Below, piece after piece: positions 1 through 64,000 of a stretch of DNA of 64,000 nt (position 1 is its first letter; every line of letters starts with the position of its first letter). The stretch is from a virus. The DNA is taken from the UHGV virus genome UHGV-0174779. The stretch is one strand, 5' to 3'. The translations under genes were made by a program, and so were the position numbers. The notes under the pieces were generated by a model. It was given only the letters and a program-made list of their open reading frames with translations. It was not told where the DNA came from and did no database searches.

Positions 1-923
1 CCTTTCGTGATAGGTACAATAGATTCAGTAGCAACTAAACCTAATCCTAGATTAGTACGAGCCGATTCTGGAGTAGTTGCCCCCGTACCACCCTGACTAA
101 CCAATATTGCAGAAGTCAACCCAGACAAAGAGGTAATATCAGAGTTAGCTCCACTTTTTGCTGCCCCGGTAATCTGGTCCACAGAGTAATCACCTGCTTG
201 TGGAATAACATCACCTGTACGGCTCTTGAAGCTGGATACTGAATTAAAAGAAATATCTCCTGTTTGTTCTGGACCTCCATTGATAGAAACAGATCTAATA
301 GAGGGTACAAGATTCGCAATGTTATCCATTGAAGTGCGGTATAAACCCCCATCTGTTGAGTCAACATAGAACCCATAATCTTCCGAATCAGGAACCCCTA
401 TAGCAACAGATCCTATATCAGAAATAGTTCCGTCTGTGCCGTCTCGCCCGGGAGTCCCTTCTGGAATACCAAAAGAGAATTGACCTGTCTCATTATCATA
501 ACTACCGGTTGCTAAACTGCCCGGAGGGAGCAGAGATACCTGAACAGTCATGTTAGATATGATATCAAGCTGATCCAGCACTTTCTGTGTTGCTTCTTTT
601 GAAAGCTCTGTAGCTGCATTTGTGTTGTCAATAGCTTGTCCTGTAGACTGAATAAGTCCTAATAAGACTTGATTCTGATCTTCAAAATCTGCCTTAAGTT
701 GCTTAATATCTTCTTCAAGCAGACGGCCTTGGGCATAGAGCCGCTCTACTTCCGAGAGAATGTCTTCCACAGAGTTGTATTTAGTTTGAGACAAGAGTGC
801 CCAATATTTAGCATCAGCTGCATATTCTGCTGCTTGTTTATAGGCTCCGATAGAACCTTCAGTAGCACCAAATTGGCCTACGTTATTGATTGCATCGGGT
901 GCTGAATTATTATAACTGATCAT
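1..923 (-). CDS. Tail fibre protein, N-terminal part (partial; gene continues beyond window start)
   Basis: Uninterrupted minus-strand frame from ATG (rc of 921-923), preceded by AAGGAG, to the window edge. Translation MISYNNSAPDAINNVGQFGATEG... contains collagen-like GTPGRDGTDGT. ORF track missed it because there is no stop in the window. Confidence 0.6.
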   Translation of the reverse strand, partial: MISYNNSAPDAINNVGQFGATEGSIGAYKQAAEYAADAKYWALLSQTKYNSVEDILSEVERLYAQGRLLEEDIKQLKADFEDQNQVLLGLIQSTGQAIDNTNAATELSKEATQKVLDQLDIISNMTVQVSLLPPGSLATGSYDNETGQFSFGIPEGTPGRDGTDGTISDIGSVAIGVPDSEDYGFYVDSTDGGLYRTSMDNIANLVPSIRSVSINGGPEQTGDISFNSVSSFKSRTGDVIPQAGDYSVDQITGAAKSGANSDITSLSGLTSAILVSQGGTGATTPESARTNLGLGLVATESIVPITK

Positions 924-932
924 GGTTTCTCC

Positions 933-1685
933 TTATGGACGAGATGTACGAATGCCATAAATGTCAGGCAGGCTGCTCTGAAGTCGAGTCATGTTGTTCG
1001 GAATTGCGATAGGTGAACCTGAATACTCCTGTTTCTTATTCTGCTCTACCATTTCATCAAGGATAGCTTTTCCTAATGCTGACCATTTCTGAACACCGTT
1101 ATCATCTTGAACAAACAGACAAGCATGACGTAGGGTGAAGTACAGAAGAAGTTCTGGTGCGATAGTAAGGATAGCACTAGTGTCTGCGTCTTCATGGAAT
1201 TCCGGTGGGTCTGCATAGTAACTAAGAATTACTGAGTTTTCTGCTGGAATCAAAGGGCTTCCATCATCAGGGTAGTATGGAGTATCTGCTTCAATGCTAG
1301 GGTAGAAAATGAAACGACTCCCGAAACGAGCAAAATTAACAGGTTGGTTATTCCAGTGAGATGGGTTAATTGTTCCATGCTGCCTACGATAGCTAATCTC
1401 CTCAGGAGATGTTACTTGGAAGATTGTACCATCTTTGGCTCTCATCATCCATTGAGCTTCTAAGTAATCAGGAGGAATATAAGCCACTCCATCTTTGATA
1501 TCTAAATAGACTTCTTTTTCCAGAGGAGGAATACGTAAGTTACGATAAATCTCTTTCTCTGCAAAGTTAATAAAGTTTGGAATTTGATTAACAAATTCGT
1601 CATCATCTCGATCGGCCCACAAGGCAACAGCTTTCTTAAGCCAGCCATACGTGTTAATCGGGTTTTGTACTTCTGGCATGCTCAT
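933..1685 (-). CDS. Hypothetical virion or tail-associated protein
   Basis: ORF 933..1781; start moved to ATG 1685 (MSMPEVQ...) which has AAGGAG 8 nt upstream and avoids the overlap with the HNH gene. Sits between capsid module and tail fibre. Confidence 0.5.
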   Translation of the reverse strand: MSMPEVQNPINTYGWLKKAVALWADRDDDEFVNQIPNFINFAEKEIYRNLRIPPLEKEVYLDIKDGVAYIPPDYLEAQWMMRAKDGTIFQVTSPEEISYRRQHGTINPSHWNNQPVNFARFGSRFIFYPSIEADTPYYPDDGSPLIPAENSVILSYYADPPEFHEDADTSAILTIAPELLLYFTLRHACLFVQDDNGVQKWSALGKAILDEMVEQNKKQEYSGSPIAIPNNMTRLQSSLPDIYGIRTSRP

Positions 1686-2187
1686 ATTTAACTCCTTTCC
1701 AGTTTGTACCATTAATGATGAGAGATATTGTGCTTTTGTTAACACCAAATTTCCTAGATAAGGCTCTAGCGCCGAATTCACTATCTCTCGGTTTATAGTT
1801 CTCTATACAGAAGAGGACTTGCTCTTTAGTAAGTTTTGAATTTGGATTTTCTTCAAGACTTTTAACTTTCATAAGACCTGTATCTACAGAATGCTGGCAA
1901 TTTTCACTACCTGTGCACCATTCAAGATTCTCAAGTCTGTTGTCATCTTTAACCCCATTCTTGTGGTTAATCTGATCTTTACCTTCTATTCTAGGTATAA
2001 ACATTTCAGCTATGACTCTATGCTCTAGATATGATTTCTTCTTGAAGGTCAGTATACGATACCCCCTGCTATTAACACACCCAGCACGTTGTCCTTTCTG
2101 TTTATTGTAGATATTACTCATTGACCAGAAAAGGTGCCCAGTATTTGGATCGTATGTAAAAGCTCCTCTGAAATCTGGCATCGCCAT
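1654..2187 (-). CDS. HNH homing endonuclease
   Basis: 177 aa; HNH-type motif HKNGVKDDNRLENLEWCTGSENCQHS with C-terminal helix-turn-helix-like tail; free-standing inside the late operon. Confidence 0.7.
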   Translation of the reverse strand: MAMPDFRGAFTYDPNTGHLFWSMSNIYNKQKGQRAGCVNSRGYRILTFKKKSYLEHRVIAEMFIPRIEGKDQINHKNGVKDDNRLENLEWCTGSENCQHSVDTGLMKVKSLEENPNSKLTKEQVLFCIENYKPRDSEFGARALSRKFGVNKSTISLIINGTNWKGVKYEHARSTKPD

Positions 2188-2254
2188 AGATTGTCCTCCT
2201 TGTTATATGTAGACAAAGAATATACATTACACACTAGCTTGTATAAGTCTTAAA

Positions 2255-2285
2255 ACAAGAAAAGCCACCCGAAGGCGGCTTTATT
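2255..2285 (-). terminator. Rho-independent terminator (minus strand)
   Basis: On the minus strand AAGCCGCC-TTCG-GGTGGCTT stem-loop followed by UUCUUGUUUU, directly after the Ig-like ORF stop. Confidence 0.5.
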
Positions 2286-2316
2286 CTTATGCAATCTCTT
2301 TACTAGTTACTATACA

Positions 2317-3636
2317 TTATACTACTTTTGGAGTAGCAGGAATAGAACAAGTAGCTGTAACTGTAGTTTGAGATTTATGTGTTGCCTTGACTGTAACAGT
2401 TTCAGCACCCGGGTCATCTGCAAGAGTGAGACTACCAGAGCTGTCTACTGTACCAGCAGCAGTTGGAGTTACTACATAATTGAAGTTAGTTGCAGCATTA
2501 TTACTCGTAAACATATCAGCAAAAGGTACTACATCACCACCAACTTTAGCCTCTACAGTTTTAGCTGTGATGGTAGCTTTAGGAACTACACCACTGATTG
2601 TCCCTGTTGCAGTAACTGAGGTCTGGGTTTTATGAGTAGCTTTGATAGTAACATTACCAGTAGCGTTAGCTGCTAAAGTGACAAGACCTGTATTTGCATC
2701 AATAGAGGTTGCCATATTAGAAGGGTTGGCTACGAAAGTGTAATTGGAAGCAGAAGAGTTAGTTGCTGTGAATAAGGCAGCAAATGTAACAGTGTCTCCA
2801 CCAATTTTACCAGTTACTGTCTTAGCGGTCAAATCTGCTTTAGGAGTAACGTTGGACAATGTACAAGTTTCTGTTGCATTGGGTTGTGTTTTGTGAACAG
2901 CTTTAACAACAGTGCTTCCTGATGCATTAGCTGAAAGAACTACAGAACCACCAACGAAAGATCCATTAGCTTCAGGATTCACTGTAACTGTATAATCAGC
3001 TGCTGAGGAGTTGACAGTAGTAAACATGACATTGAAAGATACTGAATCACCACCAACAAGAGCAGTAGTTATTGGACCTTTAGTCACAATTCCAGCTTTA
3101 GCAGCAACTCCAGTAAAGGAAGTAGTAGCTGTAACTGAGGTCTGAGTCTTATGTGTAGCTTTAACTGTCACTGTTCCAGATGCATTGTCATCTAAACCAA
3201 ACACACCCGACAGATTAAAAGAACCTGCTGACGGGGGAGTGATTTCAAATTCATAATCAGAGAATGCTGAGTTAGTTGCCGTAAACATTGTGGTGAATGC
3301 TGTAGTGCTGCCACCAATCTTACCAGTAATAGGACCTTTTGATACAATGGTCGCTGGTTCATAGATAGAATTAACAGTAGCCGTTCCTTTCTTGGATGAC
3401 TTCGTTGCCGTAATAGTTGCTGGGGTTTCTTGCGACGCACTCGGTGCAGTATATAGCCCAGAAACAGAAACAGCCCCACCGCCCTCAACGGACCAACTAA
3501 ATCCGGTTGTGCTTGTGGAGCCGTCACTCATTTCTGCTGTAGCTGTAAACTGCTGAGTAGCCCCCGTCGGAAGACTTGCAACCGACGAAGGACTAACAGT
3601 TACGGAATCTACTGTTACGCCGCCGCTACCTTTCCC
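2317..3636 (-). CDS. Ig-like (BIG2-type) domain region, probably made as a C-terminal extension of the major capsid protein by -1 frameshift
   Basis: Four tandem ~90-aa repeats (VTVKATHKTQTSVTAT..., TKGPITxxxGG). The frame stays open upstream of the first ATG (3531) to 3696, overlapping the capsid gene 3' end in the -1 frame; no Shine-Dalgarno before ATG 3531. Confidence 0.55.
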   Translation of the reverse strand, partial: GKGSGGVTVDSVTVSPSSVASLPTGATQQFTATAEMSDGSTSTTGFSWSVEGGGAVSVSGLYTAPSASQETPATITATKSSKKGTATVNSIYEPATIVSKGPITGKIGGSTTAFTTMFTATNSAFSDYEFEITPPSAGSFNLSGVFGLDDNASGTVTVKATHKTQTSVTATTSFTGVAAKAGIVTKGPITTALVGGDSVSFNVMFTTVNSSAADYTVTVNPEANGSFVGGSVVLSANASGSTVVKAVHKTQPNATETCTLSNVTPKADLTAKTVTGKIGGDTVTFAALFTATNSSASNYTFVANPSNMATSIDANTGLVTLAANATGNVTIKATHKTQTSVTATGTISGVVPKATITAKTVEAKVGGDVVPFADMFTSNNAATNFNYVVTPTAAGTVDSSGSLTLADDPGAETVTVKATHKSQTTVTATCSIPATPKVV

Positions 3637-4676
3637 GCAGCAGTGAACAGCACACCGGAAGCATACGGGTTGCGGTGACGCAGACCAACTTCCATTTCAA
3701 TCATCCACTTCTCGTAAGAACCATCTTTTGCCAGTTCAGTACGTTTCGGAGCACGAAGAACCATCTGAGTCCAGTCAGCGCTACGGAAGAAGTAAACTGC
3801 ATCGGTAGGCATCCAACGGTTAACGATGATTTTGTAGCTCTGGCCCAGCGGGTCAGTGATGCTGTTAACTTCGTAGATGAACTGCTTGGTGTTCTCAAAG
3901 ATACGCTTACGTGAACCCTGAGTGTTTTCTTGCAGACCAGCGAAGATCTTAGCATGAGCCGGGTTAATCATGATGATATCTGCTTCAGAACCAGCGGTAT
4001 ACAGTTGCAGAGTCATATCAAAGATATCAGCTTCGTCAAAACCAATGTTAGTGGTCGGGTTAGAAGCATTCTGTGCAACTTTAACAGTTACTGCACCAGT
4101 GTCCGGGTCAGCAGGACCATTCTTGGTCTTGTCAACAACACCACCAGCCAGACCACCGTGAGCACACAGGAACTGGAATGCACCAGTCTTACGAGCTGCA
4201 TGGGTGTCATTCAGACCAACAACAGCAGGATCAGTTGCAGAGTTAGTCAGGTACTGGTCAGCCAGAACGTCGGTACGAGCCTGACCGGACAGAAGGATTT
4301 TCTCGAGGTCACGCTTGATCTCTTTACCTTTCTTCTCCAGCTGATACATCAGTTCACGACCACGACCATAGTTAGCGGTGGTGTTAGCAGTATCAGAAAC
4401 ACGAACAACCTTACGCAGAATCTGAGTAACGTTAGATTTGATAACAGTCGGTTTCATTTCGCCGTCTTCAGCACGAGAGCCTTCGACGTGTGCGTTATTA
4501 CCGTCAACGCTTGCCAGTGCATCGGTCTGCCAGCTAAAGATAGTCTGGTTGATAGACTCTTTACCGGTCATGGATACGAACGGGGTATCCTGAGGGGACA
4601 GAACAGAAATCCAGTTAGCAAAAGAAAGTTTTTTACCATTCTGGTCATACGATACAAATAAAGTTGGATTAGCCAT
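3615..4676 (-). CDS. Major capsid protein
   Basis: 353 aa ORF immediately downstream of scaffold and portal genes, strong codon bias, AAGGAG-like RBS; assignment by gene order and size, not by a verified motif. Confidence 0.6.
   Translation of the reverse strand: MANPTLFVSYDQNGKKLSFANWISVLSPQDTPFVSMTGKESINQTIFSWQTDALASVDGNNAHVEGSRAEDGEMKPTVIKSNVTQILRKVVRVSDTANTTANYGRGRELMYQLEKKGKEIKRDLEKILLSGQARTDVLADQYLTNSATDPAVVGLNDTHAARKTGAFQFLCAHGGLAGGVVDKTKNGPADPDTGAVTVKVAQNASNPTTNIGFDEADIFDMTLQLYTAGSEADIIMINPAHAKIFAGLQENTQGSRKRIFENTKQFIYEVNSITDPLGQSYKIIVNRWMPTDAVYFFRSADWTQMVLRAPKRTELAKDGSYEKWMIEMEVGLRHRNPYASGVLFTAAGKVAAA
3630..3636 (-). promoter_or_regulatory. Candidate -1 ribosomal frameshift slippery heptamer G_GGA_AAG
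   Basis: In capsid frame ...GCG GGA AAG GUA...; slipping to GGG AAA G enters the Ig-like frame, which continues GSGGVTVDSVTVSPSS... (start of a BIG2-like domain). Confidence 0.5.
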
Positions 4677-4716
4677 GTTATTTTAGCTCCTATACTATTA
4701 ATAATTAATTTGTCGA

Positions 4717-5793
4717 TTAATCTACGAGGAATTTGAATGCGTCTTCGTGACTAACGCGACCCTCTGCGAATGCCTTGGCAACTTTAGCGTTGTCGGGCTT
4801 ATTGGAAGTACGAGACTTTGCAGCATCAGACTTCACAACCTTGCGTGGAGCACCGGGACGTTTAATCTTAGCCATCACCTGTTGCTTACCTTTATCAAAT
4901 TGGTATGCTTTATGGAGAGCTAGGAAAATAGACGGACGGTTTTCCTTCAATACTTCTTCTTCAGTAGCACCTAAGTCAATTGCGTATTGCATTAAGTTTT
5001 GATATAAGTTTTCATCCCAATTTGGAATCTCACGTTTCAGAATATTAACACATTCAATACTCTTGGCTTGGAAAGCTTCCTGCTCTTTAGCTGCTGCTTC
5101 CTGCTTAATACGGACCTGAGCCTGTTCAAGCTGTTGACGGCGAGCTGTGTACTTCTCTAGGAAACGTTTGTTTTCAACATATGCTTGAGGATCTTCTACT
5201 GCAAGCTTGTCCCAATCAAAACCGTTATAATCTTCAATTACTCGGTCTGCTTCTAAAGACGCTAGTTCTAATACATCCTTCAAACCTACTACACGTTCCT
5301 CGAATGCTTCCATATGACGCTGAAGAGTTGATTCTCGTTCTGTCATATCAGCACCAGTAAGATAGCCATTAGAAAGTTCTTCAATAGTCATCTCACGTCC
5401 ATCAGGAAGGGTGATAACGGTTTCGTAGTCTACATCAAAGACTTCACCTTCACCGTCAGCAGAATCATCTTCATATCCTGCATCACTTGAATCTTCTTCC
5501 TCTTGCTCTTCTGCTTCAGAGGATTCATCTTCATCTTCTTCGACTTCGCCTTCCTCTTCACGATCTTCCCAACCATCTTCATCTTCGAACTTAAGCTCAT
5601 CGCTTTCACCGAGAAGGTCGGTATCAAAGTCAAAATCGTCACCGTCTTTTTCCGGGAACTCATCGTCAATGTCCACTTCTGGTTCTTGTTCAGATTCTAA
5701 TCGACCGAGTTCTTCTTTGAAAGAACCTTTCAGGTCATCCAGTTGGAGGAAAGATTTAAAATCGTTCGGGTCAATATAATTATCTTGTGGCAT
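4717..5793 (-). CDS. Scaffolding protein (putative)
   Basis: 358 aa, extremely acidic N-terminal half (D/E runs) and helical basic C-terminus; sits between portal and capsid genes. Confidence 0.5.
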   Translation of the reverse strand: MPQDNYIDPNDFKSFLQLDDLKGSFKEELGRLESEQEPEVDIDDEFPEKDGDDFDFDTDLLGESDELKFEDEDGWEDREEEGEVEEDEDESSEAEEQEEEDSSDAGYEDDSADGEGEVFDVDYETVITLPDGREMTIEELSNGYLTGADMTERESTLQRHMEAFEERVVGLKDVLELASLEADRVIEDYNGFDWDKLAVEDPQAYVENKRFLEKYTARRQQLEQAQVRIKQEAAAKEQEAFQAKSIECVNILKREIPNWDENLYQNLMQYAIDLGATEEEVLKENRPSIFLALHKAYQFDKGKQQVMAKIKRPGAPRKVVKSDAAKSRTSNKPDNAKVAKAFAEGRVSHEDAFKFLVD

Positions 5794-6029
5794 TATGAAA
5801 CATCTCCTGCACTATTGATAGCAGCTTTTATGACCTCTTTTAAGCTACCCACCATTTTATACTTTTGATAACAATCTTCGCGTTTCTTATTCTCATGAGG
5901 TTCAGTTTGAACTATCTCTGTCATGAGTCTTTCTTTCAATGCCTCTAATGCTGCGTCAAGACTGCCGTTAAGATTGAGAGCCGCCAAAGCGGCGGCGTGC
6001 TCTTTATTGAATTGATGCCTAATGTTCAT
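5793..6029 (-). CDS. Hypothetical protein
   Basis: 78 aa ORF between portal and scaffold genes, start and stop coupled to neighbours. Confidence 0.4.
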   Translation of the reverse strand: MNIRHQFNKEHAAALAALNLNGSLDAALEALKERLMTEIVQTEPHENKKREDCYQKYKMVGSLKEVIKAAINSAGDVS

Positions 6030-6038
6030 TCGACGTCC

Positions 6039-8282
6039 TTACTTTTTACTTCCAAGACGTTTGCCTGGAATCCGTGAATCTTTGAGAGAAGCTTGTTGCT
6101 CTTTCTTAGTTACATTTGCTTCTTTCTTCTGGAGTTCCAAAGTCTTATTTTGAATGCGTGATTGCTCATTAAGCTTCTCTTGGTCAACTTGATGGGACAT
6201 AACCATCTGCAATTCTTTCAGTACAGACTCATACTGACGGACCTGCTGCTGCATAAGAGCTAACTTGTGCTTAGCTTGTTCCAGAGTTGCACTGTTATCT
6301 TCTTTACGGTTTTCCAGAGTCATAGCATCTGCTGCATTTTCTTGCTTGAACTGCAACTCTTCCTGACGAAGACTTAACTCATCCGCAGCTTTCTGCTGTT
6401 CGAATGTAGTACGTTCACGCTGGTCGAATGCATCAGCAATCATCTTCTGAGAAGAGGCCTGTACGTTCTCAACCTGTGCTTTAGTCATCTCAAGCTGGAG
6501 GATTTCCATCGGAGAAGGCTGCGGAGGCTGATACTGTTCCAGAGGCAGAAGGTATTTGTGAGTGTCCTTAATACCCATCAACTCAAAGATCTGTGCAGTC
6601 ATGTAACGGTCTTGCTCCAAACCAAAGAGAGGTGCTAACTGTGCATCTGCTGCAATCAGCTGTTTCAAGCTAATCAGTTTCTGTGCACGTTCTGCTTTCT
6701 CATTAGGAGAAATAGCTACAACAACTTGAAGATTATGACGAGCTGGCAATTGTTTAGGGTTTACCTGAACCATACCACGAGGGGTTTGTACCTCAATAGG
6801 AACTTCACCATTTTCTCGGATAAGGCTGTAAATACCACGCATCAATTCAACCATACCATTGTGAGCAATGTTACGACATACCATACGGAGACGGTTCTGT
6901 GCAGCATTCATCATCAAACCTACGGTTGCATAAGCGTTATCATTCTTAAACACATCAGGGTTGATACCCATGCCAAGTTTAGTTACACCTGTACGTGTCT
7001 CTTTAAGCTCCTCAGACATGCCTAGGAGGCCGTCAATACCTTGAGGTAGGTTATGGTATGGGAACAGGTCAATAGCGTCCTGACGTTCCATTTCAACCAC
7101 TCCACCGGGGCGGTTATCAAGCAGAGAGCGACGGTCGTATGCACCAACAAGAGCTTTGTATCGACCATAGTTAGCATTGTTGACGTTATCAATATAACCA
7201 CGAACTAACGCGGTACGTAAATCCTGAATATCTTTCGTAATGTCATAGACTGATTGACCATAGAAGGAACCCGGAATCGGATACGGGCAGAAGGTTACAA
7301 ACGGAATGTGAGTTACTTCTTCAGTGTGAAGGATATGCTCACCAGCTTGAATAACCTGATAGAGTTTAGACTCTTTATTCTTATCTAGAACACCTGTACG
7401 AATGTAGTGCTCATAAACCCAAACCATAGAAGCAATATCTTCGGTATCTGTGCCAATATCAGCATCAATATCCTGACGCCAGTCAGTACGAGACCAAGCA
7501 ACTGTAGATTGAGTGGTATCCATCGTGTCTGTCCAGTCGTTGAATGCTTCAATCTCATCTTTAGGGAAGCCCATAGCAACCAGATCTTCTTTAGAACGAC
7601 GTACACGATGACAGAAGTATTGTGCATCTGCAAAAGAGGTAGCATGTTCATCAACAAAGATTTGCTCTGAAGGAACATATTCAACTTTCACACGTTTAAC
7701 AGTTTGTTCATAAGTAACTTTAACATCTACTGTACCATCTTCATTCTCTTCAGTGAAGATTTCCAGATTCTTAAGTCCACCAGCTTCTAGTCCCTGAACA
7801 TATGCAGCCAATGCTTCCGGTGGTACACCTTCAGCTTCTTCAGTTTGAGTAGAAGTGTGCTCATCCCAATAGTATTTGATAAAAGAGTTACGAGTAACCA
7901 GGCATTCTTGTGCAGCAGAAGAGATAATATTGTATCCCGGATTGTCACGCAGAAGAATTTGGTTAACTAATTTAGTTGCTACATCAGCAGCATCAGAATC
8001 CTGTTGGTTGTCAGCTACGAAAGTAACCGCTTCATCACCAGAACAGAATACGTTAATAATATCTTGCAGTGTACCGTTAACAGATTCCCAAACAGTACGA
8101 TCTACCCAACTAGAGCTGCCAGCAGTTACTGGTGCAGGTAAGTTACCATAGAAATATTCCCAAGCTTCACGAGCATAGCCCTTAACAGCCGTGTCAACGT
8201 AACCTTGAGCGTAATTAAAACGACGTTGAAGGTCAACACGTAACTCGTCCAACACCTCTTCACTATATTTTTGCTTAGCCAT
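6039..8282 (-). CDS. Portal protein (putative) with C-terminal coiled-coil extension
   Basis: 747 aa ORF directly downstream of terminase large subunit; C-terminal ~150 aa Q/E/K-rich heptad-like region; assignment by synteny and size. Confidence 0.6.
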   Translation of the reverse strand: MAKQKYSEEVLDELRVDLQRRFNYAQGYVDTAVKGYAREAWEYFYGNLPAPVTAGSSSWVDRTVWESVNGTLQDIINVFCSGDEAVTFVADNQQDSDAADVATKLVNQILLRDNPGYNIISSAAQECLVTRNSFIKYYWDEHTSTQTEEAEGVPPEALAAYVQGLEAGGLKNLEIFTEENEDGTVDVKVTYEQTVKRVKVEYVPSEQIFVDEHATSFADAQYFCHRVRRSKEDLVAMGFPKDEIEAFNDWTDTMDTTQSTVAWSRTDWRQDIDADIGTDTEDIASMVWVYEHYIRTGVLDKNKESKLYQVIQAGEHILHTEEVTHIPFVTFCPYPIPGSFYGQSVYDITKDIQDLRTALVRGYIDNVNNANYGRYKALVGAYDRRSLLDNRPGGVVEMERQDAIDLFPYHNLPQGIDGLLGMSEELKETRTGVTKLGMGINPDVFKNDNAYATVGLMMNAAQNRLRMVCRNIAHNGMVELMRGIYSLIRENGEVPIEVQTPRGMVQVNPKQLPARHNLQVVVAISPNEKAERAQKLISLKQLIAADAQLAPLFGLEQDRYMTAQIFELMGIKDTHKYLLPLEQYQPPQPSPMEILQLEMTKAQVENVQASSQKMIADAFDQRERTTFEQQKAADELSLRQEELQFKQENAADAMTLENRKEDNSATLEQAKHKLALMQQQVRQYESVLKELQMVMSHQVDQEKLNEQSRIQNKTLELQKKEANVTKKEQQASLKDSRIPGKRLGSKK

Positions 8283-8310
8283 CTATTCTCTCCCTCGGTT
8301 GATAGCTTAA

Positions 8311-8336
8311 ATAAAAGAAGGGAGGACAAACCTCCC
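8311..8336 (-). other. Intergenic stem-loop between terminase and portal genes
   Basis: GGGAGG-N5-CCTCCC hairpin followed on the minus strand by UUCUUUUAUUU; possible attenuator or processing site. Confidence 0.3.
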
Positions 8337-8342
8337 CTTACT

Positions 8343-9884
8343 TTAGTAGCTCTGATTCCATCTGCTTACGTTTGCCTCATACAAAGAAGCGCTTCCGTAG
8401 CTAACATCATGCTTAGAGCGACCACGATGTGTAACAGAGCACGCTGAATAGCGCATTGCATCCATTAAGTCATCATGTTCTTTAATAATCTTACCAACCT
8501 TACGGTGATATCTAGCTTTCTCTTCGAATAGCTTAGCGTTAGCGGCTGTGTTAAAGATTTTAAAGCGTCCACTCATCATTCTTTCACGGATATCTGTGAT
8601 TCCCGGTTCTACAAAGAAGTTCTTTTTACCATCCATTCCAATTTTGTTGTAGAAGGTATCACTCTGTACGTTAACTCCTGCATTCTTATAGAATTGAGCA
8701 ACAGATGAACCACTACCTTTCTCAATATTGTCCGCATCATGCGGTAGGATGACAGGAATCCACTGACCACGACCATTAATAGCTGGAGCATGATACACTG
8801 GAGTAAAGCCACCTTCTTTATATGAGTCGTAAACATAGATAGTATCCGTGTTTGCGTCGTAAGCTGTCCAAACAGCAGCAGTTGGGTGATCAATACCAAT
8901 ATCAATTGCACAGACACGTTTCCACGTATCAGGAATTTCGAATGGTTCACATTTAATTGTGTCATCCGATACATCGTAAATCAAACCACTTCCTAACAAT
9001 GGCATACCTTTTGAACGCATCTCTAATTGCCACGCTGGAATACCTTCAGTCATATCTTTTATATCTTGGTCAGTGATATGTCCACCTAGGTCTGCATGAG
9101 CATCCCACCAAGAAGCATTCTGGAAATATAGAGAACCTGTGTTCTCATCTCCTTCACCTTTCATAAATTTATCTACCAGTTCAGTTAAACCGTTCTCTGG
9201 TGTAGCTGTAATTGTAACTAGACCTTTAGTTGTGAGTGTACGTGTGACGCACTGTGCGAATATAGCCATAGACTCGTATGGATCTTCTTCGTCTAACCAA
9301 ATGTAATCAACTGTTGCACCCATCAATGTGTGTTCACCCTGTTGGGTTGAACGGAATTCTAATGTACTTAAACCGTCAAACTCTCCTCTCTCATTTTGAT
9401 GTTTGATTTGTACGATTTGAAGTTTGTTACCATCTCGTTCTATCGTATCAATGACGATAGCATCACGAGGAATGACACCTGTCCCTAATAAATTTGTATC
9501 CTTTCCGATAGGTGTACCAAACAATTCCTTTTGCAATACTTTCCTTGTGGAATCCCCTGTAATACCAACTGCCCATGCTAAGATAGGTCTTTTAAATTTA
9601 TATCCTGTCCACCAAGTTGGGTAGCGACCTGTGACATGACAAGCAAACTCGTATGCCTCGCTATAAGATTTACCAACACGGTTCGCTGCACACAAGAATC
9701 TAAAGCGATGCTTCAATCCTGCTGCATAAAATTTCTTTTGGAAGTCATACGCCTTGAAAGACAAAATCCTATTATACTTCCTCCATTGGTCACGCTCTTT
9801 CAACATATTCAATAGTGCTTTCTTTTCATCTACACTAAGGTTGTTACCAGTTAGAGCTTCATAAATTTGTTTATCTAATGACAT
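8343..9884 (-). CDS. Terminase large subunit
   Basis: 513 aa; ATPase Walker A-like AANRVGKS, Walker B-like DYIWLDEED, C-terminal nuclease region CAIDIGIDHPTAAV. Confidence 0.85.
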   Translation of the reverse strand: MSLDKQIYEALTGNNLSVDEKKALLNMLKERDQWRKYNRILSFKAYDFQKKFYAAGLKHRFRFLCAANRVGKSYSEAYEFACHVTGRYPTWWTGYKFKRPILAWAVGITGDSTRKVLQKELFGTPIGKDTNLLGTGVIPRDAIVIDTIERDGNKLQIVQIKHQNERGEFDGLSTLEFRSTQQGEHTLMGATVDYIWLDEEDPYESMAIFAQCVTRTLTTKGLVTITATPENGLTELVDKFMKGEGDENTGSLYFQNASWWDAHADLGGHITDQDIKDMTEGIPAWQLEMRSKGMPLLGSGLIYDVSDDTIKCEPFEIPDTWKRVCAIDIGIDHPTAAVWTAYDANTDTIYVYDSYKEGGFTPVYHAPAINGRGQWIPVILPHDADNIEKGSGSSVAQFYKNAGVNVQSDTFYNKIGMDGKKNFFVEPGITDIRERMMSGRFKIFNTAANAKLFEEKARYHRKVGKIIKEHDDLMDAMRYSACSVTHRGRSKHDVSYGSASLYEANVSRWNQSY

Positions 9885-9953
9885 ACTTCCTCCAGTTTAA
9901 AAATAGAAAAGGGAAAGTCCCTTCGTCAAAGAACCTCCCCTTCTTTCCTTTAC

Positions 9954-10427
9954 TTAACTCTCGTCCGCTTCCTCCCCCTTTTCAGCGTCCTCAGAGTTGT
10001 CTTCTTCTGGAGGCATAACGTCGATACCAAGTGCTCCAGTCAAGAAGTCCTTGATTTGTGCATTCAGTGAATCTTCGTTGATTACATTCTCTTCCTCAAT
10101 CTTAACTTCAACAGAGGCCGCCTTAGGATATACCAGATCTGCAACTTTTGATGCAGCCTTGAATCTAAGATCAGGTGGAATATTGGGATCTTCGTAAATT
10201 TGAATTAACACTTCATCAGGAGACAAATGACTTGCAGCAACACGGTCCAACATTAATTGTGTCAGCTTACCTCTACTACCTTTGGGTCGTCCGAATTTAT
10301 TTCCCTTTTGAAACTTCCCATTGCTTGGGTTCATACCACGGCCTTCAAGTTCTTCCGTTACTCCGGGTAATCTTCCTGTAATCTCAGCTACCTGTGCAGG
10401 CGTGAGTTCTCCGTTTTCTCCAAACAT
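9954..10427 (-). CDS. Terminase small subunit (putative)
   Basis: 157 aa immediately upstream of large subunit; N-terminal basic motif KFGRPKGSRGKLT, acidic C-terminus; AAGGAG RBS. Confidence 0.5.
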   Translation of the reverse strand: MFGENGELTPAQVAEITGRLPGVTEELEGRGMNPSNGKFQKGNKFGRPKGSRGKLTQLMLDRVAASHLSPDEVLIQIYEDPNIPPDLRFKAASKVADLVYPKAASVEVKIEEENVINEDSLNAQIKDFLTGALGIDVMPPEEDNSEDAEKGEEADES

Positions 10428-10453
10428 TTTATACTCCTTCTACATTATCAACA

Positions 10454-10480
10454 ACACAAAAAGCCTCCCAACGGAGGCAA
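10454..10480 (-). terminator. Terminator-like hairpin upstream of terminase genes (minus strand)
   Basis: Minus strand GCCTCC-GUUG-GGAGGC followed by UUUUUGUGUU. Confidence 0.4.
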
Positions 10481-10483
10481 ACA

Positions 10484-10885
10484 TTACTTACAATCACCAA
10501 CGGACAGATTAAACATCTTACCTAGAGCAATCGTCTCACCTTCCCACGGAAGTTCTGCACCCTTTCCTTCCTCTAAAAGAATAGAGCCGTCGACCAAAAA
10601 TTTTTCGTAGTCTCGCAGTGCGTCGTCTACTAATTCACTCTTGTGAATCCACGTAATTGTTTCTGTACCATCTTCTTCGATGCGAACATCACGATGCCAT
10701 TCATCTTTGGAGGTAATGTAATCATGGAGCATTTCATATTCAGCTTCTTCAATCATCTCAATCATTGCACGAGCATAGTCAGGGAGGTGATCATATTTAG
10801 TAGATTCGTATTCAACTACTTCCAGAGTAGATGGTTGTGTTTTAGTTTTAGAATCAGGGCGAGTAGTGTGGATTAAATCTAACAT
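10484..10885 (-). CDS. Hypothetical protein
   Basis: 133 aa ORF in the leading part of the late operon. Confidence 0.4.
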   Translation of the reverse strand: MLDLIHTTRPDSKTKTQPSTLEVVEYESTKYDHLPDYARAMIEMIEEAEYEMLHDYITSKDEWHRDVRIEEDGTETITWIHKSELVDDALRDYEKFLVDGSILLEEGKGAELPWEGETIALGKMFNLSVGDCK

Positions 10886-10888
10886 AAA

Positions 10889-11116
10889 TTAATATTCCTT
10901 ATAAGTGTGTGGTTTGATAGTGGTGAACGCTCGGAAAAATAACCATCCTAGGCTACTAACTTCCATCGTTGCATCAAATTCTTCATCGTCATCTAAGTCA
11001 ACCAGACGACCAATGCATTCTAATTCTTCAGGGGATATCTTAACAAAGGCACAAGTCTCTGTTCTGAACCGTGGAATCACCTCTGATAAAAAGTCTAATA
11101 TTAAATTCATGATCAA
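10889..11116 (-). CDS. Hypothetical protein
   Basis: 75 aa ORF, start overlaps stop of upstream gene (ATGA). Confidence 0.35.
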   Translation of the reverse strand: MIMNLILDFLSEVIPRFRTETCAFVKISPEELECIGRLVDLDDDEEFDATMEVSSLGWLFFRAFTTIKPHTYKEY

Positions 11117-11469
11117 TCTCCATAATCTAATTTAACCAACCGTCCGCCTAGGTATCCATAATTTTCTGGCTTAAGGTCTGACAGGTAAAATTCTTTAGGA
11201 AGGGAGCCTTTCAAGGTGTGAAGCTCTGCCATCCACAATCCTCTGTGCTTAACCACCTTACACCTCTTCATTATTACTAAGAAACCAAACTTATCAGAGA
11301 AGACTACAGGACAAAGGTTGGGGTCTTTCATCTCAGAGAAATGTCTCTCTTGTAGGTTAGCAAGAATCCCTTTTAAGAAAAGCTTCCAAGATTTAAAAGT
11401 AGGAATCTTGATAGCATAACCTCTGAACAATATAACTGACCTAGTACAACCTCTTAAATCCAATCTCAT
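11113..11469 (-). CDS. Small protein with protein-kinase-like catalytic motifs
   Basis: 118 aa; GYAIKIP (VAIK-like), LQERHF, FLVIMKRC (hinge-like), DLKPEN (catalytic loop), KLDYG (DFG-like) in kinase-like order and spacing. Confidence 0.4.
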   Translation of the reverse strand: MRLDLRGCTRSVILFRGYAIKIPTFKSWKLFLKGILANLQERHFSEMKDPNLCPVVFSDKFGFLVIMKRCKVVKHRGLWMAELHTLKGSLPKEFYLSDLKPENYGYLGGRLVKLDYGD

Positions 11470-11576
11470 AATTCATCTCCCTTCTTTATTCCTAATAAGT
11501 CAGCGGCTATGTAACCAAACACAACAACAATAGGAACAGTGACAAAAAGAATTAAACCCAACAGTAACCATCCCAT
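11466..11576 (-). CDS. Small membrane protein (36 aa)
   Basis: MGWLLLGLILFVTVPIVVVFGYIAADLLGIKKGDEL, GAGGA RBS, stop overlaps next start; below ORF-track size cut-off. Confidence 0.3.
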   Translation of the reverse strand: MGWLLLGLILFVTVPIVVVFGYIAADLLGIKKGDEL

Positions 11577-11624
11577 ACTTTTGTCCTCTGAGTAAAAAAA
11601 AATATAAAGGGCACATCATAAGAC

Positions 11625-12413
11625 CTACCCGTAAAGGCCACCTCACATTAACACCCGTGAGTATACCTGTATTCCTTTTCGTAGTCTTCTTCAGAGAAGC
11701 TACCATATTCATCTTCAGTCATACATCCCTCTGATAAAAGTTAAAACATAAAGGGGACGTCATGTTAAGGCACTATCACATTAAGGCCATGTCACGTTAA
11801 GGCTACTTCATGTGCAGTATCCAATCCCGTAATTAAACCCTCCATAGTTATATATAAGAGTTTAAAATCCTGATTTGACCGAGTGGGGCTAGCCGCTTCC
11901 CGCGCGTTTCCTAAAAAGGGGGAGTCCTCATTTAAAAAAGGGTTATTGGCAATGCCTTTACACCTCCTTCCACGTTCCAACCTTTCCCCGTGCCTACTCC
12001 CCGTTATTCTTTCCCCGTGTATACTACCCAATACATTACCTACCCGTTTATTTAGTTCCCCTTTAAAGAGTGGATGAGAGGCTAGTCTTCCACTGTACCA
12101 ATAGATTGAGGCGATATAATGCCCATGAGTAATAGTCACAAGCCCCCATAGTTTGAATGTAAATGATTCTAAATGTAATGATTATGAGTGCAATAATGAT
12201 GTATGTATTAATTAAGTGGATGATTGTATTTCTTTTAATAATTTCTTTTATTCCTTTCTTTTTTCAGCGTTCTGTTGGTCTTTTTCTTTTATGAGTTGAT
12301 GATTATTTAAGTGGTATATTACTACCGCACTATCTAGCTACCTTTCCCCGTGGTCTGTCCTGCGGTTGTATGTCCCCGTCCTATATAGATAGTAGAAATA
12401 GTTTACCCGTGGG
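11625..12413 (+). repeat. Cluster of eight same-strand CCCGT(G) repeats
   Basis: tacccgt/acccgtg/tttccccgtg at about 11627, 11653, 11985, 11999, 12013, 12042, 12345, 12374 and 12405, all on the plus strand in the divergent control region. Confidence 0.5.
11758..11805 (+). repeat. Three tandem 16-bp direct repeats (TCAYRTTAAGGC-N4)
   Basis: tcatGTTAAGGcacta / tcacaTTAAGGccatg / tcacGTTAAGGctact, perfect 16-nt periodicity. Confidence 0.5.
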
Positions 12414-12640
12414 CTTGCTTTCCTTATCAGGTAGTGGTAAATTGAATCTATCGATTGAGTGGTTGGAGTAGTAGAGATGATAATCTTAGTAATGATGGTA
12501 ATAGCTGTAGTGCTTCCTTTACTTGCTCTGATTGTTAGTGAAGTGGTTGAGTTGTTCACTGACAAAAGATTAGAAGTAGTTGATAAACCAAGCAAGTTTG
12601 ATGGTGCTCAGTTTAGTAGTAAGAAAGTTGAAATTAATTG

Positions 12641-12669
12641 TTGACATGTTAGGTAGTAAGAAATATATT
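12641..12669 (+). promoter_or_regulatory. Sigma70-type promoter (TTGACA-N17-TATATT)
   Basis: Consensus -35 at 12641-12646 and -10 at 12664-12669, about 40 nt upstream of gene 12711. Confidence 0.5.
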
Positions 12670-12710
12670 TATCTCATTGAAACGAAGCATACCAACTAAA
12701 GGAATCAATC

Positions 12711-13190
12711 ATGAATAAGGCAAACTTTGTAATCGGTGCTCTGGTATTAACCTTCGGTAGCATGGCTATCGCTGACAAGATTGCTAGTGCTCCAGTTGCT
12801 CAAGCTGCTGTAGTCATGAGTGATGCTGCTGACACCTTCGTTAGCAACGCCCCTAAAGGTTGGCTGGTTTGTAAAGGATTGGATTCAGATAATGTCACTA
12901 CGTTGATGAAAGTTAAATTATCTAACGTAACCAATCGTGGCATGGTATTGTCTACTCGTACACTTGACAACCAGAATAATGAGGATATTCTGCTTTCCCG
13001 TAAAGACAATGACCCAGAGTTGATTACTTTTGGCGATGTGCAGACTATTAAAGGTTCTAAAGTTGTGACTAATCTGGTAACATATGGCACAATGCAAGAA
13101 ACCATGTTAGCCACCTCTGTCTACAGTGGGGAAGATAACAGTATTTGGACTTTCCGCTTTCAGATGGGTGATTGTGTTAAAGCAAAATAA
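12711..13190 (+). CDS. Secreted early protein (signal peptide)
   Basis: 159 aa; N-terminal MNKANFVIGALVLTFGSMAIA signal-like segment; AAGGAA RBS. Confidence 0.6.
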   Translation: MNKANFVIGALVLTFGSMAIADKIASAPVAQAAVVMSDAADTFVSNAPKGWLVCKGLDSDNVTTLMKVKLSNVTNRGMVLSTRTLDNQNNEDILLSRKDNDPELITFGDVQTIKGSKVVTNLVTYGTMQETMLATSVYSGEDNSIWTFRFQMGDCVKAK

Positions 13191-13193
13191 TAG

Positions 13194-13222
13194 TTGACAC
13201 GGTTATAGATTGGCAGTATTGT
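13194..13222 (+). promoter_or_regulatory. Sigma70-type promoter (TTGACA-N17-TATTGT)
   Basis: Same architecture and shared leader (ctaaaggaatcaa) as the promoter at 12641. Confidence 0.5.
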
Positions 13223-13257
13223 TACCTCATTAAGACAACACTAAAGGAATCAAGACA

Positions 13258-13587
13258 ATGAAAACTCTGATTGCATCTGCTCTTTTATCTGTAGCTGTTC
13301 TCTCAACTGTAGGATGCTCTTCTTCTCCGCGTCCCAATGGTTGGTGTGCTCTGGAAGTTGAGGGCACTTGTGTGATGCGTTGGAAAGATGGTGTTAAGGT
13401 TCCTGCTGGTGAGATTGATATGAAGTACGAAGGTGCTAGTTGCTCTAATGGTGGATCTGTTGATGAGAAGGCCTATCGTGAGCGTGATATGAAAACACAA
13501 GCTGATTGGAAGAAGTCAGACTTTATTTCCCGAGCAACTCATTGCGGTGGCAACACTTCCACTAAGGGTAAAGAATGGGACATTTAA
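13258..13587 (+). CDS. Lipoprotein (paralog of 21232-21528)
   Basis: 109 aa; lipobox LSTVGC; RPNGWCALEVEGTCVMRWKDGVKVPAGEIDM shared almost residue-for-residue with the ORF at 21232. Confidence 0.65.
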   Translation: MKTLIASALLSVAVLSTVGCSSSPRPNGWCALEVEGTCVMRWKDGVKVPAGEIDMKYEGASCSNGGSVDEKAYRERDMKTQADWKKSDFISRATHCGGNTSTKGKEWDI

Positions 13588-13684
13588 AAAGAAGGGTTTG
13601 TAATACCAGTTCTACTTTGTTATCTTTGATTTTCACGGTGATTGCTACTGCAATTGCTTACTATTTCTTAATTGTTTTGGGAGT

Positions 13685-13957
13685 GTGATACCAATGGGTA
13701 ATGAAACTATTGCGCTGATTGATACGCATAATTACGGTGGCGTTACGCTCTCCTTTGATGAGTCAATCGACTATGCTTATTTGTCTTTTCTTACGAAAGG
13801 TGAGATAAAAACCATTAGCTTTCCTGCGGTCTATTTAGTGCAAGATTATCTCACTATTGGGAAGTATTTAGCTCAACGTGGGATTCTTCTATCGCTGGAA
13901 GAAGTGGAACAGATCAGTATAGCATTTTTTGTCGAGGGTAGTAATGAAGAAGAGTGA
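13685..13957 (+). CDS. Hypothetical protein
   Basis: 90 aa ORF, GTG or ATG (13694) start. Confidence 0.45.
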   Translation: MIPMGNETIALIDTHNYGGVTLSFDESIDYAYLSFLTKGEIKTISFPAVYLVQDYLTIGKYLAQRGILLSLEEVEQISIAFFVEGSNEEE

Positions 13958-14051
13958 TTATTTTTGGCGGTGCTTATTCGTTGTTACAGTGGCGTTATTT
14001 GTCTCTGATATGCTTTATTCTTACGTTTTATAACTATAGGTGACTATTATC

Positions 14052-14417
14052 ATGGGTGTTATCAAGTTTGTAGTGAAAGTGATTGTAGGCTTCTTTCTGG
14101 TTGTTCTTCTGTTAGGTGTCCTGCTGTCGTCTATTGGTAGTGTAAAGGCTGCAACGTTCACGCCTGATACTATCGAAGGCTTGCAATGCACCTATCTTAT
14201 AGAAGATTATGAAACTGGTAAAAAGTCACCTAAGGTTATTATTTTACATGTAGAAGATTTTGAGAGTGTCATAACCTACGACAAGTCTATCCACATGACT
14301 AACGAAACCACTGGTAAGCAAATTACGGTCGATCACTTGCTGCGCTCGTCGTTGACGCTCTTTGATGAATCTATGAACGAAATAAAATCCGGTAATGGTC
14401 AGTGTGTAAATCCATAG
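14052..14417 (+). CDS. Membrane protein (N-terminal transmembrane helix)
   Basis: ORF 14040..14417; ATG 14052 with AGGTGA 9 nt upstream; hydrophobic VIVGFFLVVLLLGVLLSSIG. Confidence 0.5.
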   Translation: MGVIKFVVKVIVGFFLVVLLLGVLLSSIGSVKAATFTPDTIEGLQCTYLIEDYETGKKSPKVIILHVEDFESVITYDKSIHMTNETTGKQITVDHLLRSSLTLFDESMNEIKSGNGQCVNP

Positions 14418-14493
14418 GCTTAATCTTTCTGCTGTATTGTGCCGTGGTCATGCCTATGGTCATAATTTATCTGATTCTCTAATCCTTCCTGTG

Positions 14494-14525
14494 AGCCTCC
14501 TAGTGAGGCTTTTCTCATTTCTAAG
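14494..14525 (+). terminator. Rho-independent terminator
   Basis: AGCCTC-ctagt-GAGGCT followed by TTTCTCATTT. Confidence 0.45.
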
Positions 14526-14776
14526 GCGATTGTATGCCTTACCCTCTTTTAGCTCGTTGTGATGCGTCTGAGAGCGTCAAATATTGCTTTACAAGCCTGT
14601 TCTAGTGTGTTATTCGCGTGCGCGTTCCTTTATATCTCTCCTCCCTGAAAATAATCAAAATAAAGGTTGCTTTCCTTCCTCACTTCCTCTATTATCTATT
14701 CATCGGTTAAGCAGTACCAAGTAGACAACCTGATAAGTCGTACGAAAAACAGGTAATCGATAAGAAATAAAAAAGA

Positions 14777-14805
14777 TTGACAAGATGCTCAAACGTAGTA
14801 AGATG
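14777..14805 (+). promoter_or_regulatory. Sigma70-type promoter (TTGACA-N16-TAAGAT) with A-rich upstream tract
   Basis: First of three tandem promoters in a 1.6 kb non-coding region. Confidence 0.5.
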
Positions 14806-14923
14806 GGTATCAGAAACAAAGCAAGGAAACTTGCAAATGCTCTTTAAAAACTTATCGTCCTGCCCTTTCGCAAAGATTCGCGCGAGATAAGGGAAAAGAA
14901 TAAAAAGAGGACGATAAAAAGAG

Positions 14924-14951
14924 TTGACAAGGTAATCTAATAAGTTATAAT
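14924..14951 (+). promoter_or_regulatory. Sigma70 consensus promoter (TTGACA-N16-TATAAT)
   Basis: Perfect -35 and -10 hexamers, preceded by aaaaagag A-tract. Confidence 0.6.
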
Positions 14952-15099
14952 GATTACCAGTTAGCAGATACACCGCTAACAAGTTCTTTAACAATATGAC
15001 CTGATTCACTAGCCGAGCCGCTTAGTAATCCTCAATCAAATATAGCTGATTGATATATCCTCCCAATAAAGGGAACGACGAAAAAGATTAAAAAGATGG

Positions 15100-15128
15100 T
15101 TGACAGGCGCTGAGAGATAGGTCATAAT
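15100..15128 (+). promoter_or_regulatory. Sigma70-type promoter (TTGACA-N17-CATAAT)
   Basis: Third tandem promoter, preceded by aaaaagatgg. Confidence 0.55.
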
Positions 15129-16051
15129 GAGCACATTAGCTAAGGGAAACATTCCGAAGCGAAGCGAGACAACGGCTAACAGTTGCATAGCGTGAGTAAA
15201 CATGCTGATAGATTTACCGCTCTTTAACAATTTAAACGTTCTTCTATATCGGTTGAACATGCTTGAAGATAATAACCATCGGAAAGTATGCCAGATAAAA
15301 CGGTGTAAGATTCTCTAAACTATCAGAGGAAACAATCTTGCAATCCCTTACTGGAAACGTCACCACTGACAAACGGATTCACTGAGTGCACGCAGAGACT
15401 TAAGCTAATCGCCCACGGTTAAGGGTAGCGGCGGTCATCGCTAACAAGGCGCTACAGTGAAAGAAGTTAATCAGGGTAGACAAGTCCGACGAATACAAGC
15501 TCAATTGCGAGCGGCGGGGAGCGGTTAAAAAGTGGCAAATTGCTATTTAACAATAAGGCTTAGTGTGAACGTTTACGATGTGAACGGCTTGAGATTCATC
15601 TTATGATGAAAGTACATAGTCGGTTTATGTAGTAAACTTGCCGAAAGATATAAAACGTCGGAACATTAGACGGTCAATGACTCTTTCGCAATAGTATCCC
15701 GTAGTGGGCGATGACTAGCGATTGAGAGTTGATACAAAAGGATAGGCGAGAGCGAAAACAAAGTAGACGATATTGCCGACGGTTACAATAAATGTAACTA
15801 ATTAGAGTCGGACGCACTGCCTTATTGTGATGATTGATCATCGCTATCAGGTCGGCTTAGTTTATAGCGACTAATTAAAGATACCAGATGAAACATCACG
15901 GATAAGGAGGCGGAAAGGTTAACTCCTGATAAGACCGCCTCACTTACCTGTAACTACTTAAAAAGTGAGTGGTTAGAGTTAAGTTAATAGTGACTTAAGC
16001 AAGCTCATAGAGAGCGGGGCATAGTGCCCTTACAATTGAAAGGTGAATATC

Positions 16052-16951
16052 ATGGCTAAAATCTTTACTCTGGTTAACGAATCTGGTTTTAACGCTCTGG
16101 CTAACAACATCCGCAGCAACAACGCAGCGATTAAGCAAGACGTATCTAACTTCCTGTTAGGGCACTTACAGCACTTCCGCAGCAACGGTAAGAAACTGGA
16201 CGTATTACAAGCGGCGGTTGATTTCCTGTTAACTGAACGCTTCCGCGATATGGATGTTATTGCTACCGCAATCACTTTCTTAACCCCTATCAAGTTTAAC
16301 ACCGATGCGGCAAATGGTCGTAAAAAGTGGATTAATCTGGAAGGTGAAGCGAAAGCTAAAGAAGATGCGAAAGAAGCGCAGATTAAAACCAAAATGGAGC
16401 AAAACCGCGCTCGCTGGTCAAACGCTTTCGAAAACTTTGCTTTAGGTCGTGCAATTGAAGTTGATAATCCTAACTTCTACAAAGGCTGTAACGACAACGT
16501 GGCGGCACACCTGCAAATCCCGGCGAAAAACAAGGAAGATTTTAACCAAGATATTTACGCTTTGGTTGAACGCTTGAACGCAATCCGCATTGAAGCCAAG
16601 TTGCTGGCTGATGAACGCAACGGCGCAACTAGTGATAACACTATTGCCTTAAGTGAAGAAGTTGGGAAGGTTAAGAAGTCTTTCGACTCACTCATCAAGA
16701 AAGTAACGGCCTCAACTGTAGCGATCTCTGATGACTATCTGATGAACGCATCAAGCAAGGAACTGGAATCACTTGATTCATATGCTGATGAAATGGAAAA
16801 GGCTGTTGCAGCTATGCAGGAGAAGTTAGAAAGTCTGCGCGGTCGTATCTCTTCAACGGTTGCTACCCGTACCGAACAAGCTGCGAAAGAAGAAGAGGAA
16901 GAAGTATTGCGTAAAGCGGCTGAAATTATGGCAGCACGTCAGGCAGCATAA
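16052..16951 (+). CDS. Early protein of unknown function
   Basis: ORF 16043..16951; ATG 16052 with AAAGGTGA RBS; 299 aa, helical, C-terminal EEEEE run; first long ORF after the promoter cluster. Confidence 0.6.
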   Translation: MAKIFTLVNESGFNALANNIRSNNAAIKQDVSNFLLGHLQHFRSNGKKLDVLQAAVDFLLTERFRDMDVIATAITFLTPIKFNTDAANGRKKWINLEGEAKAKEDAKEAQIKTKMEQNRARWSNAFENFALGRAIEVDNPNFYKGCNDNVAAHLQIPAKNKEDFNQDIYALVERLNAIRIEAKLLADERNGATSDNTIALSEEVGKVKKSFDSLIKKVTASTVAISDDYLMNASSKELESLDSYADEMEKAVAAMQEKLESLRGRISSTVATRTEQAAKEEEEEVLRKAAEIMAARQAA

Positions 16952-16973
16952 GTAAGACAATTTGAATAAACAT

Positions 16974-17010
16974 GAGGCGCTATCTTAACGGGTAGCGCCT
17001 TTTCTTTTAT
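16974..17010 (+). terminator. Rho-independent terminator
   Basis: AGGCGCTA-N10-TAGCGCCT followed by TTTCTTTTAT. Confidence 0.55.
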
Positions 17011-17062
17011 CAGTGCATTGATTCAGTGTGCTAATAAAAGAATCTAATCAAAGGTGACGATT

Positions 17063-17281
17063 ATGTTAACTACGCATACCACGATCTACAGAAACCTTCG
17101 CAACGGTCAGCATTACCGCCTATCTAAAAAGTATGGCGTTGAATGTAAATGTATACTTACTGGTGAATGGTATCCGTCTCCAATGAAGATTGAGACGTTA
17201 GAACATGAAGCGATTAGTTATACCATCACGCAAGAAACAACGTTAGGCCGTGTGCTACGTAAGTTAGGATTGAGAAAATGA
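17063..17281 (+). CDS. Hypothetical protein
   Basis: ORF 17054..17281, ATG 17063 after AAAGGTGA. Confidence 0.45.
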   Translation: MLTTHTTIYRNLRNGQHYRLSKKYGVECKCILTGEWYPSPMKIETLEHEAISYTITQETTLGRVLRKLGLRK

Positions 17282-17502
17282 TCATTAGTGAAGGCTTTGG
17301 TAAATGTCCTATTTGTAAGAAACATCGCAGCACCGGAAACCATCGCAAATGTAGTAGGATTCTCCAGAAACGCCATAACCATGAAGAAGCAAAGAAGGTT
17401 TACGAAAACCAACGCTTAGAAGAGGTTAGAGCAATGGCAATTAAAGCATCATACAAACACTCCCACCGCATTGAATATATGAAAAGGTATCAAGCATCAT
17501 GA
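17278..17502 (+). CDS. Hypothetical small basic protein (CPICKK motif)
   Basis: 74 aa, start overlaps upstream stop (ATGA). Confidence 0.45.
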   Translation: MIISEGFGKCPICKKHRSTGNHRKCSRILQKRHNHEEAKKVYENQRLEEVRAMAIKASYKHSHRIEYMKRYQAS

Positions 17503-17705
17503 TTAACATTAAACCTCTTAGCAAGACCCCTATCGCCCTTCTTGGCCGTCGTGTTTCATACCGATACTTAAATAAAGGTAAGGCAATGACAGGAGTAGTT
17601 GCAACGATTAGTACACAAGGAAAGAAATTTCTCAACATGTCCGTTAAGATGGATGATGGTACAGTTTTAACACGTAGTTGGAAGTCGTTCGGTTTACTCA
17701 ATTAA
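17499..17705 (+). CDS. Hypothetical protein
   Basis: 68 aa, translationally coupled. Confidence 0.45.
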   Translation: MINIKPLSKTPIALLGRRVSYRYLNKGKAMTGVVATISTQGKKFLNMSVKMDDGTVLTRSWKSFGLLN

Positions 17706-17774
17706 GTTGTTTGTTCAAGCCTATCGCCTTGATGGGCTTGCCCGATATAACTTATCACTGAAAGGAATAAGATT

Positions 17775-18218
17775 GTGGCTAAATCAAAAATCAGCATGAA
17801 GGGCGGTCGTTGTTTTGCTATCTCTGAATTAGAGAAAGAGAAACCAAAGGCAACCAATCACGTCAGTAAGCGTAGTTTAAAACGTCGTGCTGCAAAGGCT
17901 GAGGCTGAATCCCATACTCCTTCCAGTGTGGCAAAACGTGTAGGCCATCGTGTTCATCGTGCTGATGCGTTATTGTTAGCCGATCATAAACGTTCTTTAT
18001 TACAGAGCGGGGGAGCTAAAACAGAAGAGGAGAAGAAGTTAGAAATCTTCTGTAATGGTCGCACCCGTGGTAAGCAGAAGTTTAAGGGTAGCACGAAAGA
18101 CCCTCAAGCATTCCCTAAGACAAGCCAGTGCGCACCTGATGTTTTCTACGCAGATAGTAAACACAAGTGGGGAGTTGAAAAATACATTGACCCCATCAAA
18201 GAGGCAAGGGTTAAATAG
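17775..18218 (+). CDS. Hypothetical basic protein
   Basis: 147 aa, Lys/Arg-rich, GTG start with AAGGA upstream. Confidence 0.5.
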   Translation: MAKSKISMKGGRCFAISELEKEKPKATNHVSKRSLKRRAAKAEAESHTPSSVAKRVGHRVHRADALLLADHKRSLLQSGGAKTEEEKKLEIFCNGRTRGKQKFKGSTKDPQAFPKTSQCAPDVFYADSKHKWGVEKYIDPIKEARVK

Positions 18219-18298
18219 TAGGACTATAGCCCCCTCTTTTAGTACTATGACGCTCTCTCTGTCGCGTAGTGCCCTCTCCCCATTTGAAGCTTCCGCAT

Positions 18299-18322
18299 AG
18301 CCGCCTTTGAGCGGCTTTTTGC
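18299..18322 (+). terminator. Rho-independent terminator
   Basis: AGCCGC-ctttga-GCGGCT followed by TTTTTG. Confidence 0.5.
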
Positions 18323-18383
18323 GTTGCTGTAAGTGCATTTGCGAGTGTATTTATAGCAACGGTCATGTGTTGCTTTCAGGTTT

Positions 18384-18410
18384 GCCCCGGCTACGGCTGG
18401 GGCTTTTTTG
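18384..18410 (+). terminator. Rho-independent terminator
   Basis: GCCCCGGC-tacg-GCTGGGGC followed by TTTTTTG. Confidence 0.55.
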
Positions 18411-18458
18411 TACCCGTAGAATAGGAGGTAGCAAGTTCTGATAACAACGGCCCAGCTA

Positions 18459-18848
18459 ATGTTGACATTGACTATTTATTATGAGGCAGGGAATCAGCCA
18501 ACCGCATGTAAAGCTATGGTTGCGGATACCGTGATAAATAGAATGGCCCAACGAAAACTGACCGCTGAACAGGTGATAAGACAAAAGAACCAGTTTGAGT
18601 GGATTCCGGTACTATTAAAACAGGAGAAACCTTATAAACGTTATGTAAAGCTGATTCGTGATAAAAATCCGATGACTAAGCAAGCCATTGGAGAAAGCGA
18701 GCGGCTAGCTAAACGTGCCCTTAAGAAGAATTATGTTCCGCTGTACAGTGGGACTTACTTTCAGAGTAAGAGCGAAGGGGTGCCAAAATGGTATGCCAAT
18801 CCTATGTATTGTGGTGATTTAGTGTTCGATAACAGCTCTAGGGAATAA
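18459..18848 (+). CDS. SleB-like cell-wall hydrolase (candidate endolysin)
   Basis: 129 aa; YYEAGNQ...CKAMVADTVINRMA...QKNQFEWIP resembles the SleB/Hydrolase_2 core. Confidence 0.55.
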   Translation: MLTLTIYYEAGNQPTACKAMVADTVINRMAQRKLTAEQVIRQKNQFEWIPVLLKQEKPYKRYVKLIRDKNPMTKQAIGESERLAKRALKKNYVPLYSGTYFQSKSEGVPKWYANPMYCGDLVFDNSSRE

Positions 18849-19046
18849 TCACTGGTGCCAGATTTGACAAACTAAATTCCTTTATAAACCAACCACTTAG
18901 TAAATTTATTGAAAAAGATGGTAGTATTCTGGGACTATGGTAATGCTCTGTATATAGACCCTTTGAAAATTTCTTAGAAAATAAGTTTACTAAATATAAC
19001 TTACTTAAATAATATTACTTTTAATCTCTGATAAAGGGTAAATAAT

Positions 19047-19349
19047 ATGACTTTAGAGATATATAAATTCCTTTTTGTAAGCTGTTTAACTATCAGCGTT
19101 ATAGGATTTATTGTTCTAAGAAACAAAGCAGCAAGCTGGGAGAGAAAGTATAAATCTTTGATTCAAGTAGATGAGATGTATAATGAGAAAGTTAAAGTAA
19201 CACTCAACGATCTTATTATGCAAGTAGAGGACAGAAACAAGCGTCTTCAGAATCTTAACCATGAAGTATTACGCCTTGCTCGTGCTAATGAAGACTTGCG
19301 AGTAGCTATTGCTAAGCAGCAGGAGCTCTCTGACGAGCTTAAAGTATAA
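19047..19349 (+). CDS. Membrane protein with coiled-coil (N-terminal transmembrane helix)
   Basis: 100 aa; FLFVSCLTISVIGFIVL then heptad-rich region. Confidence 0.5.
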   Translation: MTLEIYKFLFVSCLTISVIGFIVLRNKAASWERKYKSLIQVDEMYNEKVKVTLNDLIMQVEDRNKRLQNLNHEVLRLARANEDLRVAIAKQQELSDELKV

Positions 19350-19360
19350 AAAACTAAGTA

Positions 19361-19500
19361 ACATCAACCTATAGCCCTTGTGTTTATCAGAGGGCTATGT
19401 GAGGGTGTTCCTCATTAACTTATTAATTCAGGCATATGCCACACCGCTAGGGAGAGCTTGCTCAAACATCCGGTGCTAGACTAAAACCTGTTAATTTTCG
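19361..19500 (+). repeat. Conserved intergenic module, family 1, copy A
   Basis: ctatagccc-loop-gggctatgtgag hairpin then gctagggagag...ctcaaacatccg; homologous to 23276-23410. Confidence 0.5.
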
Positions 19501-19660
19501 ATATACTTTCTGATATGTAGGGGTACATATTGGTTTGGGATTTAGGAGACTCTCTAGGGGTAGGGAGTCTTCACTAGTTTGTAGAGTAATTGGCTCTATA
19601 GTGAGAGTCATCCGCTATATCAACTGGCAATAATGCCTCCACTAATAGAGAGAGATAGGT

Positions 19661-19801
19661 ATGAAAGTATCAACCAAACGTATGAACCGCCCTGAACGTA
19701 TGGATGCAGTAGCTAATGGTGCTCTGAAACTGGAAGGCTTCTGGCTTCATGCAATGTCAGCCATCCGTAACAAGCAAGGCAATTGGACCTATAACAGTTA
19801 A
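19661..19801 (+). CDS. Small hypothetical protein (46 aa)
   Basis: MKVSTKRMNRPERMDAVANGALKLEGFWLHAMSAIRNKQGNWTYNS; followed directly by a strong terminator. Confidence 0.4.
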   Translation: MKVSTKRMNRPERMDAVANGALKLEGFWLHAMSAIRNKQGNWTYNS

Positions 19802-19806
19802 TAAAT

Positions 19807-19840
19807 AAAAGGCTGCCTTCGGGTGGCCTTTGTTGTTTTA
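19807..19840 (+). terminator. Rho-independent terminator
   Basis: AAAGGCTGCC-TTCG-GGTGGCCTTT followed by GTTGTTTT. Confidence 0.6.
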
Positions 19841-19883
19841 ATTAAGGGACAGCTCTTACTTAAACTAACAAGAGGAAGCTAAA

Positions 19884-20060
19884 ATGTCTAAGCAAACAAT
19901 CAAGAATACGCAAGCTGGTTACTCTTATGTTAACTCTCCTTGCTGTGGTGCTCGTGTTAATCTGGTTAAGGAAGAGGTTCATATCATTCAGCGTGGCGCT
20001 ACTGTTGTTCGTTCATGCTGTGTCTGTGGTAATGACATTTTTATCAAAGGTAAAGTATGA
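19884..20060 (+). CDS. Small zinc-ribbon protein (58 aa)
   Basis: CCGARVN...CCVCGND Cys pairs; AGAGGAAG RBS; stop overlaps next start. Confidence 0.45.
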   Translation: MSKQTIKNTQAGYSYVNSPCCGARVNLVKEEVHIIQRGATVVRSCCVCGNDIFIKGKV

Positions 20061-20329
20061 AAAAGCTTATAATCCTAGTGTGTCTTATCTCTGCATTTGG
20101 CTGTAAGGAAAGGGAGAGTATCTACAAAAGTGACTATGAAAGTTCTGGGTTTTGGTACGGAGGTTTCAGGTCAGAGCCACATACAGCAGATAATATGCTA
20201 TTCTCCGTAAAAAGAAGCTCACAAGAACTTTCTTACTATGCATGTGCCTCTTTAGCTGAAGCTCATACCAAAACATATCCGGACGGTGGTAGAATATATT
20301 GTCTATATCTAGGAAAATGGGAAAACTAA
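20057..20329 (+). CDS. Lipoprotein
   Basis: 90 aa; MKKLIILVCLISAFGC lipobox. Confidence 0.55.
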   Translation: MKKLIILVCLISAFGCKERESIYKSDYESSGFWYGGFRSEPHTADNMLFSVKRSSQELSYYACASLAEAHTKTYPDGGRIYCLYLGKWEN

Positions 20330-20331
20330 TC

Positions 20332-20583
20332 ATGAAAAACTTCCAAGCTGCACCAATAACTAAAGTGATCGCAGTTAATGATGTGATGATGACTGTTCCT
20401 CTGAACACTCGTCACATTGCGATTGATAAGATGGGCTATGTGTGGGCTTGGAAGATTAAGCCCTCGTACAATGAACTCTTTGATGAGTTTGTTTGTACTG
20501 GCACATATAGCCCTACGTTCTTGGGTTTGTTTGGAGAGTTTGAAGGTCAGTATAAAATCATCACTCTCCCTGCTTGTGCTTGA
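20332..20583 (+). CDS. Hypothetical protein
   Basis: ORF 20299..20583; ATG 20332 immediately after upstream stop. Confidence 0.45.
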   Translation: MKNFQAAPITKVIAVNDVMMTVPLNTRHIAIDKMGYVWAWKIKPSYNELFDEFVCTGTYSPTFLGLFGEFEGQYKIITLPACA

Positions 20584-20590
20584 GGATTAA

Positions 20591-20696
20591 CGAGAGCTCT
20601 TAGTGAGGGTGTATCTTCCCCGCCTTCTAAGCGGTCGTTAAAGAAGTAAATGGAGTATGCAGGTTCGAGTCCTGTCACCCTCGCTAAGAGCTCTTG
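20591..20696 (+). other. Long inverted repeat forming a 21-bp stem that encloses a tRNA-like T-arm (candidate RNase III site or structured RNA)
   Basis: cgagagctcttagtgagggtg (20591-20611) pairs with caccctcgctaagagctcttg (20676-20696) with two G-U pairs; enclosed GGTTCGAGTCC matches the tRNA T-loop consensus. Confidence 0.4.
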
Positions 20697-20703
20697 AGGT
20701 ATT

Positions 20704-21219
20704 ATGAAGCTAGATCTAAGTAAAGCAGTTGTTGATAAAGGTGTTGGTTATTTGTATGTGTACCAACCAACACACCCTATGGCCAATAAAGCTGGAAAGG
20801 TGTATGTTCATAGATATGTTGCTCAAAATTTCTACGGTGTCGAACTGAACTCTGACCTAGTGGTTCATCACAAGGATGAGAATAAGTTAAACAACGAACC
20901 ATCTAATTTAGAAATCATGACTTATGAGGAGCATAGCAGGCACCATCATGGGGCTGTCATGGAAGAAAGGTTATGTTCTTTTTGTGGAGAGATTTACCTT
21001 GTTTCAGAGAATAGCAACCAAAGGTTTTGCTCACAGCTTTGTGCCAAATTAGATAGCAGACGGTTTGAAATAACAAAAGAATCTCTTCAGTCTTTAATAG
21101 ACATTTACCCCGTGTATGTAGTAGGGAGGTTACTGAGTGTTAGTGATTCGGCTGTCCATAAGAGATGTAGGATTCTTGGTGTTGTTAAAAAGCCGAAAGG
21201 TTTTTGGTTAACTAAATAG
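20704..21219 (+). CDS. HNH homing endonuclease
   Basis: 171 aa; VHHKDENKLNNEPSNLEIMTYEEHSRHH HNH motif, C-terminal helix-turn-helix-like region. Confidence 0.7.
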   Translation: MKLDLSKAVVDKGVGYLYVYQPTHPMANKAGKVYVHRYVAQNFYGVELNSDLVVHHKDENKLNNEPSNLEIMTYEEHSRHHHGAVMEERLCSFCGEIYLVSENSNQRFCSQLCAKLDSRRFEITKESLQSLIDIYPVYVVGRLLSVSDSAVHKRCRILGVVKKPKGFWLTK

Positions 21220-21231
21220 AATGAGGTAGTT

Positions 21232-21528
21232 ATGAGTTGGGGTGGTGTAATATCCTTAATCTGTATCTTCCTTGTCTGTGTGGTCCTTACAGGCTGCGTA
21301 CAGAGCCGTCCTGATGGATGGTGTGCAGTAGCAGTGGAAGGTGTTTGTGTTTCTCGCTGGCATAAGGGTGAGAAGGTTCCTTCTGGTGAAATTGATATGC
21401 GCTGGAACGGAGCAACCTGCTCTAATGCTAACCCGTCTATCAACGAAGAGAAATCTACGCCAGACAATGTTGTGATTGACACAGCGTTGTGGTGTGGTGG
21501 CTCAGTAAAAACAACCGGTAAGGAGTGA
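21232..21528 (+). CDS. Lipoprotein (paralog of 13258-13587)
   Basis: 98 aa; lipobox LTGC; RPDGWCAVAVEGVCVSRWHKGEKVPSGEIDM. Confidence 0.65.
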   Translation: MSWGGVISLICIFLVCVVLTGCVQSRPDGWCAVAVEGVCVSRWHKGEKVPSGEIDMRWNGATCSNANPSINEEKSTPDNVVIDTALWCGGSVKTTGKE

Positions 21529-21532
21529 TAAT

Positions 21533-21775
21533 ATGACAGCTCATTATTGGAACACAAAGAAGCTTCTTGAAGAGATGGCTGGAAGTAGCAGAGTACAGCT
21601 AATATCTATGCTTCGAAGGGATGCTCGCTCTTTACGCTTCCAAGTAAAGATTGGTAACTTCAGTGATGGTCTTTATTACACATTGAAGGAAAGGATTAAG
21701 AAGACATACTTCATTATATATGGTTGCCCTAAGGGCGATTTTACTTATGACTTTTGGAATACTGACTACGATTAA
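21533..21775 (+). CDS. Hypothetical protein
   Basis: 80 aa ORF, tight spacing. Confidence 0.45.
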   Translation: MTAHYWNTKKLLEEMAGSSRVQLISMLRRDARSLRFQVKIGNFSDGLYYTLKERIKKTYFIIYGCPKGDFTYDFWNTDYD

Positions 21776-21784
21776 GGAGTTATT

Positions 21785-22006
21785 ATGTTGTTAGAAGCTG
21801 AGCAATCATTGCCAGTAGTCCCTCTGTCCTCACTTCCTATCGGAAGTGCTTTTAGACATGGGGAGGTTTTTTGGATTAAGGGTAATCAAGTGGTTGGAGG
21901 GTATATCACCTGCATCAACATTGGCAACGGTGTTGTTGATGGTTTTCGTCCAGCCGCTGAAGTCACTCCTCAAGCTGATGCAAAGGTTGTAGGTTTAGTT
22001 TATTAG
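21785..22006 (+). CDS. Hypothetical protein
   Basis: 73 aa ORF with GGAG RBS. Confidence 0.45.
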   Translation: MLLEAEQSLPVVPLSSLPIGSAFRHGEVFWIKGNQVVGGYITCINIGNGVVDGFRPAAEVTPQADAKVVGLVY

Positions 22007-22323
22007 AGAGTTACCATGATCAAATCGTGACTATCGTGAAGGATTCTTACGAGAGTCCTTTGAGATAGGACTTCAGATCTCCTATCAAACTAACATTCAC
22101 GTAACTAGCCCATAAGGGGCGTTACCCTTTAATAACCCAGCCCACTAAGGGGGGCGGGAGTTTAGTGCTGGATTAGCATAACGCTTATTCCTACAAAGGC
22201 AACCGATTGTTAGATCTTACATGCAAACTTAATTAATAGGATATGGGAGGATTCGTCCCCTCCCCCTATTTTATTGAATCTTTATCTAAGCAAGTCTTAT
22301 ATAAATGTTTAATAGGAGGTTAT

Positions 22324-22635
22324 ATGAAACCCGCACAAATCCAATGGACTCCTTGGCAGATTGATTTGCTGAAGAAGCTTATCAGTGAACATTCTGTTGA
22401 AGAAACGGCTGTCATGATGGGAACAACAGCACAGATTATTAATGCTGCGTGTTCTCGTTTTAAAATCTCTCGTGCTAAAGCTCGATTGAAGTGGTCTGAA
22501 GAAGAAGATCAGTTTGTTATCCGTAATGCCGGGTTCATGTCTATTCAGAGAATGGCTGACATGCTCGGTAGAAGTTATGCTGCTGTACAGAACAGGGCAT
22601 GTATGCACCTTAATATTAGCCTCAAACTTAAATAG
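22324..22635 (+). CDS. Myb/SANT-like DNA-binding protein (putative regulator)
   Basis: ORF 22243..22635; ATG 22324 after AGGAGG; two W-x-EE/W-x-P...A-x-Q helix-turn-helix-like repeats. Confidence 0.5.
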   Translation: MKPAQIQWTPWQIDLLKKLISEHSVEETAVMMGTTAQIINAACSRFKISRAKARLKWSEEEDQFVIRNAGFMSIQRMADMLGRSYAAVQNRACMHLNISLKLK

Positions 22636-22643
22636 GAATCAAT

Positions 22644-22889
22644 GTGAAGATCATTCCCAAGATTAAAGATAATACTGTTTCCTTGTCTACTATCATTCCC
22701 GGAAACCCATTCGTAATTCAACGTGGCTCAGCATCTCCTCAATATTACATGAGAGTTGAAAACACTTCTAGCAATATTAGTGTAGTTAACGGTTGGATTA
22801 CTGTGGTAAATCTTCTCACAGGGGTCTTATGTGCTAAAGGTGCTGATACTCAGGTGGAAATGATTCGCATGTCAGTGGTTCAGGAGTAG
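22644..22889 (+). CDS. Hypothetical protein
   Basis: 81 aa, GTG start. Confidence 0.4.
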   Translation: MKIIPKIKDNTVSLSTIIPGNPFVIQRGSASPQYYMRVENTSSNISVVNGWITVVNLLTGVLCAKGADTQVEMIRMSVVQE

Positions 22890-23040
22890 CGTAATTATTC
22901 GGTTCGTAAACGGACAGAAAAAGGTAGCTAAATAAGCCCTCTTCTCTCCTCCTTTTAGTACTATGACGCCTCTTTTTAGGCGGCCCAATTTGCGTAGGGA
23001 ATTCCCTCTACGCAGCCATAATTTTTAAGGAATTTCCCCT

Positions 23041-23274
23041 ATGTCTAAAGTAAGTGCAATTGATGCAATCCGTCAACCGTTCCAGTTCCAATCCAAATCA
23101 ACCCAAACCTTCAGCGAATCTAAGCAAATTCGCTTGGGTGGCACAGAGAAAACTGTGTTCGATCTGGCTAAAAACAAGAGCGTTACCGTAGTTGATGGTG
23201 GCACTCTGGTTAACGTTTCTCATCGCATCCGCACTGGCAAAACTGCCAAAGACCGTACCAAGAAAGGTGAGTAA
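23041..23274 (+). CDS. Hypothetical protein
   Basis: 77 aa ORF. Confidence 0.45.
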   Translation: MSKVSAIDAIRQPFQFQSKSTQTFSESKQIRLGGTEKTVFDLAKNKSVTVVDGGTLVNVSHRIRTGKTAKDRTKKGE

Positions 23275-23275
23275 C

Positions 23276-23410
23276 ACCTATAGCCTTCTTCGGAGGGCTA
23301 TGTGAGTTATTCTGACTCAACTAACCTAATCTTAATATATTTCCCGTATGGGGCCGATGCTAGGGCGAGGAGTATTCCTCAAACATCCGTCGGATAGATA
23401 TTTTAAGAGC
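23276..23410 (+). repeat. Conserved intergenic module, family 1, copy B
   Basis: ctatagcc-loop-gggctatgtgag hairpin then gctagggcgag...ctcaaacatccg; homologous to 19361-19500. Confidence 0.5.
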
Positions 23411-23456
23411 AGGTTATCCACAGATATTGGGTAATATCTTTTTGTGTTTAAAGCTT

Positions 23457-23482
23457 GACTCTTTTCGGAGAGTCCTTTTTTA
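23457..23482 (+). terminator. Terminator-like hairpin
   Basis: GACTCT-tttcgg-AGAGTC followed by CTTTTTT. Confidence 0.4.
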
Positions 23483-23500
23483 AATTCAAAGAGAGGAAAT

Positions 23501-23653
23501 ATGTCTAAATTAGATTTAAAACTGCTAGCAGCAGCGGTAGTGATTTGTGCACTAGCACTGGTAACGCAGAGAACATCTGGATTTATTCAGTGTTTCTTTT
23601 CTGGGCAATCCACTTATCAGTGGATTATTGACGAGTGTAAACAACAGGAGTAA
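23501..23653 (+). CDS. Small membrane protein (50 aa)
   Basis: MSKLDLKLLAAAVVICALALV...; GAGAGGAAA RBS. Confidence 0.35.
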   Translation: MSKLDLKLLAAAVVICALALVTQRTSGFIQCFFSGQSTYQWIIDECKQQE

Positions 23654-23655
23654 GC

Positions 23656-24018
23656 ATGAATACACGTCCCATTAAGGGCAACGTTAATATTGAAACTCTG
23701 AACAAGGTTGCATCAAACCTCGGTGGTATGTCCAACGAAGAACTTGAGCAAGAGCTTGCTTGGATTGCAAATGGTATTACGGTAGCGAAAAGTAAGATTG
23801 CTCGTGAGCAAAGTAATATGAAAGCTCACAAGTATGTTATACGTCGCGCAAACACGTTACCAGAGCGGGTTGTACATCTTGCCCGCCAGAACTACGAAAG
23901 TGCTAAAGAAGCTCTGCTTGAAGCTGAGTTTCAGAAGCACCAATTTATGAACAACTACAGAAACTTCCGAGATATTCTTTATATCCGTAAGTCAATTGAG
24001 TTGATTAAAAACCAATAG
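23656..24018 (+). CDS. Hypothetical protein
   Basis: 120 aa, leads the enzyme block. Confidence 0.5.
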   Translation: MNTRPIKGNVNIETLNKVASNLGGMSNEELEQELAWIANGITVAKSKIAREQSNMKAHKYVIRRANTLPERVVHLARQNYESAKEALLEAEFQKHQFMNNYRNFRDILYIRKSIELIKNQ

Positions 24019-24029
24019 AGGTTGGTACA

Positions 24030-25229
24030 ATGTTTCCAGTAACATTAGAAGATACTGAAGGTAATGTTTTAACGGTTTATCCTCCTTGCTATGGATTCCT
24101 TCAGCTCCGCAACTATAACGGTGGTGCTGATGAAGGTGATGATGGCAAATACGATGAATATTTTGAACCTAACACCTATGAGGCAACTCGTGGGTGGAAT
24201 ATGCACGTTAAGGTTTGGAGCGAAGCATCTAATATTCGTAGTGCAGATGGGCAAGACTGCCTGTTAAGTGACGAGATGGATATGTGCGATATTAAACATA
24301 TCTGGAACTCTGGAACCCACTTAGATATGTTAGGTTTTCTGAGTTATCGTGACAAAAAGCCTGTAACCAAAGGGTTGGGTTGGGGTAATATTGATCAGGA
24401 AGGTGAGCTTAAAAATAACATTGAACGTTGGAATGACAAAAACCCTGAGTATCAAACCACACCTCGTGCTGTACTGGAAGCTATGGAAGCATTTGTGGAC
24501 AAAGACCGTCCCTCCTGTTTACGCTGGCACGAAAAAGGTTTTATGGGTGTAGCAACTGAGAATGTCCATGCTGACCGTTGTCTGTTCTATTTGATGTTAG
24601 ACCGAACCTTCTATTGTGAAGATGAAGAGAGTCAGGTTGAAACCTTCCTTCATAAATGGTTGGTTGAAGGCTGGACAATCCTTCAGGCCTATGTTTACTC
24701 ACGAATGGTTAGCACTTACACTAACCTCTTAGGAGAAACAAAAACAACTCTGGTTGGTAATGATTGGGATGCTTGTATCTTCCCAGCATCACTGTTTACA
24801 GTTGGTATGGCTGATAAGTATACTGAAGCATTTAAAGTGCCTTGGCGTCAGCAGTCGTACAATCATGGTTGTGGTCACTTCCGTGATGAAGATTTTAAAT
24901 GGATTAGTTATGAAAATAACGAAACATCAGATTTACGAGTTAATAACTCAATGTTCTTGCCGGTGATGCACCCCGATTTAGTAAAGAGTGGATCAGAAAC
25001 ACTTGAATGTGACAACCTTCTGGTTAACTTTGTTCGTCGGGTATCTAAAGGTGAAAGAACAGCTGACAAATTACTCTACGGTAATCGTATCGAGACTAAG
25101 GATATGTTCAACATCTATAACATTATTCAGCGATTTAGTAGTGGAACTCTGGACCAAAGTTCGGAGTATTCAGTGGTTCCATCCTCTGAATGGGATGGTA
25201 TTATGAGCGGATTATTTTTAGGAAAATAA
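24030..25229 (+). CDS. Hypothetical protein (member of ligase/amidotransferase block)
   Basis: 399 aa, no motif recognised by eye; tightly packed with downstream enzymes. Confidence 0.55.
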   Translation: MFPVTLEDTEGNVLTVYPPCYGFLQLRNYNGGADEGDDGKYDEYFEPNTYEATRGWNMHVKVWSEASNIRSADGQDCLLSDEMDMCDIKHIWNSGTHLDMLGFLSYRDKKPVTKGLGWGNIDQEGELKNNIERWNDKNPEYQTTPRAVLEAMEAFVDKDRPSCLRWHEKGFMGVATENVHADRCLFYLMLDRTFYCEDEESQVETFLHKWLVEGWTILQAYVYSRMVSTYTNLLGETKTTLVGNDWDACIFPASLFTVGMADKYTEAFKVPWRQQSYNHGCGHFRDEDFKWISYENNETSDLRVNNSMFLPVMHPDLVKSGSETLECDNLLVNFVRRVSKGERTADKLLYGNRIETKDMFNIYNIIQRFSSGTLDQSSEYSVVPSSEWDGIMSGLFLGK

Positions 25230-25239
25230 AAGGTTAGTT

Positions 25240-26211
25240 ATGTCAATCTCCACAACGATCGTACCTCTGAATCTTCAACAAGATTTAGGGGAACAGAAGT
25301 TCTTAGGTCGTGGGTGCTTCGGTATTCACAACTACATGCAAGGCCAAGTCATAAATGACATTAATGGCGACTCTGTAATGGAAGAAGGGATTCATAAACG
25401 CTTCAACCGTGATATCAACTTGCAATTGGAGATGTTGAATTACTGGACTCACTCTTTTCATGGTCTCGCTGCATCTGACATTGAAAAGAACTTGGTTGAA
25501 ACAGCAGACATTATGAACTCTATGTCTTGCTATCGTGATGTATTTACGATCACTTCAGCGAATAGTGTTGCTGTCAACCTCCGTGAGCATCCAGCAGATC
25601 AAATCTTCACAGGACTTATGCTCTTCCGTAGTATTCTGGAAGGGCAGTATCGTGGAATGGATTTCCTATCAGAAGGAATTGAAGACAGGGAAGAGTGGCT
25701 GAAGCGTAAACGCATCGGAATTGCTCTAGTGTTAGCTGGGTTAGGTCGAGACTTCTTCGGTGGATGGTCTCAACGAGGAACCTCCAATGGGAGTGGAGAG
25801 AACACATCCATTGTTATTAACAACAATATGTCAGCAGCAGCATTCCTTCCTTTGGTTGTAGACTCTGATGAATACACGAAACAAGTGTGGGTTCAAAACC
25901 CCTTCGGTGTTGGTGACAACAAGGACGGTTATGTTCGCAACCATAACCAAGATGCCTTACGAAGATTTGCTCGTGCTAAAGATCAAGACCCGGACGAGTA
26001 TGAAACAATGTCAGAGTGGTTAAGACTCTGGTCCAGCTGTCATGGTCACAAACGTGAAACAATAGACAATAAGTTGGAAAACATTACAGTACAAAACTTT
26101 ACAGCCCGATTGATTCAGCGTACTGGTCCAACTTCTGGCCTTACGACTGAAGAAGTTGGTAACACAATCTCATCTCTCTTTTCTGAACTAGTGGAGTATT
26201 ACAATGACTAA
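25240..26211 (+). CDS. Hypothetical protein (member of ligase/amidotransferase block)
   Basis: 323 aa, 10-nt gap from upstream gene, overlaps downstream start. Confidence 0.55.
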   Translation: MSISTTIVPLNLQQDLGEQKFLGRGCFGIHNYMQGQVINDINGDSVMEEGIHKRFNRDINLQLEMLNYWTHSFHGLAASDIEKNLVETADIMNSMSCYRDVFTITSANSVAVNLREHPADQIFTGLMLFRSILEGQYRGMDFLSEGIEDREEWLKRKRIGIALVLAGLGRDFFGGWSQRGTSNGSGENTSIVINNNMSAAAFLPLVVDSDEYTKQVWVQNPFGVGDNKDGYVRNHNQDALRRFARAKDQDPDEYETMSEWLRLWSSCHGHKRETIDNKLENITVQNFTARLIQRTGPTSGLTTEEVGNTISSLFSELVEYYND

Positions 26212-27010
26212 GCGCAAATTCTTAATAGGCAGCGACCCTGAGCTCTTCGTTCGTACTAGCAACGGAATCATCACCTCTGTAGCCGGTCTTCTAGGCTGCT
26301 CTAAGGACGATAAGATCGCTCTGGCTAAGGATGTTCGTCTTCAAGAGGACAACGTATTGGCTGAGTTTGATATTGACCCACAGAGCGGTTTTGAAGCGTT
26401 TAATGATAACATGCAACGTGGTATTGATCTCACCAATAGAGTCCTGAACAAACTGGACATGGAAACAGCTCCGGGTGTTAGCTCTCACATCTTCACTGAA
26501 GAGGAGATGAAGACTTTCAATGAATCAGCGTTCATCTTCGGATGTACTCCTGATTTCAACGCTTTCACTGGTCAGAAGAATCCATCCCCGACTTCTCAGA
26601 ACAAGGGGCTTCGTACTGCCGGTGGTCACGTACATCTTGGCGTAGTTGGTTCTTTGGATATCACTCTGCAAACTCAGATGATGCTGGGTGTGCTGTGTGA
26701 CTACTTCCTATCACTCCCAGCAGTTATCATGGATAAAGATACTCGCCGTAAAGAACTTTATGGCAAAGCATCTGCAATCCGTTATAAGGACTACGGTATT
26801 GAATACCGTTCACTGTCCAACTTCTGGATTAACGATCGTGAAAATCGTAAGTTTGTTTACGATCAGGTTGACAAGGTTGTTCAGCAGTGTGATATGTCCA
26901 CTCTGATGGCATTGCACTCTCGTCTTCCGATTGAGAAGCTTCACGAAATTATTAACGGTAATAACGTTAAAGAAGCGGACCAGCAGATCAAACTCCTTCA
27001 GGTAGCATAA
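26204..27010 (+). CDS. Possible carboxylate-amine ligase (amidoligase-like, weak)
   Basis: 268 aa; N-terminal GSDPELFV and central GGHVHLG loosely resemble the G-x-E-x-E and H-x-H elements of the neighbouring amidoligase. Confidence 0.4.
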   Translation: MTKRKFLIGSDPELFVRTSNGIITSVAGLLGCSKDDKIALAKDVRLQEDNVLAEFDIDPQSGFEAFNDNMQRGIDLTNRVLNKLDMETAPGVSSHIFTEEEMKTFNESAFIFGCTPDFNAFTGQKNPSPTSQNKGLRTAGGHVHLGVVGSLDITLQTQMMLGVLCDYFLSLPAVIMDKDTRRKELYGKASAIRYKDYGIEYRSLSNFWINDRENRKFVYDQVDKVVQQCDMSTLMALHSRLPIEKLHEIINGNNVKEADQQIKLLQVA

Positions 27011-27019
27011 GAGGTTATC

Positions 27020-27637
27020 GTGAGCTTAGTAGCTGATTTTTCTCATTACTATAGTGGCACATGGATTGCTAAACGAGCAGGCAACATCAACCTTCCCTGT
27101 TTTGTGATTGGTGTTGAGCAGAGAGGTAACTTCCGCAGCGACGACTTCTCACATGAAGCAGAACAAGCTCTGTACTTTGTTGTAGAGCAATGGTACAAGA
27201 ATGAGAACGGGATTCTCCGAAACACTACGATGAATATTCCAGTGTTTGACCCAACCTTGATTCTTGAATCACCTGATGTTGGCTATCTGTTCCATAATGG
27301 TAACACTGTAAGCTGGACTCATATCAACCCTGTTCGTCAGAGAGCGAAGGGTTTGGTGGGTAACAAGATTCGAAATGCTCCGGGGGTTGGTCGTTCTATC
27401 TCTGGGGAAATGGTTTACAGTCTATTCAATCCTGAATTTGATGGATTGGTTACTCGTTACATTTACATCAACCCTACAGATGGTAAAGTGCATTATAAAG
27501 GTGCACGGGTAGGTCAGGTAGATCTGGAAGCACCTCGTGACTCTTACGGTCAGCAACCGATGCGACTTCTGGAACATTTTCATCACATCTCTGAAAACCT
27601 TAGCAATTATAATATTACGTTGGTGGATTCGTTATGA
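27020..27637 (+). CDS. Hypothetical protein (member of ligase/amidotransferase block)
   Basis: 205 aa, GTG start, stop overlaps next start. Confidence 0.5.
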   Translation: MSLVADFSHYYSGTWIAKRAGNINLPCFVIGVEQRGNFRSDDFSHEAEQALYFVVEQWYKNENGILRNTTMNIPVFDPTLILESPDVGYLFHNGNTVSWTHINPVRQRAKGLVGNKIRNAPGVGRSISGEMVYSLFNPEFDGLVTRYIYINPTDGKVHYKGARVGQVDLEAPRDSYGQQPMRLLEHFHHISENLSNYNITLVDSL

Positions 27638-28737
27638 CAACTGTAGCGCAAACTTTTGGATATCGAGAAGGTCGTTTAACTGAGGCGCATAGTTCAATTG
27701 CACTTCAGTGCGGTGTCGGTATTGAACTTGAACTCGAAGGTTCTGAACATATCGAAGCAGATATGTGGGATTGCACAGAGGATGGTTCCCTGCGTAACGG
27801 TTGTGAAATGGTATGTTCACGACCTTACAACGGACAGGAGTTGTTAGACGCTATCAACAACCTGAGTGAAGCAGTAGCTGAATCGCACGCCGAGGGGACT
27901 TGGCGTTGCTCTACTCACGTTCATATGGATATGAGGGATGCTGATAGTAATATCCTCAAGAAGACCATTCTAGCTTGGACCTTCTATGAAAAGATGTTGT
28001 TCAAGTGTTCAGGCTACCATCGTTACCGTAGCAACTTCTGCCCTGCTTTCGCAGTGGTACAAGCACAGGTAATGAATGCCTCTGACGCATTTAACTACGA
28101 CGATGAAGAGTTCTTCAACCGTCTGGTTCGTTCATGGGATAAATATACATCTCTGAACCTTCTGCCACTTGCCCAATATGGTTCGATCGAGTTCCGTATC
28201 AGTGAGCCTAAGTGGAAACGTGGTCAACTTCTCAATCTGGTTAACCGCTTCTTAATGTTGAAGAAGCTGGCTTTAGATAACGCAGAGATGAGCAATGATC
28301 AGTTTATCGAGCATTTAAATACTGTACGATTTGCCCCAATGCTTCCTTATCTTCCACTAGATTACAGTCTGGATGAATTGGATTTGCATTCAGGGTATTG
28401 TATGGCCCGTGATGTTTTGTACTGCCGTTCTCATGAAGTAGAGCAGTCTGGTCGTATTCGTTTACGTCGAACCAACCCAAGTGGAGAAGTTCTTGTTGAC
28501 TTACGTCTTATCTCAGACTTCTATGGATACCTTGGATATGTCCGAGGGAATGCTAACAACTTGTACCAAGAGATTTTGGTCATGCTTAATACAACAGATC
28601 TATCTACTGTACGATCTGCACCAGAGCAATGTATCCGTGAGATCTTTGACTTACTTCGTGAGTCAGGCCATATTGATAATAATATCACAGGGTACATTCC
28701 AGATCATCTGGAGTATCAGTTAGAGCAAGCGCTGTAA
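27634..28737 (+). CDS. Amidoligase (glutamine-synthetase-like carboxylate-amine ligase family)
   Basis: 367 aa; GVGIELELEG, EDGSL, CSTHVHMD, FRISEPKWKRG motifs typical of phage-type amidoligases. Confidence 0.6.
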   Translation: MTTVAQTFGYREGRLTEAHSSIALQCGVGIELELEGSEHIEADMWDCTEDGSLRNGCEMVCSRPYNGQELLDAINNLSEAVAESHAEGTWRCSTHVHMDMRDADSNILKKTILAWTFYEKMLFKCSGYHRYRSNFCPAFAVVQAQVMNASDAFNYDDEEFFNRLVRSWDKYTSLNLLPLAQYGSIEFRISEPKWKRGQLLNLVNRFLMLKKLALDNAEMSNDQFIEHLNTVRFAPMLPYLPLDYSLDELDLHSGYCMARDVLYCRSHEVEQSGRIRLRRTNPSGEVLVDLRLISDFYGYLGYVRGNANNLYQEILVMLNTTDLSTVRSAPEQCIREIFDLLRESGHIDNNITGYIPDHLEYQLEQAL

Positions 28738-28816
28738 TCAATGGGTGCCTCTGATAAAGGGGCACAATTTAAAGGTTAATTAGATGAAAGGGTTTACCCT
28801 TCAGGTGGATTAGAAA

Positions 28817-30847
28817 ATTTGCGGCATCGTATTAGCTGGCGGTAATCTGTCAAGCACCGATTTAGACGTATTCAACCAACTCTTTTATGCTGGGGTATTC
28901 CGAGGACAACATTCCTCTGGTATCTTTGGTCAGCGTAAAAGTACTAAGGAAGTCTTCACTTATAAGGAAGCTCTTCCCTCTTTCGCATTCATCCTACAAG
29001 ATGAGTATAAGAAGCACACCACTGGTGAAACATCTTATACTGTAGCACCTTCATGGATTGTTGGTCACAGTCGTCATGCAACGAAAGGTGCAGTTAACGC
29101 CAAGAACGCCCATCCTTTCCAACACGGTAACATCACTCTGGTTCATAACGGAACCTTGATGGACCAAGATCTGTTACCTGACAGTAAAAACTTCGAGGTA
29201 GACAGTGAGAACATCTGCTACTCTATTAACACTATTGGTGCAGCAGAGACTATTCAAAAGCTGGATGGTGCTTTCACCTTAATCTGGCATGATGCTTCTG
29301 ATAACCGTCTTCATATTATTCGTAACGAAGAGCGTCCTTTCCATCTCGCACGTTGTAATAGAGATTGGTTTGGTGCTTCTGAAGAAGATATGCTGATGTG
29401 GATTCTGAAGCGTTCTAAGTCTCACAAAAACCGAATTGATGAGCACTTTGAATGTAAAGTTGGTACAGAATATATCTTTGATATGTCAAACAACAGCATG
29501 ACTCTGGTTGAAGAGGTCGCCCATGAGCTTCCGGTTTTTACGGTAGTCAATCGTTGGGCCAGTTACTACTCGAACAACTACAGCCAAAGCAATTATCAAA
29601 GCTCCTCAAAAAGCAGTACAAGCAATCCTTACGACACGAAGCCGGGAGTGACAGCGGCAGACGTTCGTCGAAGAAACGCAGTGGTAAGTCAAAACAAAAT
29701 CGCAAGCGATCGAAACATTGATATTCGCCGCGACATGACTGTGGAAATCACACCACATGAATTTGTTCCCTATGCAACTGCTGGTGCTGTTCCTTCTCGT
29801 GGTAAGATGATTGGTTATATCTACGATGAGAAATCTCAAGAGTACATTGAAGGTGATGTTCATAACGTAGACATTAAGGCTTATCAGGATGCCCTGAAAG
29901 ACCCTAAAATTGTTTACCGTGGGACAGTATCCTGCATCTCCGAAGTCGATGCTATGGTTCGTTTAGTAATCACAGCAGGTCGTTTTGTTGACCCATCTCT
30001 GGAGAAAAAGGAGCCTGAGTCAACTACTGCTGACTTCGATGATGATATCCCTTTTGACATGAATGATAGTTTCGTCAACAAGAATGGCGTTACTATCACT
30101 CGTAAATTCTGGGAAGCACACTCTCATGGTGATTGTGGTGGTTGTGACAAGCACATTGATTGGAAGGATGCACCTAAAGCAGTCTTCGCATATCAGTGCT
30201 ACTGGCATCCCGAGTGTCTGGAAAGGTTGACTAAACCTAAAGAGGAAGAAGAGGAGGAGACTCCTATCGGTGTTTGTGAAATCTGTGGTGAGGTTAAAAC
30301 AGAGAATGAGTTCGATGAAGAACTTAGCCGCCTCCGTGGTGAAGATATCTGTAAAGACTGTGCTGTAGAAGTAAAGAAGAAAGTGTCTAATGCTACGATC
30401 AAAGATGGTTATGTCTGGATTAAAGCAACAGATACAACAAACACCCGTCGTCCTGAAATTGCTGTACGTGTAACTGAGGAAATGATTGGTCGTATGACCG
30501 TATTACCCTCCTCAGCGAAACAAACAGGTATCACTCTGGAAGATGTTGTTGATGCTTATGTTGAGAAACGTGGCAACAGTATTTTTGCAATCTCGACTAA
30601 GCCAAAAAAGGAGGAACCTGCTGAGAAAGCAGGTGTGTTTCCTGAATCACGAACAGCTCTCCGCAAAACTGTTGTCAGCTTCGACGGAAATCGAAGCACT
30701 GACTTCACCAAAGCCATGTGGTCAACCCTCGGATACTGCTCAGAGTGTTTTAAGCAGATTCCGTGGCGCGATGCTGAAAGTTGTACGCTTGGTTCTATGA
30801 ATCAAGTTTATTGTAATTCTCCTAAATGTTCATTGAATAGAGGTTAA
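28817..30847 (+). CDS. Class-II glutamine amidotransferase (Ntn-hydrolase) fused to Cys-cluster C-terminal domain; probable AUU start
   Basis: ORF track starts at 29156, but the same frame upstream encodes (I)CGIVLAGG...FRGQHSSGIFG...NAHPF...LVHNGTL, the N-terminal Cys and HPF/HNG signature of class-II GATases. No ATG/GTG/TTG precedes the Cys; AGGTGGA lies 8 nt before ATT 28817. C-terminal part has three Cys4-like clusters. Confidence 0.55.
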   Translation: MCGIVLAGGNLSSTDLDVFNQLFYAGVFRGQHSSGIFGQRKSTKEVFTYKEALPSFAFILQDEYKKHTTGETSYTVAPSWIVGHSRHATKGAVNAKNAHPFQHGNITLVHNGTLMDQDLLPDSKNFEVDSENICYSINTIGAAETIQKLDGAFTLIWHDASDNRLHIIRNEERPFHLARCNRDWFGASEEDMLMWILKRSKSHKNRIDEHFECKVGTEYIFDMSNNSMTLVEEVAHELPVFTVVNRWASYYSNNYSQSNYQSSSKSSTSNPYDTKPGVTAADVRRRNAVVSQNKIASDRNIDIRRDMTVEITPHEFVPYATAGAVPSRGKMIGYIYDEKSQEYIEGDVHNVDIKAYQDALKDPKIVYRGTVSCISEVDAMVRLVITAGRFVDPSLEKKEPESTTADFDDDIPFDMNDSFVNKNGVTITRKFWEAHSHGDCGGCDKHIDWKDAPKAVFAYQCYWHPECLERLTKPKEEEEEETPIGVCEICGEVKTENEFDEELSRLRGEDICKDCAVEVKKKVSNATIKDGYVWIKATDTTNTRRPEIAVRVTEEMIGRMTVLPSSAKQTGITLEDVVDAYVEKRGNSIFAISTKPKKEEPAEKAGVFPESRTALRKTVVSFDGNRSTDFTKAMWSTLGYCSECFKQIPWRDAESCTLGSMNQVYCNSPKCSLNRG

Positions 30848-30852
30848 ATCAG

Positions 30853-31086
30853 ATGGAAATTCGTAAGATGATGTTGGATAATGTTGTAACTACTCGACGT
30901 ATCCCGATGACGAGCACAGGATGTGACAACCTTCGTGCAATCCAGAAGTGGATGCAAGCTGGTATTGGTCAAGTACTTGAGACACAGGTTGAGGTTCCGT
31001 TCCCAACGGTGATCAATAACGTACTTGCTGATTATGTAAAAATCAAAGGCATTAAGGTAGAACCTCATGTCAAATCTGGTTCCTAA
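30853..31086 (+). CDS. Hypothetical protein
   Basis: 77 aa ORF inside the enzyme block. Confidence 0.4.
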   Translation: MEIRKMMLDNVVTTRRIPMTSTGCDNLRAIQKWMQAGIGQVLETQVEVPFPTVINNVLADYVKIKGIKVEPHVKSGS

Positions 31087-31291
31087 GAAACCGAAGATTA
31101 CTCTCCTACAGTATTACATAGGAGTTCATATCGAATTAGTAACGGAGCAGCGAAAGCTGTATCCGTTCGCTTTCGGTCTGATTGATGCACCATCCGATGA
31201 AGTAGAGAACGATGCGTTCAATGACTACTTCGAAATTGAAGCTCAGATTCAAAAAACTCGTAACGAAATTCTTAAACTTAAAGGTATCTAA
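31067..31291 (+). CDS. Hypothetical protein
   Basis: 74 aa ORF overlapping upstream gene end. Confidence 0.4.
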   Translation: MSNLVPKKPKITLLQYYIGVHIELVTEQRKLYPFAFGLIDAPSDEVENDAFNDYFEIEAQIQKTRNEILKLKGI

Positions 31292-31293
31292 CA

Positions 31294-32490
31294 ATGACTA
31301 CTCGTATCCGTGTTCTCCCTTATGGCCCTTCTGATTCAGTTCGTGAACTTACTTCTGCTATTAATGCTAAGATTCAGGAACTTCGACTGAATGCTAACGT
31401 AATGTCTCTGGTATCAGAAAACTCTCGTTATCGTTCTCGAGCCGGTGATATTGTTGTAAACTATGGCAACCGTCGTTATGATGCTTCTTTCTTTGGTGGT
31501 GCAACCGTACTGAACCCTGTTGAAGCCCTGAACCGAGCAGCTAATAAAGTTGCAGCATTTAACGCATTACGGTTGGCTGGAGTTAAGACTGTTGAATATA
31601 CCGTTGATCGTGAAGTAGCTCAGAGCTGGAACCAAAACGAAATCGTTTATGAGCGTGCAACCTTAACTGGACATTCTGGTGAAGGCATCACCGTACGTCT
31701 TCCGGGAGAAGGTACTGCAAGTGCTCCTCTGTATACGAAAGGTATTCAAGGTCCGCGTCGTGAATGGCGTGTTCATGTGTTCGAAGGTGTTATCACTTAC
31801 GTTCAGAAGAAGATTCGTCGTAATGGATATCGTGAACTGGAAAGCTATCGTGAAAATATTCGCAACCATCACACTGGCTGGGTTTACTCTAACTCTTTCA
31901 CTGAAGCTCCTCCTGATCAAGTTCTGATTCAAGCCCACAAAGCTGTGTCTGCTCTGGGTTTAAACTTCGGCGCTGTTGACCTGATTAGTAAAGGCTCTAA
32001 CGCTTGGGTTCTGGAAGTAAACACTGCTCCGGGTCTGACTGGTACAACTCTGGAAACTTACACTCACAACATTGTTGAGTTTGTTAAGAGCTTCTCTGGT
32101 GTTGAGCCTGACTACCGCGTTGCTTACGAACTGCCTGTTGAAGAGTCGGAAGTTGAGTTTGCTGACTCAGCGGATGATGAGAACTTTGCATTGACAGCTG
32201 AGCCAGTTGCTGAAGAGTCATCTGAACCTGTTCCTGAAACAATGCAAGTGGAAGAACAAGGGTTAGAGATCAACCCAATCACCCGTCGTACCCTGCGTCG
32301 TGGTTATTATATCGCGAACATCAAGCATCCTGAAAACGGCTCAACTGTAGCAAGTAATGTAATTGTTTTCTTCTGCGGTCGTAACTTCTACCGCTCTGGT
32401 TGGAACGCACCAATTAGTGATCGTCAGCTTGGTCGTGTGTTGCAGATTAATAGCCTTACCCTGAATGATGGCACTGTTGTAAACTACTAA
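31294..32490 (+). CDS. ATP-grasp family ligase (RimK-like)
   Basis: 398 aa; EWRVHVFEG, GWVYSNS, LGLNFGAVDLISKGSNAWVLEVNTAPGL are characteristic ATP-grasp C-terminal motifs. Confidence 0.75.
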   Translation: MTTRIRVLPYGPSDSVRELTSAINAKIQELRLNANVMSLVSENSRYRSRAGDIVVNYGNRRYDASFFGGATVLNPVEALNRAANKVAAFNALRLAGVKTVEYTVDREVAQSWNQNEIVYERATLTGHSGEGITVRLPGEGTASAPLYTKGIQGPRREWRVHVFEGVITYVQKKIRRNGYRELESYRENIRNHHTGWVYSNSFTEAPPDQVLIQAHKAVSALGLNFGAVDLISKGSNAWVLEVNTAPGLTGTTLETYTHNIVEFVKSFSGVEPDYRVAYELPVEESEVEFADSADDENFALTAEPVAEESSEPVPETMQVEEQGLEINPITRRTLRRGYYIANIKHPENGSTVASNVIVFFCGRNFYRSGWNAPISDRQLGRVLQINSLTLNDGTVVNY

Positions 32491-32496
32491 GGATAT

Positions 32497-32745
32497 ATGG
32501 ATATGTTTTCATTGGAAGATCTAGTACAAAATGGAATGATGGAACAAAAAGAGCCTCTGATTGTAGGCTCTCGTAAAGAGTTGCGTAAGTTGTGTGAGGA
32601 ATGGGGTATTACTAATCAGCGAATGATTGGTAATCAATTCTCTGCAATTGTAACTTTCCTGAAACGTGGTGATAAGTATTCTATGGAATGTGTAGAACGT
32701 ATCATCGCTGAAGCACAACAAGACAAAGGAGTGACCTATCTGTGA
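32497..32745 (+). CDS. Hypothetical protein
   Basis: 82 aa ORF. Confidence 0.4.
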   Translation: MDMFSLEDLVQNGMMEQKEPLIVGSRKELRKLCEEWGITNQRMIGNQFSAIVTFLKRGDKYSMECVERIIAEAQQDKGVTYL

Positions 32746-32927
32746 ATAAGTATAAAGTTCTGTTTAAAGATACCAATGCCGCTGGTGAAATGCGAGCTAT
32801 GGACCTAGATGCTGATATGTTTAACTTCTCTGATGGCAAAGTGACCTTCTTTCAGGGAAGTGAAGCTGTTGCAATGTTTGAGAGTGCAGCAATCTGTGGT
32901 GTAATCAAAATCTTTATTACAGAGTAA
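32742..32927 (+). CDS. Hypothetical protein
   Basis: 61 aa ORF, GTG start overlapping upstream stop. Confidence 0.35.
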   Translation: MNKYKVLFKDTNAAGEMRAMDLDADMFNFSDGKVTFFQGSEAVAMFESAAICGVIKIFITE

Positions 32928-32996
32928 TCTGCTTTAGCCTCTTCGAAAGAGGGGGCTAGTTCGGATAAACTAAACAAACCAACAAAGGTATAGATA

Positions 32997-33416
32997 ATGT
33001 CAGAAGTAATTTACGTAGCAACTTATGGAAGTTTGAGAAGCGGTCAAGCTAACTATTTAATTAATGACCGAGCTGGTGCTAAATCTATTGGTGAAGGTTG
33101 GACTGAAGATAACTTCGATCTGTTCCGTTACGGTGGTTCCTACTTCCCGAGCATCTCTCTCGCACACAGCAATAACAATAAGCCTGTTCGTGTAGAAGTG
33201 TTTGCTACTGACAAAGCAGGTCTGGAAGGTCCATATGACCGTCTGGAAGGCTACAACAAACATAGCCCTGAAGATAGCTTCTATCAGCGTACCCAGATTG
33301 CTGTTAAGATGGACTCAGGTGAAACTGTTATCGCTTGGATTTATCATATCGACGAAGAACAAGATGTTCTGGTTGAGTCAGGAGACTGGTCAGAGTATCT
33401 AAAAAACGAGGGTTAA
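32997..33416 (+). CDS. Gamma-glutamyl cyclotransferase-like (AIG2/GGCT fold) protein
   Basis: 139 aa; N-terminal YVATYGSLRSGQANY and downstream acidic residues match the GGCT-like signature. Confidence 0.55.
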   Translation: MSEVIYVATYGSLRSGQANYLINDRAGAKSIGEGWTEDNFDLFRYGGSYFPSISLAHSNNNKPVRVEVFATDKAGLEGPYDRLEGYNKHSPEDSFYQRTQIAVKMDSGETVIAWIYHIDEEQDVLVESGDWSEYLKNEG

Positions 33417-33417
33417 T

Positions 33418-33651
33418 ATGGAGTTCGAAAAGATAAAATGTGTATCCGCATTCTATGATGAGGATACTGATATTGTTTTTTATAACTTCTCCACAATCCC
33501 CCAGATAGAGAATGGAGATTGGGCCATCTCTGAGGGAGGTGATGTAGCCTATAATACAAGAACTGACCGTATCACTCAAGATGATTTCCCGCCTGAGCTC
33601 CTAGAGCTTCTACCCTATATTGACTATGATATAGAAGTAGAGTATGACTAA
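33418..33651 (+). CDS. Hypothetical protein
   Basis: 77 aa ORF. Confidence 0.4.
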   Translation: MEFEKIKCVSAFYDEDTDIVFYNFSTIPQIENGDWAISEGGDVAYNTRTDRITQDDFPPELLELLPYIDYDIEVEYD

Positions 33652-33856
33652 AATGAATTTTGAGAAAAGGCAGGCTCTTCGGAGGCTTGAAGCCAAGTAT
33701 TTAATGTTACGGTGCAAAATCAACCGACACGAGCGTTTCGTTGAAGCTGCACAAACCAAAAACTTTGAATCATCAGTGGAGATGTTCAAGACCCAACTTT
33801 CTTTTTATAGGAAAGAACAGGAACAAGTGTGGGATGAAATCCGTTCGTTCTACTAA
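33644..33856 (+). CDS. Hypothetical protein
   Basis: 70 aa ORF. Confidence 0.4.
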   Translation: MTKMNFEKRQALRRLEAKYLMLRCKINRHERFVEAAQTKNFESSVEMFKTQLSFYRKEQEQVWDEIRSFY

Positions 33857-33882
33857 GCTCAAGGATTCCAAGGAGGAAGAGC

Positions 33883-35428
33883 ATGTCAAAGATCATTTTG
33901 GGAGACACAGGCTGTAAGGAATGTATCTCTCATGGTCGTGATAAAACCCACAACCACATGATTCTCTTCCGTAACGAAGAGACCGGTGAGGAGTGGGGAA
34001 GTTGTAACCGTTGTGGGAATTACGAAGTGTTCGAAAAGGGCACTACACCTACTCCAAACGAGAAGAAAGAGTTATCCCCTGAAGAGTTGAGAGAAGTCTT
34101 AGATGATTGCTTAGAGCTTCCTCAGGGTGAACTTACTCGACGTTTAATCCCTAAAGCCGTATCAGAGCGTTTTGAGTGTCGCATTGGCCTCAGCCAAACT
34201 GATGGTCAGACACCAGACAGTTACTTCTTTCCTCGTGAACGTGATGGAAACATCGTTGGTTACGAGGTTAAACTGCTAGATAGTAAGAAGTTTTATTACG
34301 TTGGCAGTGTGAAAGAAGCAGATTTATTTGGTATGGCACAGGCTCAGCGTGGTGATGTGTACAACAAGAAGCTATTCATTTTTGAAGACCCGCTATCTTG
34401 TATGTCTGGTTTCCATGTCCTTACAGCTTTTACAAATGCAACAAACATTAAGCCAGCATGTGTTTCTTTACCGTTCGGTGCAGGTTCAATCTCTTCTGTG
34501 TTGTCTCGTAATCGAGACTTCGTAAATGGTTTTGAGGAGGTTGTGCTCTGCATGGACAACGATGATGCAGGTGAGATAGCTTTAACAAAAGGTCGTTCTT
34601 TATTCCCTCATGTCAAGTTTGCTCGTATTCCTAAAGGAACTTTCCCATACAACGGTGTGGAGAAAGAGATTAAGGATGCGAATGACATGCTTCTGTCTGG
34701 TCGTGGTCAAGAGTTATTCAACATTCTCAAGTATTCAGCAAAGCGGGAATCTCCTGCTGGTGCTGTAACAATCTTTGATTGTCTTGATGATGCTCTGAAG
34801 AAAGCAGAATGGGGTATCCCCTATCCGTGGAAGACTCTGAATGAAATGACCTTCGGTATTCGATGGGGAGAGGTGGTAGCAATTGGTGGTGGAGTAGGGA
34901 GTGGTAAAACACTCATTGCTCACGAGCTGGTTGCTCATCTGTGCTTAGAGCATGGTTTTAATGGAGGTGGCTTCTTCTTGGAAGAGAAGGTAGGCATGTC
35001 TGTTAAGAACATTGCTGGTAAGTCAGCATCTATTCCTTTCCACCGACCAGATGTTGAATATGATGAGGAGGATTTGCGTAATGAAGCACTTCGTTATGCA
35101 GACAAATTCTTCTTGTATGACAACTTCGGACAGAACGAATGGGAAGACATTAAACAGTGTATCCGTTTCTGGGTAGTTGAAAACCAGTGTAAGTTTATCA
35201 TCCTTGATAACATTACCGCTCTGGTATCTCATTTAACACCTTCAGAGATTAACACTGAAATCAGTAAGATTGCTTCCGAGCTTGCTGGTATGTGTAAAGA
35301 ATTAGACTTTACCGCTTTCGTTCTATCTCACCTCAATGCTCCGGCAGGTGGTGCTCCTCACGAAGAAGGTGGACAGGTACGTGAAGTGCAGTTCACTGGT
35401 TCTCGTTCCCTTATGCGTAAACAAACCT
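33883..35428 (+). CDS. DNA primase-helicase (T7 gp4-like), 5' exon or N-terminal part
   Basis: N-terminal zinc ribbon CKEC...CNRC, helicase Walker A GGGVGSGKT, Walker B FIILDNITAL; reading frame breaks after ...EVQFTGSRSLMRKQT within helicase motif H4. Confidence 0.8.
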
Positions 35429-36047
35429 GCGCATGTAAAACCTATTGAACTCAGGGAAAGCTAAGTCGAAAGATATGCCAATCCTGAGCTAAGCTAGACA
35501 GTCTTCCAAGAGCAAGGAGGCTTTATGGAAGAGAAACAAATAGAAGGTGCATCTAATTATTGGGTGCGGCCTGATGGTACGATTTATAATAGTAAAACAG
35601 GCAATGTTATCTTAGGGGCCAGACATGGCAACGGATATTTAACTGTTTACTTAAGAATGGATACGGGACAAAGAAAGAAATTCTACATGCACCGACTAGT
35701 AGCTATTGCCTTTGTTCCTAACCCTCACAATTATCCATTTATTGATCACTTGGACCATACAAGAGATAATAACGTGGCAACTAATTTGGAGTGGGTAACC
35801 AACGCTGAGAATGTTCAGAGAGGTTACAATTTCTTTAATTATAAACGGAAGACTGTTTAGAAAGTGCAGAGACTAGGGTGGTCATAAGACCGAAGTACAG
35901 CCAAGTGGTGTCATTAACATTGACTTAAATGGAAGCAGTAGGCACACTTTTGTGTGGTGAGATAGTCCGATCTTGCAGGAAACTGTAAGCAGCATGTAGT
36001 GGTGCGGGGTATGAGTAGCGATCATATCTGAACTTTTGTGGTGTCAG
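35429..36047 (+). mobile_element. Probable group I intron (or HNH-mediated gene split) interrupting the primase-helicase gene
   Basis: About 620-nt insert between helicase segments; contains a free-standing HNH ORF with its own AAGGAGG RBS. Exon boundaries inferred by alignment logic, uncertain by a few nt. Confidence 0.55.
35525..35860 (+). CDS. HNH homing endonuclease (intron-encoded)
   Basis: 111 aa; HRLVAIAFVPNPHNYPFIDHLDHTRDNNVATNLEWVTNAEN HNH-type motif. Confidence 0.7.
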   Translation: MEEKQIEGASNYWVRPDGTIYNSKTGNVILGARHGNGYLTVYLRMDTGQRKKFYMHRLVAIAFVPNPHNYPFIDHLDHTRDNNVATNLEWVTNAENVQRGYNFFNYKRKTV

Positions 36048-36293
36048 TGTATCATTGGCTTTGAGCGTGACAAGCAAGCTGATGGCTTAGCTAAGAACCT
36101 CTCAGTCATTCGATTACTGAAAGAACGTAACTACGGTCAGACAGGTGTCTGTTATACTAAGTATATCAGTGAGACCGGCAGACTTGTAGAAAGGGAAGAC
36201 TTTGAAGTTGACGAAGATAATCCATTCGTTTTAACTAACGGAGAGGATGCAGCTTCTCTCGTCAGTCAAGCAGATGGAGCTTCACCGTGGTAA
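36048..36293 (+). CDS. DNA primase-helicase, 3' exon or C-terminal part
   Basis: Translation [33 protein letters not shown] continues helicase motif H4 and C-terminal acidic tail in T7 gp4 order. Confidence 0.7.
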
Positions 36294-36844
36294 AGAAAAA
36301 GAAGAAAGTGTTTGCATTCGATATCGAGAGTAATGCACTATACGATGATATAACCAAAGTGTGGTGTATTTATATTTTCGATGTTGAAACTGATGAAAGG
36401 TGGGGCTATCGGCCTCACCAAATTGAAGATGGGATTCGTAAGCTTACAGAAGCTGATGTGATCTTAGGTCATAACATTATTGACTTCGACCTTTGTGCTC
36501 TGAAGAAAATGTATCCCAATCTGATCGACTATCGTTTTAACGTCTTCGACACTTTATGTCTTAGTCGATATCTTAAACCTGACCGTATTGGTGACAGTCC
36601 TGAGTATCCGAAAGGCGACCCTAGACATGGCCCAAGAGGTCATGGCTTGAAGCAATGGGGTGAGTTCTTAGGGGAACTTAAAGGTGATTACGGTGAGCAA
36701 GAGGAAGCATGGGATGCTTTCACTGAGGATATGTTTACTTATTGTGAACAGGACGTTAACTTAACTGTTAAGGTTTATAAATACTTGTGTGAACTCACAG
36801 GATTTGACCCTTACGACCCACCTTCATTATATTGGAAAATGTAA
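36287..36844 (+). CDS. DNA polymerase, 3'-5' exonuclease subunit (T7 gp5 N-terminal domain as a separate gene)
   Basis: FDIESNAL (Exo I), [13 protein letters not shown] (Exo II), FTYCEQDV (Exo III); ORF stops where the T7 polymerase domain would begin. Alternative GTG start at 36308. Confidence 0.8.
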
Positions 36845-36845
36845 A

Positions 36846-38132
36846 ATGATTGTTATCCCGATTAACCGAATTGCAGATAAGGTTGCTCAACAACCTGATA
36901 TCACTGTTGGTCGTCACTTCATTGAACAGTTGATTAACAACAACTTGATTCCAGACTGTATTTGTCCCATCATCACTGGTGGGGCTGTTCGTGATGCTGT
37001 TCTTAATAACAGAGCACCTCATGACATTGATATCTTTATTGTCAGAGGACAGGCCCCAAGAACTCGAAATACCTTTATCCACCATGACCAGTGGCAAGAT
37101 CTCGGACGAGAGGTTGAAAGTAATGTGAAGGAATGGCTAGAATCACAAGATATTGAATATGCATCCCTTCTTGCTGAATCTACAGATGAGCCGTATACTG
37201 GGACTTCTCAACTAACATTCACTGATATTATTGAGTTTCAGTGGAATGGGGTTCGTATCCAATTCATGTTTAATTATCCTACTTCTATTGAAGAGGTATT
37301 GGATAATTTTCCTATGATGTGCCGTGGTGCGATGACTCTTGACAAGCTGTTCATGACCCCCCAGGGATATTTGGCTATGACCTCTCCTTGTCCAGTGGTT
37401 GTCTCTAGTCGTGAAATCAAGTATGTTCACAAGAAGTGGCCTAATTCACAGGTATTAAGATTCTCCGATCCATCTGTTGCATATCAATATATGGCACAAA
37501 CTCGATACCTTCCTACACCTCAACCAGTTAGTCATCTGGTCAACGAACGAGGTCAGGTTGCTCTTATTGAGGATACAACAAGTGCTCATTATTGTGTTAA
37601 TCGTGACATGAGTCGATTCTTTGGGATCCCTTATGAAGAGATTCAGTTAATGTCAAGCATTCATAGCTCTAGCCAGATTCATGCGTATTGGTCTGAAGGG
37701 TTGACAAATTTAACAACTAACACGGGTGGTGATCTGCTTGGTCGAGAAGAAGACTCTAACCGACACAATGCAATTGAAGGGGTTTTTGTATCCCCTACAA
37801 TGCGTCGAGCACAAGAGTCACGAAGAGTAAGCCCTACTCGTAGAATATCTTTTGAAGATCTTGGTATTACAAGCGATTCTATGGAGCAATGGATGGCTAG
37901 ACCTTCTCGTGGTCGATCAAATGGCTTTACTGTCGGCGCACGTCAGTTCTCTGGTCAGGGTTTTGCTGTTGGTGATATCAACGCACCTGTTAGGGCTGTG
38001 TGGACTGATGAAGATATGGTAGAGAGTCGCGCTGATCAATTTGTTTCAAATAATCCTGAAGTATTAGAACCTCAAACCCGTACAGTTCGGTTTGCCGATG
38101 AATCGGGTCGCGGTTTCTCTTTTGAAATGTGA
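36846..38132 (+). CDS. Nucleotidyltransferase of the CCA-adding / poly(A)-polymerase head type
   Basis: ORF 36789..38132; ATG 36846 directly after the exonuclease gene stop. Motif ITGGAVRDAVLNNRAPHDIDIFIV matches the GGxVRD...DxD signature of class-II tRNA nucleotidyltransferases; C-terminal 300 aa unrecognised. Confidence 0.55.
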   Translation: MIVIPINRIADKVAQQPDITVGRHFIEQLINNNLIPDCICPIITGGAVRDAVLNNRAPHDIDIFIVRGQAPRTRNTFIHHDQWQDLGREVESNVKEWLESQDIEYASLLAESTDEPYTGTSQLTFTDIIEFQWNGVRIQFMFNYPTSIEEVLDNFPMMCRGAMTLDKLFMTPQGYLAMTSPCPVVVSSREIKYVHKKWPNSQVLRFSDPSVAYQYMAQTRYLPTPQPVSHLVNERGQVALIEDTTSAHYCVNRDMSRFFGIPYEEIQLMSSIHSSSQIHAYWSEGLTNLTTNTGGDLLGREEDSNRHNAIEGVFVSPTMRRAQESRRVSPTRRISFEDLGITSDSMEQWMARPSRGRSNGFTVGARQFSGQGFAVGDINAPVRAVWTDEDMVESRADQFVSNNPEVLEPQTRTVRFADESGRGFSFEM

Positions 38133-38153
38133 ACAAATAACTAAGGAATAAGA

Positions 38154-38708
38154 ATGAGTTTACTAGGAAGCCCAGAGTTACATAAATTAATTGACGATGG
38201 TGTTATTGATGCACCACACTCAGCTGTTAATTCCTCCAGCATTGATGTTCGTATTGGAGATCGCGTTCTGATGGAAGGTGCAGCTAATGGGGTTGTTGAT
38301 ATCTCTGCTAAAGAGTCCCCTAACTTCAATGAGGTTATGATTCCAGAGGAGGGGTTGGTGATCAAACCGGGTGAGTGTTTCTTAGCTCATACAGTGGAGA
38401 CATTCAACCTTCCAGACAACATTAGCTGTGACTTCATGCTACGGTCTACTGTCGGTCGTTGCTTCTTAGAGCACATGCACGCTGGTCATGCTGATGGCGG
38501 TTGGCATGGCAGTCAGTTAACTATGGAATTCAAGAATGTCCTACAGCACCACTCTTTGCTAATTAAACCGGGGATGCGTATAGGTCAAATGGAGTTCTTT
38601 AAACATTCCTCCTCGGAAGAGGATAGCTACGCAACGAAAGGTTCCTATAATAATCAACAAGGGCCAACAAAAGCTTTTGGTGGAACAAATCATGCTGATA
38701 TGGTATGA
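38154..38708 (+). CDS. dCTP deaminase / dUTPase-family protein
   Basis: 184 aa; SSIDVRIGDRV, GxxxxGHADGGWHG, LIKPGMRIGQMEF, YNNQQG in Dcd-like order. Confidence 0.65.
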   Translation: MSLLGSPELHKLIDDGVIDAPHSAVNSSSIDVRIGDRVLMEGAANGVVDISAKESPNFNEVMIPEEGLVIKPGECFLAHTVETFNLPDNISCDFMLRSTVGRCFLEHMHAGHADGGWHGSQLTMEFKNVLQHHSLLIKPGMRIGQMEFFKHSSSEEDSYATKGSYNNQQGPTKAFGGTNHADMV

Positions 38709-38750
38709 TGAAGTCTACTTCATCTCTCTTTTAATGTGGATGAAAGATAA

Positions 38751-38945
38751 ATGAAAAAATTCTGGTTAGCAAAGATTAAGTGGGCATCAGGAAGTATGAC
38801 TATGACCGCATTACCTACTCGTCAACAGGCTCGAGATTTTAAAAAGTCTATGTTCCATGGGGACTTAACTAAGAGCGTTAGTATTCATAAGGCCAAGGAG
38901 TACTCCTCTGGTCGTGTTTATATCAGTGGAAAAGTGCACTACTAA
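38751..38945 (+). CDS. Hypothetical protein
   Basis: 64 aa ORF. Confidence 0.4.
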   Translation: MKKFWLAKIKWASGSMTMTALPTRQQARDFKKSMFHGDLTKSVSIHKAKEYSSGRVYISGKVHY

Positions 38946-39017
38946 TTGGTAGTAGATATGATAACTCTCAAATGTATATAGAGTACAATAAGAATTTGTA
39001 TTTTACAGGAGAGAGTT

Positions 39018-39347
39018 ATGTTAGATTTGAGTAAAGTGGCCCCGCCCACTGAAGAGATTACAAAATCCAAGGTGATGCAACAGTTTTATCATCGTGATAT
39101 GCTTGGTCGCTTTATCAAGAATCGTGATGTTGTTGCTTGGTCTATCGGTAATCAGGGATATCTGTTGAAGGTTCTTCAGGTTACAGGTTCAACTGCTAAG
39201 CGAGTTAAGGTGTATGACCCTGAAATGGGGCGTTCTAAGTCAGTAGACCCACAGAACTGCATCGTAATTACCCAGCAGGTAATGGATAATATTGCACGTA
39301 ACGTTGCTAACTCAGTTGAACTTGATGGAGAAAACCCAAATGCATAA
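39018..39347 (+). CDS. Hypothetical protein
   Basis: 109 aa ORF, GAGAG RBS; preceded by an AATGTATATAG element. Confidence 0.45.
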   Translation: MLDLSKVAPPTEEITKSKVMQQFYHRDMLGRFIKNRDVVAWSIGNQGYLLKVLQVTGSTAKRVKVYDPEMGRSKSVDPQNCIVITQQVMDNIARNVANSVELDGENPNA

Positions 39348-39903
39348 GAATGTCTTTGATTTACCTGAGATTGGTCGTGACAGCTATAGTGTGTTAGACC
39401 GGTCTGAGCTTTCAATCTCTCGCCTTGAAACAATGCAGGGTATGATTAGTGGAAACAGCCTAGAACACATCCTGAGCTGCTTACAAGCTAACATGGAACT
39501 CTTGCATATCAAAGCTAAAAACTACCACTGGAACGTCTCTGGTGCAGGATTTCAGGGTGTTCATGGTATGTTTGATGAGCTGGAAGATTACGCACGACAA
39601 GTAGGAGATCGTATTGCTGAACGTATGCGATACCACTGTGTTAAGGTGGATGCTACAGCAGCTAATTATCTTTCTCACGCTTGGTTCTCAGAGGGTAATG
39701 CTGACCTAGATATGGACGGTATGCTCTCTGATATGTGCATGACCTTGATGTGTATTATCGAGAAGATGGATGAGTTTGATGGCGATTTAGCCTCCTATCC
39801 TGTCGACCAGAGTATGCTTCAAGAAATTAATGAAGGTCTTGGCAAGTATTGTTACTTCGTCAAGAGTAACATGTCCCATTCCAGTGGTGATGTGTCTTAC
39901 TAA
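39340..39903 (+). CDS. Dps-like ferritin-fold protein
   Basis: ORF 39292..39903; ATG 39340 overlapping upstream stop; HIKAKNYHWNVSGAGFQGVHGMFDELEDYARQVGDRIAERM matches the Dps signature. Confidence 0.6.
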   Translation: MHKNVFDLPEIGRDSYSVLDRSELSISRLETMQGMISGNSLEHILSCLQANMELLHIKAKNYHWNVSGAGFQGVHGMFDELEDYARQVGDRIAERMRYHCVKVDATAANYLSHAWFSEGNADLDMDGMLSDMCMTLMCIIEKMDEFDGDLASYPVDQSMLQEINEGLGKYCYFVKSNMSHSSGDVSY

Positions 39904-39963
39904 AACTCAAGCCCTGCCTCCTAACCCGAGGTGGGGCGAACTTATTTATAAGGATATAGATAT

Positions 39964-40143
39964 ATGTTATCAGCAATCGTATGGGGTATTTGGGCTATCT
40001 TTATCGGTGGTGGTATTTATTGGGCTTCTGGTAAGCTTATTGAAGAAACTCCTGATAAGAAAGGTGAGATTCAAACAGCATCAACCATCATGGTTATCGT
40101 AGCTGTTGTTATCCCGTTCCTGCTTCACCTCCTGACTGCATAA
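39964..40143 (+). CDS. Small membrane protein (59 aa, two hydrophobic segments)
   Basis: MLSAIVWGIWAIFIGGGIYWASG...MVIVAVVIPFLLHLLTA; not in ORF track because it is under 60 aa. Confidence 0.4.
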   Translation: MLSAIVWGIWAIFIGGGIYWASGKLIEETPDKKGEIQTASTIMVIVAVVIPFLLHLLTA

Positions 40144-40151
40144 GGATTTAC

Positions 40152-40430
40152 ATGTCTAAAGTAATTAAGTTTTATAGTGATCAGTGTGCTCCATGTAAAG
40201 CAATGGCTCCTACCTTTGAGAAGGTTGTTAAGGAGTTTGATGTAGAAGTGGAAGAGATTAACATCCTTGAAGGTGATGGTCGTGAACAAGCTGTTAAGTA
40301 TGGTGTACGAAGTATCCCTGCTTTCGTTGTGCCTGACCGTAACAGTGGTGCACACTACAGCCTCTCTGGTATGCAGACTGAAGCAAACCTGAAAGCATTT
40401 TTGGATACAGCTCTGAATGGTAATCGATGA
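40152..40430 (+). CDS. Thioredoxin-like protein
   Basis: 92 aa; CAPC active-site motif in thioredoxin-fold context (KFYSDQCAPCKAMAP...IPAFVV). Confidence 0.7.
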   Translation: MSKVIKFYSDQCAPCKAMAPTFEKVVKEFDVEVEEINILEGDGREQAVKYGVRSIPAFVVPDRNSGAHYSLSGMQTEANLKAFLDTALNGNR

Positions 40431-40887
40431 TTTAGAGTATATCCCTGAAACTGGAGAGTTCTTTCGAAAAGGTAAGAAATTAGGAGGAACTCGAAGTAAG
40501 TACATAACCCTGCGGTTTAAAGGGAAAGTACACAAAGCTCATAAAGTGGCATGGTTCTTTTACTATGGAGAATGGCCTTCTTCTCAGATAGACCATATCG
40601 ATAGAAATAAGAAGAACAACTCAATACAGAACTTGAGGTTGGTGGACACCTCGACAAACTGCCACAACCAGTTCGGGGCTAGAGTATCAAACAAGGAAAC
40701 AGGGCTTCAAGGTGTTAAGGTTGTCAAATACAGATCAGGCACTATCAGATATAGGGCTGTTATTTGTATTGATAAAGTAGATATACATCTAGGTATGTAT
40801 GGAACTGCCGAAGAAGCTCATCAAGTTTACATGAATCGAAAAAAGGAACTTTTAATTGAACGAACAACTACAAGCAACACTGATTGA
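40417..40887 (+). CDS. HNH homing endonuclease
   Basis: 156 aa; HKVAWFFYYGEWPSSQIDHIDRNKKNNSIQNLRLVDTSTNCHNQ. Confidence 0.7.
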   Translation: MVIDDLEYIPETGEFFRKGKKLGGTRSKYITLRFKGKVHKAHKVAWFFYYGEWPSSQIDHIDRNKKNNSIQNLRLVDTSTNCHNQFGARVSNKETGLQGVKVVKYRSGTIRYRAVICIDKVDIHLGMYGTAEEAHQVYMNRKKELLIERTTTSNTD

Positions 40888-41512
40888 AGCAATGGGAAGT
40901 GACAAATCTGTAGTCAATGCAGCTAGAGTATCTTTCGGTGTTGTTCGAGAAGGTGACTTAAATGAGAGAGACACAAAACTTATCAACTTCCTTGCACGGG
41001 AAAAACACTGTACTCCATTCCGACACCCGCAAGTCAGTTTCCGATGCAAAGCACCTATCGCAATTGCGAGACAGTTGGGCAAGCATCAGGTTGGATTCTC
41101 GTGGAACGAAATGTCCCGGCGGTATAAAGATGGAGCAGTTGAAGTCTTCATCCCTAAAGAGATTTTTGCGAGACCTTCGGACCTCCATGCAGGTTCAGGG
41201 ATTCAACTCCTCAACGGAGAACGAGCTGAAGCATTAATGCTGATTAACGATGCATATGAAGCTTCTCTAGCAGCATATGACAAGTTGATTGAATTCGTTG
41301 CACCAGAGCAAGCCCGATTTGTTCTTCCTCAGGGGATGATCACTGAGTGGGTGTGGACTGGTTCTTTATATGGCTGGTTTGAGTTGTGTCGTCAGCGACT
41401 CTCCTCTCATGCTCAGTATGAAGTTCGAGTGTTTGCCCAATCTCTAGATGAAGAAATGGCTAAGCTCTACCCAGTCTCATGGGCAGCTTTGAAGAAAACT
41501 TTGGAGAATTAA
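40856..41512 (+). CDS. thyX: Flavin-dependent thymidylate synthase ThyX-like protein
   Basis: VVNAARVSF, LINFLAREKHCTPFRHPQVSF and KHQVGFSWNEMSRRY align with ThyX core motifs, but the RHR signature reads KHQ. Alternative ATG start at 40892. Confidence 0.6.
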   Translation: MNEQLQATLIEAMGSDKSVVNAARVSFGVVREGDLNERDTKLINFLAREKHCTPFRHPQVSFRCKAPIAIARQLGKHQVGFSWNEMSRRYKDGAVEVFIPKEIFARPSDLHAGSGIQLLNGERAEALMLINDAYEASLAAYDKLIEFVAPEQARFVLPQGMITEWVWTGSLYGWFELCRQRLSSHAQYEVRVFAQSLDEEMAKLYPVSWAALKKTLEN

Positions 41513-41513
41513 A

Positions 41514-41756
41514 ATGGTTAGGAAGAATATTTGGATTCTGAGTCGTGTTGAGGATACAGACAGAGGAGAGGATACAGAAATTCTTTGCTCTTTCACTGAC
41601 TATCCTACAAAGCAGCAGCTTGAGGATGTTGGAGTAGAAGAGGATGTTTCTCAATCTCTTTTTGATAAAAGGGTTTCCAACTTAACAGCCAAACCCTTTG
41701 GTTACTCCTACTACATGCTTGACAGTGTGGAATTATTCTCACCCAACAACATTTAA
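41514..41756 (+). CDS. Hypothetical protein
   Basis: 80 aa ORF. Confidence 0.4.
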   Translation: MVRKNIWILSRVEDTDRGEDTEILCSFTDYPTKQQLEDVGVEEDVSQSLFDKRVSNLTAKPFGYSYYMLDSVELFSPNNI

Positions 41757-41771
41757 ATTTAAGGTTGTGAA

Positions 41772-41975
41772 ATGAAAACATTGTGGACTTTTGACTGCCA
41801 AGATGATGATGGAGAACGTTGGACTTGGAAATATTTCCTAGGGAAACCAACACCTGATACTCCTGCTTTGGATTGTGTTTCATACAAAGATGCTAAGAAA
41901 TTAGTAAATGGAGAAAAGGTTTGGTCTCCGGATAATGAAGTTCAGTACTTTTTAACAGAACGGAAATTTTCATAA
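41772..41975 (+). CDS. Hypothetical protein
   Basis: 67 aa ORF. Confidence 0.4.
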   Translation: MKTLWTFDCQDDDGERWTWKYFLGKPTPDTPALDCVSYKDAKKLVNGEKVWSPDNEVQYFLTERKFS

Positions 41976-42304
41976 TGATTGACAGTAATACATTTAAGAC
42001 TTCAAATGGAAGTGAGATAAGTCCCGCTGAAGTAATCAATCGGCACAGAAGGCAATTGATCATCCATTCCTATTTGTATTACTGGTTGGATGACCCTATC
42101 TGGTCTGATGATAAATGGCAACAAGTTGCTAATGATTTGGTTGAGTTGCAAGCTTTGTATCCAGATCCTACCGGAGTCTTTGACAATGAGTTCAGGGATT
42201 GGGATGGTTCTACAGGGATGCACCTCCCACATAATGAGGCTGTTGCTTGTATGGCTACAGCTGTTTACAGGATTCATAAAGATATGAACCATGAAGTGCT
42301 CTAA
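41975..42304 (+). CDS. Hypothetical protein
   Basis: 109 aa ORF. Confidence 0.45.
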   Translation: MIDSNTFKTSNGSEISPAEVINRHRRQLIIHSYLYYWLDDPIWSDDKWQQVANDLVELQALYPDPTGVFDNEFRDWDGSTGMHLPHNEAVACMATAVYRIHKDMNHEVL

Positions 42305-42476
42305 ATGCGAAGGAACAAACCTTCATTTAAGTAACAAGGTTATCAGAGAGCTTGCCAAAGGCTCTCCAACCAAAGGGAAGAACAAACGATTTACTAACGT
42401 CAGGGTTTATACAGCAATCTGTAAAGACTGTTTAACCACTGAGTGTCATTACGAAGAAATTGGAGAGCGTAAATGA
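42291..42476 (+). CDS. Small zinc-ribbon protein
   Basis: 61 aa; CSKCEG...CKDC. Confidence 0.4.
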   Translation: MKCSKCEGTNLHLSNKVIRELAKGSPTKGKNKRFTNVRVYTAICKDCLTTECHYEEIGERK

Positions 42477-43210
42477 GTCGTCGTCAATCACGGAAAGAAT
42501 CACGGAAAGATCTTCGTCGGGAAGCACTTGTTACTCGTAAGGGTAAGCGAGAGTATGAAGAGGTGGTTTTAGCAAAGCCTGTAGTCCCTCAGAACCAGTT
42601 TCAGTCTGAGCTACTCAATGCTATTAAGACTAAACAAGTTGTGTTCACAGACGCTCCTGCGGGCTGTGGTAAGACCTTTGTAATCACTTCCACGGTTATT
42701 GATGCACTGAAGAGTGGTAAGATTCAGAAGATCATCCTAAGTCGACCTTCAGTTGGCATGGGTAACTCTCTTGGGTTACTTCCTGGAGGGATGCGTGAGA
42801 AGTTTGAACCGTACCTGATGCCTATTATTGATGTTATTACTCAGCGATATGGTAAGGGATTCTATGAATGCCAAATCGGAAATGGTAACATTGAATTTGT
42901 ACCTCTGGAATATCTCCGTGGTCGTTCTTTCAATGATGCTATTGTTATCGTAGACGAGTTCCAGAACACAACTAAGGATGAAGCCTTCTCCATCATGACT
43001 CGATTGGGAGAAACCTCTCAACTGTTCTGCATGGGTGATACAAACCAGCATGATATGCGTGGTCGTGAGAGTGGCCTAACTTGGGCTACTAATTTTATTG
43101 ATGAACACGATCTGTATGAGTATGCTGAGATTGTAGATGGTGAATCGGATGACATTGTTCGTTCTGGTTTCTGTAAGGCGATTGTTAAAGCAATGGAAAA
43201 GAAAGCTTAA
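42473..43210 (+). CDS. phoH: PhoH-like ATPase
   Basis: 245 aa; Walker A APAGCGKTF, ILSRPSVGMGNSLGLLPG, Walker B IVIVDEFQN, MGDTNQHD. Confidence 0.8.
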   Translation: MSRRQSRKESRKDLRREALVTRKGKREYEEVVLAKPVVPQNQFQSELLNAIKTKQVVFTDAPAGCGKTFVITSTVIDALKSGKIQKIILSRPSVGMGNSLGLLPGGMREKFEPYLMPIIDVITQRYGKGFYECQIGNGNIEFVPLEYLRGRSFNDAIVIVDEFQNTTKDEAFSIMTRLGETSQLFCMGDTNQHDMRGRESGLTWATNFIDEHDLYEYAEIVDGESDDIVRSGFCKAIVKAMEKKA

Positions 43211-43266
43211 ATAGTAACTTATAATGTATACTCCTTAGTGTACACTGATATATTAAGGAGTTCTAA

Positions 43267-43584
43267 ATGGCAGACCATGTAGGAAAGAGAGATTATGCAC
43301 AAGAAAGACGTACCGCAATTGCCCGTGGTGAAACAGGCGTTGGGAGCAAGAGCGGAGATGCTCAGCGCCACCGTGCACGTCGCATCGTTGAAAAGCGCGA
43401 TGGAAAAGCTGCTGTCAGAGGTAAAGACGTTGGACACAAACGAGCTGTCAAGTCTGGAGGCTCTAATGCGTCAAGCAACTTACGTGTTGAATCAGTCAGC
43501 TCAAACCGTTCAAACGGCGGCAAAAGTGGTGATCGAGCTGGAAAAGCAGCTGGATCTCGCAAAGGAGCTTTAAGCTCATCATAA
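43267..43584 (+). CDS. Hypothetical basic protein
   Basis: 105 aa with AAGGAG RBS 7 nt upstream; a 92-aa ORF in another frame (43295-43573) overlaps it completely. Confidence 0.4.
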   Translation: MADHVGKRDYAQERRTAIARGETGVGSKSGDAQRHRARRIVEKRDGKAAVRGKDVGHKRAVKSGGSNASSNLRVESVSSNRSNGGKSGDRAGKAAGSRKGALSSS

Positions 43585-43587
43585 TAT

Positions 43588-43620
43588 GAGGCTACCCAAT
43601 CGGGTGGCCTTTTCTTTTAT
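43588..43620 (+). terminator. Rho-independent terminator
   Basis: GGCTACCC-aatc-GGGTGGCC followed by TTTTCTTTTAT. Confidence 0.55.
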
Positions 43621-43655
43621 ATAAACTAAAATTAATCTTATTAGGTAAATAAAAT

Positions 43656-43904
43656 ATGTCTATTGTAAAAACTGTAACCATTACTGATAACACTAAATTT
43701 GGCTCCATTACAACTACCTTTTACGCTGCAACCAAATTGACTTCCCAGCAATGTGTATCAGCTATCAAGCAGGTCCCTTCTACAGCTCGTACTAATGTAA
43801 TCCTTCGTGGAGCTGACGGGAAGTTTATCTCTTATAAGAATAAAAAAGTAAACAAAGGAATTCGCGTTGCAGTAGAAAACCTGATCCCATTCCCAAAAGG
43901 TTGA
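43656..43904 (+). CDS. Hypothetical protein
   Basis: 82 aa ORF. Confidence 0.45.
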   Translation: MSIVKTVTITDNTKFGSITTTFYAATKLTSQQCVSAIKQVPSTARTNVILRGADGKFISYKNKKVNKGIRVAVENLIPFPKG

Positions 43905-43907
43905 GTT

Positions 43908-44312
43908 ATGTCATTACCAACTAGACATCAAAACAGATTCTTAGTCCTCAAGTGGGATGATATCGAAATGAATCTCACTGAACATGAACTAGATTTGTTT
44001 CATGAATTATTATCAGAGATTCGCTCTGGTATACCTGAACGTCAGTATGTAGTTATCAGTGATAAGCACCCTCAAGAGTTTGAAGAAGCTTGGGGTATGA
44101 AGCTGGCTTACATCCAAAGAGCTATTCGAGAAAGAGAAGAAGTTGCTAATCAGAGGGTCATGGCCCATCTAGTCAGAGAGCAGCCTCTTGAAGTTAGGTC
44201 TTCACCTACGTCATCTCCGTGGAGAGTTGAAGGTAACATTATCCGAGTATCCCCTAATGACCTAGATGCAATAGCTGACAATCAAGCATTTACAGATTTA
44301 CTTTACCAATAA
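43908..44312 (+). CDS. Hypothetical protein
   Basis: 134 aa ORF. Confidence 0.45.
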   Translation: MSLPTRHQNRFLVLKWDDIEMNLTEHELDLFHELLSEIRSGIPERQYVVISDKHPQEFEEAWGMKLAYIQRAIREREEVANQRVMAHLVREQPLEVRSSPTSSPWRVEGNIIRVSPNDLDAIADNQAFTDLLYQ

Positions 44313-44328
44313 TTTAAAGGAGTATAAA

Positions 44329-46173
44329 GTGAGCAACCCGGACGCTCTTCCATTTTTGACAGAGATGACTGTCGCTGATATAATCTCTAAGCAAGCAAAG
44401 CACGGAGTGAGTTTCAACCGAAGAAATGCTCGGTGGTATGTTCACCTCCTTAAAGAGATTATTGTTAATATTGATAAAGAACTAATTCCTCTCTTACCTA
44501 AGATGAGATTAGACGGCTCTACTTATATGAAGCCGTTTAAGAAGTCTGGAGCTTTGCAGAAGTGGCCTCAAGCCTATTGTGATAGGGTTGGGCTGAAGAG
44601 GGAGGACATTGGTGGAGCTTTCACCTGTGTCGAATACGTAGACTTTGACCCATCGAAGGATGCACGAGTTAAAGAAGCTCTTATGGATGAGGGCTTTCTT
44701 CCTCCAGAGTTTAACGTATCTAAAAAGCCTTGGAATACTTTCGAAATTAAGAAAGATATGAGAAAGTATGGAACATACCAAGCATGGTATACTGCTTGGA
44801 TGCGAGGCAATGCTAAGCAAAAGCAGACAGCCGAGATGGTTGACGCTGATATAAAGAAATTCTTAGAAAAGCATTTTAGATTTAAGACTAAGAATTACAT
44901 GAAGGCTTACGTATTTGGTTTGGGATTAAACCCGAATCGCCGTAATCCTGTAACGTTTGATGAGATTAAGAAAGCACTAGCCACATCAAACAAGTGGCCT
45001 ACAGCTCCTACAAACCTCGAGGAGACTCTTGAAGAAGGGCTAGGGGGTGAGCTAGGGAGTGTTGGGAGTTTGCTTAAGAGACGCGTTGTAGCGGCTCACA
45101 GGCTAGGTCTTATCAGTGGACTTATAGCAAAGGAACGCGAAGATGGTAAACTTTCAGCAGAAGCTAACAGCTGCGCTACGCCGACTTTTCGATTCAAACA
45201 TCGTATCGTGGTTAATATTCCCTCCCGTGGTCTGTTTGGTCACGAGTGTCGCAGTTTGTTTGAGTCTGACTATAACTCAGACAGTGATCACTCTCGTCCT
45301 TTCGTTATTACTAACGTTGTTCCTGATGGTTGTTATATACGAAAAGGTACTAACGTAATTTACGAGAAAGGTAAGCCGGGGAAGAAAGACAAACCTGTAG
45401 GTGCTTACAAATATTACATACCCGCTGGTAAAGAAGTATTCTTAGGGTATGATGGTTCTGGGTTAGAGTTGCGTATGTTAGTGCACTATCTTGTGAAAGA
45501 GTGCCTTGACATGATGGAAGAAGCCAAAGCAGAGAACGATAAAATTAAGTATCTTAGGGCTGAGAAAGGCTTAGAGGCTGCTTATACTTATCGAGAGGTT
45601 CTTCTCTCAGGTGATATCCATTCCCACAATCAGAAACTAGCTGGCCTACCAACTAGAGATAATGCAAAAACTTTTATCTATGGATTTCTATATGGGGCAG
45701 GCGCAGCTAAGATTGGAGAGATTGTTGGAGGAGGTGCTCAAGAGGGTGAAATTCTCAGAGAACGTTTCTTAGCAGAATGCCCTTGTATCCCAATTGTCTT
45801 GGAGAGAGTACAAGCTCGTGCAGAAACAGGTACTCTTGAAGGTGTGGATGGTCGTAAGTTGACCATGAGACGGGATGCTACTGGTAAGGTTATGGTGCAT
45901 AAAGCCCTGAATACCCTACTCCAGAGTGCAGGTGCCATTGTCATGAAATACTCCATTTTGTTCACAAATAAATGGGTAGAGCAGCAGGGTATTAGAGGAA
46001 ATAAGGTGATTGACTATCATGATGAAGCACAGTGGTCTGTCAACCGTAACGACATTGATAAAATGAAAGAGATAGCTGAGACTTGTGTTAAAAAAGCAGG
46101 AGAATATCTAAACATGCACTGTGAATTAGCATCTGATTGTCAGATTGGATTAAATTGGATGCACACCCATTGA
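44329..46173 (+). CDS. DNA polymerase, polymerase subunit (family A, T7 gp5-like thumb/palm/fingers)
   Basis: 614 aa; motif A YDGSGLELRML, motif B RDNAKTFIYGFLYGAG, motif C DYHDEAQ; begins where T7 gp5 resumes after the exonuclease domain. Confidence 0.85.
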   Translation: MSNPDALPFLTEMTVADIISKQAKHGVSFNRRNARWYVHLLKEIIVNIDKELIPLLPKMRLDGSTYMKPFKKSGALQKWPQAYCDRVGLKREDIGGAFTCVEYVDFDPSKDARVKEALMDEGFLPPEFNVSKKPWNTFEIKKDMRKYGTYQAWYTAWMRGNAKQKQTAEMVDADIKKFLEKHFRFKTKNYMKAYVFGLGLNPNRRNPVTFDEIKKALATSNKWPTAPTNLEETLEEGLGGELGSVGSLLKRRVVAAHRLGLISGLIAKEREDGKLSAEANSCATPTFRFKHRIVVNIPSRGLFGHECRSLFESDYNSDSDHSRPFVITNVVPDGCYIRKGTNVIYEKGKPGKKDKPVGAYKYYIPAGKEVFLGYDGSGLELRMLVHYLVKECLDMMEEAKAENDKIKYLRAEKGLEAAYTYREVLLSGDIHSHNQKLAGLPTRDNAKTFIYGFLYGAGAAKIGEIVGGGAQEGEILRERFLAECPCIPIVLERVQARAETGTLEGVDGRKLTMRRDATGKVMVHKALNTLLQSAGAIVMKYSILFTNKWVEQQGIRGNKVIDYHDEAQWSVNRNDIDKMKEIAETCVKKAGEYLNMHCELASDCQIGLNWMHTH

Positions 46174-46365
46174 TTCAGAACTGAAAAACTGGAACACTAA
46201 TGAACTAGTCTTATTGATTGGTTCATAACAAGGAGATTGAAGTGGAAGAGATGCCATCGGATTGGTGCTATCGTCAAAGCACCATCTGTAATGAACAAGG
46301 ACGTGCTGATGAAGCGCAATACTATTTGGAATTAGCTGAATTATGGAAAGAGAGAGAGGAAAAGA

Positions 46366-46542
46366 ATGACTGCAACTGAACTGAAAGAAACCCTATCCAC
46401 TGAAGAAGGTAAAGCTTTCTTCTTATCTCAAGTACACTCCATGGGTAAAGATGCCCTTCGCCAAGCAGTTGTTGAGCTTACTGGTGTAGTGATTGATTTG
46501 AGCATTGAAAATGAAACACTTGAAGCTAAAGTGAACAGTTAA
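46366..46542 (+). CDS. Small hypothetical protein (58 aa)
   Basis: ATG with GAGGAAAAG RBS; followed by terminator. Confidence 0.35.
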   Translation: MTATELKETLSTEEGKAFFLSQVHSMGKDALRQAVVELTGVVIDLSIENETLEAKVNS

Positions 46543-46546
46543 ATAA

Positions 46547-46576
46547 AAAGCTGCCTTAGGGCGGCTTTTCTTGTCT
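46547..46576 (+). terminator. Rho-independent terminator
   Basis: AGCTGCC-ttag-GGCGGCTT followed by TTCTTGTCT. Confidence 0.5.
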
Positions 46577-46589
46577 AAAGGATTTGGAT

Positions 46590-46982
46590 ATGAATATTGG
46601 TTTAGATTATGACGACACTTACACAGCAGATAGACGTCTGTGGAGAGATGTAATAGGCTTGATGAAAGAGTATGGACATGATGTAAGATTCGTGACTTTC
46701 CGTTTCTCAGAGCCTAATGGTTATGATAACGTGGATATCCTGTACGATGCAGAGACCCTGCAAATCCCTGTCATCTTTTGTAATGGTGTGCAGAAGGATG
46801 AGGTATGTCGACAGTTAGGTTTCTTTGTAGATATCTGGATTGACGACTTCCCTGTTGGAATCCCCAAAAAGGACCACCTAGACGGTATGCTGAAGGGCGT
46901 AAGACTTAATGACCTTAGGGCAGCACCTCCTGTAGAAATAGCCGCTCCTGTGTACTCTGAAGAGCCTCTGGTTATACGTTAA
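46590..46982 (+). CDS. Hypothetical protein
   Basis: ORF 46584..46982, ATG 46590. Confidence 0.5.
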   Translation: MNIGLDYDDTYTADRRLWRDVIGLMKEYGHDVRFVTFRFSEPNGYDNVDILYDAETLQIPVIFCNGVQKDEVCRQLGFFVDIWIDDFPVGIPKKDHLDGMLKGVRLNDLRAAPPVEIAAPVYSEEPLVIR

Positions 46983-47131
46983 TAAGGAAATTAAATGATT
47001 TGGATTCACACCTATAAGATTGGAAAGAAAGAGATCACCGTTGTGCATCACTCTGAAGAAAGTGCTAATGCTTCCAAAGAAGTTCTTAAAGGAGAAGTTA
47101 AAGTATACGCTGAAGTAAAAGGAAATGAAGA

Positions 47132-47320
47132 ATGATTAATAAAATTAAAGATAATGAATATTTACTTAACTCTTCTATTTTAGATAATGGAAATACTATT
47201 GATTTCATTACTCTTTCAGAGTTAAAAGAGTTAGTAGATTCTTTATATTCAGAGGAACAAAATCGTTTGTTACAAGAGTCTCTTAGTGGAGATTATGTTT
47301 GTGATGGATGCTTGATTTAA
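47132..47320 (+). CDS. Hypothetical protein
   Basis: 62 aa ORF. Confidence 0.35.
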   Translation: MINKIKDNEYLLNSSILDNGNTIDFITLSELKELVDSLYSEEQNRLLQESLSGDYVCDGCLI

Positions 47321-47339
47321 CTTTCTTTATAATAGGTAA

Positions 47340-47745
47340 TAAGTAATGGGTGTTTATGAGAAGTTTCTTGTTTTTGTATCAATTTGTTTAGTGTTAGATG
47401 TAATAATTATCTATTCTTTTAAATAGAGAATCAAAGTCCCTAGGAGTCCCTACAACCTAAATCAAGGATTCCTTAATTCTCTATTTTTATCACGCAGGTG
47501 GCTCCTGCCCTTCCGGTAGTCTCTCAATTTCTTACAAACTTATGAGAGATTGTCGTCTGCGCCTTATCGTCGTCAGTCCCGTGCAATAACTTTATCAGCT
47601 ATACAATATATACATTACTGGTATGTTATATCTACTACCAAAGATACTTATACTATATAGTACTCTTATCGGTATAAGCGTAATGTATACTATACATAAC
47701 CGCTCAAAGAGAGCAACAATCTTTCAAACTAAATAAGGAAATTTA
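47340..47745 (+). repeat. AT-rich structured non-coding region with inverted and TATAC-type repeats (candidate origin or middle promoter region)
   Basis: aatagagaat ... attctctatt inverted repeat enclosing gtccctaggagtccct, then tatacaatatatac / tatactatatag / taatgtatactatac repeats, immediately upstream of the SSB gene. Confidence 0.35.
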
Positions 47746-47748
47746 ATA

Positions 47749-48495
47749 ATGAGCATGATTCCAACTATCGCAACTTCTTCCCGTAAATCCAACTACGATG
47801 TAATCCCTGATGGTGAATACGAAGCACGTATTGTTCGTGTAGTAGGTTTGGGTGTTCACAATCGTGACCCTTGGATTGACCCGAAGACCAAAGCAGTAAC
47901 TCCTAAGAATCCAGCATTCCGTATGGATTTAGCTTTCGAGCTGATTGGCGTTGATGCTACTGGTAAAGATTCCGATGGTAAGGCATTAGAACCACGTCCG
48001 GCTTGCCAGTTCAAGAGCTATGATGTAAACCCACGAGCTAAGAACTCTGGTATTCTTGATCTTTGCAAGATGATTGACCCAAGCATTCAAGCACTGAAAG
48101 GTGATCTATCTTGGTTCAAGGATGTTCTGTTAGGTCAGCCTGTTAACATTCTGGTTAACTCTTACACTAATAAAGCTGGTGAAGTTAAAAACTCCATCAA
48201 GACCATTTCTCCAATCCCAACCAAATACCGTGCAGCAGTTGGTGAAGCTCGTAGTCCTCTGGTATTCTTCGAACCATATGCTGAAACCGATGAGAACGTA
48301 GCATCCTATCAACTGATGTTCCCGTTCCAGCGCAACCTGCTTACTCAAGCTAATGACGCTAAGAACATGCCTCTGGCTGGTCGTGAAATTACTCGTGCTT
48401 CTGAAACAGAACAGAAAGAAGCTACTCCTTCAATCCCTACGATTGATAAAGAGCCTGCTTCTACTTATGAAGATGATAACGATTCGCCTTTCTGA
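47749..48495 (+). CDS. Single-stranded DNA-binding protein (putative)
   Basis: 248 aa; acidic C-terminal tail ending ...STYEDDNDSPF (SSB-like D-D-x-P-F terminus); position in replication module. Confidence 0.6.
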   Translation: MSMIPTIATSSRKSNYDVIPDGEYEARIVRVVGLGVHNRDPWIDPKTKAVTPKNPAFRMDLAFELIGVDATGKDSDGKALEPRPACQFKSYDVNPRAKNSGILDLCKMIDPSIQALKGDLSWFKDVLLGQPVNILVNSYTNKAGEVKNSIKTISPIPTKYRAAVGEARSPLVFFEPYAETDENVASYQLMFPFQRNLLTQANDAKNMPLAGREITRASETEQKEATPSIPTIDKEPASTYEDDNDSPF

Positions 48496-48509
48496 TAACT
48501 CTCCTTGTT

Positions 48510-48545
48510 ATAGCTTAGCCACCTTCGGGTGGCTTTTTTCGTTGG
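48510..48545 (+). terminator. Rho-independent terminator
   Basis: GCCACC-ttcg-GGTGGC followed by TTTTTTCG. Confidence 0.6.
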
Positions 48546-48787
48546 AGACAATATGAAAAGTACATTAAGTGATAATGTAGGTTTTATCATCTTCTCTGCT
48601 CTCGTGTTCTTTGGAGGTATGAAGTTCAATGAATACCGAACAGACAGTAACAATCTTGATAAAGAGAAGCATCAACAAGAGTTAGAGATTGAAAGAAGTA
48701 AGGCAGCTGATGAAGTTGCTCAGAGGGTTCTTACTGGTTTATCCGACTGGAAGAAGAACACGGAAACTGTTTATAAAGAGATGCATT

Positions 48788-49958
<1,171 letters not shown>

Positions 49959-49959
49959 C

Positions 49960-50781
49960 ATGGAAGAAGTTAAGCTCCCTGAAGTAGCAATTGTGGACGC
50001 GGATGTTCTTCGATATGAGGTGGGTGCCCTTACTCAGGAGCATCCATTCCTTGACACAGGACGTGTTCCAGTCGATTACAATTTCATGATTGAACGACTT
50101 CAGTACAAGATTGATACAATTATAGCTCGCTCGGGTTGTAGTAAGGTTGTATTCTACTTCAGCGAAGGTGGTAACTTCCGTTTCGATATCGCTAAGCAAC
50201 AGGATTATAAAGGTAATCGAGCAATATCTGAGAAACCCTTCCACTGGAAAGCGGTCGGAGATTATATCAAAGAGCACTATGAGTATATTGACGTCTTTGG
50301 TAGAGAAGCAGATGACGCTTTAGCTGAAAGGCAGCGTAGAGACAAGAACACTATCATCTGTACTAGAGACAAAGATTTATTAATAACCCCCGGATGGCAT
50401 TATCGCTGGGCTTGTGGAGAAAGGCAGAAAGAGGTTCCCCCTCACTACGTATCCGATTTAGTTTCATGGCAAAACTTCTTCTATCAAATGTTGATTGGAG
50501 ATGGTACGGATAATATCCCCGGATGTGGGGAACGCAAAGAAGTTATGTGGGGTGGTAAGCTTCAGCTTCGACGTCAAGGAATAGGGAAGAAGGCAGCAGC
50601 TAAATTACTAGCTGGTGTTACAGACAAATGGACCATGTATCATATAGTGCGAATGGAATATTATAAGAAGTTCGATACTGAAGATGAAGAGAAAATGCTT
50701 GAGAATGCTCGGCTTCTCTTTGTTGGTCAGACTCCAGAAGACCTATTTGATTGGTCATGGTTAAACAAATCTTGGGAATAA
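49960..50781 (+). CDS. 5'-3' exonuclease (T7 gp6-like)
   Basis: 273 aa; YKGNR, EADDALA, ICTRDKDLL, LIGDGTDNIPG in the order of T7 gene 6 exonuclease. Confidence 0.7.
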   Translation: MEEVKLPEVAIVDADVLRYEVGALTQEHPFLDTGRVPVDYNFMIERLQYKIDTIIARSGCSKVVFYFSEGGNFRFDIAKQQDYKGNRAISEKPFHWKAVGDYIKEHYEYIDVFGREADDALAERQRRDKNTIICTRDKDLLITPGWHYRWACGERQKEVPPHYVSDLVSWQNFFYQMLIGDGTDNIPGCGERKEVMWGGKLQLRRQGIGKKAAAKLLAGVTDKWTMYHIVRMEYYKKFDTEDEEKMLENARLLFVGQTPEDLFDWSWLNKSWE

Positions 50782-50791
50782 GGATGTTATA

Positions 50792-50971
50792 ATGGGTAAA
50801 TTTGATTATCGTTCATATGATGAAAACTCCTCCAATCGTGAATCTCGTAAAGACCAAAAGATTAAGCATCAACTGTTTGATCAGCGGACTGGACGTATTC
50901 CTCGTGAAGGCAAAGTAAGTCATCGTGTAAACAAACGAGTTTGGGAAGAAGCTGATTATGGCGAAGTCTGA
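50792..50971 (+). CDS. Small hypothetical protein (59 aa)
   Basis: ATG after AAGGA; basic; overlaps next start. Confidence 0.3.
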   Translation: MGKFDYRSYDENSSNRESRKDQKIKHQLFDQRTGRIPREGKVSHRVNKRVWEEADYGEV

Positions 50972-51359
50972 GAAGACACGCTGTAGCGGAACGTGGACTG
51001 AAGCTCGTTACAACTCTTTCATCAAGTCAGGGATTCGTTCTCTGACTAGAAAGTGGAAGCCCATGTTCGATGCACTAGCAGACGCCAAGACAGAGCAGAA
51101 GATTAACCCGAAGACAGGTAGACTGGCAATGCACTTTAAGTGTGCCATGTGTGGTTCTGACCACCCTGTAAAGGATATGGCTTTAGATCATATAAATCCT
51201 ATCGTTCCTCTAGACCATGAGGCTAGCTGGGATGAAATTATCTCTCGTGCTCTGTGTGAGAAAGAAGGTTTTCAGGTTCTGTGTAAAGACCCTTGTCATA
51301 AACTAAAAACAAAGATGGAAAACGATGCAAGAAAACAATTCAAGAAAGGAAACGAGTGA
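50958..51359 (+). CDS. HNH-type nuclease-like protein
   Basis: 133 aa; CAMCGS...DHINP...CKDPCHKLKT. Confidence 0.5.
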   Translation: MAKSEKTRCSGTWTEARYNSFIKSGIRSLTRKWKPMFDALADAKTEQKINPKTGRLAMHFKCAMCGSDHPVKDMALDHINPIVPLDHEASWDEIISRALCEKEGFQVLCKDPCHKLKTKMENDARKQFKKGNE

Positions 51360-51580
51360 TGATCAAAAAATCTACGCAACAAGTGCTTCGCTTTCGCTAT
51401 CGCAACTGGAGAGGCGAGGTTGCTGACCGGTCCGTTATTCCACTCCGAACCTCCGTTGCTAGCTCCCGTTTTCATAACGGTGGCAAACCTTGTTGGATTA
51501 TGACAGCGATAGATATAGAGAAAGATGAGATTCGAGAGTTCAAGCTCTCTGATATTATTCAATATTATGATTTGATCTAG
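51356..51580 (+). CDS. Hypothetical protein
   Basis: 74 aa ORF. Confidence 0.4.
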   Translation: MMIKKSTQQVLRFRYRNWRGEVADRSVIPLRTSVASSRFHNGGKPCWIMTAIDIEKDEIREFKLSDIIQYYDLI

Positions 51581-51588
51581 GAGAAAAT

Positions 51589-51714
51589 ATGATCTATAGT
51601 CAAGATATTCTGGATGAATTGCTTAAAATGACAAATCGCCTTACAGAGATTATTGAAGAAATAAAAGCCAGAGAAGAGTCTTACTTAGCATCCGAGGAAA
51701 ATTGGGATGTATGA
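51589..51714 (+). CDS. Small hypothetical protein (41 aa)
   Basis: ATG after GGAGAAAA; last plus-strand ORF before the convergent terminator. Confidence 0.3.
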   Translation: MIYSQDILDELLKMTNRLTEIIEEIKAREESYLASEENWDV

Positions 51715-51746
51715 TGAATTTGACGGTTTTTAAAACTTAGAAACAA

Positions 51747-51790
51747 ATAAAGCCCTCTTGGATTTCTCCTTGAGGGCTTTTCTTTTATCA
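51747..51790. terminator. Bidirectional rho-independent terminator between convergent operons
   Basis: AAAGCCCTC-N14-GAGGGCTTT with T-runs on both sides. Confidence 0.6.
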
Positions 51791-54700
51791 CTCCTTAGGT
51801 CGAACTCTTACACGGAGTCTCGATTGACGCTTACTGCGTTCAAGCTTCTCTGACAATGAGCCACGTTTAATCTTCGGCTTCCCTTCGTCATTAAACTTCT
51901 CCAAGAACTGTAAGTACTCAGTACGATTCGTTGTCTTGTAAGAAGGAATCTTAATATCAGGGTTCTCTTCAATCACGCGTCTCATCTTCGCTACATCATC
52001 CCTGCCAAGCAACTTACTCTTAGCCTGTTCAGCTGTAGAACCAAAGATCTTCTCCAGTGCTCTGGATTTGTTACCACCTGCGGAAGAAGCACCAAGTTTA
52101 GCAATGGCAGAATAATCATCAGCACTAAACCAAGCTACTGGATTATCACCATACTTCTTCTTGTTTTCAGCAGCAGTCTGCAATGCACGTACAAAGCGAC
52201 GGTTGTTACCAGCCTTGTCAGCACCATGAACCCTGTCTAAAACTTCAGCCACACTGACTAACTCATCTAAGCTCTTCCCATTTAAGAAAGCTTTCTCTGC
52301 TTTATCAGCAAAGGCTTCTTCCTGTTGTTTGATACTTTCCAAGATATCGGAACTTGCTTGAGATCTTTCATCGTCAGGCAGAGCAGAACGAACCTTCTCC
52401 ATCTCCAACTCTTCCTCTTGCAGTTTCTTAATATCAGAGTCAACCTTCTGAGCCTCCTCAACAGCCTTCCTAGTATCCGCATCCAAGTTATCAAGCTTAC
52501 CTTCAGTATCTCCAGTAACCTTAACAATCTCTTTCTCGATAGGAGTCATTGATTCGTACTTCTTAGCAAACTTCTCAACATCAGCCTCGATACGAGAACG
52601 AGCATTCTGATGCTCAGTCGGAGTCATAGGCTTCTCAAGAAGTGCATAACGGTTATCCATATAGGAACCAGCAAATGCTTCAGCATCCTCTCTAGATATG
52701 CCCTTATCTTCCATAGTACGCATCAGGCGGCGATGAATATCATCACGTTGACGTTGTACTGCCATAAGATCATTCTCACGCTCTTGGGCCGCTTTAAGCT
52801 CTTCACTGCGCTTAACTCTCTTGTCCACATCAAACTTACGGTTCATTTCTTCCGCTTGCTCATACATCCTGTTCCACTTAGCCTGACGAGCATCTTCCTC
52901 TGCATCAGTTAAACGACGCTGACGATCAAGGTAATCTGACTCGGCGTTATGGATACGTTCAATGTAACTACGGAACTTCTCTGGAGGAACTGGAGAGTTC
53001 TTATCGTGGTGAGCAGCCAACTGTTTCAATGTACGAGATTCCTGAGCCTCACGAACAGGTTTAGGTAAACCTTCCATCATCTTCTCAATCTCACTCTTCT
53101 GAGCTGCAATAGCCTCTAGAGTTTTACGTTCATTCTCAACAGCAGCCTTAGCATCTGAACGAGCCTGAGCTTTGTTTTTCAGAGTAGCAAGACGTTCTTC
53201 ACGAGCTTGTATGTGTTTAGCAAAAGCTTCGTACTGAGAGTTTTTGTTAGCTTTATTGAAGGCATTCACTTCTCTGTTATAGGTGTTAATAAACCCATCC
53301 CAAATATCCTTCATCTGACCAACTTCCAAAGCCTCCTCCCTACCAGCCTTCTCTGAAGATTTAAACTTCCCATCTACAAAGTCATTCATCAACTTACGCA
53401 TAGCATCTTTCTGAGCAGGACGTAAAGGTTCTGAATCAATCAAAGCATCAATCTCAGACTGAAGCTCTTTCTTCTGGTCAACCAGTTTAGGAGCATCTTT
53501 CCTATCAAAAGCTTTGTTCTCTTCTAGAGCTTGTTGATACAACCTATCAAACTCATCCTCACGCTGCTTCTGATACAATCTTTCAGCACGACGTTTCAGA
53601 CTATCCAAGTTAGTCACGTTCCCACCTAAACCTTTCTCCTCAGCACGTAATGCCTTAGTAGCAATGTCTTCTGGTAGACCACGTTCCTTAACCCATTCAG
53701 CAAAATTAGTTCGTACAGTGTTGTTCTTAGCAGTAGCAATACCTTGCTGAGAAGCTAGCTGGTTACGAGCCATTTCTTCATGACGTTCAGTGTTGATAGC
53801 ATTATCTTCCTGACGAATGCGACGCATCAATTCCTTAGGGTCACCTTTATAAGCCAAGAAGTTTTCAGCAGTAGCTTTAGCCTTAGCAGCTTTAGAGTAC
53901 AGAGAACGAGCAAAACGTTCTGCACGATCTTTAGTAGCCTGACGAGCAGCACTAGACATAGCAGCTAAACGTTCTACACCACTTGCCGGTTTAACGTCCT
54001 GTACAGCTTCCTTAGGAGCTTTAGGAGCACGGGCAGGTAATGGCTCAGCTTTGACTGTTGGTTCCTCTACAGTTGGTTCTGGAGCCTGTGCGGCCTCTTC
54101 TTGAGCACGACGTTGTTCTGCCTGTTTAACTGCGCGTCTTTGAGCAACTAAATCACGAGCCGTAAGAGGGGTTTCTTGAGGAGCAGAGGAAGGAAGATTT
54201 TCTTCCGTCACAGTACTAGAAGAAGGCTCCCGAACCGGTTCGGTTTCCACATCATTTTGAGTCTTAAATTTAATGTCATCAACAACTGGTTCTTCTTCCA
54301 TCTTAGCCCGAGCTTCATCAGCAGTAGATTTAGCACGAGCAACTTCCAAATCACCACGAGCTAAAGAGCGGATAGCTTCACTGTTAGATTCTTGTTGCTT
54401 AACACGTTGAGAGCGAGCACGCTGAGAAGAGAAGCGATTCAGAGCATATTTAGCAGCACCGAGAGTATTCATTACCAGACTAGGAGAAGAAGCCTCACGG
54501 AAGCCATCATCAGTCAGGGAAGTCCAGCCACGATCTTGGTTGCTCATGAACTTAGCCGTATTGTTCAGAGTGTAAGCATCTTGGATAGGATTAAAACCTT
54601 CAGGCATACCTTTCAGTTTCTTCAACCCACCGATAGCTTTCTTCATCTCTGGAGAAACATTATCAGCCATCTTCTGTAGTTCAGTAGCTTTCTCTACAAA

Positions 54701-56095
54701 GTTATTAAAATCTTCACCTTCACGAGCTTTGAATCGATTTGCTTCATTGTAGAAAGTCTTGTAAGCATCAATGAAATCACGGTCAGCTTGTGTACGATTC
54801 TTAATATCAATCGGACTACCAGTAAAATCACCAGAAGCTCGGAGAGAAGTTAATTCACGGTCTAGGTTATCTAGAACATCTGTAAGAGCTTTCGTGTTGT
54901 CTTTGGTGTAGTCAGCCATCGCATCCTTCATAGCAACAGCCTGTTTCTGGTTGTGCTCATTATCAGCGAAAGCTTTACCACGAGTCTTAGCAGGAGAAGC
55001 TAAAGGATTAAGGCCAGGAATATTGGAATGTTCTTTCTGAACAGAAGCAGCTTTCTCAGCACGAGCTTGGTCAGTATTAAGAATACGCTGAGCAGCAGGA
55101 GAATCTACAGCAACAGCATCTGTAATACGGAATCCATTCTCATCCAGAAGATTCAGAGCAGAAGCAGCGTTAGCAGTTTCAGCTTTAGAGTAAGCTTCTT
55201 TCAATTCATCAATATTTTTAGCACTACGAATCAGTTCGTCATCAGCAGCAATATCAGTCTTCGCATACTCTGGAGTGTTCTTGAAGACAGCAGAATCCGG
55301 ACGGCTAATCAAACCATGAACTCCACCAACTGCGCCACCAAATGCAGCACCCATAGCCCCTTCTTCTATAACACCTTCCAATGTCTTAGCTAGATCATTG
55401 TCATCACCATATTTGTTCTGAACCTCAGCAGCACCAACAAGAGCACCACCTTTAGCACCAGCCACTGCGTTACTAGCAACGTTCTGACCGATACGACCAA
55501 GAGCTGATTCAGCTGTCCCAACAGCACCCGGAAGGATTCTTTGAGCTGCATAGTTAGCACCACCAACTAGGGCTGCATCTAGAACAGACTTATCTTCCCC
55601 CTCTTTAGGGGTTTGGTCTGCATATGCACGACCGGTCTCACGACCTGCAATGATAGCAGCGGCAGCTAATGGGTTAGCAACTGTCAGACCAATGTCGGCA
55701 ACCACCCCAGCATACTGACCAGCAGACTTACCAATCCCATCCTCAATCTTATCCATACGTTCTTTCAAGAGGTTTTGAGCGTTCTCTTGCATACGCTTCC
55801 CGTAACCAGTTTGTGCTCCAGTTAGATCTTCACCAATCTCAACTAAGCCTCCAATACCTCTAGCAAGATTAGCAGAGATATTTGCACCACCAGATTGAAG
55901 AGCATTTGACACACCTTGAGCAAACTCACCTATAGCACCACGTTCTTCTTGTTGTGGTTGTGCTACTGGTTGTTCCTCAGGAATAGAGCCACCTGCTGCC
56001 TTATATTGTTCTCTCATTTGAGCTTGACGCTCCGGAGAGGCATTCAGATACGCAGGAGCTTTGGAAGCTTCTTCCCACGGTTTAATGTTAGCCAT
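51788..56095 (-). CDS. Large virion protein (about 1435 aa; internal or ejection / tape-measure-like)
   Basis: ORF 51788..56140; start moved to ATG 56095 (MANIKPWEE...) with AAGGAG RBS; Ala/Gly-rich N-terminal region then very long charged helical regions. Confidence 0.55.
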   Translation of the reverse strand: MANIKPWEEASKAPAYLNASPERQAQMREQYKAAGGSIPEEQPVAQPQQEERGAIGEFAQGVSNALQSGGANISANLARGIGGLVEIGEDLTGAQTGYGKRMQENAQNLLKERMDKIEDGIGKSAGQYAGVVADIGLTVANPLAAAAIIAGRETGRAYADQTPKEGEDKSVLDAALVGGANYAAQRILPGAVGTAESALGRIGQNVASNAVAGAKGGALVGAAEVQNKYGDDNDLAKTLEGVIEEGAMGAAFGGAVGGVHGLISRPDSAVFKNTPEYAKTDIAADDELIRSAKNIDELKEAYSKAETANAASALNLLDENGFRITDAVAVDSPAAQRILNTDQARAEKAASVQKEHSNIPGLNPLASPAKTRGKAFADNEHNQKQAVAMKDAMADYTKDNTKALTDVLDNLDRELTSLRASGDFTGSPIDIKNRTQADRDFIDAYKTFYNEANRFKAREGEDFNNFVEKATELQKMADNVSPEMKKAIGGLKKLKGMPEGFNPIQDAYTLNNTAKFMSNQDRGWTSLTDDGFREASSPSLVMNTLGAAKYALNRFSSQRARSQRVKQQESNSEAIRSLARGDLEVARAKSTADEARAKMEEEPVVDDIKFKTQNDVETEPVREPSSSTVTEENLPSSAPQETPLTARDLVAQRRAVKQAEQRRAQEEAAQAPEPTVEEPTVKAEPLPARAPKAPKEAVQDVKPASGVERLAAMSSAARQATKDRAERFARSLYSKAAKAKATAENFLAYKGDPKELMRRIRQEDNAINTERHEEMARNQLASQQGIATAKNNTVRTNFAEWVKERGLPEDIATKALRAEEKGLGGNVTNLDSLKRRAERLYQKQREDEFDRLYQQALEENKAFDRKDAPKLVDQKKELQSEIDALIDSEPLRPAQKDAMRKLMNDFVDGKFKSSEKAGREEALEVGQMKDIWDGFINTYNREVNAFNKANKNSQYEAFAKHIQAREERLATLKNKAQARSDAKAAVENERKTLEAIAAQKSEIEKMMEGLPKPVREAQESRTLKQLAAHHDKNSPVPPEKFRSYIERIHNAESDYLDRQRRLTDAEEDARQAKWNRMYEQAEEMNRKFDVDKRVKRSEELKAAQERENDLMAVQRQRDDIHRRLMRTMEDKGISREDAEAFAGSYMDNRYALLEKPMTPTEHQNARSRIEADVEKFAKKYESMTPIEKEIVKVTGDTEGKLDNLDADTRKAVEEAQKVDSDIKKLQEEELEMEKVRSALPDDERSQASSDILESIKQQEEAFADKAEKAFLNGKSLDELVSVAEVLDRVHGADKAGNNRRFVRALQTAAENKKKYGDNPVAWFSADDYSAIAKLGASSAGGNKSRALEKIFGSTAEQAKSKLLGRDDVAKMRRVIEENPDIKIPSYKTTNRTEYLQFLEKFNDEGKPKIKRGSLSEKLERSKRQSRLRVRVRPKE

Positions 56096-56162
56096 AACGT
56101 CTCCTTTTATAAATAAAAATGTCCTACCCCCTATATACATTATAGAAGGCAGGACTTAGGTC

Positions 56163-57812
56163 TTATTGCGTGAACCAGCTAGTGTCTTCGACAGCTGATA
56201 AAGCACCATTAAGCTTAGGGTTGGTTGCTGCACCCCCAACAGATTCTTCCGCTTGCTCAGAGAAAACACCTAGAGGGTCATAGAAACCACCAGAAGGAAT
56301 TGCACGGTTAACCAATGCAGTAGCTCTCTTCTTATCCATACCAGAACCGATGTAAGCTTCAATTGTCGCTTTCTTAGCATCAGCAACACCTTTCATTGCA
56401 GAGGTGTGACCAACGTTAGCTTGCTTACGAGCATAAGAAAGAGCAGCATCAGTAGGACGCCATCCAGACTTCAGTGCAAACTTGTTGCCAACACGAATGA
56501 AGATTGATGGGTCTTCTGCAAAGTGCCCCAAGTCTTCTTCGGTAAGAGAACGAGTAGCACCAATTTCAGCCCTTGCGGAGTTCATGATAGCCTGCATGTA
56601 AGCAGAACGAGCTGTCTGATAGTCTTTATCCTTAACAGCCTTGTCAGCCAAATCCAAGTCTTTGTTGGACTGGTTAAACAGACCACCTTTCTCTGCCCAC
56701 TGCTTAGCAACTGTACCCTCAGCTGTGTTCTGAGCAAGACGAACTTCTTTCGGGTTAAAGTTAAAACTCTGAGCAGCTTGTTCAGCACGTTCAGCCTTAA
56801 CCTTATCACGGAAGCCAATCAACTCTTTCTGACGTTCAAAGTTCATGTTAGCTCTTTCTTCAGCGGCACGACGAGTCTCATCAGCACGCTCACGCATAGT
56901 CTGCTCTTGAATCTGTTGACGTCTATCCCATTCAGCATTCTGACGTTCTTCACGAGCAGCATACAATGCTTCTTTCTGAGCAGGGTCTACAGCTTTCATC
57001 TTCAGCAGTGATGGGTCTCCGTTAGCAATAGCAGCTGCGATTGAGTCTTGAGAGAAGCCTTGTTCAATCAAAGCATCACGGTTAGCTTCCAGTTGCTTCT
57101 TAGTCTCGTCTTGGTTAGCCATACCTTGACCAATCTGGAAAGCTTCGATAGGAGACTTACCTGACATGATTGAAAGACCAACACCCATCAAACCTGTATA
57201 GAAACTAGAGTTCTGATAGAATGGCTCTTTCTGTAGCTTGTTCCAAGCTTCTGAAGGGTCTTTAGCTTTCGCAACTTGCAAGATATCATTGTTAACACGC
57301 TCTTGATCTTTAGCACGAGTAGCAGCAGCCATTCCATCACCAGTGTCTTGTCCTTGAGCAAGAGTGTTAATCACACCTTGTGCCTGTTCCACCTGAGAAG
57401 GAGTAAACTCCATAGGACCAGCTTCTAGCGGTTTAGTAGGAGGCGTTACCGGAAGAGGTTCTGATTCTTGAGGAATAGAAGAAGGAGAAAGTCCAGCAGC
57501 TTGCATGGTTTCTTGGTTCTCAAACTCAGGAAGAGTTACAGCCTGTTGTGCTTGAGGTTGTACATCATTCGGAATATCAGAAGGAAGCCCGTTACTCTGA
57601 ACAGGATTCAACATATTCTGATAGTCGACTGAAGTCTGACCTACAAGAGAAGAAAGTCCAGCAGGTATAGCAGGTCGTTGATACATAGAAATATCTGCTG
57701 TCTGAGTAGGTCTCGCCATATAAGGAGAGGCCGAAGCCGCTCCCGGATTAACACCATAGAAAGTATTTCTCGGGTCACGACTTCTGACCTGAGCGTAAGT
57801 TGTCTGTTGCAT
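56163..57812 (-). CDS. Virion protein (putative internal or tail protein)
   Basis: 549 aa ORF in structural block; P/Q-rich N-terminus, helical C-terminal half. Confidence 0.5.
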   Translation of the reverse strand: MQQTTYAQVRSRDPRNTFYGVNPGAASASPYMARPTQTADISMYQRPAIPAGLSSLVGQTSVDYQNMLNPVQSNGLPSDIPNDVQPQAQQAVTLPEFENQETMQAAGLSPSSIPQESEPLPVTPPTKPLEAGPMEFTPSQVEQAQGVINTLAQGQDTGDGMAAATRAKDQERVNNDILQVAKAKDPSEAWNKLQKEPFYQNSSFYTGLMGVGLSIMSGKSPIEAFQIGQGMANQDETKKQLEANRDALIEQGFSQDSIAAAIANGDPSLLKMKAVDPAQKEALYAAREERQNAEWDRRQQIQEQTMRERADETRRAAEERANMNFERQKELIGFRDKVKAERAEQAAQSFNFNPKEVRLAQNTAEGTVAKQWAEKGGLFNQSNKDLDLADKAVKDKDYQTARSAYMQAIMNSARAEIGATRSLTEEDLGHFAEDPSIFIRVGNKFALKSGWRPTDAALSYARKQANVGHTSAMKGVADAKKATIEAYIGSGMDKKRATALVNRAIPSGGFYDPLGVFSEQAEESVGGAATNPKLNGALSAVEDTSWFTQ

Positions 57813-57825
57813 ATTTGTCTCCTAA

Positions 57826-58794
57826 TTAAGTACTAGCCAACCCACCGATCACGCCCCCAGCTAATGCACCCCAAGGTCCAAAGGAAGAACCTGCTGCTGC
57901 ACCACTCATAGCTCCACCAAGGAAACCACCTTTGCCACCAGATGTTTTAGTAGTTGTAGTTTGTCCGAGAGCACCGTTAAGTACACCTGCTGCACCGAGT
58001 TGGTTGTTGATATCTTGCCATCCCCAATTAGCTGCGTTCTGAGCATTCTGGTAGGCATTATCATATTCATTCTGTTGTTGCTGTTGTTGCTGCAACCCTG
58101 CATTCCATTGATTCATCATTTGCTGTTGAGACAAATTAGCACCTTGCTGACCTAAGTTAGAAAGATTAGAACCGATAGTAGAAAGACCTGAGAGAGCAGC
58201 TGCCTGATTCTGTCTGTTACCAGAGAGGATACTTTCAGCCTGATTGATAGCAGAGTTATAGGCACTGTTGGTAATATCTGTTGCTTGCCCTTGCATCTGA
58301 TTCAGAGCATCACCTTGGGCAAAAGATTTAGCCATACGAGCACCTGAGCCTTGCTGACCAGCATACTGTTGAGCTAACTGAGGAAGAGCATTACGTGCTA
58401 GATTCTGTTGAACCTGTTCATTATTAGCTGTAATGGCTGCTTGCACAGCGTCATCATCATACAGTTGACCAGCGAGAGCACCAATCTGTTCTCCAGTAAT
58501 CCCACCTTGTCCAGAGAGGCTCTGATAACCTTTATAGGCATTATCTAGGTATCCTAACCCTTGACCTGCTGCATCCATATATTGCTGTGAGAGAGTTCCT
58601 AGAGCGCCAGATTGTGCCAAGTTATTAAGAGCTTCTGTCTGGTTGTTATTAAACCCTACATTGTCACGATAAACATAATCCCCTGAACTAGTATTACCAA
58701 TCTGTTGGTTAAGCTGGTCAATATACTGTTGAATGTATTCAGGGCGAATCATTTGGGAAGTAGTTTTACTACCCCCGCCTCCGAAAAGTCCCAT
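57826..58794 (-). CDS. Gln/Asn/Gly-rich virion protein (paralog of 58807-59859)
   Basis: 322 aa; N-terminus MGLFGGGGSKTT, Q/N-rich middle, C-terminal GALAGGVIGGLAST. Confidence 0.5.
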   Translation of the reverse strand: MGLFGGGGSKTTSQMIRPEYIQQYIDQLNQQIGNTSSGDYVYRDNVGFNNNQTEALNNLAQSGALGTLSQQYMDAAGQGLGYLDNAYKGYQSLSGQGGITGEQIGALAGQLYDDDAVQAAITANNEQVQQNLARNALPQLAQQYAGQQGSGARMAKSFAQGDALNQMQGQATDITNSAYNSAINQAESILSGNRQNQAAALSGLSTIGSNLSNLGQQGANLSQQQMMNQWNAGLQQQQQQQNEYDNAYQNAQNAANWGWQDINNQLGAAGVLNGALGQTTTTKTSGGKGGFLGGAMSGAAAGSSFGPWGALAGGVIGGLAST

Positions 58795-58806
58795 ATCAAA
58801 TCTCCT

Positions 58807-59859
58807 TTAGTTTGCTCCGAATGCCCCTAAGACACCACCTAAGATATTACTACCTGCTGTGGATAACCAGTTAGACTGACCTCTCTGTTGAGAAAGATTA
58901 GAACCTCCAATCATAGGACCAGCCATTCCAGATTGCCCACCTGAGTTGTTATAGGAACTCCAAGCATTCTGAGTCTGTTGATTAGGAGAGAAAGCACCCA
59001 TACGCCCTGCAATACCTAATCCAGTGATACCAGCACCTAGGAGCTGTTGTCCAGTGTTAACCCCCGGAGCAGCATTCTTAATCGTGTACCCAGCCATTGG
59101 GCTTACACTGTTTAATACATTAAGCTGGTTGTTAAGCTGATTCCACCCATACTGCTGAGAACCAATAGCGTTCTGCCAATTAATATCAGCTTGAGCTTGG
59201 GCTTGTTGCTGTTGTAGATTACCAGCCATGAGTTGATTCTGAATAGCCTGTTGAGTTGCCTGAACACCTTGGGCACCAAGATTGAGGTTCTGTCCAGCTA
59301 AACCAGACTGAGCACCAAGCAAACCTCTCTGGAAGTTCTGATCTTGTTGAAGAGCACTTACACCCATGTTCTTGCCACTGATAGTACGAGACAGGTTAGT
59401 GTTAGCACCATTCAAAGCAGCCCCTTGAGCCGCAGCCCTACGGAGGGAGCCGGAGTCAGAGCCATTGCCAAGAGAGACATTAGAAGCTGCTTTGCTAGTA
59501 GCTTGTGCAAGAGCCGAATTATTCAAACCTTTACTAAAGTTATTAACCCCTTCAGCCGTTACTCCACCACCATTAACAATATTCTGATACTGTTGAGCAA
59601 GAGCGTTTAATTGGTCCAACCCTTGCTGTGTACGAGGTGTGTACATATCAGCCAATTGCTTCTGAGTAGTAGAAGCTGCTAAGTTGTTCAGAGCACCCTG
59701 TTGGTTGCCATTAAACCCAGCCAGCTGTTGGGAGATGAATCCCGGATCGTTGTTCTGCATATTCTGAGCATTAGCAACAATCTGCTTCAGCAGGGCATCA
59801 ACCTGAGAGGAAGGGGCTACTGTGGTTTTGCTAGAAGCTGATTTTCCAAATAAAGACAT
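58807..59859 (-). CDS. Gln/Asn/Gly-rich virion protein (paralog of 57826-58794)
   Basis: 350 aa; N-terminus MSLFGKSASSKTT, C-terminal ILGGVLGAFGAN. Confidence 0.5.
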   Translation of the reverse strand: MSLFGKSASSKTTVAPSSQVDALLKQIVANAQNMQNNDPGFISQQLAGFNGNQQGALNNLAASTTQKQLADMYTPRTQQGLDQLNALAQQYQNIVNGGGVTAEGVNNFSKGLNNSALAQATSKAASNVSLGNGSDSGSLRRAAAQGAALNGANTNLSRTISGKNMGVSALQQDQNFQRGLLGAQSGLAGQNLNLGAQGVQATQQAIQNQLMAGNLQQQQAQAQADINWQNAIGSQQYGWNQLNNQLNVLNSVSPMAGYTIKNAAPGVNTGQQLLGAGITGLGIAGRMGAFSPNQQTQNAWSSYNNSGGQSGMAGPMIGGSNLSQQRGQSNWLSTAGSNILGGVLGAFGAN

Positions 59860-59878
59860 AAGTCCTCCTTAAAGATTA

Positions 59879-60661
59879 TTACTTTACACCAATGCTAGCC
59901 AAACGTCTGAGCACTGCCTGTGTTTGTGGACTGTACTGAGAACCTGCTGCATGTGGTGCACTTGCCCTCTGAACTGTTTGAGAAGTAGGAGGTTTACCTG
60001 CAAGCATAGCAGCTACTCCTAATACTGCATTACCAAAGTTCTGTTGAGGCTTCTGATCTTCTCCATCTTGCACTTCATCAGAGTAAAACTCTACCGGATT
60101 GCCACCTAAAACACCAGTCTTAGAAGCAGCAATTTCTGCCTGAGTCGGAGCTTGTGCGGCCTTCTCTCTATCTAACAAGTCAGGACTAAACTGATTAACT
60201 GGTTGAACAGCTTGCAAAGCTCCAACAGGGTTAGCAATCTGAGAAGCTGCATCACCATAGAAAGGAAGAAAGTGTTTATTGTTCATAGAGTCAAGAGCTT
60301 GTGGAGTAAACCCTCTTTTACCAGCGAACATTTGCTTAGCACCACCGATACCTTCCGAGTAACCAACCATTGCTTTCTTAACATCGCCATTAAAAGCTTT
60401 TAAGTTATCTCTGATATAACGAGCACCCATGTCAATATTCTTTGCTGGGTCCAGTCTATCTTCCAGTTTGTATCCATAGTCTTTAGCCAACCCCTTACTA
60501 ATCTGCATTAAACCTACAGGACCAGTTCCAGAAGCCACCGTAGGACGACCACTAGACTCTCTTTGGATTACAGCATGAATCAAAGCAGCAGGAATCCCAT
60601 ACTTCTTTGAAGCCTGTTGAACCATTGGGTCTAGTTCTTCAATACCCATCTTAATTGCCAT
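59879..60661 (-). CDS. Lytic transglycosylase (SLT domain), virion-associated
   Basis: 260 aa; ALIHAVIQRESSGRP...GPVGLMQI...MGARYI is the SLT-domain signature. Confidence 0.75.
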   Translation of the reverse strand: MAIKMGIEELDPMVQQASKKYGIPAALIHAVIQRESSGRPTVASGTGPVGLMQISKGLAKDYGYKLEDRLDPAKNIDMGARYIRDNLKAFNGDVKKAMVGYSEGIGGAKQMFAGKRGFTPQALDSMNNKHFLPFYGDAASQIANPVGALQAVQPVNQFSPDLLDREKAAQAPTQAEIAASKTGVLGGNPVEFYSDEVQDGEDQKPQQNFGNAVLGVAAMLAGKPPTSQTVQRASAPHAAGSQYSPQTQAVLRRLASIGVK

Positions 60662-60673
60662 AATATCTCCTTG

Positions 60674-61705
60674 TTATAGTCCAGCAAAAACCTTAGCTGC
60701 ATTTATTACAGGAACCGATAAATTAACTACAGTGTCAGCTCCTAGGTCGTAATTTTGATCCCACTGAAACAGATACCTTCCATAGCCAGTTCCTATCGCA
60801 GAACCACTCATGGTGTGAGATCTCATTTGCTGATATCTCCATCCACTGCCTTGGCCTTTTATTGCACCTATTCCAGAGGTAAGAGGTATCATGGGGTATG
60901 ACATTCCAGTGTTACCACCTCCTGAGCCTATAAAAGTATCCACAGTGAAAGGTGTTCTGTTAGTAGAGAAGACACATTGTGTGGTACCCGGAGAGTAGAT
61001 ATTCAAACCTCCATTATGTTCCGGAACCCCTGCCCCATTGCAGAATACTGCAACTCTAGCAAACACTGAACCACCCTCATTAGTGTTGCCGTTTACGTAA
61101 GGTCTGTTCTGGTAGACACGAATAACTCTGTCATCAGATGTGTAAGACAGGCCAAGACCTCCATCAGACCAGTTAGCGAACACAACAGCGTTTGCCATAT
61201 TGAACCCACCGATATTTGGTATCTGAAGGGCATTGTTTATGACCCCCTGCCAAGCCCAAATACATTGACCAACAACTCCAGCATCTGATATGGAAAAATA
61301 GTCTGCTGTATTTGAGAAAGTGATTCCGTAATTCCTATCAGCTCTAGGCCAAATTTGATAAACGTTGAACCCACAATCAAACAGGGGGTTACTGCCAGGA
61401 TTCTGGTTCAGAGTAACCCTAAAAGATGAGGCATTTTCTACATAGATGTTATTTACACAATAAACATCAGGGACTAAGTTAGGAGGGACTTCCCATTGCC
61501 AGCACAGAGAACCAGTGGGGACAATAATTATCTGACCACTACCATCCCATCCACTAATAGGGAAAGATCTCCCAGCTCCATTAAAGTTAAAACTCCCTCT
61601 TATACTATTCTTGAACTGAGGGAAAGTACTTCCGCTATCAATAAATAAGGGAGCAGGGGTTGCTGGCCCCGGCCCTACTGGTTGTGCCCATATTCCATAT
61701 GCCAT
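60674..61705 (-). CDS. Tail protein (putative)
   Basis: 343 aa, Gly/Asn/Ser-rich, in tail block. Confidence 0.45.
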   Translation of the reverse strand: MAYGIWAQPVGPGPATPAPLFIDSGSTFPQFKNSIRGSFNFNGAGRSFPISGWDGSGQIIIVPTGSLCWQWEVPPNLVPDVYCVNNIYVENASSFRVTLNQNPGSNPLFDCGFNVYQIWPRADRNYGITFSNTADYFSISDAGVVGQCIWAWQGVINNALQIPNIGGFNMANAVVFANWSDGGLGLSYTSDDRVIRVYQNRPYVNGNTNEGGSVFARVAVFCNGAGVPEHNGGLNIYSPGTTQCVFSTNRTPFTVDTFIGSGGGNTGMSYPMIPLTSGIGAIKGQGSGWRYQQMRSHTMSGSAIGTGYGRYLFQWDQNYDLGADTVVNLSVPVINAAKVFAGL

Positions 61706-61706
61706 A

Positions 61707-62675
61707 TTACCAACTCCCTATTCTAATTCTCAGAGCACCACTTCCATCGTAGAAGTCTATTCTGTTTCCATTCATCCACAACTGTGCCCCACCTGTACCA
61801 CCCATAACAAAATCACCACCAACGGTGAATCTCCAGTTAGTCCCTGACATTGTACCGGCTGTTATTTTATCCGCTGATAGACTTTGGATCTGAGCGTTGG
61901 TTATTGATACATTAGTAATCTGTCCCCACTCAATAGTCGCAGTTGCAATTTGAGCAGAGGTGATAACTACGTTAGTAATGTCAGCAAACTCCATAACAGC
62001 CCTACCGTTCTCAACCTTGAATGGTGTACTTCCTGATGTGCCATCAGATACCACAAACTTATCAGCTGTTACTTGGAATTGGCTTATAGATCCATTGTTT
62101 GTTAACTTTACCCCTGCTGTCTTACCATTTACTGTGGAATTAACACCCCAAGTAGCTTCATACTCAGTTAGTTTCATATACTGAGAAGCACTACCTGTCC
62201 CATTCGTTAAATCAGATTGAATAAGGGCAATCTCTTGTCCTTGATCATTGACGATACCTTCAACAGTTTGAATAGATGCCGTATTGCCTTCTATTGAAGT
62301 CTTAATACCAGACATAGTTGAATCCAATTTGACAGGAGGGCTAACCGAATTATCCCAAATATCATCGGTGGATAGATTACCCATTTGTGTTATGATATCT
62401 GCAATGGCAGTCTCAATCTCTGTCGTAACACGGTTCTCTAGTTCATCGAATTGCAAATTCATAGCATGAAGGGCTTTAATACGAACATCAATCTCCTCAT
62501 GGATTTCATCTATAGCTTGGAACATTTGATTAGTTGCAGTACTAATATTCTGGAGTTCATCATATATTGCAACGTTATTAGTTTCTACACTCTCAGAGGT
62601 GTTTAGAAAGCCCACACTATAAGGTTGTGTTGTGTTGTTTCTTCCGGTATTCTTACGAAAGCCACCAGCACCCAT
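61707..62675 (-). CDS. Tail fibre or tail-associated protein (putative)
   Basis: 322 aa; N-terminal coiled-coil then Thr/Ser/Gly-rich beta-like region. Confidence 0.45.
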   Translation of the reverse strand: MGAGGFRKNTGRNNTTQPYSVGFLNTSESVETNNVAIYDELQNISTATNQMFQAIDEIHEEIDVRIKALHAMNLQFDELENRVTTEIETAIADIITQMGNLSTDDIWDNSVSPPVKLDSTMSGIKTSIEGNTASIQTVEGIVNDQGQEIALIQSDLTNGTGSASQYMKLTEYEATWGVNSTVNGKTAGVKLTNNGSISQFQVTADKFVVSDGTSGSTPFKVENGRAVMEFADITNVVITSAQIATATIEWGQITNVSITNAQIQSLSADKITAGTMSGTNWRFTVGGDFVMGGTGGAQLWMNGNRIDFYDGSGALRIRIGSW

Positions 62676-62725
62676 AGAACCTCCTTACAATAAACAAGAA
62701 AAGGGAGCACGAAGCTCCCTTGTTA

Positions 62726-64000
62726 TTATCTTCGCCCGCCAACAGCAAACTCAATAGTTAACCCATTGATAGCTGCATTACTGTTAACATCATTATCTAT
62801 AACATTATAGAATAGATACGGATGGTTCAGTCGGACGCTTACATGCCTGTCCACACCAATTATATAAGGCTTTTCACTGTGGATATGCCTATCCTCCTGG
62901 TCCGAATACTGACTACCGCCAGCTTGGAATATGTAGGTACCCGACCCTGTTACTTGTGGACGGAATCGATTTATGTGCTTCTGATTCCATTCATTAGTTA
63001 CATTGTCAAAATCAATACCAGTTCTTTCCAGTCTCATCTCTAAAGGCTTTTTGACAACAATGTCATTCAGCCTATCATAAGAATAGTCATAAGGGCCTAT
63101 GTCTACTTGGTAAAAACCTTTCATCCAAGAACCTACTACAGTTACTCTCTGACGGAAGTTAGTAGAATCCTTTCTCCACACAAGCTCACTAATTGATGGA
63201 TCATCCCAAGTATACTCTTGGAAATCAACCCAAGTAGGACCTTTCTCTAAAGTCGGAGGATCCACTAAACCAATACAATGAGAGAATGGAATTGTACGAA
63301 AAGACCATGTATCAAACTCATAATTCCATACAGCAGCTTTTGTACAAGCAAAACTCCCAGCAGGTTCTCCGGGACCAACATAGAGGATCCACACTTCCTT
63401 CTTATCCTGATGCAGATGAACCTTAGTGGCTAAAGGGTTTACTAAACACACCTCATTGATAAGCATATTCTTGACCCTGTTGGATGCAATAGACTTCTTG
63501 GTTGCACCATTGTGTAGAATAACATCATTCTGAGTAACAACAAAGTGACCACTTTCAACTTCAACTACACACTCAGGTGCTAAGATTCCAGAATCATTGA
63601 ATAGTTTCTTGAACATCAGTGGCTGATATGTGTTGTTAGTTGGAGATCCAATGTAAGTCTCAAACTCTGTATAGATAAACAGGTAATCTTTAAGAGGAAG
63701 AATCTCAACTAAACTACCATTTGAGTCAGCTAGATCTATATACCCGGCATACCCATTTTCCAGAGCCTCAGTCTGTCCTACAACATTTGCTGCTAAGTCT
63801 GAAGTCACATATCTATCATAAGCAAAATCATCCCATAGAGTAGGTGCCTTATTCTCATTAGCATAGTTAGACCAGCGAAGGCGAAGAGGGTAATGAGTAG
63901 TAACCCCTGATGCATTAGACTCTCGCATATTAAGAGCAAATAGGCGATTATTAAATGCACGAATCCTCTCGCACTTCCAGTTATATTTCACAACAGATGG
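62726..64000 (-). CDS. Virion or tail protein (partial; 5' end beyond window)
   Basis: Frame remains open upstream of the first start codon (GTG 63991) to the window edge. Confidence 0.5.
   Translation of the reverse strand, partial: PSVVKYNWKCERIRAFNNRLFALNMRESNASGVTTHYPLRLRWSNYANENKAPTLWDDFAYDRYVTSDLAANVVGQTEALENGYAGYIDLADSNGSLVEILPLKDYLFIYTEFETYIGSPTNNTYQPLMFKKLFNDSGILAPECVVEVESGHFVVTQNDVILHNGATKKSIASNRVKNMLINEVCLVNPLATKVHLHQDKKEVWILYVGPGEPAGSFACTKAAVWNYEFDTWSFRTIPFSHCIGLVDPPTLEKGPTWVDFQEYTWDDPSISELVWRKDSTNFRQRVTVVGSWMKGFYQVDIGPYDYSYDRLNDIVVKKPLEMRLERTGIDFDNVTNEWNQKHINRFRPQVTGSGTYIFQAGGSQYSDQEDRHIHSEKPYIIGVDRHVSVRLNHPYLFYNVIDNDVNSNAAINGLTIEFAVGGRR

Follow-up and report, generated by a model that had tools for sequence, protein, structure and literature searches.

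In the 64,000-nucleotide stretch of viral DNA that we have analysed (UHGV-0174779, the window in what follows), two open reading frames (ORFs) are, judged by their sequences, full-length members of the PF24052 lipoprotein family and relatives of Rtp45, the superinfection-exclusion lipoprotein of siphophage Rtp, which was visualised by cryo-EM on LptDE(M) in 2025 (UniProt Q333D9; PDB 9RPS chain D; PMC12685063). The window comes from a Kuravirus, a podovirus of Escherichia coli resembling phiEco32 and SU10, and the two ORFs lie on its + strand at 13258-13587 (copy 1) and 21232-21528 (copy 2), exactly where the original prediction had placed a pair of paralogous lipoprotein genes. We consider it likely that both encode Rtp45-type superinfection-exclusion lipoproteins directed against LptDE, with LptD as the predicted terminal receptor of the phage. 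The PF24052 family is of course already known, while neither the podovirus context nor the prediction of the receptor seems to have been reported; in the literature we found nothing that connects Kuravirus, Gordonclarkvirinae or phiEco32 with LptD, Rtp45 or DUF6453, the domain of the receptor-binding proteins (RBPs) that are discussed below.

Membership of the Rtp45 family

Against the PF24052 profile (Phage_lipoprotein), which has a curated cut-off of 27 bits, copy 1 scores 106.4 bits (E=7.6e-31, profile positions 1-80 of 80) and copy 2 scores 118.5 bits (E=1.2e-34, positions 1-79 of 80), and both also match phrog_4281. In phmmer comparisons with Rtp45 itself (9RPS_D) the E values are 5e-21 for copy 1 and 4.8e-14 for copy 2, at identities of 47% and 43%, respectively, so that both are closer to Rtp45 than is the superinfection-exclusion protein of Oekolampad (SE_Oeko), with only 35%. 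The paralogy that had been proposed for the pair is far beyond chance (BLASTP, 42/104 identities, or 40%, E=8e-24), and the cysteine-rich core, RP(N/D)GWCA..VEG.CV.RW..G.KVP.GEIDM ... (S/T)CSN ... CGG, is present in both. A word-indexed protein search with copy 1 alone returned 3 relatives only, and the family as such came to light in a profile search. In an alignment of 79 sequences, Cys20, Cys30, Cys38, G51, D54 and G59 are invariant and G19, R25, G28, G36, G45, V48, E52, E106 and W107 nearly so, Cys30 and Cys38 (a predicted disulfide pair) being found in every sequence, both copies included; a 12-sequence alignment likewise covers the two copies and the conserved columns of the family. In addition, the AF2 model of copy 1 has a core pLDDT of >93, with strands at residues 37-49 and 51-64 (pLDDT 93-96), and a Foldseek comparison of this model with the PDB gives 9rps_D as the sole meaningful match (prob 1.00, target-normalised TM 0.79).

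Copy 1 is a predicted outer-membrane lipoprotein precursor of 109 aa, with a signal peptide (residues 1-19), a lipid-bearing Cys20, the Cys30-Cys38 pair, a beta-hairpin at about residues 37-64, a 35-residue insertion bracketed by Cys63 and Cys98, and a C-terminal GKEW motif (GKEWDI). Copy 2, at 98 aa, has its lipid cysteine at position 22, cysteine pairs as in copy 1 and an insertion of 27 residues, and each gene is preceded by a Shine-Dalgarno sequence (AAGGA ahead of 13258, GAGG ahead of 21232). The lipobox cysteines that had been noted beforehand hold up in both proteins. In copy 1 the cysteine follows a canonical lipoprotein signal peptide, with K2 in the n-region, a hydrophobic core and TVG-C20, and the PROSITE-type lipoprotein rule is satisfied; in copy 2 it is found as LTG-C22 in the matching column, behind an atypical n-region without Lys or Arg, the only clause of that rule that fails. 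This style of n-region is kept in Kuravirus-type members (for example phiEco32, SU7, TH06 and a Logan contig), and C20 and C22 together make up the invariant cysteine column, each with a near-invariant Gly before it. Because the residue at +2 is Ser or Val, and not Asp, outer-membrane sorting is to be expected for both copies. The ratio dN/dS is about 0.12 for copy 1 and copy 2 (0.13 for copy 1), and purifying selection, as estimated from these sequences, acts on both paralogues. Copy 2 ends in ...GKE-TGA and has lost the near-invariant terminal Trp because TGG has changed to TGA, while its orthologues in TH06 and in the related Logan contig L006 retain GKEW. A third lipoprotein-like ORF, at 20057-20329, is not a member of the family, and searches of Pfam, PHROGs, the phage collection and the PDB gave no homologue for it.

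Genomic setting and origin of the two copies

Both copies appear to belong to the gene block that counts as early in SU10 and phiEco32, an assignment that rests on synteny with SU10 and on promoter consensus. The first early operon (12711, copy 1, 13697 and 14052) starts at a sigma70-type promoter at 12641..12669 (+ strand, TTGACA-17-TATATT), which corresponds to the one upstream of SU10 CDS125, and is closed by a terminator-like hairpin and T-run at 14493..14511 (+ strand), which matches the terminator downstream of SU10 CDS121 (PMC4281155). Within it, copy 1 has a sigma70-type promoter of its own at 13194..13222 (+ strand, TTGACA-17-TATTGT), 36 nt upstream of the ATG and conserved in L006 with a -10 of TATTAT, and its 5'UTR and ribosome-binding site are homologous to those that precede ORF 12711; with promoters before 12711 and copy 1 and homologous 5'UTRs, the early promoter-gene cassette that had been suspected here is borne out by the sequence. 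The upstream neighbour (12711..13190, + strand) encodes 159 aa with an N-terminal signal peptide, matches phrog_21410/36409 and corresponds to the C-terminal half of an ORF of 290 aa in Kuravirus TH06. The description of 12711 as secreted and of 14052 as a membrane protein agrees with the signal-peptide-like segments seen at both N-termini, by inspection only.

Copy 2 is the resident gene of this lineage and copy 1 is an added divergent allele, not a fresh duplicate. Copies of the copy 2 type, 94-96% identical, occupy the phiEco32 gp106 position in dozens of Kuraviruses; gp106 of phiEco32 is itself a shorter, 93-aa allele at the position syntenic with copy 2 and, together with the SU10 'putative lipoprotein' and SU7 gp098, belongs to the annotated and uncharacterised lipoproteins of the Gordonclarkvirinae. 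In this phage copy 2 is preceded by an HNH endonuclease, whereas its Kuravirus counterparts are preceded by tRNA-Arg. Copy 1 departs from the Kuravirus lipoproteins in its locus, in having a promoter to itself and in its signal peptide (MKTLIAS...), which is siphophage-like; its long insertion recurs in the Suseptimavirus allele, and these two alleles are about 70% identical over residues 25-107. Copy 1 sits in a replaced 1.3-kb segment, where TH06 has a different sequence and to which none of 50,697 phage records is closely related at the DNA level. Recent tandem duplication is out, given copies that are only 40-45% identical and 8 kb apart, with copy 1 in a replaced segment. Two copies per genome are found in at most one of ~380 database phage records and in one metagenomic relative. 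Copy 1, predicted to be the earlier expressed of the two, may give a faster or stronger blockade, cover variants of LptD, LptE or LptM, or back up the Trp-less copy 2. Should the two copies share one site on LptD, they could not act additively on a single complex, a point against our main reading.

A candidate receptor-binding partner

Elsewhere in the window, the ORF at 60674..61705 (- strand, 343 aa) encodes a DUF6453 protein, the orthologue of SU10 gp19 and a homologue of Rtp44 and RBP_Oeko, the latter representing a type of RBP that binds the extracellular face of LptD (PMC12685063), and we propose this protein, on its sequence relationships, as the cognate RBP of the exclusion lipoproteins. 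It matches PF20051 (DUF6453) over its full length (E=5e-23), Rtp44 in tblastn (E=2e-9), 9RPT_C (E=8e-9) and RBP_Oeko by hhalign (prob 98.4%, E=8e-15), and in Foldseek its sole significant match is 9rpt_C (E=3.7e-13, TM 0.81); phmmer with Rtp44 and HK578 gp23 against the window's six-frame ORFs returned nothing, though tblastn, Pfam, hhalign and Foldseek all detect the homology of gp19. The adjoining gene at 61707..62675 (- strand) encodes the tail needle, the orthologue of SU10 gp18, with a C-terminal Phage_Tail_Tip domain (PF09327, E=3e-21) and a BLASTP match to Rtp43 (E=2e-6). This same domain ends the J-like central fibre of Rtp (Rtp43) and HK578 (gp22), directly before their RBP genes, and gp19 is conserved in all Gordonclarkvirinae directly behind the needle with its J-type tip domain. 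The presence of gp19 on the virion is a prediction only, because the 34 proteins that mass spectrometry identified in SU10 virions include all of its late-operon neighbours but not gp19 itself (PMC4281155 Table 2), and it goes unmentioned in the SU10 cryo-EM paper. In the current model for these phages, long fibres recognise the O-antigen and gp12-like short fibres the cell surface (PMC11990801).

The two gene families keep close company. PF24052 and DUF6453 genes are adjacent in Rtp, HK578 and Oekolampad, downstream of gpJ; they are found in one genome and unlinked in Webervirus and ESP2949-1 (about 10 kb apart), in Kuravirus and in Suseptimavirus, and adjacency is absent here, where 39-47 kb and a change of strand separate them. 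Both families also occur, apparently on the same contig, in ~100-kb SU10-like contigs, and every sampled lineage with the lipoprotein also has a DUF6453 RBP homologue. The module also looks specific, in that the LptD-, FhuA-, BtuB- and YncD-specific RBP families of small siphoviruses are mutually unrelated (bioRxiv 10.64898/2026.04.02.716166), T1 Cor falls short of the PF24052 cut-off, and the proteins of the T1 RBP locus are not DUF6453. Co-variation of the lipoprotein allele with the gp19 allele was looked for and not seen, the two assorting independently among Gordonclarkvirinae: gp19 alleles that are 99, 60 and 45% identical accompany the copy-2 type, and two lipoprotein types are seen with the 97% gp19 allele.

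This independent assortment would suit a reading in which the lipoproteins serve to exclude competitors only, blocking LptD against LptD-dependent siphophages (Rtp, Dhillonvirus and Rogunavirus types) that live in the same gut or sewage niche, while the Kuravirus itself enters via LPS or some other receptor and gp19 is otherwise employed. The failure to detect gp19 in SU10 virions, the short fibres that bind the cell surface in the published model, and the position of the lipoprotein genes, among early genes and unlinked from any RBP gene, would fit as well. However, the unlinked layout is also that of the Webervirus siphophages, the DUF6453 homologue accompanies the lipoprotein wherever we have sampled it, and gp19 is kept throughout the subfamily behind its J-type needle, and we regard competitor exclusion as the whole story as improbable.

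Proposed mechanism and its alternatives

The original prediction saw in these proteins receptor-blocking or superinfection-exclusion factors, a reading that finds its support in two places, homology to Rtp45 and the genome context provided by the RBP homologue. Rtp45 sits at the periplasmic outer-membrane interface of LptDE, inserts a beta-hairpin upwards into the lumen of LptD and moves extracellular loop 4 out of place, so that RBP binding is prevented; its Cys30-Cys38 pair flanks a strand that pairs with LptD residues 318-323 (PMC12685063). Of the four steps that we propose for the Kuravirus proteins, the first three are drawn from the Rtp45 structure and homology and the fourth from genome context. 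First, with copy 1 in the first early operon under its own sigma70-type promoter and copy 2 in a long early operon, host RNA polymerase should transcribe both genes soon after infection. Second, the precursors would be exported, lipidated on the lipobox cysteine and Lol-sorted to the inner leaflet of the outer membrane. Third, the mature protein would settle between LptE and LptM on the rim of LptD that faces the periplasm, where the segment stapled by Cys30-Cys38 would add a strand to the base of the LptD barrel and the long beta-hairpin would enter the lumen, forcing extracellular loop 4 outward and locking a closed conformation to which the phage RBP would be unable to bind. Fourth, the RBP blocked in this way would be the phage's own gp19-like DUF6453 protein, probably borne on the J-type tip domain of the needle, which would make LptD the terminal receptor of this Kuravirus. 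Such a blockade would spare sister virions wasteful adsorption to infected cells and lysis debris, and would also exclude the many LptD-dependent siphophages.

Several observations speak against this reading, namely the virion, fibre and assortment data given above, the n-region of copy 2 and, in this phage, its missing Trp, and a Cys-bracketed insertion of 21-35 residues in the podovirus lipoproteins, absent from Rtp45, HK578 gp24 and SE_Oeko, which could change the binding mode. The insertion and its extra cysteine pair, along with an identity to Rtp45 of only 43-47%, might even suggest that the podovirus branch uses the same fold to bind a different outer-membrane barrel or envelope component, while still blocking a receptor. 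Yet residues 24-59, which form the strand and hairpin, are (by eye from the alignment) about 60% identical to Rtp45, and all structural Cys and Gly residues are kept; the more distant SE_Oeko, whose gene adjoins that of the LptDE-binding RBP, is assumed by the authors to act on LptD as Rtp45 does (PMC12685063), and the co-resident RBP homologue has the RBP_Oeko fold. We give a different target little chance.

Less probable still, in our estimation, is that an early clamp on LptDE acts otherwise, by stopping the export of new LPS and O-antigen or by weakening the outer membrane. Rtp45 does fill part of the LptD lumen and hold a closed state, and because the O-antigen is the primary receptor, an altered LPS display could also affect adsorption; against this, the idea is purely inferential, with no support for such a role in the papers that we read, the documented role of the founding member Rtp45 is exclusion, and LPS turnover could not clear the existing O-antigen within so short a lytic cycle. 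That the two proteins are o-spanins, small cysteine-bearing outer-membrane lipoproteins that complete lysis, is effectively refuted despite their size, lipobox and several cysteines. An o-spanin of the phage is already present at 48788-49048, with 96.5% identity to the curated NJ01 o-spanin and in the place that the overlapped spanin pair takes in phiEco32 (PMC6139136 supplement); neither lipoprotein gene has an i-spanin gene next to it, and both encode Rtp45 homologues from within the block that is classed as early.

Superinfection exclusion at LptDE is thus the reading that we favour, and with rather less assurance we lean towards extending it to the Gordonclarkvirinae at large (phiEco32, SU10, SU7 and relatives). 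These phages would have a complete LptD-targeting module in common with small siphoviruses, comprising a J-type tip domain on the needle, a DUF6453 RBP (gp19, overlooked in SU10 virion work) and Rtp45-type lipoproteins, with LptD as the terminal receptor and two exclusion alleles stacked in the present lineage. LptD would have been missed by standard knockout and Tn-seq screens because lptD is essential and because these phages also need O-antigen. An arms race in which co-infecting phages contend for LptD may have led to the stacking of two divergent exclusion alleles.

Significance

What the analysis offers is a concrete target (LptDE) and a putative function for a gene labelled 'putative lipoprotein' or 'hypothetical' in >100 therapeutic-candidate Kuravirus genomes. 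Taken by themselves, the lipoproteins are unremarkable representatives of a family whose mode of action was worked out in 2025; taken together with the homologies of gp19 and the needle, they predict the terminal receptor of a whole podovirus subfamily. These phages are attractive for therapy, having a wide range of hosts and being strongly resistant to restriction systems, and as LptD is both essential and conserved, its use by a podovirus would bear on phage steering and the design of cocktails. If our reading is true, we would expect mutual exclusion between Kuraviruses and LptD-dependent siphophages, and selection by both for the same resistance mutations. The two-allele arrangement is a natural system for studying what limits or broadens exclusion at one receptor.

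Comparison with known exclusion lipoproteins

Cor, from T1, phi80, N15 and HK022, is also a small phage lipoprotein that inactivates a receptor and whose gene lies near the RBP locus, but it belongs to another family and is directed at FhuA. The Rtp genome paper reportedly likened Rtp45 to Cor. Membership of the Cor family can be set aside: T1 Cor scores 17.7 bits against PF24052, under the cut-off, and an hhalign comparison of the family alignment with T1 Cor covers just 20 signal-peptide columns.

Llp of T5, with its equivalent in BF23, is likewise a small, early, disulfide-containing outer-membrane lipoprotein on the periplasmic side of the phage's receptor, and its logic is similar, in that the extracellular loops of the receptor are altered so that the RBP cannot bind. 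Its target, however, is FhuA, a TonB-dependent transporter, and not LptDE, and its mechanism is described as long-range allostery, in contrast to the physical displacement of a loop by Rtp45 (PMC9586334, as relayed in PMC12685063). No sequence similarity to Llp was detected, and membership of its family is set aside: a phmmer search with copy 1 against all PDB chains at E<=10 gave Rtp45 and three chance matches, none named Llp, which presumes that Llp chains are in that PDB set.

From Rtp45 itself the two podovirus proteins differ in length (98-109 aa as opposed to 76 aa), in the 27-35-residue insertion bracketed by two extra cysteines, and in genes that lie 39-47 kb from the RBP gene and on the opposite strand, the two being adjacent in Rtp; they belong to podovirus early operons and come as two copies in one genome. 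What they have in common with it is membership of PF24052, a lipobox cysteine at the matching position, the Cys30-Cys38 pair, the core RP(D/N)GWCA...G.CV..W..G..VP.GE.D, a C-terminal (K/R)EW (without the Trp in copy 2) and, in Rtp and here, a DUF6453 RBP gene in the same genome.

What are the two lipoproteins?

The two ORFs of interest, copy 1 (13258-13587, plus strand, 109 aa) and copy 2 (21232-21528, plus strand, 98 aa), are as the original prediction described them: they are paralogous, with 40% identity over the whole length (E=8e-24), and the cysteine-rich motif quoted from them is common to both. The claim that both carry lipoprotein signal peptides holds: in copy 1 MKTLIASALLSVAVLSTVG-C20 is of textbook form, and in copy 2 LTG-C22 occupies the same alignment column as C20 but the n-region has no basic residue, a trait kept in Kuravirus-type members (for example, phiEco32, SU7, the comparison Kuravirus TH06 and a Logan contig). 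Shine-Dalgarno sequences precede both genes and dN/dS is about 0.12 for each in comparison with orthologues, so both genes are maintained by selection.

Both proteins match Pfam PF24052 ('Phage lipoprotein family') over their full length, copy 1 at 106 bits and copy 2 at 118 against a cut-off of 27, and both also belong to phrog_4281. The one solved structure that they share as a match is PDB 9RPS chain D (E=5e-21 for copy 1, 5e-14 for copy 2), which is Rtp45, the superinfection-exclusion lipoprotein of siphophage Rtp, for which Dunbar et al. (PNAS 2025, PMC12685063) give a cryo-EM structure in complex with Shigella LptDE-LptM. At the periplasmic interface of the outer membrane, Rtp45 docks on LptD in the space between LptE and LptM; its residues 30-35, stapled by a Cys30-Cys38 disulfide, pair with LptD 318-323, and its long beta-hairpin runs up the LptD lumen and pushes extracellular loop 4 aside, by as much as 20 Å, which abolishes binding of the phage receptor-binding protein (RBP) (PMC12685063). 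Copy 1 is 47% and copy 2 43% identical to Rtp45, against only 35% between Rtp45 and the Oekolampad exclusion protein (PMC12685063). The lipid-bearing Cys, Cys30 and Cys38 have identical residue numbers in copy 1 and Rtp45, and C20, C30, C38, G51, D54 and G59 are invariant in a 79-sequence family alignment. With this alignment as input, AF2 modelled the copy 1 hairpin at pLDDT 93-96, and the sole meaningful PDB match of the model was 9rps_D (prob 1.00, TM 0.79 on target). Of other exclusion families, T1 Cor, which is directed at FhuA, falls outside PF24052, and no T5 Llp chain was among the PDB sequence hits of copy 1.

The proposal of superinfection exclusion is thereby supported and sharpened: both ORFs encode Rtp45-family lipoproteins of the early gene block, most likely LptDE-directed superinfection-exclusion factors.

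Does the phage itself use LptD?

Phages Rtp, HK578 and Oekolampad carry the lipoprotein gene next to that of the RBP (rtp44, gp23 and gp25, respectively), downstream of the gene for a J-like central fibre, and because of this adjacency we sought an Rtp44-like protein in the window, and found one. This is the orthologue of SU10 gp19 (60674-61705, minus strand, 343 aa), which Rtp44 matches by tblastn (E=2e-9) and which DUF6453 (PF20051) matches over its full length (E=5e-23, compared with 1e-113 for Rtp44 and 2e-121 for the Oekolampad RBP). It matches PDB 9RPT chain C, the Oekolampad RBP on open LptDE, at E=8e-9, and hhalign joins it to that RBP over 278 columns (prob 98.4%, E=8e-15); its AF2 model (pLDDT 87, pTM 0.88) has 9rpt_C as the sole significant PDB match (E=3.7e-13, TM 0.81). 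Directly upstream of this gene lies that of the tail needle (SU10 gp18; 61707-62675, minus strand), whose C-terminal end is a PF09327 Phage_Tail_Tip domain (E=3e-21). Rtp43, the central fibre of Rtp, and gp22 of HK578 end in the same domain, with their RBP genes coming immediately after, and the needle aligns directly with Rtp43 (E=2e-6). From these homologies, the needle and gp19 mirror the 'J tip plus RBP' pair of LptD-dependent siphophages.

The siphovirus RBP families specific for LptD, FhuA, BtuB and YncD are mutually unrelated according to a large receptor-mapping study (bioRxiv 10.64898/2026.04.02.716166), and none of the T1 locus proteins belongs to DUF6453, so it is reasonable to take DUF6453 as a marker of LptD specificity. 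Furthermore, gp19 is kept throughout the Gordonclarkvirinae, in allele classes of about 97, 88, 70, 60 and 45% identity. Our prediction from these comparisons is that LptD would be the terminal receptor of the Gordonclarkvirinae, recognised by gp19 as a putative tail-needle tip protein; it is directly testable, and we think it a more interesting by-product than the lipoprotein assignment itself. A single-copy tip protein such as T5 pb5 could escape virion proteomics. That of SU10 detected gp11-13, 16-18 and 20-24 and not gp19 (PMC4281155), the SU10 cryo-EM study makes no mention of gp19, and in the accepted model long fibres recognise O-antigen before short fibres touch the cell surface (PMC11990801). 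The literature within our scope, with most subscription journals outside it, yielded no link of Kuravirus, Gordonclarkvirinae or phiEco32 to LptD, Rtp45 or DUF6453. We consider it unlikely that competitor siphophages alone are excluded. Lipoprotein and gp19 alleles assort independently, which fits a factor whose binding site is on the receptor's conserved periplasmic face but gives no positive sign of coupling; the lipoprotein and RBP genes are also unlinked in Webervirus of Klebsiella and in the Cronobacter phage ESP2949-1.

Where do the two genes come from?

The window is a Kuravirus (Gordonclarkvirinae; a phiEco32/SU10-like prolate podovirus), and over 20 kb its DNA is about 91-92% identical to that of phages such as TH06 and EK5. 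Both ends carry structural genes on the minus strand, and the early and middle genes form a long plus-strand block from ~12.6 kb. Perfect-TTGACA intergenic sigma70-type promoters cluster at 12641, 13194, 14777, 14924 and 15100, in agreement with the SU10/phiEco32 layout, in which one early promoter precedes the first early operon and the following spacer holds three (PMC4281155). ARAGORN found no tRNA genes across the 64 kb.

Copy 2 is the resident gene: dozens of Kuraviruses have one lipoprotein, with which it shares 94-96% identity, and its position is syntenic with that of phiEco32 gp106, a shorter 93-aa allele. Directly 5' of it, an HNH (homing) endonuclease gene (20704-21219, plus strand) stands where phiEco32 and SU7 carry a tRNA-Arg. 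The 3' end of copy 2 (21523-21531) reads GAG TGA TAA, whereas TH06 and the related Logan contig L006 have GAG TGG TAA, so a single G>A (TGG to TGA) has removed the C-terminal Trp that is near-invariant in the family.

Copy 1, by contrast, is an added allele, held in a 1.3-kb segment (12379-13680) where TH06 has different sequence and for which 50,697 phage records contained no close DNA relative. It has its own promoter (13194-13222), and its 5'UTR and that of the gene before it are homologous. Its secreted 159-aa neighbour (12711-13190, plus strand) represents only the C-terminal half of a 290-aa TH06 ORF (L001 4560-5432), the N-terminal half of which, with the following 87-aa ORF, is replaced in the window's lineage. 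Two copies are rare, since tblastn searches with the two paralogues, which matched 378 and 386 records, hit a single locus in all records but one. The 74-kb L006 has the same arrangement, with a 158-aa gene, an 89%-identical copy 1 with its promoter kept and an intact copy 2 ~9 kb further downstream, so that the second gene marks a small sub-lineage and not an assembly artefact. In more distant SU10-like contigs (~100 kb), a single PF24052 gene lies in the first early operon, as copy 1 does.

Two such ENA contigs (L010 and L012; 100,570 and 98,267 bp) carry an 87-aa PF24052 lipoprotein gene at 10001-10264 in that operon, with SU10-type portal and terminase, and a DUF6453 protein (P0105) was found on a contig of equal length; they may represent a larger or more distant Gordonclarkvirinae relative with the same lipoprotein and DUF6453 module. 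Elsewhere in the window, the 121-aa product of 14052-14417 (plus strand), which starts with a signal peptide or membrane anchor, matches phrog_13168. That PHROG is labelled 'terminase', a word that many GenBank Kuravirus records also have among their annotations for the matching region; the label may have been propagated in error, since the large terminase sits at ~8343-9884 on the minus strand. A third lipoprotein-like ORF (20057-20329, plus strand, 90 aa; MKKLIILVCLISAFG-C...) satisfies the PROSITE-type lipobox rule, lies within a 270-bp insertion that TH06 does not have and found no homologue in Pfam, PHROGs, the 50,697 phage records or the PDB. Directly 5' of it, a 58-aa ORF (19884-20060, plus strand) with two CxxC-like pairs (SPCCG...CCVCG) is possibly a zinc ribbon.

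How do they differ from known exclusion lipoproteins?

Relative to Rtp45, all Gordonclarkvirinae members and a few other lineages have an insertion that separates the hairpin from the C-terminal GKEW, with an additional cysteine on each side (Cys63 and Cys98 in copy 1), the two presumably forming a second disulfide. Its length of 21, 27 or 35 residues defines three allele classes, of which copy 2 has the 27-residue one and copy 1 the 35-residue one seen elsewhere in Suseptimavirus (SU7 gp098); copy 1 looks mosaic, because a siphophage-like signal peptide is joined to this 35-residue-class body. We regard a diverged target as improbable, and give slightly less credence still to the idea that LptDE is modulated for some other purpose. 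A spanin function is refuted, the phage's true o-spanin being the distinct ORF 48788-49048 (plus strand), 96.5% identical to the curated NJ01 o-spanin. Copies 1 and 2 are, then, new members of a known family, set apart by a lineage-specific cysteine-bracketed insertion, by loci unlinked from the RBP gene and, in the window's lineage, by a rare second allele with its own promoter.

Follow-up and report, generated by a model that had tools for sequence, protein, structure and literature searches.

The window analysed here, 64,000 nt of the viral genome UHGV-0174779, comes from a phiEco32-like Kuravirus, a coliphage. Four terminator-like hairpins on the + strand (14441..14579) close a mini-operon located upstream, the final ORF of which ends at 14417. 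The best of them (14493-14511) consists of GAGCCTC..GAGGCTT followed by a T-run, and a terminator has been reported 3′ of the homologous gene in SU10 (PMC4281155), in agreement with this arrangement. Further downstream, a preliminary description of this DNA had placed three tandem, rightward, near-consensus sigma70 promoters, each with an A-tract, and the promoter scan bears this out. P1 (14777-14804, TTGACA-16-TAAGAT) scores 10/12, P2 (14924-14951, a perfect TTGACA-16-TATAAT) 12/12 and P3 (15100-15128, TTGACA-17-CATAAT) 11/12, all on the + strand, with inferred start sites at ~14811, ~14958 and ~15135, respectively. The A-rich tract found immediately 5′ of each promoter has an A+T content of 68-76%, versus 58% window-wide. 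Sites matching at least 10 of the 12 consensus positions occur 16 times on the two strands of the window, and three of these fall inside the 350 bp occupied by P1-P3. P3 is present in 27 of 27 loci, with its -10 hexamer and flanking bases invariant. These promoters have already been published for phiEco32 and SU10 (PMC4281155). Between P3 and the first early gene extends a leader of ~920 nt that is free of ORFs and whose structured part covers ~15231-16030. The gene itself (16052-16951, +; hereafter gene 16052) encodes a 299-aa homologue of phiEco32 gp124 (PHROG 13018), and its ATG at 16052 is preceded by the Shine-Dalgarno sequence AAGGTG at 16040-16045 (the whole start region being 16040..16054, +). 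In phiEco32, the conserved tract lies near the genome end.

The clearest mechanistic clue in this sequence is the presence of a predicted boxA element after each promoter. Using the gamma-proteobacterial functional consensus GYTCTTTAANA as search pattern (PMC5725501), perfect matches were found on the + strand at 14839..14849 (boxA1, GCTCTTTAAAA), 14983..14993 (boxA2, GTTCTTTAACA) and 15219..15230 (boxA3, GCTCTTTAACAA), approximately at +28, +25 and +84 from the inferred start sites of P1, P2 and P3. All three are preceded by a hairpin on the same strand, in the same hairpin-then-boxA order observed in rrnB. The first, GCAAG-GAAA-CTTGC (14821..14834), lies 4 nt 5′ of boxA1, which is the position of boxB in rrn leaders; the second, GTTAGC...GCTAAC (14960..14980), ends 2 nt before boxA2; and the third, AGCGTG-AGTAAA-CATGCT (15189..15206; helix 2 of the fold described below), is located 12 nt before boxA3 and covaries among relatives, with three of its six pairs compensated and one pair occurring as four pair types. 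Together with its flank, boxA3 shares a 16-nt identity (GCTCTTTAACAATTTA) with the rrnB leader of E. coli, and it is invariant in 27/27 loci, the N position of the consensus excepted, while the first boxA copy of SU7 matches rrnB over 18 nt.

The window holds three perfect boxA sequences on the transcribed strand, one per promoter, against a chance expectation of 0.65 for the whole window; its only other perfect match, at 8477, was discarded as antisense and within a gene. In the 27 related upstream regions there are 105 perfect copies, all of them on the transcribed strand, compared with 3 in 269 kb of flanking sequence, and 69 of 73 promoters in the relatives have a boxA no more than ~150 nt downstream. 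The core positions are invariant in 104-105 of the 105 copies and the N position alone varies (A55/C35/T15); outside the search pattern, the copies still match rrn at A12 (104/105) and T13 (94/105). Beyond this phage group, a scan of IMG/VR revealed that, among 119 GCTCTTTAA sites close to a promoter, 85 can be extended to a complete boxA, where 7.4 would be expected. Regarding accessibility, boxA2 and boxA3 are unpaired in the supported folds, and boxA1 is paired with the downstream A-tract in the single-sequence MFE structure. A fourth boxA-like copy, GCTATTTAACAA (15542-15553), is invariant, accompanies a hairpin (15530..15553, +; helices 17-18) and carries a C4-to-A change. C4 is among the positions mutated to inactivate boxA (PMC5725501). 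On account of this change and of its predicted base-pairing the copy was rejected as a Nus site, and its role is probably structural.

The promoter cluster had also been compared with the early promoter clusters of T7-like phages, and here the likeness extends to actual sequence homology. The segment 14719..14755 (+) shows ~95% identity (34/36 aligned bases) to T7 552-588, which in T7 adjoins the -35 hexamer of A2 on its upstream side, and P1 and A2 share the unusual TAAGAT -10 hexamer. This homology is confined to the P1 module, which only some relatives carry. The T7 early region likewise comprises three tandem rightward sigma70 promoters (A1/A2/A3), a perfect rrn-type boxA and the first early gene; in T7 the RNase III processing site R0.3 lies before that gene. 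However, T7 has a single boxA (~812-825), placed after the last E. coli promoter, whereas in the phage described here boxA follows every promoter; moreover, no more than ~170 nt of leader separate A3 from gene 0.3 in T7, which lacks the ~800-nt structured RNA. The promoter-boxA-leader layout of T7 occupies the end of the genome that is the first to enter the cell.

The leader appears to be devoid of coding capacity. The claim that no credible ORF or start precedes 16052 stands: no sense-strand ORF of at least 25 aa is common to at least 8 of 22 relatives, and no 3-nt periodicity was detected across 403 variable columns (138/138/127). Hidden small proteins were likewise discarded, as the small ORFs annotated in GenBank (SU7_114, and many in 101114BS3) are scattered and unconserved. 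The leader is well conserved, with 72-94% identity among relatives versus 51-82% at the third codon positions of the gene next to it; in SU7, which represents a comparison across divergent genera, the leader reaches 88%, compared with 75% for the protein gene downstream. A terminator scan found no intrinsic terminator between the leader and gene 16052, and the leader, as encoded, is therefore the 5′ part of the early transcript. Its composition is G-rich and C-poor, with no window in which C exceeds G, which would make it a poor substrate for Rho loading.

In fact, the leader (~15231-16030) is a conserved RNA with a predicted two-domain structure. Domain I (15231..15529, +; helices 3-16) consists of multiple helices, enclosed by a long-range one that joins segments ~290 nt apart, and domain II (15550..15828, +; helices 18-28) is closed by a 22-pair long-range stem and includes a helix (columns 572-577/682-687) in which all six pairs covary. 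A series of 3′ hairpins follows (15829..16030, +; helices 29-37), the last of which, at 16003-16030 (+), precede the ribosome-binding site in the alignment-supported fold. Among them is the GAGGCGG...CCGCCTC hairpin already noticed in the preliminary description, now located at 15907-15941 and with compensatory substitutions at 5 of its 7 pairs. The MFE of the leader is -250.3 kcal/mol versus -197.2±4.5 in shuffled sequences (z = -11.9). Of 6154 aligned pair cells, 99.4% are paired, versus 34-48% in slid controls. The covariance analysis against related phages that had been suggested as a check yielded 76 compensated pairs, compared with 32.5±3.4 in shuffles (0/500) and 5-11 in slid controls; because of the relatedness and mosaicism of the sequences, fewer independent events lie behind these changes than the counts of compensated cells would imply. 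Folding the window sequence by itself leads to a similar picture (68 compensated pairs versus 30.5±3.1 in shuffles). Pairing is kept in 99.4% of cells on the sense strand versus 89.7% on the antisense strand, and G·U pairs, which turn into A·C mismatches on the opposite strand, make up 9.9% of the pair cells, so that the signal belongs to the sense transcript specifically. Altogether, three genera have kept ~230 specific pairs, both closed multi-helix domains and extended unpaired stretches that do not vary. The proposal that the leader could be a non-coding RNA has thus gained stronger support than first noted, in the form of a covariation-backed, ~800-nt, two-domain fold under purifying selection. 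That description was right about the promoter cluster and the leader hairpins, and it overlooked both the boxA after each promoter and the scale of the RNA structure.

Two further structural elements deserve mention. RNAalifold proposes that ATTTACC, just 5′ of boxA3, pairs with GGTGAAT at the ribosome-binding site. The fold model omits such long-range closing helices, in which the promoter region or ATTTACC would pair with the ribosome-binding site, because they are invariant, and for the same reason covariation neither supports nor tests the ATTTACC pairing. A scan for pseudoknots and alternative helices returned five stacked candidates only, each of them competing with modelled helices. The P1 module, whose MFE is -30.2 kcal/mol (z = -4.5), contains a long hairpin after boxA1 (14852..14917, +) with a 10-bp outer stem, which is partially conserved in SU7.

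The leader matches no family of Rfam 15, including GOLLD, ROOL, introns, RNase P, tmRNA, 6S and ribosomal-protein leaders: a cmscan of 13500-17000 at E<=10 gave three noise hits of 14-19 bits, and at the gathering threshold the sole match in the whole window was a marginal tRNA elsewhere. A host origin of the RNA was rejected, as no similarity was found in 5,426 E. coli genomes. The core motif of domain II is absent from 185,579 GTDB genomes and was found in Kuravirus-type contigs only; similarly, searches based on gp124 in IMG/VR, metagenomes and GenBank phages recovered only Kuravirus-type loci. Phage 7-11, a distant relative, has a similar leader of ~1 kb without an E. coli-type boxA, and nhmmer detected no similarity of the leader either to phage 7-11 or to stray 16-mer matches. 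Both the rrn-type boxA per promoter and the structured leader RNA appear to be new, although the primary phiEco32 literature could already describe them.

The closest parallel in gene organization is provided by the rrn operons of E. coli, whose control region comprises the P1-P2 promoters with UP elements and a boxB-boxA-boxC leader, with rrnTAC antitermination of the long transcript. Strong sigma70 promoters arranged in tandem, each behind an A-rich tract, are common to both, as are a hairpin and then a boxA at some +25 to +85 relative to the start site (the stretch of 16-18-nt identity to rrnB noted above) and, as product, a long, G-rich, highly structured, untranslated RNA. Nevertheless, the phage RNA is unrelated to rRNA, with neither an Rfam match nor similarity to E. 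coli. In addition, the phages carry 3-5 perfect boxA copies, one per promoter, where rrn has one leader and one spacer copy; there is no clear boxC, no RNase III-type flanking stem is supported, and protein-coding early genes come directly after the RNA. Like the nut sites of lambda, the boxA elements of the early transcript are predicted to recruit host Nus factors, but nut presents boxA followed by boxB, whereas here the hairpin comes before boxA. A boxB-type 5-bp stem with a GAAAA/GAAGA pentaloop was not found 3′ of boxA in the phage modules; what follows boxA is the long hairpin with its 10-bp stem or the large domains, so that these modules do not qualify as lambda N-type nut sites. Pfam and PHROGs scans of the first early gene product and a few adjacent proteins revealed none that is N-like. 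The form of boxA also differs, being the high-affinity rrn type in the phage and weaker in lambda; NusB:NusE binds rrn-type BoxA with an affinity of 5-8 nM versus 80-90 nM for lambda nut (PMC2800207). BoxA is known to shield other long untranslated RNAs from Rho, such as CRISPR arrays (PMC7665894), and these arrays, like the suhB leader (PMC5725501), have the same consensus and a boxA just 5′ of an unusually long untranslated transcript, which Rho would otherwise target. Those cases are cellular and involve a single boxA, while here a lytic phage places boxA behind each of several consensus promoters. As far as the RNA itself is concerned, the phage-associated GOLLD and ROOL and other large bacterial ncRNAs resemble the leader in their several-hundred-nt size, their phage context and their multi-domain fold with covariation support. 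Unlike GOLLD and ROOL, the leader belongs to a virulent coliphage, lies at the 5′ end of an early operon and is equipped with rrn-type expression signals.

In the transcription of rRNA, NusB and NusE (S10) assemble at boxA and, together with NusA, NusG and SuhB, give rise to a fast, processive and Rho-resistant RNA polymerase. Judging from the sequence, the reading that we favour, with a probability of roughly 0.55, is that the early transcription unit of these phages is wired like a host rRNA operon and combines boxA/Nus antitermination with a functional long RNA. The order of elements would be tandem sigma70 promoters with UP-like A-rich tracts, hairpin plus boxA, a ~800-nt untranslated RNA and the first early gene. 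By analogy with Nus-factor biology, host NusB/NusE (S10) would bind boxA as the nascent phage transcript emerges, and the incorporation of NusA, NusG and SuhB would convert the polymerase into its Rho-resistant, processive, rRNA-transcribing form. An untranslated RNA of 0.9-1.3 kb could thereby be made without premature Rho termination, and the modified polymerase would probably also be carried on into the long early operon. To our knowledge, rrn-type antitermination does not overcome intrinsic terminators, which makes its reach into the early operon uncertain. With lower confidence, the conservation of the fold itself, with compensated helices and invariant loops and junctions, suggests that the RNA is a functional product and not a passive spacer. 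As such, it would most likely bind some factor of host or phage origin at an early stage of infection, either as part of the mRNA or after release from it.

Among the alternatives, the one that deserves most attention, although we regard it as unlikely, is that of a purely cis-acting 5′ leader that has no partner of its own and serves only the downstream mRNA. Such a leader might block Rho loading and RNase attack, set the timing or level of gene 16052 translation, or act as a length spacer in transcription-driven genome entry. Its encoding as a 5′ UTR, with no terminator before gene 16052, fits this explanation, as do its Rho-averse composition and the comparable promoter-boxA-leader layout at the first-entering end of T7. 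The ATTTACC/GGTGAAT pairing could in addition gate translation, but it is invariant and so lacks covariation support. Moreover, stability or shielding from Rho needs neither ~230 specific pairs nor closed domains and invariant unpaired stretches maintained in three genera, and in divergent genera, as seen in SU7, the leader outdoes its own protein gene in conservation.

A quite different explanation concerns the boxA-like motifs, which might be DNA-level elements of a duplicated promoter module, or be merely copied along with it, instead of Nus-factor sites. The number of promoter-boxA modules ranges from 2 to 5 per relative, and in many relatives boxA also lies at a fixed distance of ~47 nt 5′ of the next -35; both features point to tandem duplication, and the fixed spacing implies that some copies could double as, or be, promoter-upstream elements. 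As a general account, this is improbable. BoxA3 is invariant in all 27 loci yet has no promoter downstream, the single T7 copy is likewise located after the last E. coli promoter, variation is limited to the free position of the RNA consensus with A12/T13 still matching rrn, every copy is on the transcribed strand, and full boxA sites are in excess near promoters in the IMG/VR scan. More improbable still is that the conserved region acts mainly as DNA, e.g., as a replication origin activated by transcription, as a signal for packaging or ejection, or as an array of protein-binding sites, with RNA structure being incidental. It is a long non-coding tract beside strong promoters, situated near the genome end in phiEco32, and would in this respect resemble some phage origins. 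Against this, compensatory changes keep segments as distant as ~290 nt paired, the G·U pairs are specific to the sense transcript, and the fold is thermodynamically exceptional.

Returning to the rRNA-operon-like reading, a bolder version of it, which we put forward as speculative and rather doubtful, is that the leader represents a hitherto undescribed class of large, structured RNAs in phages, made via the host boxA/Nus machinery and acting in trans during host takeover. Such an RNA could sequester Nus factors or ribosomal proteins like a sponge and so starve the host of rRNA synthesis, or it could serve as a decoy for, or an inhibitor of, RNA-sensing or RNA-guided defence. The latter option, if true, would fit the broad resistance to tested defence systems reported for Gordonclarkvirinae (PMC11990801).

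It is rare for an RNA of several hundred nucleotides to have strong support from covariation and yet no known function, and in this case the phage that carries it is virulent, infects E. coli and is easily grown and engineered, so that the role of the RNA is directly testable. The antitermination strategy of phage 7-11 has been described as one that "remains to be defined" in the paper on that phage; to the question, raised for this phage group, of how long operons come to be transcribed far into their length early on, the boxA finding suggests an answer. If true, Kuraviruses would make use of the antitermination complex of host rRNA synthesis with no lambda-N-like adaptor. The IMG/VR scan hints that the pairing of consensus promoters with rrn-type boxA is common in phages, and the boxA of T7, long noticed but unexplained, may belong to the same strategy.

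Three predicted sigma70 promoters, all on the plus strand, precede the first early gene: P1 at 14777 (TTGACA-16-TAAGAT, 10/12), P2 at 14924 (TTGACA-16-TATAAT, 12/12) and P3 at 15100 (TTGACA-17-CATAAT, 11/12). They make up three of the 16 promoter-quality sites that the 64-kb window has on its two strands, lie within 350 bp and are each preceded by an A-rich tract; the promoter scan placed them exactly at the positions given in the preliminary description. Three promoters are already known for phiEco32 and SU10 and are hence not new, as SU10, "like phage phiEco32", carries three sigma70 promoters in the same spacer (PMC4281155). A second perfect consensus promoter, TTGACA-17-TATAAT, deep in the window at 44356 (+), lacks an A-rich tract upstream, and a boxA was not noted in its vicinity.

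The likeness to T7 early promoters that had been pointed out turns out to be one of sequence homology. The segment 14719-14755 shows about 95% identity to T7 552-588, a stretch directly adjoining the -35 of promoter A2, and P1 shares with that promoter the unusual -10 TAAGAT. Only some relatives carry this module, a patchy occurrence suggesting that early-promoter modules move between phage groups, here T7-like phages and Kuraviruses. The Kuravirus region resembles the T7 early region, with one module homologous.

About 98 GenBank phage records match the region 14420-16042 with 85-91% identity, and every one is a phiEco32-like podophage of the Gordonclarkvirinae (Kuravirus, Suseptimavirus and Nieuwekanaalvirus). 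The phiEco32 counterpart of the region separates genes 125 and 124, lies approximately 2.8-4.8 kb from the right end of the genome and is transcribed inward. Downstream, the gene at 16052-16951 encodes a gp124 homologue (PHROG 13018, function unknown) that matched no Pfam family. On the other side, four terminator-like hairpins (14441-14579) close a short upstream operon, in which near-consensus promoters (10-11/12) also occur at 12641, 12964 and 13194 (+). The ORF 14040-14417 (phi32_125, 2459-2824 in the compared locus L001; 121-125 aa) is annotated as 'terminase' in RefSeq and PHROG 13168; it starts with a hydrophobic signal-peptide-like stretch, its size is far below that of a terminase, and tiny neighbouring ORFs labelled 'polymerase' and 'tail protein' look like annotation artefacts too. 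Elsewhere, 20605-20683 (+) gives a marginal Rfam tRNA match (30.2 bits; gathering score 29) that was not called by ARAGORN, and a tRNA-Arg has been reported for these phages in the SU7 and SU10 papers. One relative with a Kuravirus-type leader and gp124, phage PH444 (PP350014.1, flagged UNVERIFIED_ORG), measures 114,913 bp versus 68-79 kb in the others and may therefore be a chimeric assembly.

The functional boxA consensus for gamma-proteobacteria is GYTCTTTAANA (PMC5725501). Perfect matches, of which 0.65 are expected by chance per whole window, are found at 14839, 14983 and 15219 (boxA1 to boxA3), one downstream of each promoter and all on the transcribed strand; the only other one, at 8477, was rejected as antisense within a 513-aa gene. 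The E. coli rrnB leader is ordered as a hairpin, then TGCTCTTTAACAATTTATCAG, then TGTGTGGG, and each boxA of the window likewise comes after a small hairpin and, again as in rrnB, lies at about +25 to +84 nt relative to its inferred start. Identity to the rrnB leader extends over 16 nt for boxA3 and over 18 nt for the first SU7 copy. Among 27 distinct related loci, the upstream regions hold 105 perfect copies, and the flanking sequence, 269 kb in all, only 3; there are two to five promoter-boxA modules per locus, and a boxA lies within about 150 nt of 69 of the 73 promoters. Core variation is confined to the consensus "N", and positions outside the search pattern also agree with rrn (A12 in 104/105, T13 in 94/105).

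IMG/VR was scanned for consensus promoters having GCTCTTTAA within 20-50 nt downstream; at least 120 contigs (L051-L170) matched, and a full boxA was present at 85 of the 119 matches analysed versus 7.4 expected. These include apparent lambdoid nut sites (some nutL-like) and T7-like leaders. The combination of a consensus sigma70 promoter and a complete rrn-type boxA within 20-50 nt is widespread in viral contigs, and boxA use by phages is therefore not new in itself. The Kuravirus region is unlike a lambda-type nut site, an identity that was rejected as the hairpin order is reversed and boxB is absent; by analogy, its arrangement would work like the rrn control region. A literature search without the two primary phiEco32 papers found none linking phiEco32 or Kuravirus with boxA.

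Between P3 and the ATG at 16052, where no credible ORF had been seen, no ORF is conserved among relatives and substitutions are without 3-nt periodicity. Leader identity to the window is 72-94% across relatives, versus 51-82% at third-codon positions of the adjacent gene, and in divergent genera the leader is conserved above that gene as a whole (SU7: 88% versus 75%). The window's own 809 nt fold with an MFE of -250.3 kcal/mol, compared with -197.2±4.5 for shuffles (z = -11.9). When 27 distinct leaders were aligned with MAFFT, blind to structure, RNAalifold predicted 244 pairs, of which 228 were counted after dropping promoter and two unsupported long-range helices. In this model, 99.4% of 6154 cells are paired, versus 34-48% once the partners are shifted by 1-3 columns; both sides change at 76 pairs, versus 32.5±3.4 after shuffling (0/500) and 5-11 after such a shift; and the covariation score is 0.228, versus 0.03-0.06 in controls, with three to five pair types at several pairs. 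Because RNAalifold had picked its pairs on the same alignment, the count was repeated on the window-only MFE structure, which shares 178 of the 228 pairs and gave 68 compensated pairs versus 30.5±3.1 after shuffling (0/500) and 7-12 with shifted partners.

A covarying hairpin (15189-15206) precedes boxA3. Domain I (15231-15529) is closed by a helix with arms about 290 nt apart, and domain II (15550-15828) by a 22-pair stem, and the latter includes a helix with all six pairs covarying. The hairpin between them bears an invariant boxA-like copy (15542), treated as structural and not as a Nus site since it is predicted to be paired and carries C4->A, C4 being a position mutated for inactivating boxA (PMC5725501). 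Eight 3' hairpins extend up to 16030, and the GAGGCGG..CCGCCTC hairpin of the preliminary description is real (15907-15941). A scan for extra covarying stacked helices returned only five candidates, all competing with modelled ones. A 7-bp pairing, CGGCUUG/CAGGUCG (alignment columns 518-524/786-792; window about 15585-15591/15848-15854), includes a single covarying pair and competes with two helices of the model; it may represent an alternative conformer or have arisen by chance.

The region has no match among Rfam 15 families, even at E<=10, and no similarity to complete E. coli genomes was found. The domain II core motif is confined to Kuravirus-type contigs in IMG/VR and occurs in 0 of 185,579 GTDB genomes. 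Phage 7-11, a distant relative from another family, has about 1.05 kb of non-coding sequence ahead of its first early gene, gene 151 (L049 3365-4417, minus strand, right genome end); this stretch lacks an E. coli-type boxA and shows no similarity to the Kuravirus RNA by nhmmer. Neither the boxA cassette nor the approximately 800-nt structured RNA appears to have been described in the literature searched.

A role of the region at the DNA level, for instance as an origin, is contradicted by the strand-specificity of the covariation: G·U accounts for 9.9% of pair cells, so that pairing drops to 89.7% when read on the opposite strand, which places the constraint on the sense RNA rather than the DNA. 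That boxA serves as a DNA-level promoter element is unlikely, as boxA3 and the T7 copy are without a downstream promoter and variation tracks the RNA consensus. A purely cis-acting leader, governing stability, translation or timing, is a plausible though less probable alternative. Because of the degree and kind of conservation, we hold with moderate confidence that the leader RNA has a specific partner and function and is not a passive leader. With no terminator found before gene 16052, this RNA is, as encoded, the 5' portion of the early transcript. The observation in the preliminary description is confirmed, while its interpretation, in which the leader could yield abundant non-coding RNA or a processing or decoy element, is partly supported and substantially extended.

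On rRNA operons, NusB/NusE at boxA, together with NusA, NusG and SuhB, make RNA polymerase fast and Rho-resistant, and the boxA/Nus complex has been proposed to keep the transcript 5' end near the polymerase, aiding long-range rRNA folding. Of the mechanism proposed here, the sequence elements with their order and conservation are shown, as is the fold of the RNA. As judged from Nus biology, NusB/NusE would bind each nascent phage boxA and, with NusA, NusG and SuhB, render the polymerase fast and Rho-resistant, which would account for the transcription of an untranslated RNA as long as 0.9-1.3 kb. The leader is G-rich and C-poor, a composition that would also disfavour Rho loading. More speculatively, tethering the 5' end through boxA would be well suited to an RNA with domain-closing helices spanning 250-290 nt. 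The affinity of rrn-type BoxA for NusB:NusE, 5-8 nM, exceeds that of lambda nut BoxA ten-fold (PMC2800207), and BoxA shields other long untranslated RNAs from Rho (PMC7665894). What is distinctive in the Kuravirus region is an rrn-style, multi-copy and apparently N-independent boxA set combined with a large new structured RNA.

Follow-up and report, generated by a model that had tools for sequence, protein, structure and literature searches.

Results

Genomic setting of the two sites

The DNA analysed here (the window, 64,000 nt in all) belongs to the phiEco32 group (Kuravirus, Gordonclarkvirinae), and megablast aligned it to phiEco32 at ~90% identity in reverse-complement orientation. Its early and middle genes form a plus-strand cluster at 12711–51580, and its late genes lie on the minus strand. 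Early promoters have been published only at the start of this cluster (PMC8948821; PMC4281155 Table S2), and they map to window positions 12641, 14777, 14924 and 15100. Many plus-strand terminators interrupt the cluster, among them those at 14493, 16974, 18299, 18384 and 23457. A family of intrinsic terminators that resemble one another, with CCTTCGGGTGGCC and then a T-run, was found on the same strand at 19816–19837, 43597–43618, 46554–46575 and 48522–48543. The operon thus punctuated has promoters only at the cluster start and at three gp36 sites. Separately, we observed a 121-nt direct repeat of 70% identity (13330–13450 versus 21307–21427, plus strand) that joins the early ORFs 13258–13587 and 21232–21528, which probably encode small secreted or lipoprotein-like paralogs.

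Two intergenic sites within the cluster share a repeated sequence. The first, s1, directly follows the gp120 homolog (17775–18218, plus strand), and the second, s2, stands ahead of the gp93 homolog (23041–23274, plus strand), whose start is 75 nt away. The gp94 ORF, 38 aa long in phiEco32, has had its 5′ two-thirds deleted in the window, and its last ~45 nt with the stop codon TAA (22933–22935) are retained beside s2 (22890–22936). A previous sequence-only reading of this DNA had placed both copies immediately downstream of genes; this is correct for s1, but at s2 the ~45-nt gp94 remnant intervenes after 22889.

The gp120 protein is basic (KRSLKRRAAKAEAE) and without a family match, and a single-sequence structure prediction of its fold was uninformative (pLDDT 54). 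The early proteins near the sites gave no Pfam match and fell only into PHROGs of unknown function. Since gp120 homologs are confined to Gordonclarkvirinae, the 7-11-like phages were unusable for comparison, which was thus kept to this subfamily.

The repeated box and its copies

An exact search located the 18-mer CTTTTAGTACTATGACGC at 18236–18253 (s1) and 22952–22969 (s2), both on the plus strand and both at the positions given by the sequence-only reading. With up to three mismatches allowed, three matches were found in the window, compared with 0.05 expected from shuffles. We estimate the chance of some exact 18-mer repeat anywhere in 64 kb at ~0.06, so that the exact match is only suggestive in itself and conservation in relatives is decisive.

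The core of the repeat is TACTRTGACG. It is preceded by A-[G/C], with which it makes a 12-nt box, A-S-TACTRTGACG, at 18241–18252 in s1 and 22957–22968 in s2, and by a pyrimidine tract. The box is asymmetric and non-palindromic across genera. Upstream, both copies carry a pyrimidine tract with "agccc(c)tct". At s1 this tract (ccccctctttt, 18230–18240, plus strand) can pair with the purine-rich end of the gp120 ORF, and at s2 (22937–22956, plus strand) it can pair with GGACAGAAAAAGG (22914–22926) in the gp94 remnant. The likeness between s1 and s2, with indels, extends ~45 nt upstream (AAARAGG..TAAATAR) and ~10 nt downstream, so the repeated unit is longer than 18 nt. Its upstream part covers the last codons and the stop codon of the preceding ORFs. 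We rejected a duplicated coding fragment, which the sequence-only reading had named as a possible refutation, as its source: the gp120 and gp94 ORFs are unrelated except in their last few codons, and the sequences downstream are non-homologous.

A third copy, s3, was recovered by the search with up to three mismatches (CTTCTAGTACTGTGACGG, 54205–54222, minus strand; core 54206–54215). It lies inside the late gp26 homolog (51788–56140, minus strand), sense to late transcription, where it is read as ...S-T-V-T-E-E..., and the GTG of its box (TAGTACTGTGACG) is in frame with gp26. A pyrimidine tract precedes it, GGAAGA-aaa-TCTTCC follows it, and a downstream stem starts at its GACG. We found s3 at the same place in all genomes checked (phiEco32, TH38, ECBP2, SU7, TH42 and EP335). 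However, its conservation is only moderately above background, because the genera also share 79% identity in the coding sequence around it. That s3 belongs to the element family is probable but unproven.

Two complete genomes, TH38 and TH42, each contain exactly three perfect cores, all of them sense to local transcription. On the genome the copies are convergent, with s1 and s2 on one strand and s3 on the other. The window also holds a degenerate relic, site 0 (14542–14580, plus strand), where the 11-mer CCCTCTTTTAG is identical to s1 and is followed by ctcgttg and a hairpin, TGATGC-gtctgaga-GCGTCA; the box is not kept. This relic is situated after the terminator at 14493–14511 and upstream of the early promoter cluster, and its downstream part is not conserved in EP335. 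Both copies originally reported are thus genuine, but the count of two has to be raised to three per genome plus one degenerate relic. A palindrome, GGGAATTCCC, was considered as a further family and dropped because it occurs in a single copy.

Conservation in relatives

With BLAST, 98 records matched the s2 region and 77 matched the s1 region, all from Escherichia/Shigella phages of the subfamily. About 20 distinct sequences were read, covering all three Gordonclarkvirinae genera: Kuravirus (phiEco32, Paul, NJ01, TH38, 4E8 and KBNP1711), Nieuwekanaalvirus (EP335) and Suseptimavirus (ECBP2 and SU7). Also read were TH42, which is filed under Kuravirus and is Suseptimavirus-like at its three sites, one uncultivated viral contig and seven metagenome loci. 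Throughout this set, the 10-nt core was invariant save for one A/G position. This applies at s1 to each of the ten named phages and the metagenome contigs, and at s2 to all sequences read. A pyrimidine tract of 10–22 nt was always present ahead of the box.

The flanks, by comparison, have diverged or recombined while the core has stayed invariant. The tract ahead of the box is a different one in 4E8 and KBNP1711, and in 4E8 and TH38 it has been swapped. Extra ORFs occur upstream of s1 in Paul, EP335 and TH38, and in Suseptimavirus an ORF is inserted directly after the s2 hairpin.

A pattern scan of viral contigs returned only kuraviruses and an unrelated, abundant phage gene with the same 15-mer in its coding sequence, and viral-contig and metagenome scans with gp120 added few variants. 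Among IMG/VR contigs (loci L003–L026) we noted an abundant unrelated group with TTAGTACTRTGACGCC inside a conserved coding region; the opposite strand there encodes a protein beginning MADWRHSTKQW..., and the box match is coincidental.

The exact-match and motif search in the genome and its relatives, which the sequence-only reading had recommended, confirmed the repeat, found its core conserved in all three genera and added the third copy. Its view that the repeated intergenic element is genuine, not a product of chance, is therefore upheld by conservation across the records found with BLAST and the ~20 sequences read. The element is real, conserved and new relative to the literature searched, where no paper mentioned the motif string and no paper on Kuravirus antitermination or transcript mapping was found. 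The box is almost certainly an undescribed control signal.

Hairpins at the 3′ end of the box

At both sites the box ends in GACG(C), and these bases form the 5′ arm of a small hairpin whose loop is rich in pyrimidines. Hairpin A at s1 (18249–18268, plus strand) pairs the GACGC of the box with a 3′ arm GCGT(A). It is weakened to 4 bp in the window, compared with 5–8 bp (GACGC/GCGUC) in relatives. Its counterpart at s2, A′ (22967–22982, plus strand), has the form CGCCT-cttttt-AGGCG, its 5′ arm overlapping the box end. The sequence-only reading had described a pyrimidine tract and GCGTAG-containing hairpins as common to both sites. The tract is indeed found at each, but GCGTAG is not a shared feature: it is specific to the window at s1, where relatives read GCGTCG, and what is common is a 3′ arm complementary to GACGC.

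The stems differ between lineages. At s1, Kuravirus has GACGC[10]GCGUC, extendable with G·U pairs, and Suseptimavirus has GACGCUC[5]GAGCGUC or GGGCGUC with a U-tail. At s2, the stem is CGCC(U)/(A)GGCG in Kuravirus, GACGCC/GGCGUC in TH38, and GACGCU/AGCGUC followed by GUUUUU in 4E8 and EP335. Among 17 distinct s1/s2 sequences, pairing was present in 90.6% of cells, as against 19–62% when the partner was slid, and the complementary 3′ arms at s1 and s2 lie in non-homologous downstream sequence. Some of the pairs are G·U (GACGC/GUGUC in TH38 and GACGCUC/GGGCGUC in TH42), which is tolerated only on the sense RNA strand. Two-sided covariation is absent, since the 5′ arm never varies. Per-sequence shuffle tests gave moderate values at s1 and weak ones at s2, and in 4E8 and KBNP1711 almost nothing of the hairpin is left at s1. 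A U-tail accompanies it in only about half of the lineage/site combinations: a U-tract follows directly at s1 and s2 of Suseptimavirus and at s2 of Nieuwekanaalvirus and 4E8, and none does so at s1 or s2 of Kuravirus. The hairpins with U-tails at Suseptimavirus s1 and 4E8 s2 are annotated as terminators.

Upstream of the box, a further hairpin, H0, is tentatively predicted. At s1 the tract would pair with AAAGAGG (18198–18204), enclosing the gp120 stop codon (18216–18218). In 4E8, a synonymous gag-to-gaa change at s1 is matched by C-to-U in the tract, and at s2 of 4E8 and EP335 a compensatory change turns GGA/UCC into GGU/ACC. In a composition-preserving shuffle, however, H0 was significant at s1 in some lineages only and was not significant at s2. 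Most of the pairing is explained by purine/pyrimidine composition, and H0 was kept tentative for this reason.

Terminators and terminator-like hairpins that follow the sites

Two strong intrinsic terminators follow s1 on the plus strand. T1 (18299–18321; AGCCGCC-ttt-GAGCGGCT plus TTTTT), separated from the box by 46 nt, is shared by all three genera and is an annotated terminator in phage 4E8. T2 (18384–18409; GCCCCGGC-tacg-GCTGGGGC plus TTTTTT) carries a terminator annotation in both Paul and 4E8. Both are present after s1 in all genera, and the segment 18210–18420 folds far better than shuffles (z = −4.15). At s2, A′ is followed by hairpin B (22992–23013, plus strand; GCGTAGGGAATTCCCTCTACGC), which is strong and terminator-like, with a T-run at a distance; in Suseptimavirus it is replaced by the inserted ORF. 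The strong terminator at 16974, upstream of s1, has no box ahead of it.

Several other features of this region were observed in passing. A long imperfect hairpin at ~18322–18360, inside a helix of UUUGAAGC and GCUUUCAGG, lies between T1 and T2. The highly structured segment 18280–18410 gave only a weak, sub-threshold Rfam match to MicX (21 bits, where the gathering score is 75); this segment may represent a small structured RNA or a substrate of the RNase III type. Beyond it, no Shine-Dalgarno sequence stands near the start of the gp117 homolog (cell-wall-hydrolase-like; ATG at 18459; 18418–18461, plus strand), and a strong AGGAGG lies 32 nt upstream. In 4E8 the ATG of gp117 is replaced, and the start given in that record is a TTG one codon further downstream.

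boxA elements after the early promoters

The three consensus sigma-70 early promoters (14777–14804, 14924–14951 and 15100–15128, plus strand) are each followed, 30–90 nt downstream, by a match to consensus boxA of the rrn/lambda type (GCTCTTTAACAA) with no more than one mismatch. These matches lie at 14839–14850, 14983–14994 and 15219–15230, and a fourth is at 15542–15553, all on the plus strand; by our estimate ~0.3 such matches are expected by chance in the whole window. Four or five copies occupy the same place in all three genera. Two copies in the window have a small boxB-like hairpin 3–4 nt upstream, a boxB-boxA layout that resembles E. coli rRNA leaders. This arrangement suggests Nus-factor-dependent antitermination of early transcription complexes. 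Such promoter-proximal modification would make it less necessary for s1 and s2 to act as a second, nut-like kind of loading site. The literature search found no paper in which boxA appears together with phiEco32, and the literature searched contained no description of Nus/boxA antitermination in phiEco32-like phages.

Known signal classes compared with the box

At the gathering threshold, Rfam recognised only a tRNA in the whole window, and permissive scans of both sites produced only sub-threshold, terminator-driven matches, so an Rfam family was rejected. The sigma factor of phiEco32, gp36, recognises the consensus tAATGTAtA with base-specific contacts at A-14, A-13, T-12 and G-11 (PMC12276001, PMC4331800). 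The box (AGTACTRTGACG) lacks AATG and was rejected as a gp36 promoter; six gp36 motifs were found elsewhere, at 38970, 43222 and 47681 on the plus strand and at 56134, 10439 and 2221/2311 on the minus strand. A sigma-70 promoter was likewise rejected, because in all lineages only pyrimidine tracts occupy the -35 position, a TGn extension is lacking and the promoter scan did not report these sites.

A leader peptide or mini-ORF was discarded as neither its frame nor its length is conserved. We also rejected an antisense target repeat of the P4 seqA/seqC or P1 c4 type, a wobble-tolerant search for complements in the phage having given chance-level results; an RNAduplex scan of the phage returned only the opposite strands of the sites themselves, no better than shuffled queries. 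For a lambdoid nut site, the expected boxA (CGCUCUUUAACAA-like) is not conserved at every site: only its first 7–8 nt are matched, and this only at s1 of some Kuravirus and Nieuwekanaalvirus genomes, and there is no boxA match at s2, at s3, or at s1 of the window and 4E8.

Discussion

A candidate transcript signal at early-operon boundaries

What the sequences show directly is a conserved box of fixed orientation, with hairpins beside it and terminators; from this we infer action at the RNA level, a binding factor and an effect on termination or readthrough. An asymmetric, invariant 12-mer, always sense to transcription and overlapping the arm of a hairpin that accepts G·U pairs, points to a sequence-specific signal in the transcript, and so does its constant position behind a stop codon and ahead of terminator structures. 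We tentatively favour the possibility that it is a factor-binding box in RNA that modulates transcript 3′-end formation or readthrough at early-operon boundaries, a reading to which we give clearly less than an even chance.

According to this proposal, the element would be a strand-specific, cis-acting signal in which a pyrimidine tract precedes the invariant A-S-UACURUGACG and the four or five bases that close the box (GACG/C) serve as the 5′ arm of the small hairpin. Placed after the stop codon of an early gene block, it would head a series of terminators or terminator-like hairpins (A, T1 and T2 at s1; A′ and B at s2). A sequence-specific factor, most likely a phage early protein and possibly a host factor, would bind the box. 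As the box overlaps the 5′ arm, binding would alter formation of the hairpin, and an altered hairpin would in turn shift the balance between RNA ending and readthrough at the boundaries of the long early operon. With many plus-strand terminators in the cluster, some control of readthrough would be needed. It is also in accordance with this proposal that the element and ~45 nt upstream of it have been retained in the window even though most of gp94 was lost.

Some observations fit less well. Pfam and PHROGs point to no binding factor among the neighbouring early proteins. s3 lies in a late coding region with no terminator nearby, which is a misfit unless this copy is coincidental. The promoter-proximal boxA elements may already supply antitermination, the terminator at 16974 stands without a box, the hairpin lacks two-sided covariation and its U-tail is inconstant.

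Alternative explanations

A broader possibility is that the box is the seed of two sibling sRNAs released from early-gene 3′ UTRs of a strictly lytic coliphage, or the site of a new phage RNA-binding regulator, either of which would reprogram host or phage expression on top of a Nus/boxA system taken from host rRNA operons. We regard this as rather unlikely.

In its specific form, which we judge unlikely, the sRNA explanation makes the box the shared seed of two sibling sRNAs from the gp120 and gp94 3′ UTRs that pair with a host mRNA. Each would be cut just upstream of the box and end at a terminator, leaving ~82 nt at s1 (box, hairpin A, T1 and U5) and ~70 nt at s2. The order of parts is suitable, with a conserved 5′ stretch, a hairpin and a Rho-independent terminator with U-tail at s1 in all genera and at s2 in Nieuwekanaalvirus and Suseptimavirus. 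Moreover, 10–12 invariant nucleotides with a variable body are typical of sRNA seeds, the sole variable position is A/G, either of which can pair with U, and the s1 intergenic region is strongly folded (z = −4.15). However, a complementary target was not found within the phage, and s3 does not qualify as one because it has the same sense as the seed. Neither a promoter nor a good RNase E motif marks the 5′ edge, hairpin A sequesters the GACGC part of the seed, and at s2 no U-run adjoins hairpin B.

We assign a similarly low probability to recognition of the box by a phage or host endoribonuclease that cuts the early polycistronic RNA and the gp26 mRNA. Cuts between flanking hairpins would create segments of differing stability, like RNase III sites in T7 early RNA. 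This explanation accommodates s3, since a site in a coding region is compatible with mRNA inactivation, and it agrees with the sense orientation of every copy, with the intercistronic block boundaries and with a box placed between the predicted stems H0 and hairpin A. Yet H0 mostly reflects base composition, and cleavage of the gp26 mRNA would be costly for the phage. RNase E and RNase III need no invariant 10-nt sequence, no long double-stranded stem surrounds the box, and our search yielded no nuclease candidate.

It is improbable, in our view, that the box acts at the DNA level as a site for a nicking or HNH enzyme or for a replication or recombination factor, or that it is a conserved linker for module recombination. 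The box does lie exactly at mosaic junctions, as the extra ORFs, the ORF insertion at s2 and the swapped tracts indicate, and s1 and s2 are convergent with s3 on the genome. But junctions gather beside any conserved sequence and are expected for a regulatory site as well, and a pure linker would not be invariant throughout the sequences read. The G·U pairs of hairpin A favour RNA, and the asymmetry of the box is a misfit with a dimeric DNA binder.

A phage-specific promoter, in which host RNA polymerase and a phage factor would use TACTAT/TACTGT as a TAnnnT -10 element, is very unlikely. Every copy does contain TAnnnT, conserved 15–20-nt intergenic motifs repeated in lytic phages are usually promoters, and s2 is suitably placed 75 nt upstream of the gp93 start. 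In every lineage, however, a -35 element and TGn extension are missing and the sigma-70 scan passes over these sites; the four bases contacted by gp36 (A-14, A-13, T-12 and G-11; PMC12276001) are missing too, six gp36-type promoters being located elsewhere. A promoter at s1 would fire into two terminators, and one at s3 would be intragenic. Positions 3–5 of the hexamer do not vary, nor does the GACG behind it, a constancy that a -10 element does not call for, and the early promoters published so far lie only at the cluster start (PMC8948821, PMC4281155 Table S2).

The least probable alternative is that the RUG of the box is a Shine-Dalgarno-less start codon, opening a mini-ORF at s1 and s2 and an internal gp26 start at s3. 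The sole variable base toggles ATG and GTG, the s3 GTG is in the gp26 frame, and the box has U at -1 and A at +4, which lengthen pairing with the initiator tRNA, but the s1 mini-ORF varies from 5 codons (phiEco32, EP335 and TH38) to 12 in 4E8 and 17 in the window, that at s2 differs in frame and stop between the window and phiEco32/Paul, the upstream tract is anti-SD-like rather than a Shine-Dalgarno sequence, and the stem of hairpin A begins with the G of RUG.

Significance for readthrough in this phage group

How transcription from one promoter cluster passes many terminators to serve ~39 kb of early and middle genes has not been explained, and the question of antitermination has also been raised for phage 7-11 by its authors (PMC8948821). 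The box at the heads of terminator clusters, together with the boxA leaders, provides concrete handles on this readthrough problem that are open to direct mutation and assay. Engineers of such phages may take the box as a marker of natural module junctions, and also of places where inserted payloads would come under additional regulation.

Comparison with known systems

The middle and late promoters of gp36 are, like the box, short single-element phage-specific motifs conserved in the same genomes, but they have another sequence and other locations. The early-region RNase III sites of T7 are likewise intercistronic signals in early polycistronic RNA with stems flanking them; however, long double-stranded structure defines the T7 sites, and no such stem encloses the box. 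3′UTR-derived, Hfq-dependent sRNAs of the CpxQ and OmrA/OmrB type share a conserved 5′ end of 10–12 nt, a variable body and a terminator with U-tail, a place directly behind a stop codon, and the existence of two paralogs with an identical seed. Against this likeness stand a proposed seed that is partly paired and a search that found no target, processing signal or promoter.

With lambdoid nut sites the box has in common a short linear element beside a small hairpin, sense orientation in the early-operon transcript and more than one copy per genome, and its place, past the end of an early gene but ahead of the first terminators, recalls that of nutR between cro and tR1. A hairpin of 5–8 bp follows the box and overlaps it. 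The s1 hairpin of phiEco32, Paul, EP335 and TH38 even starts with CGCUCUUU, the first 8 nt of consensus boxA. In contrast to nut, UACURUGACG matches neither boxA nor boxB, no N-like protein was found, and one copy lies in a late gene. The sites are also 3–8 kb from the promoters, whereas the true consensus boxA adjoins them.

In the RAT/terminator attenuators of the BglG/SacY type, a protein-binding RNA sequence overlaps one arm, the 5′ one, of a terminator hairpin, and a bound protein and a formed hairpin are mutually exclusive. Their layout of box, hairpin and U-tail is matched exactly by Suseptimavirus s1 and Nieuwekanaalvirus s2, where the box is the putative binding site. RAT itself, however, is an imperfect hairpin of ~29 nt, whereas the 12-nt box is linear; the analysis detected no protein with a CAT domain, and the Kuravirus hairpin is without a U-tail. 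In its logic the box resembles the RAT/antiterminator or nut systems, and it is a member of neither family.
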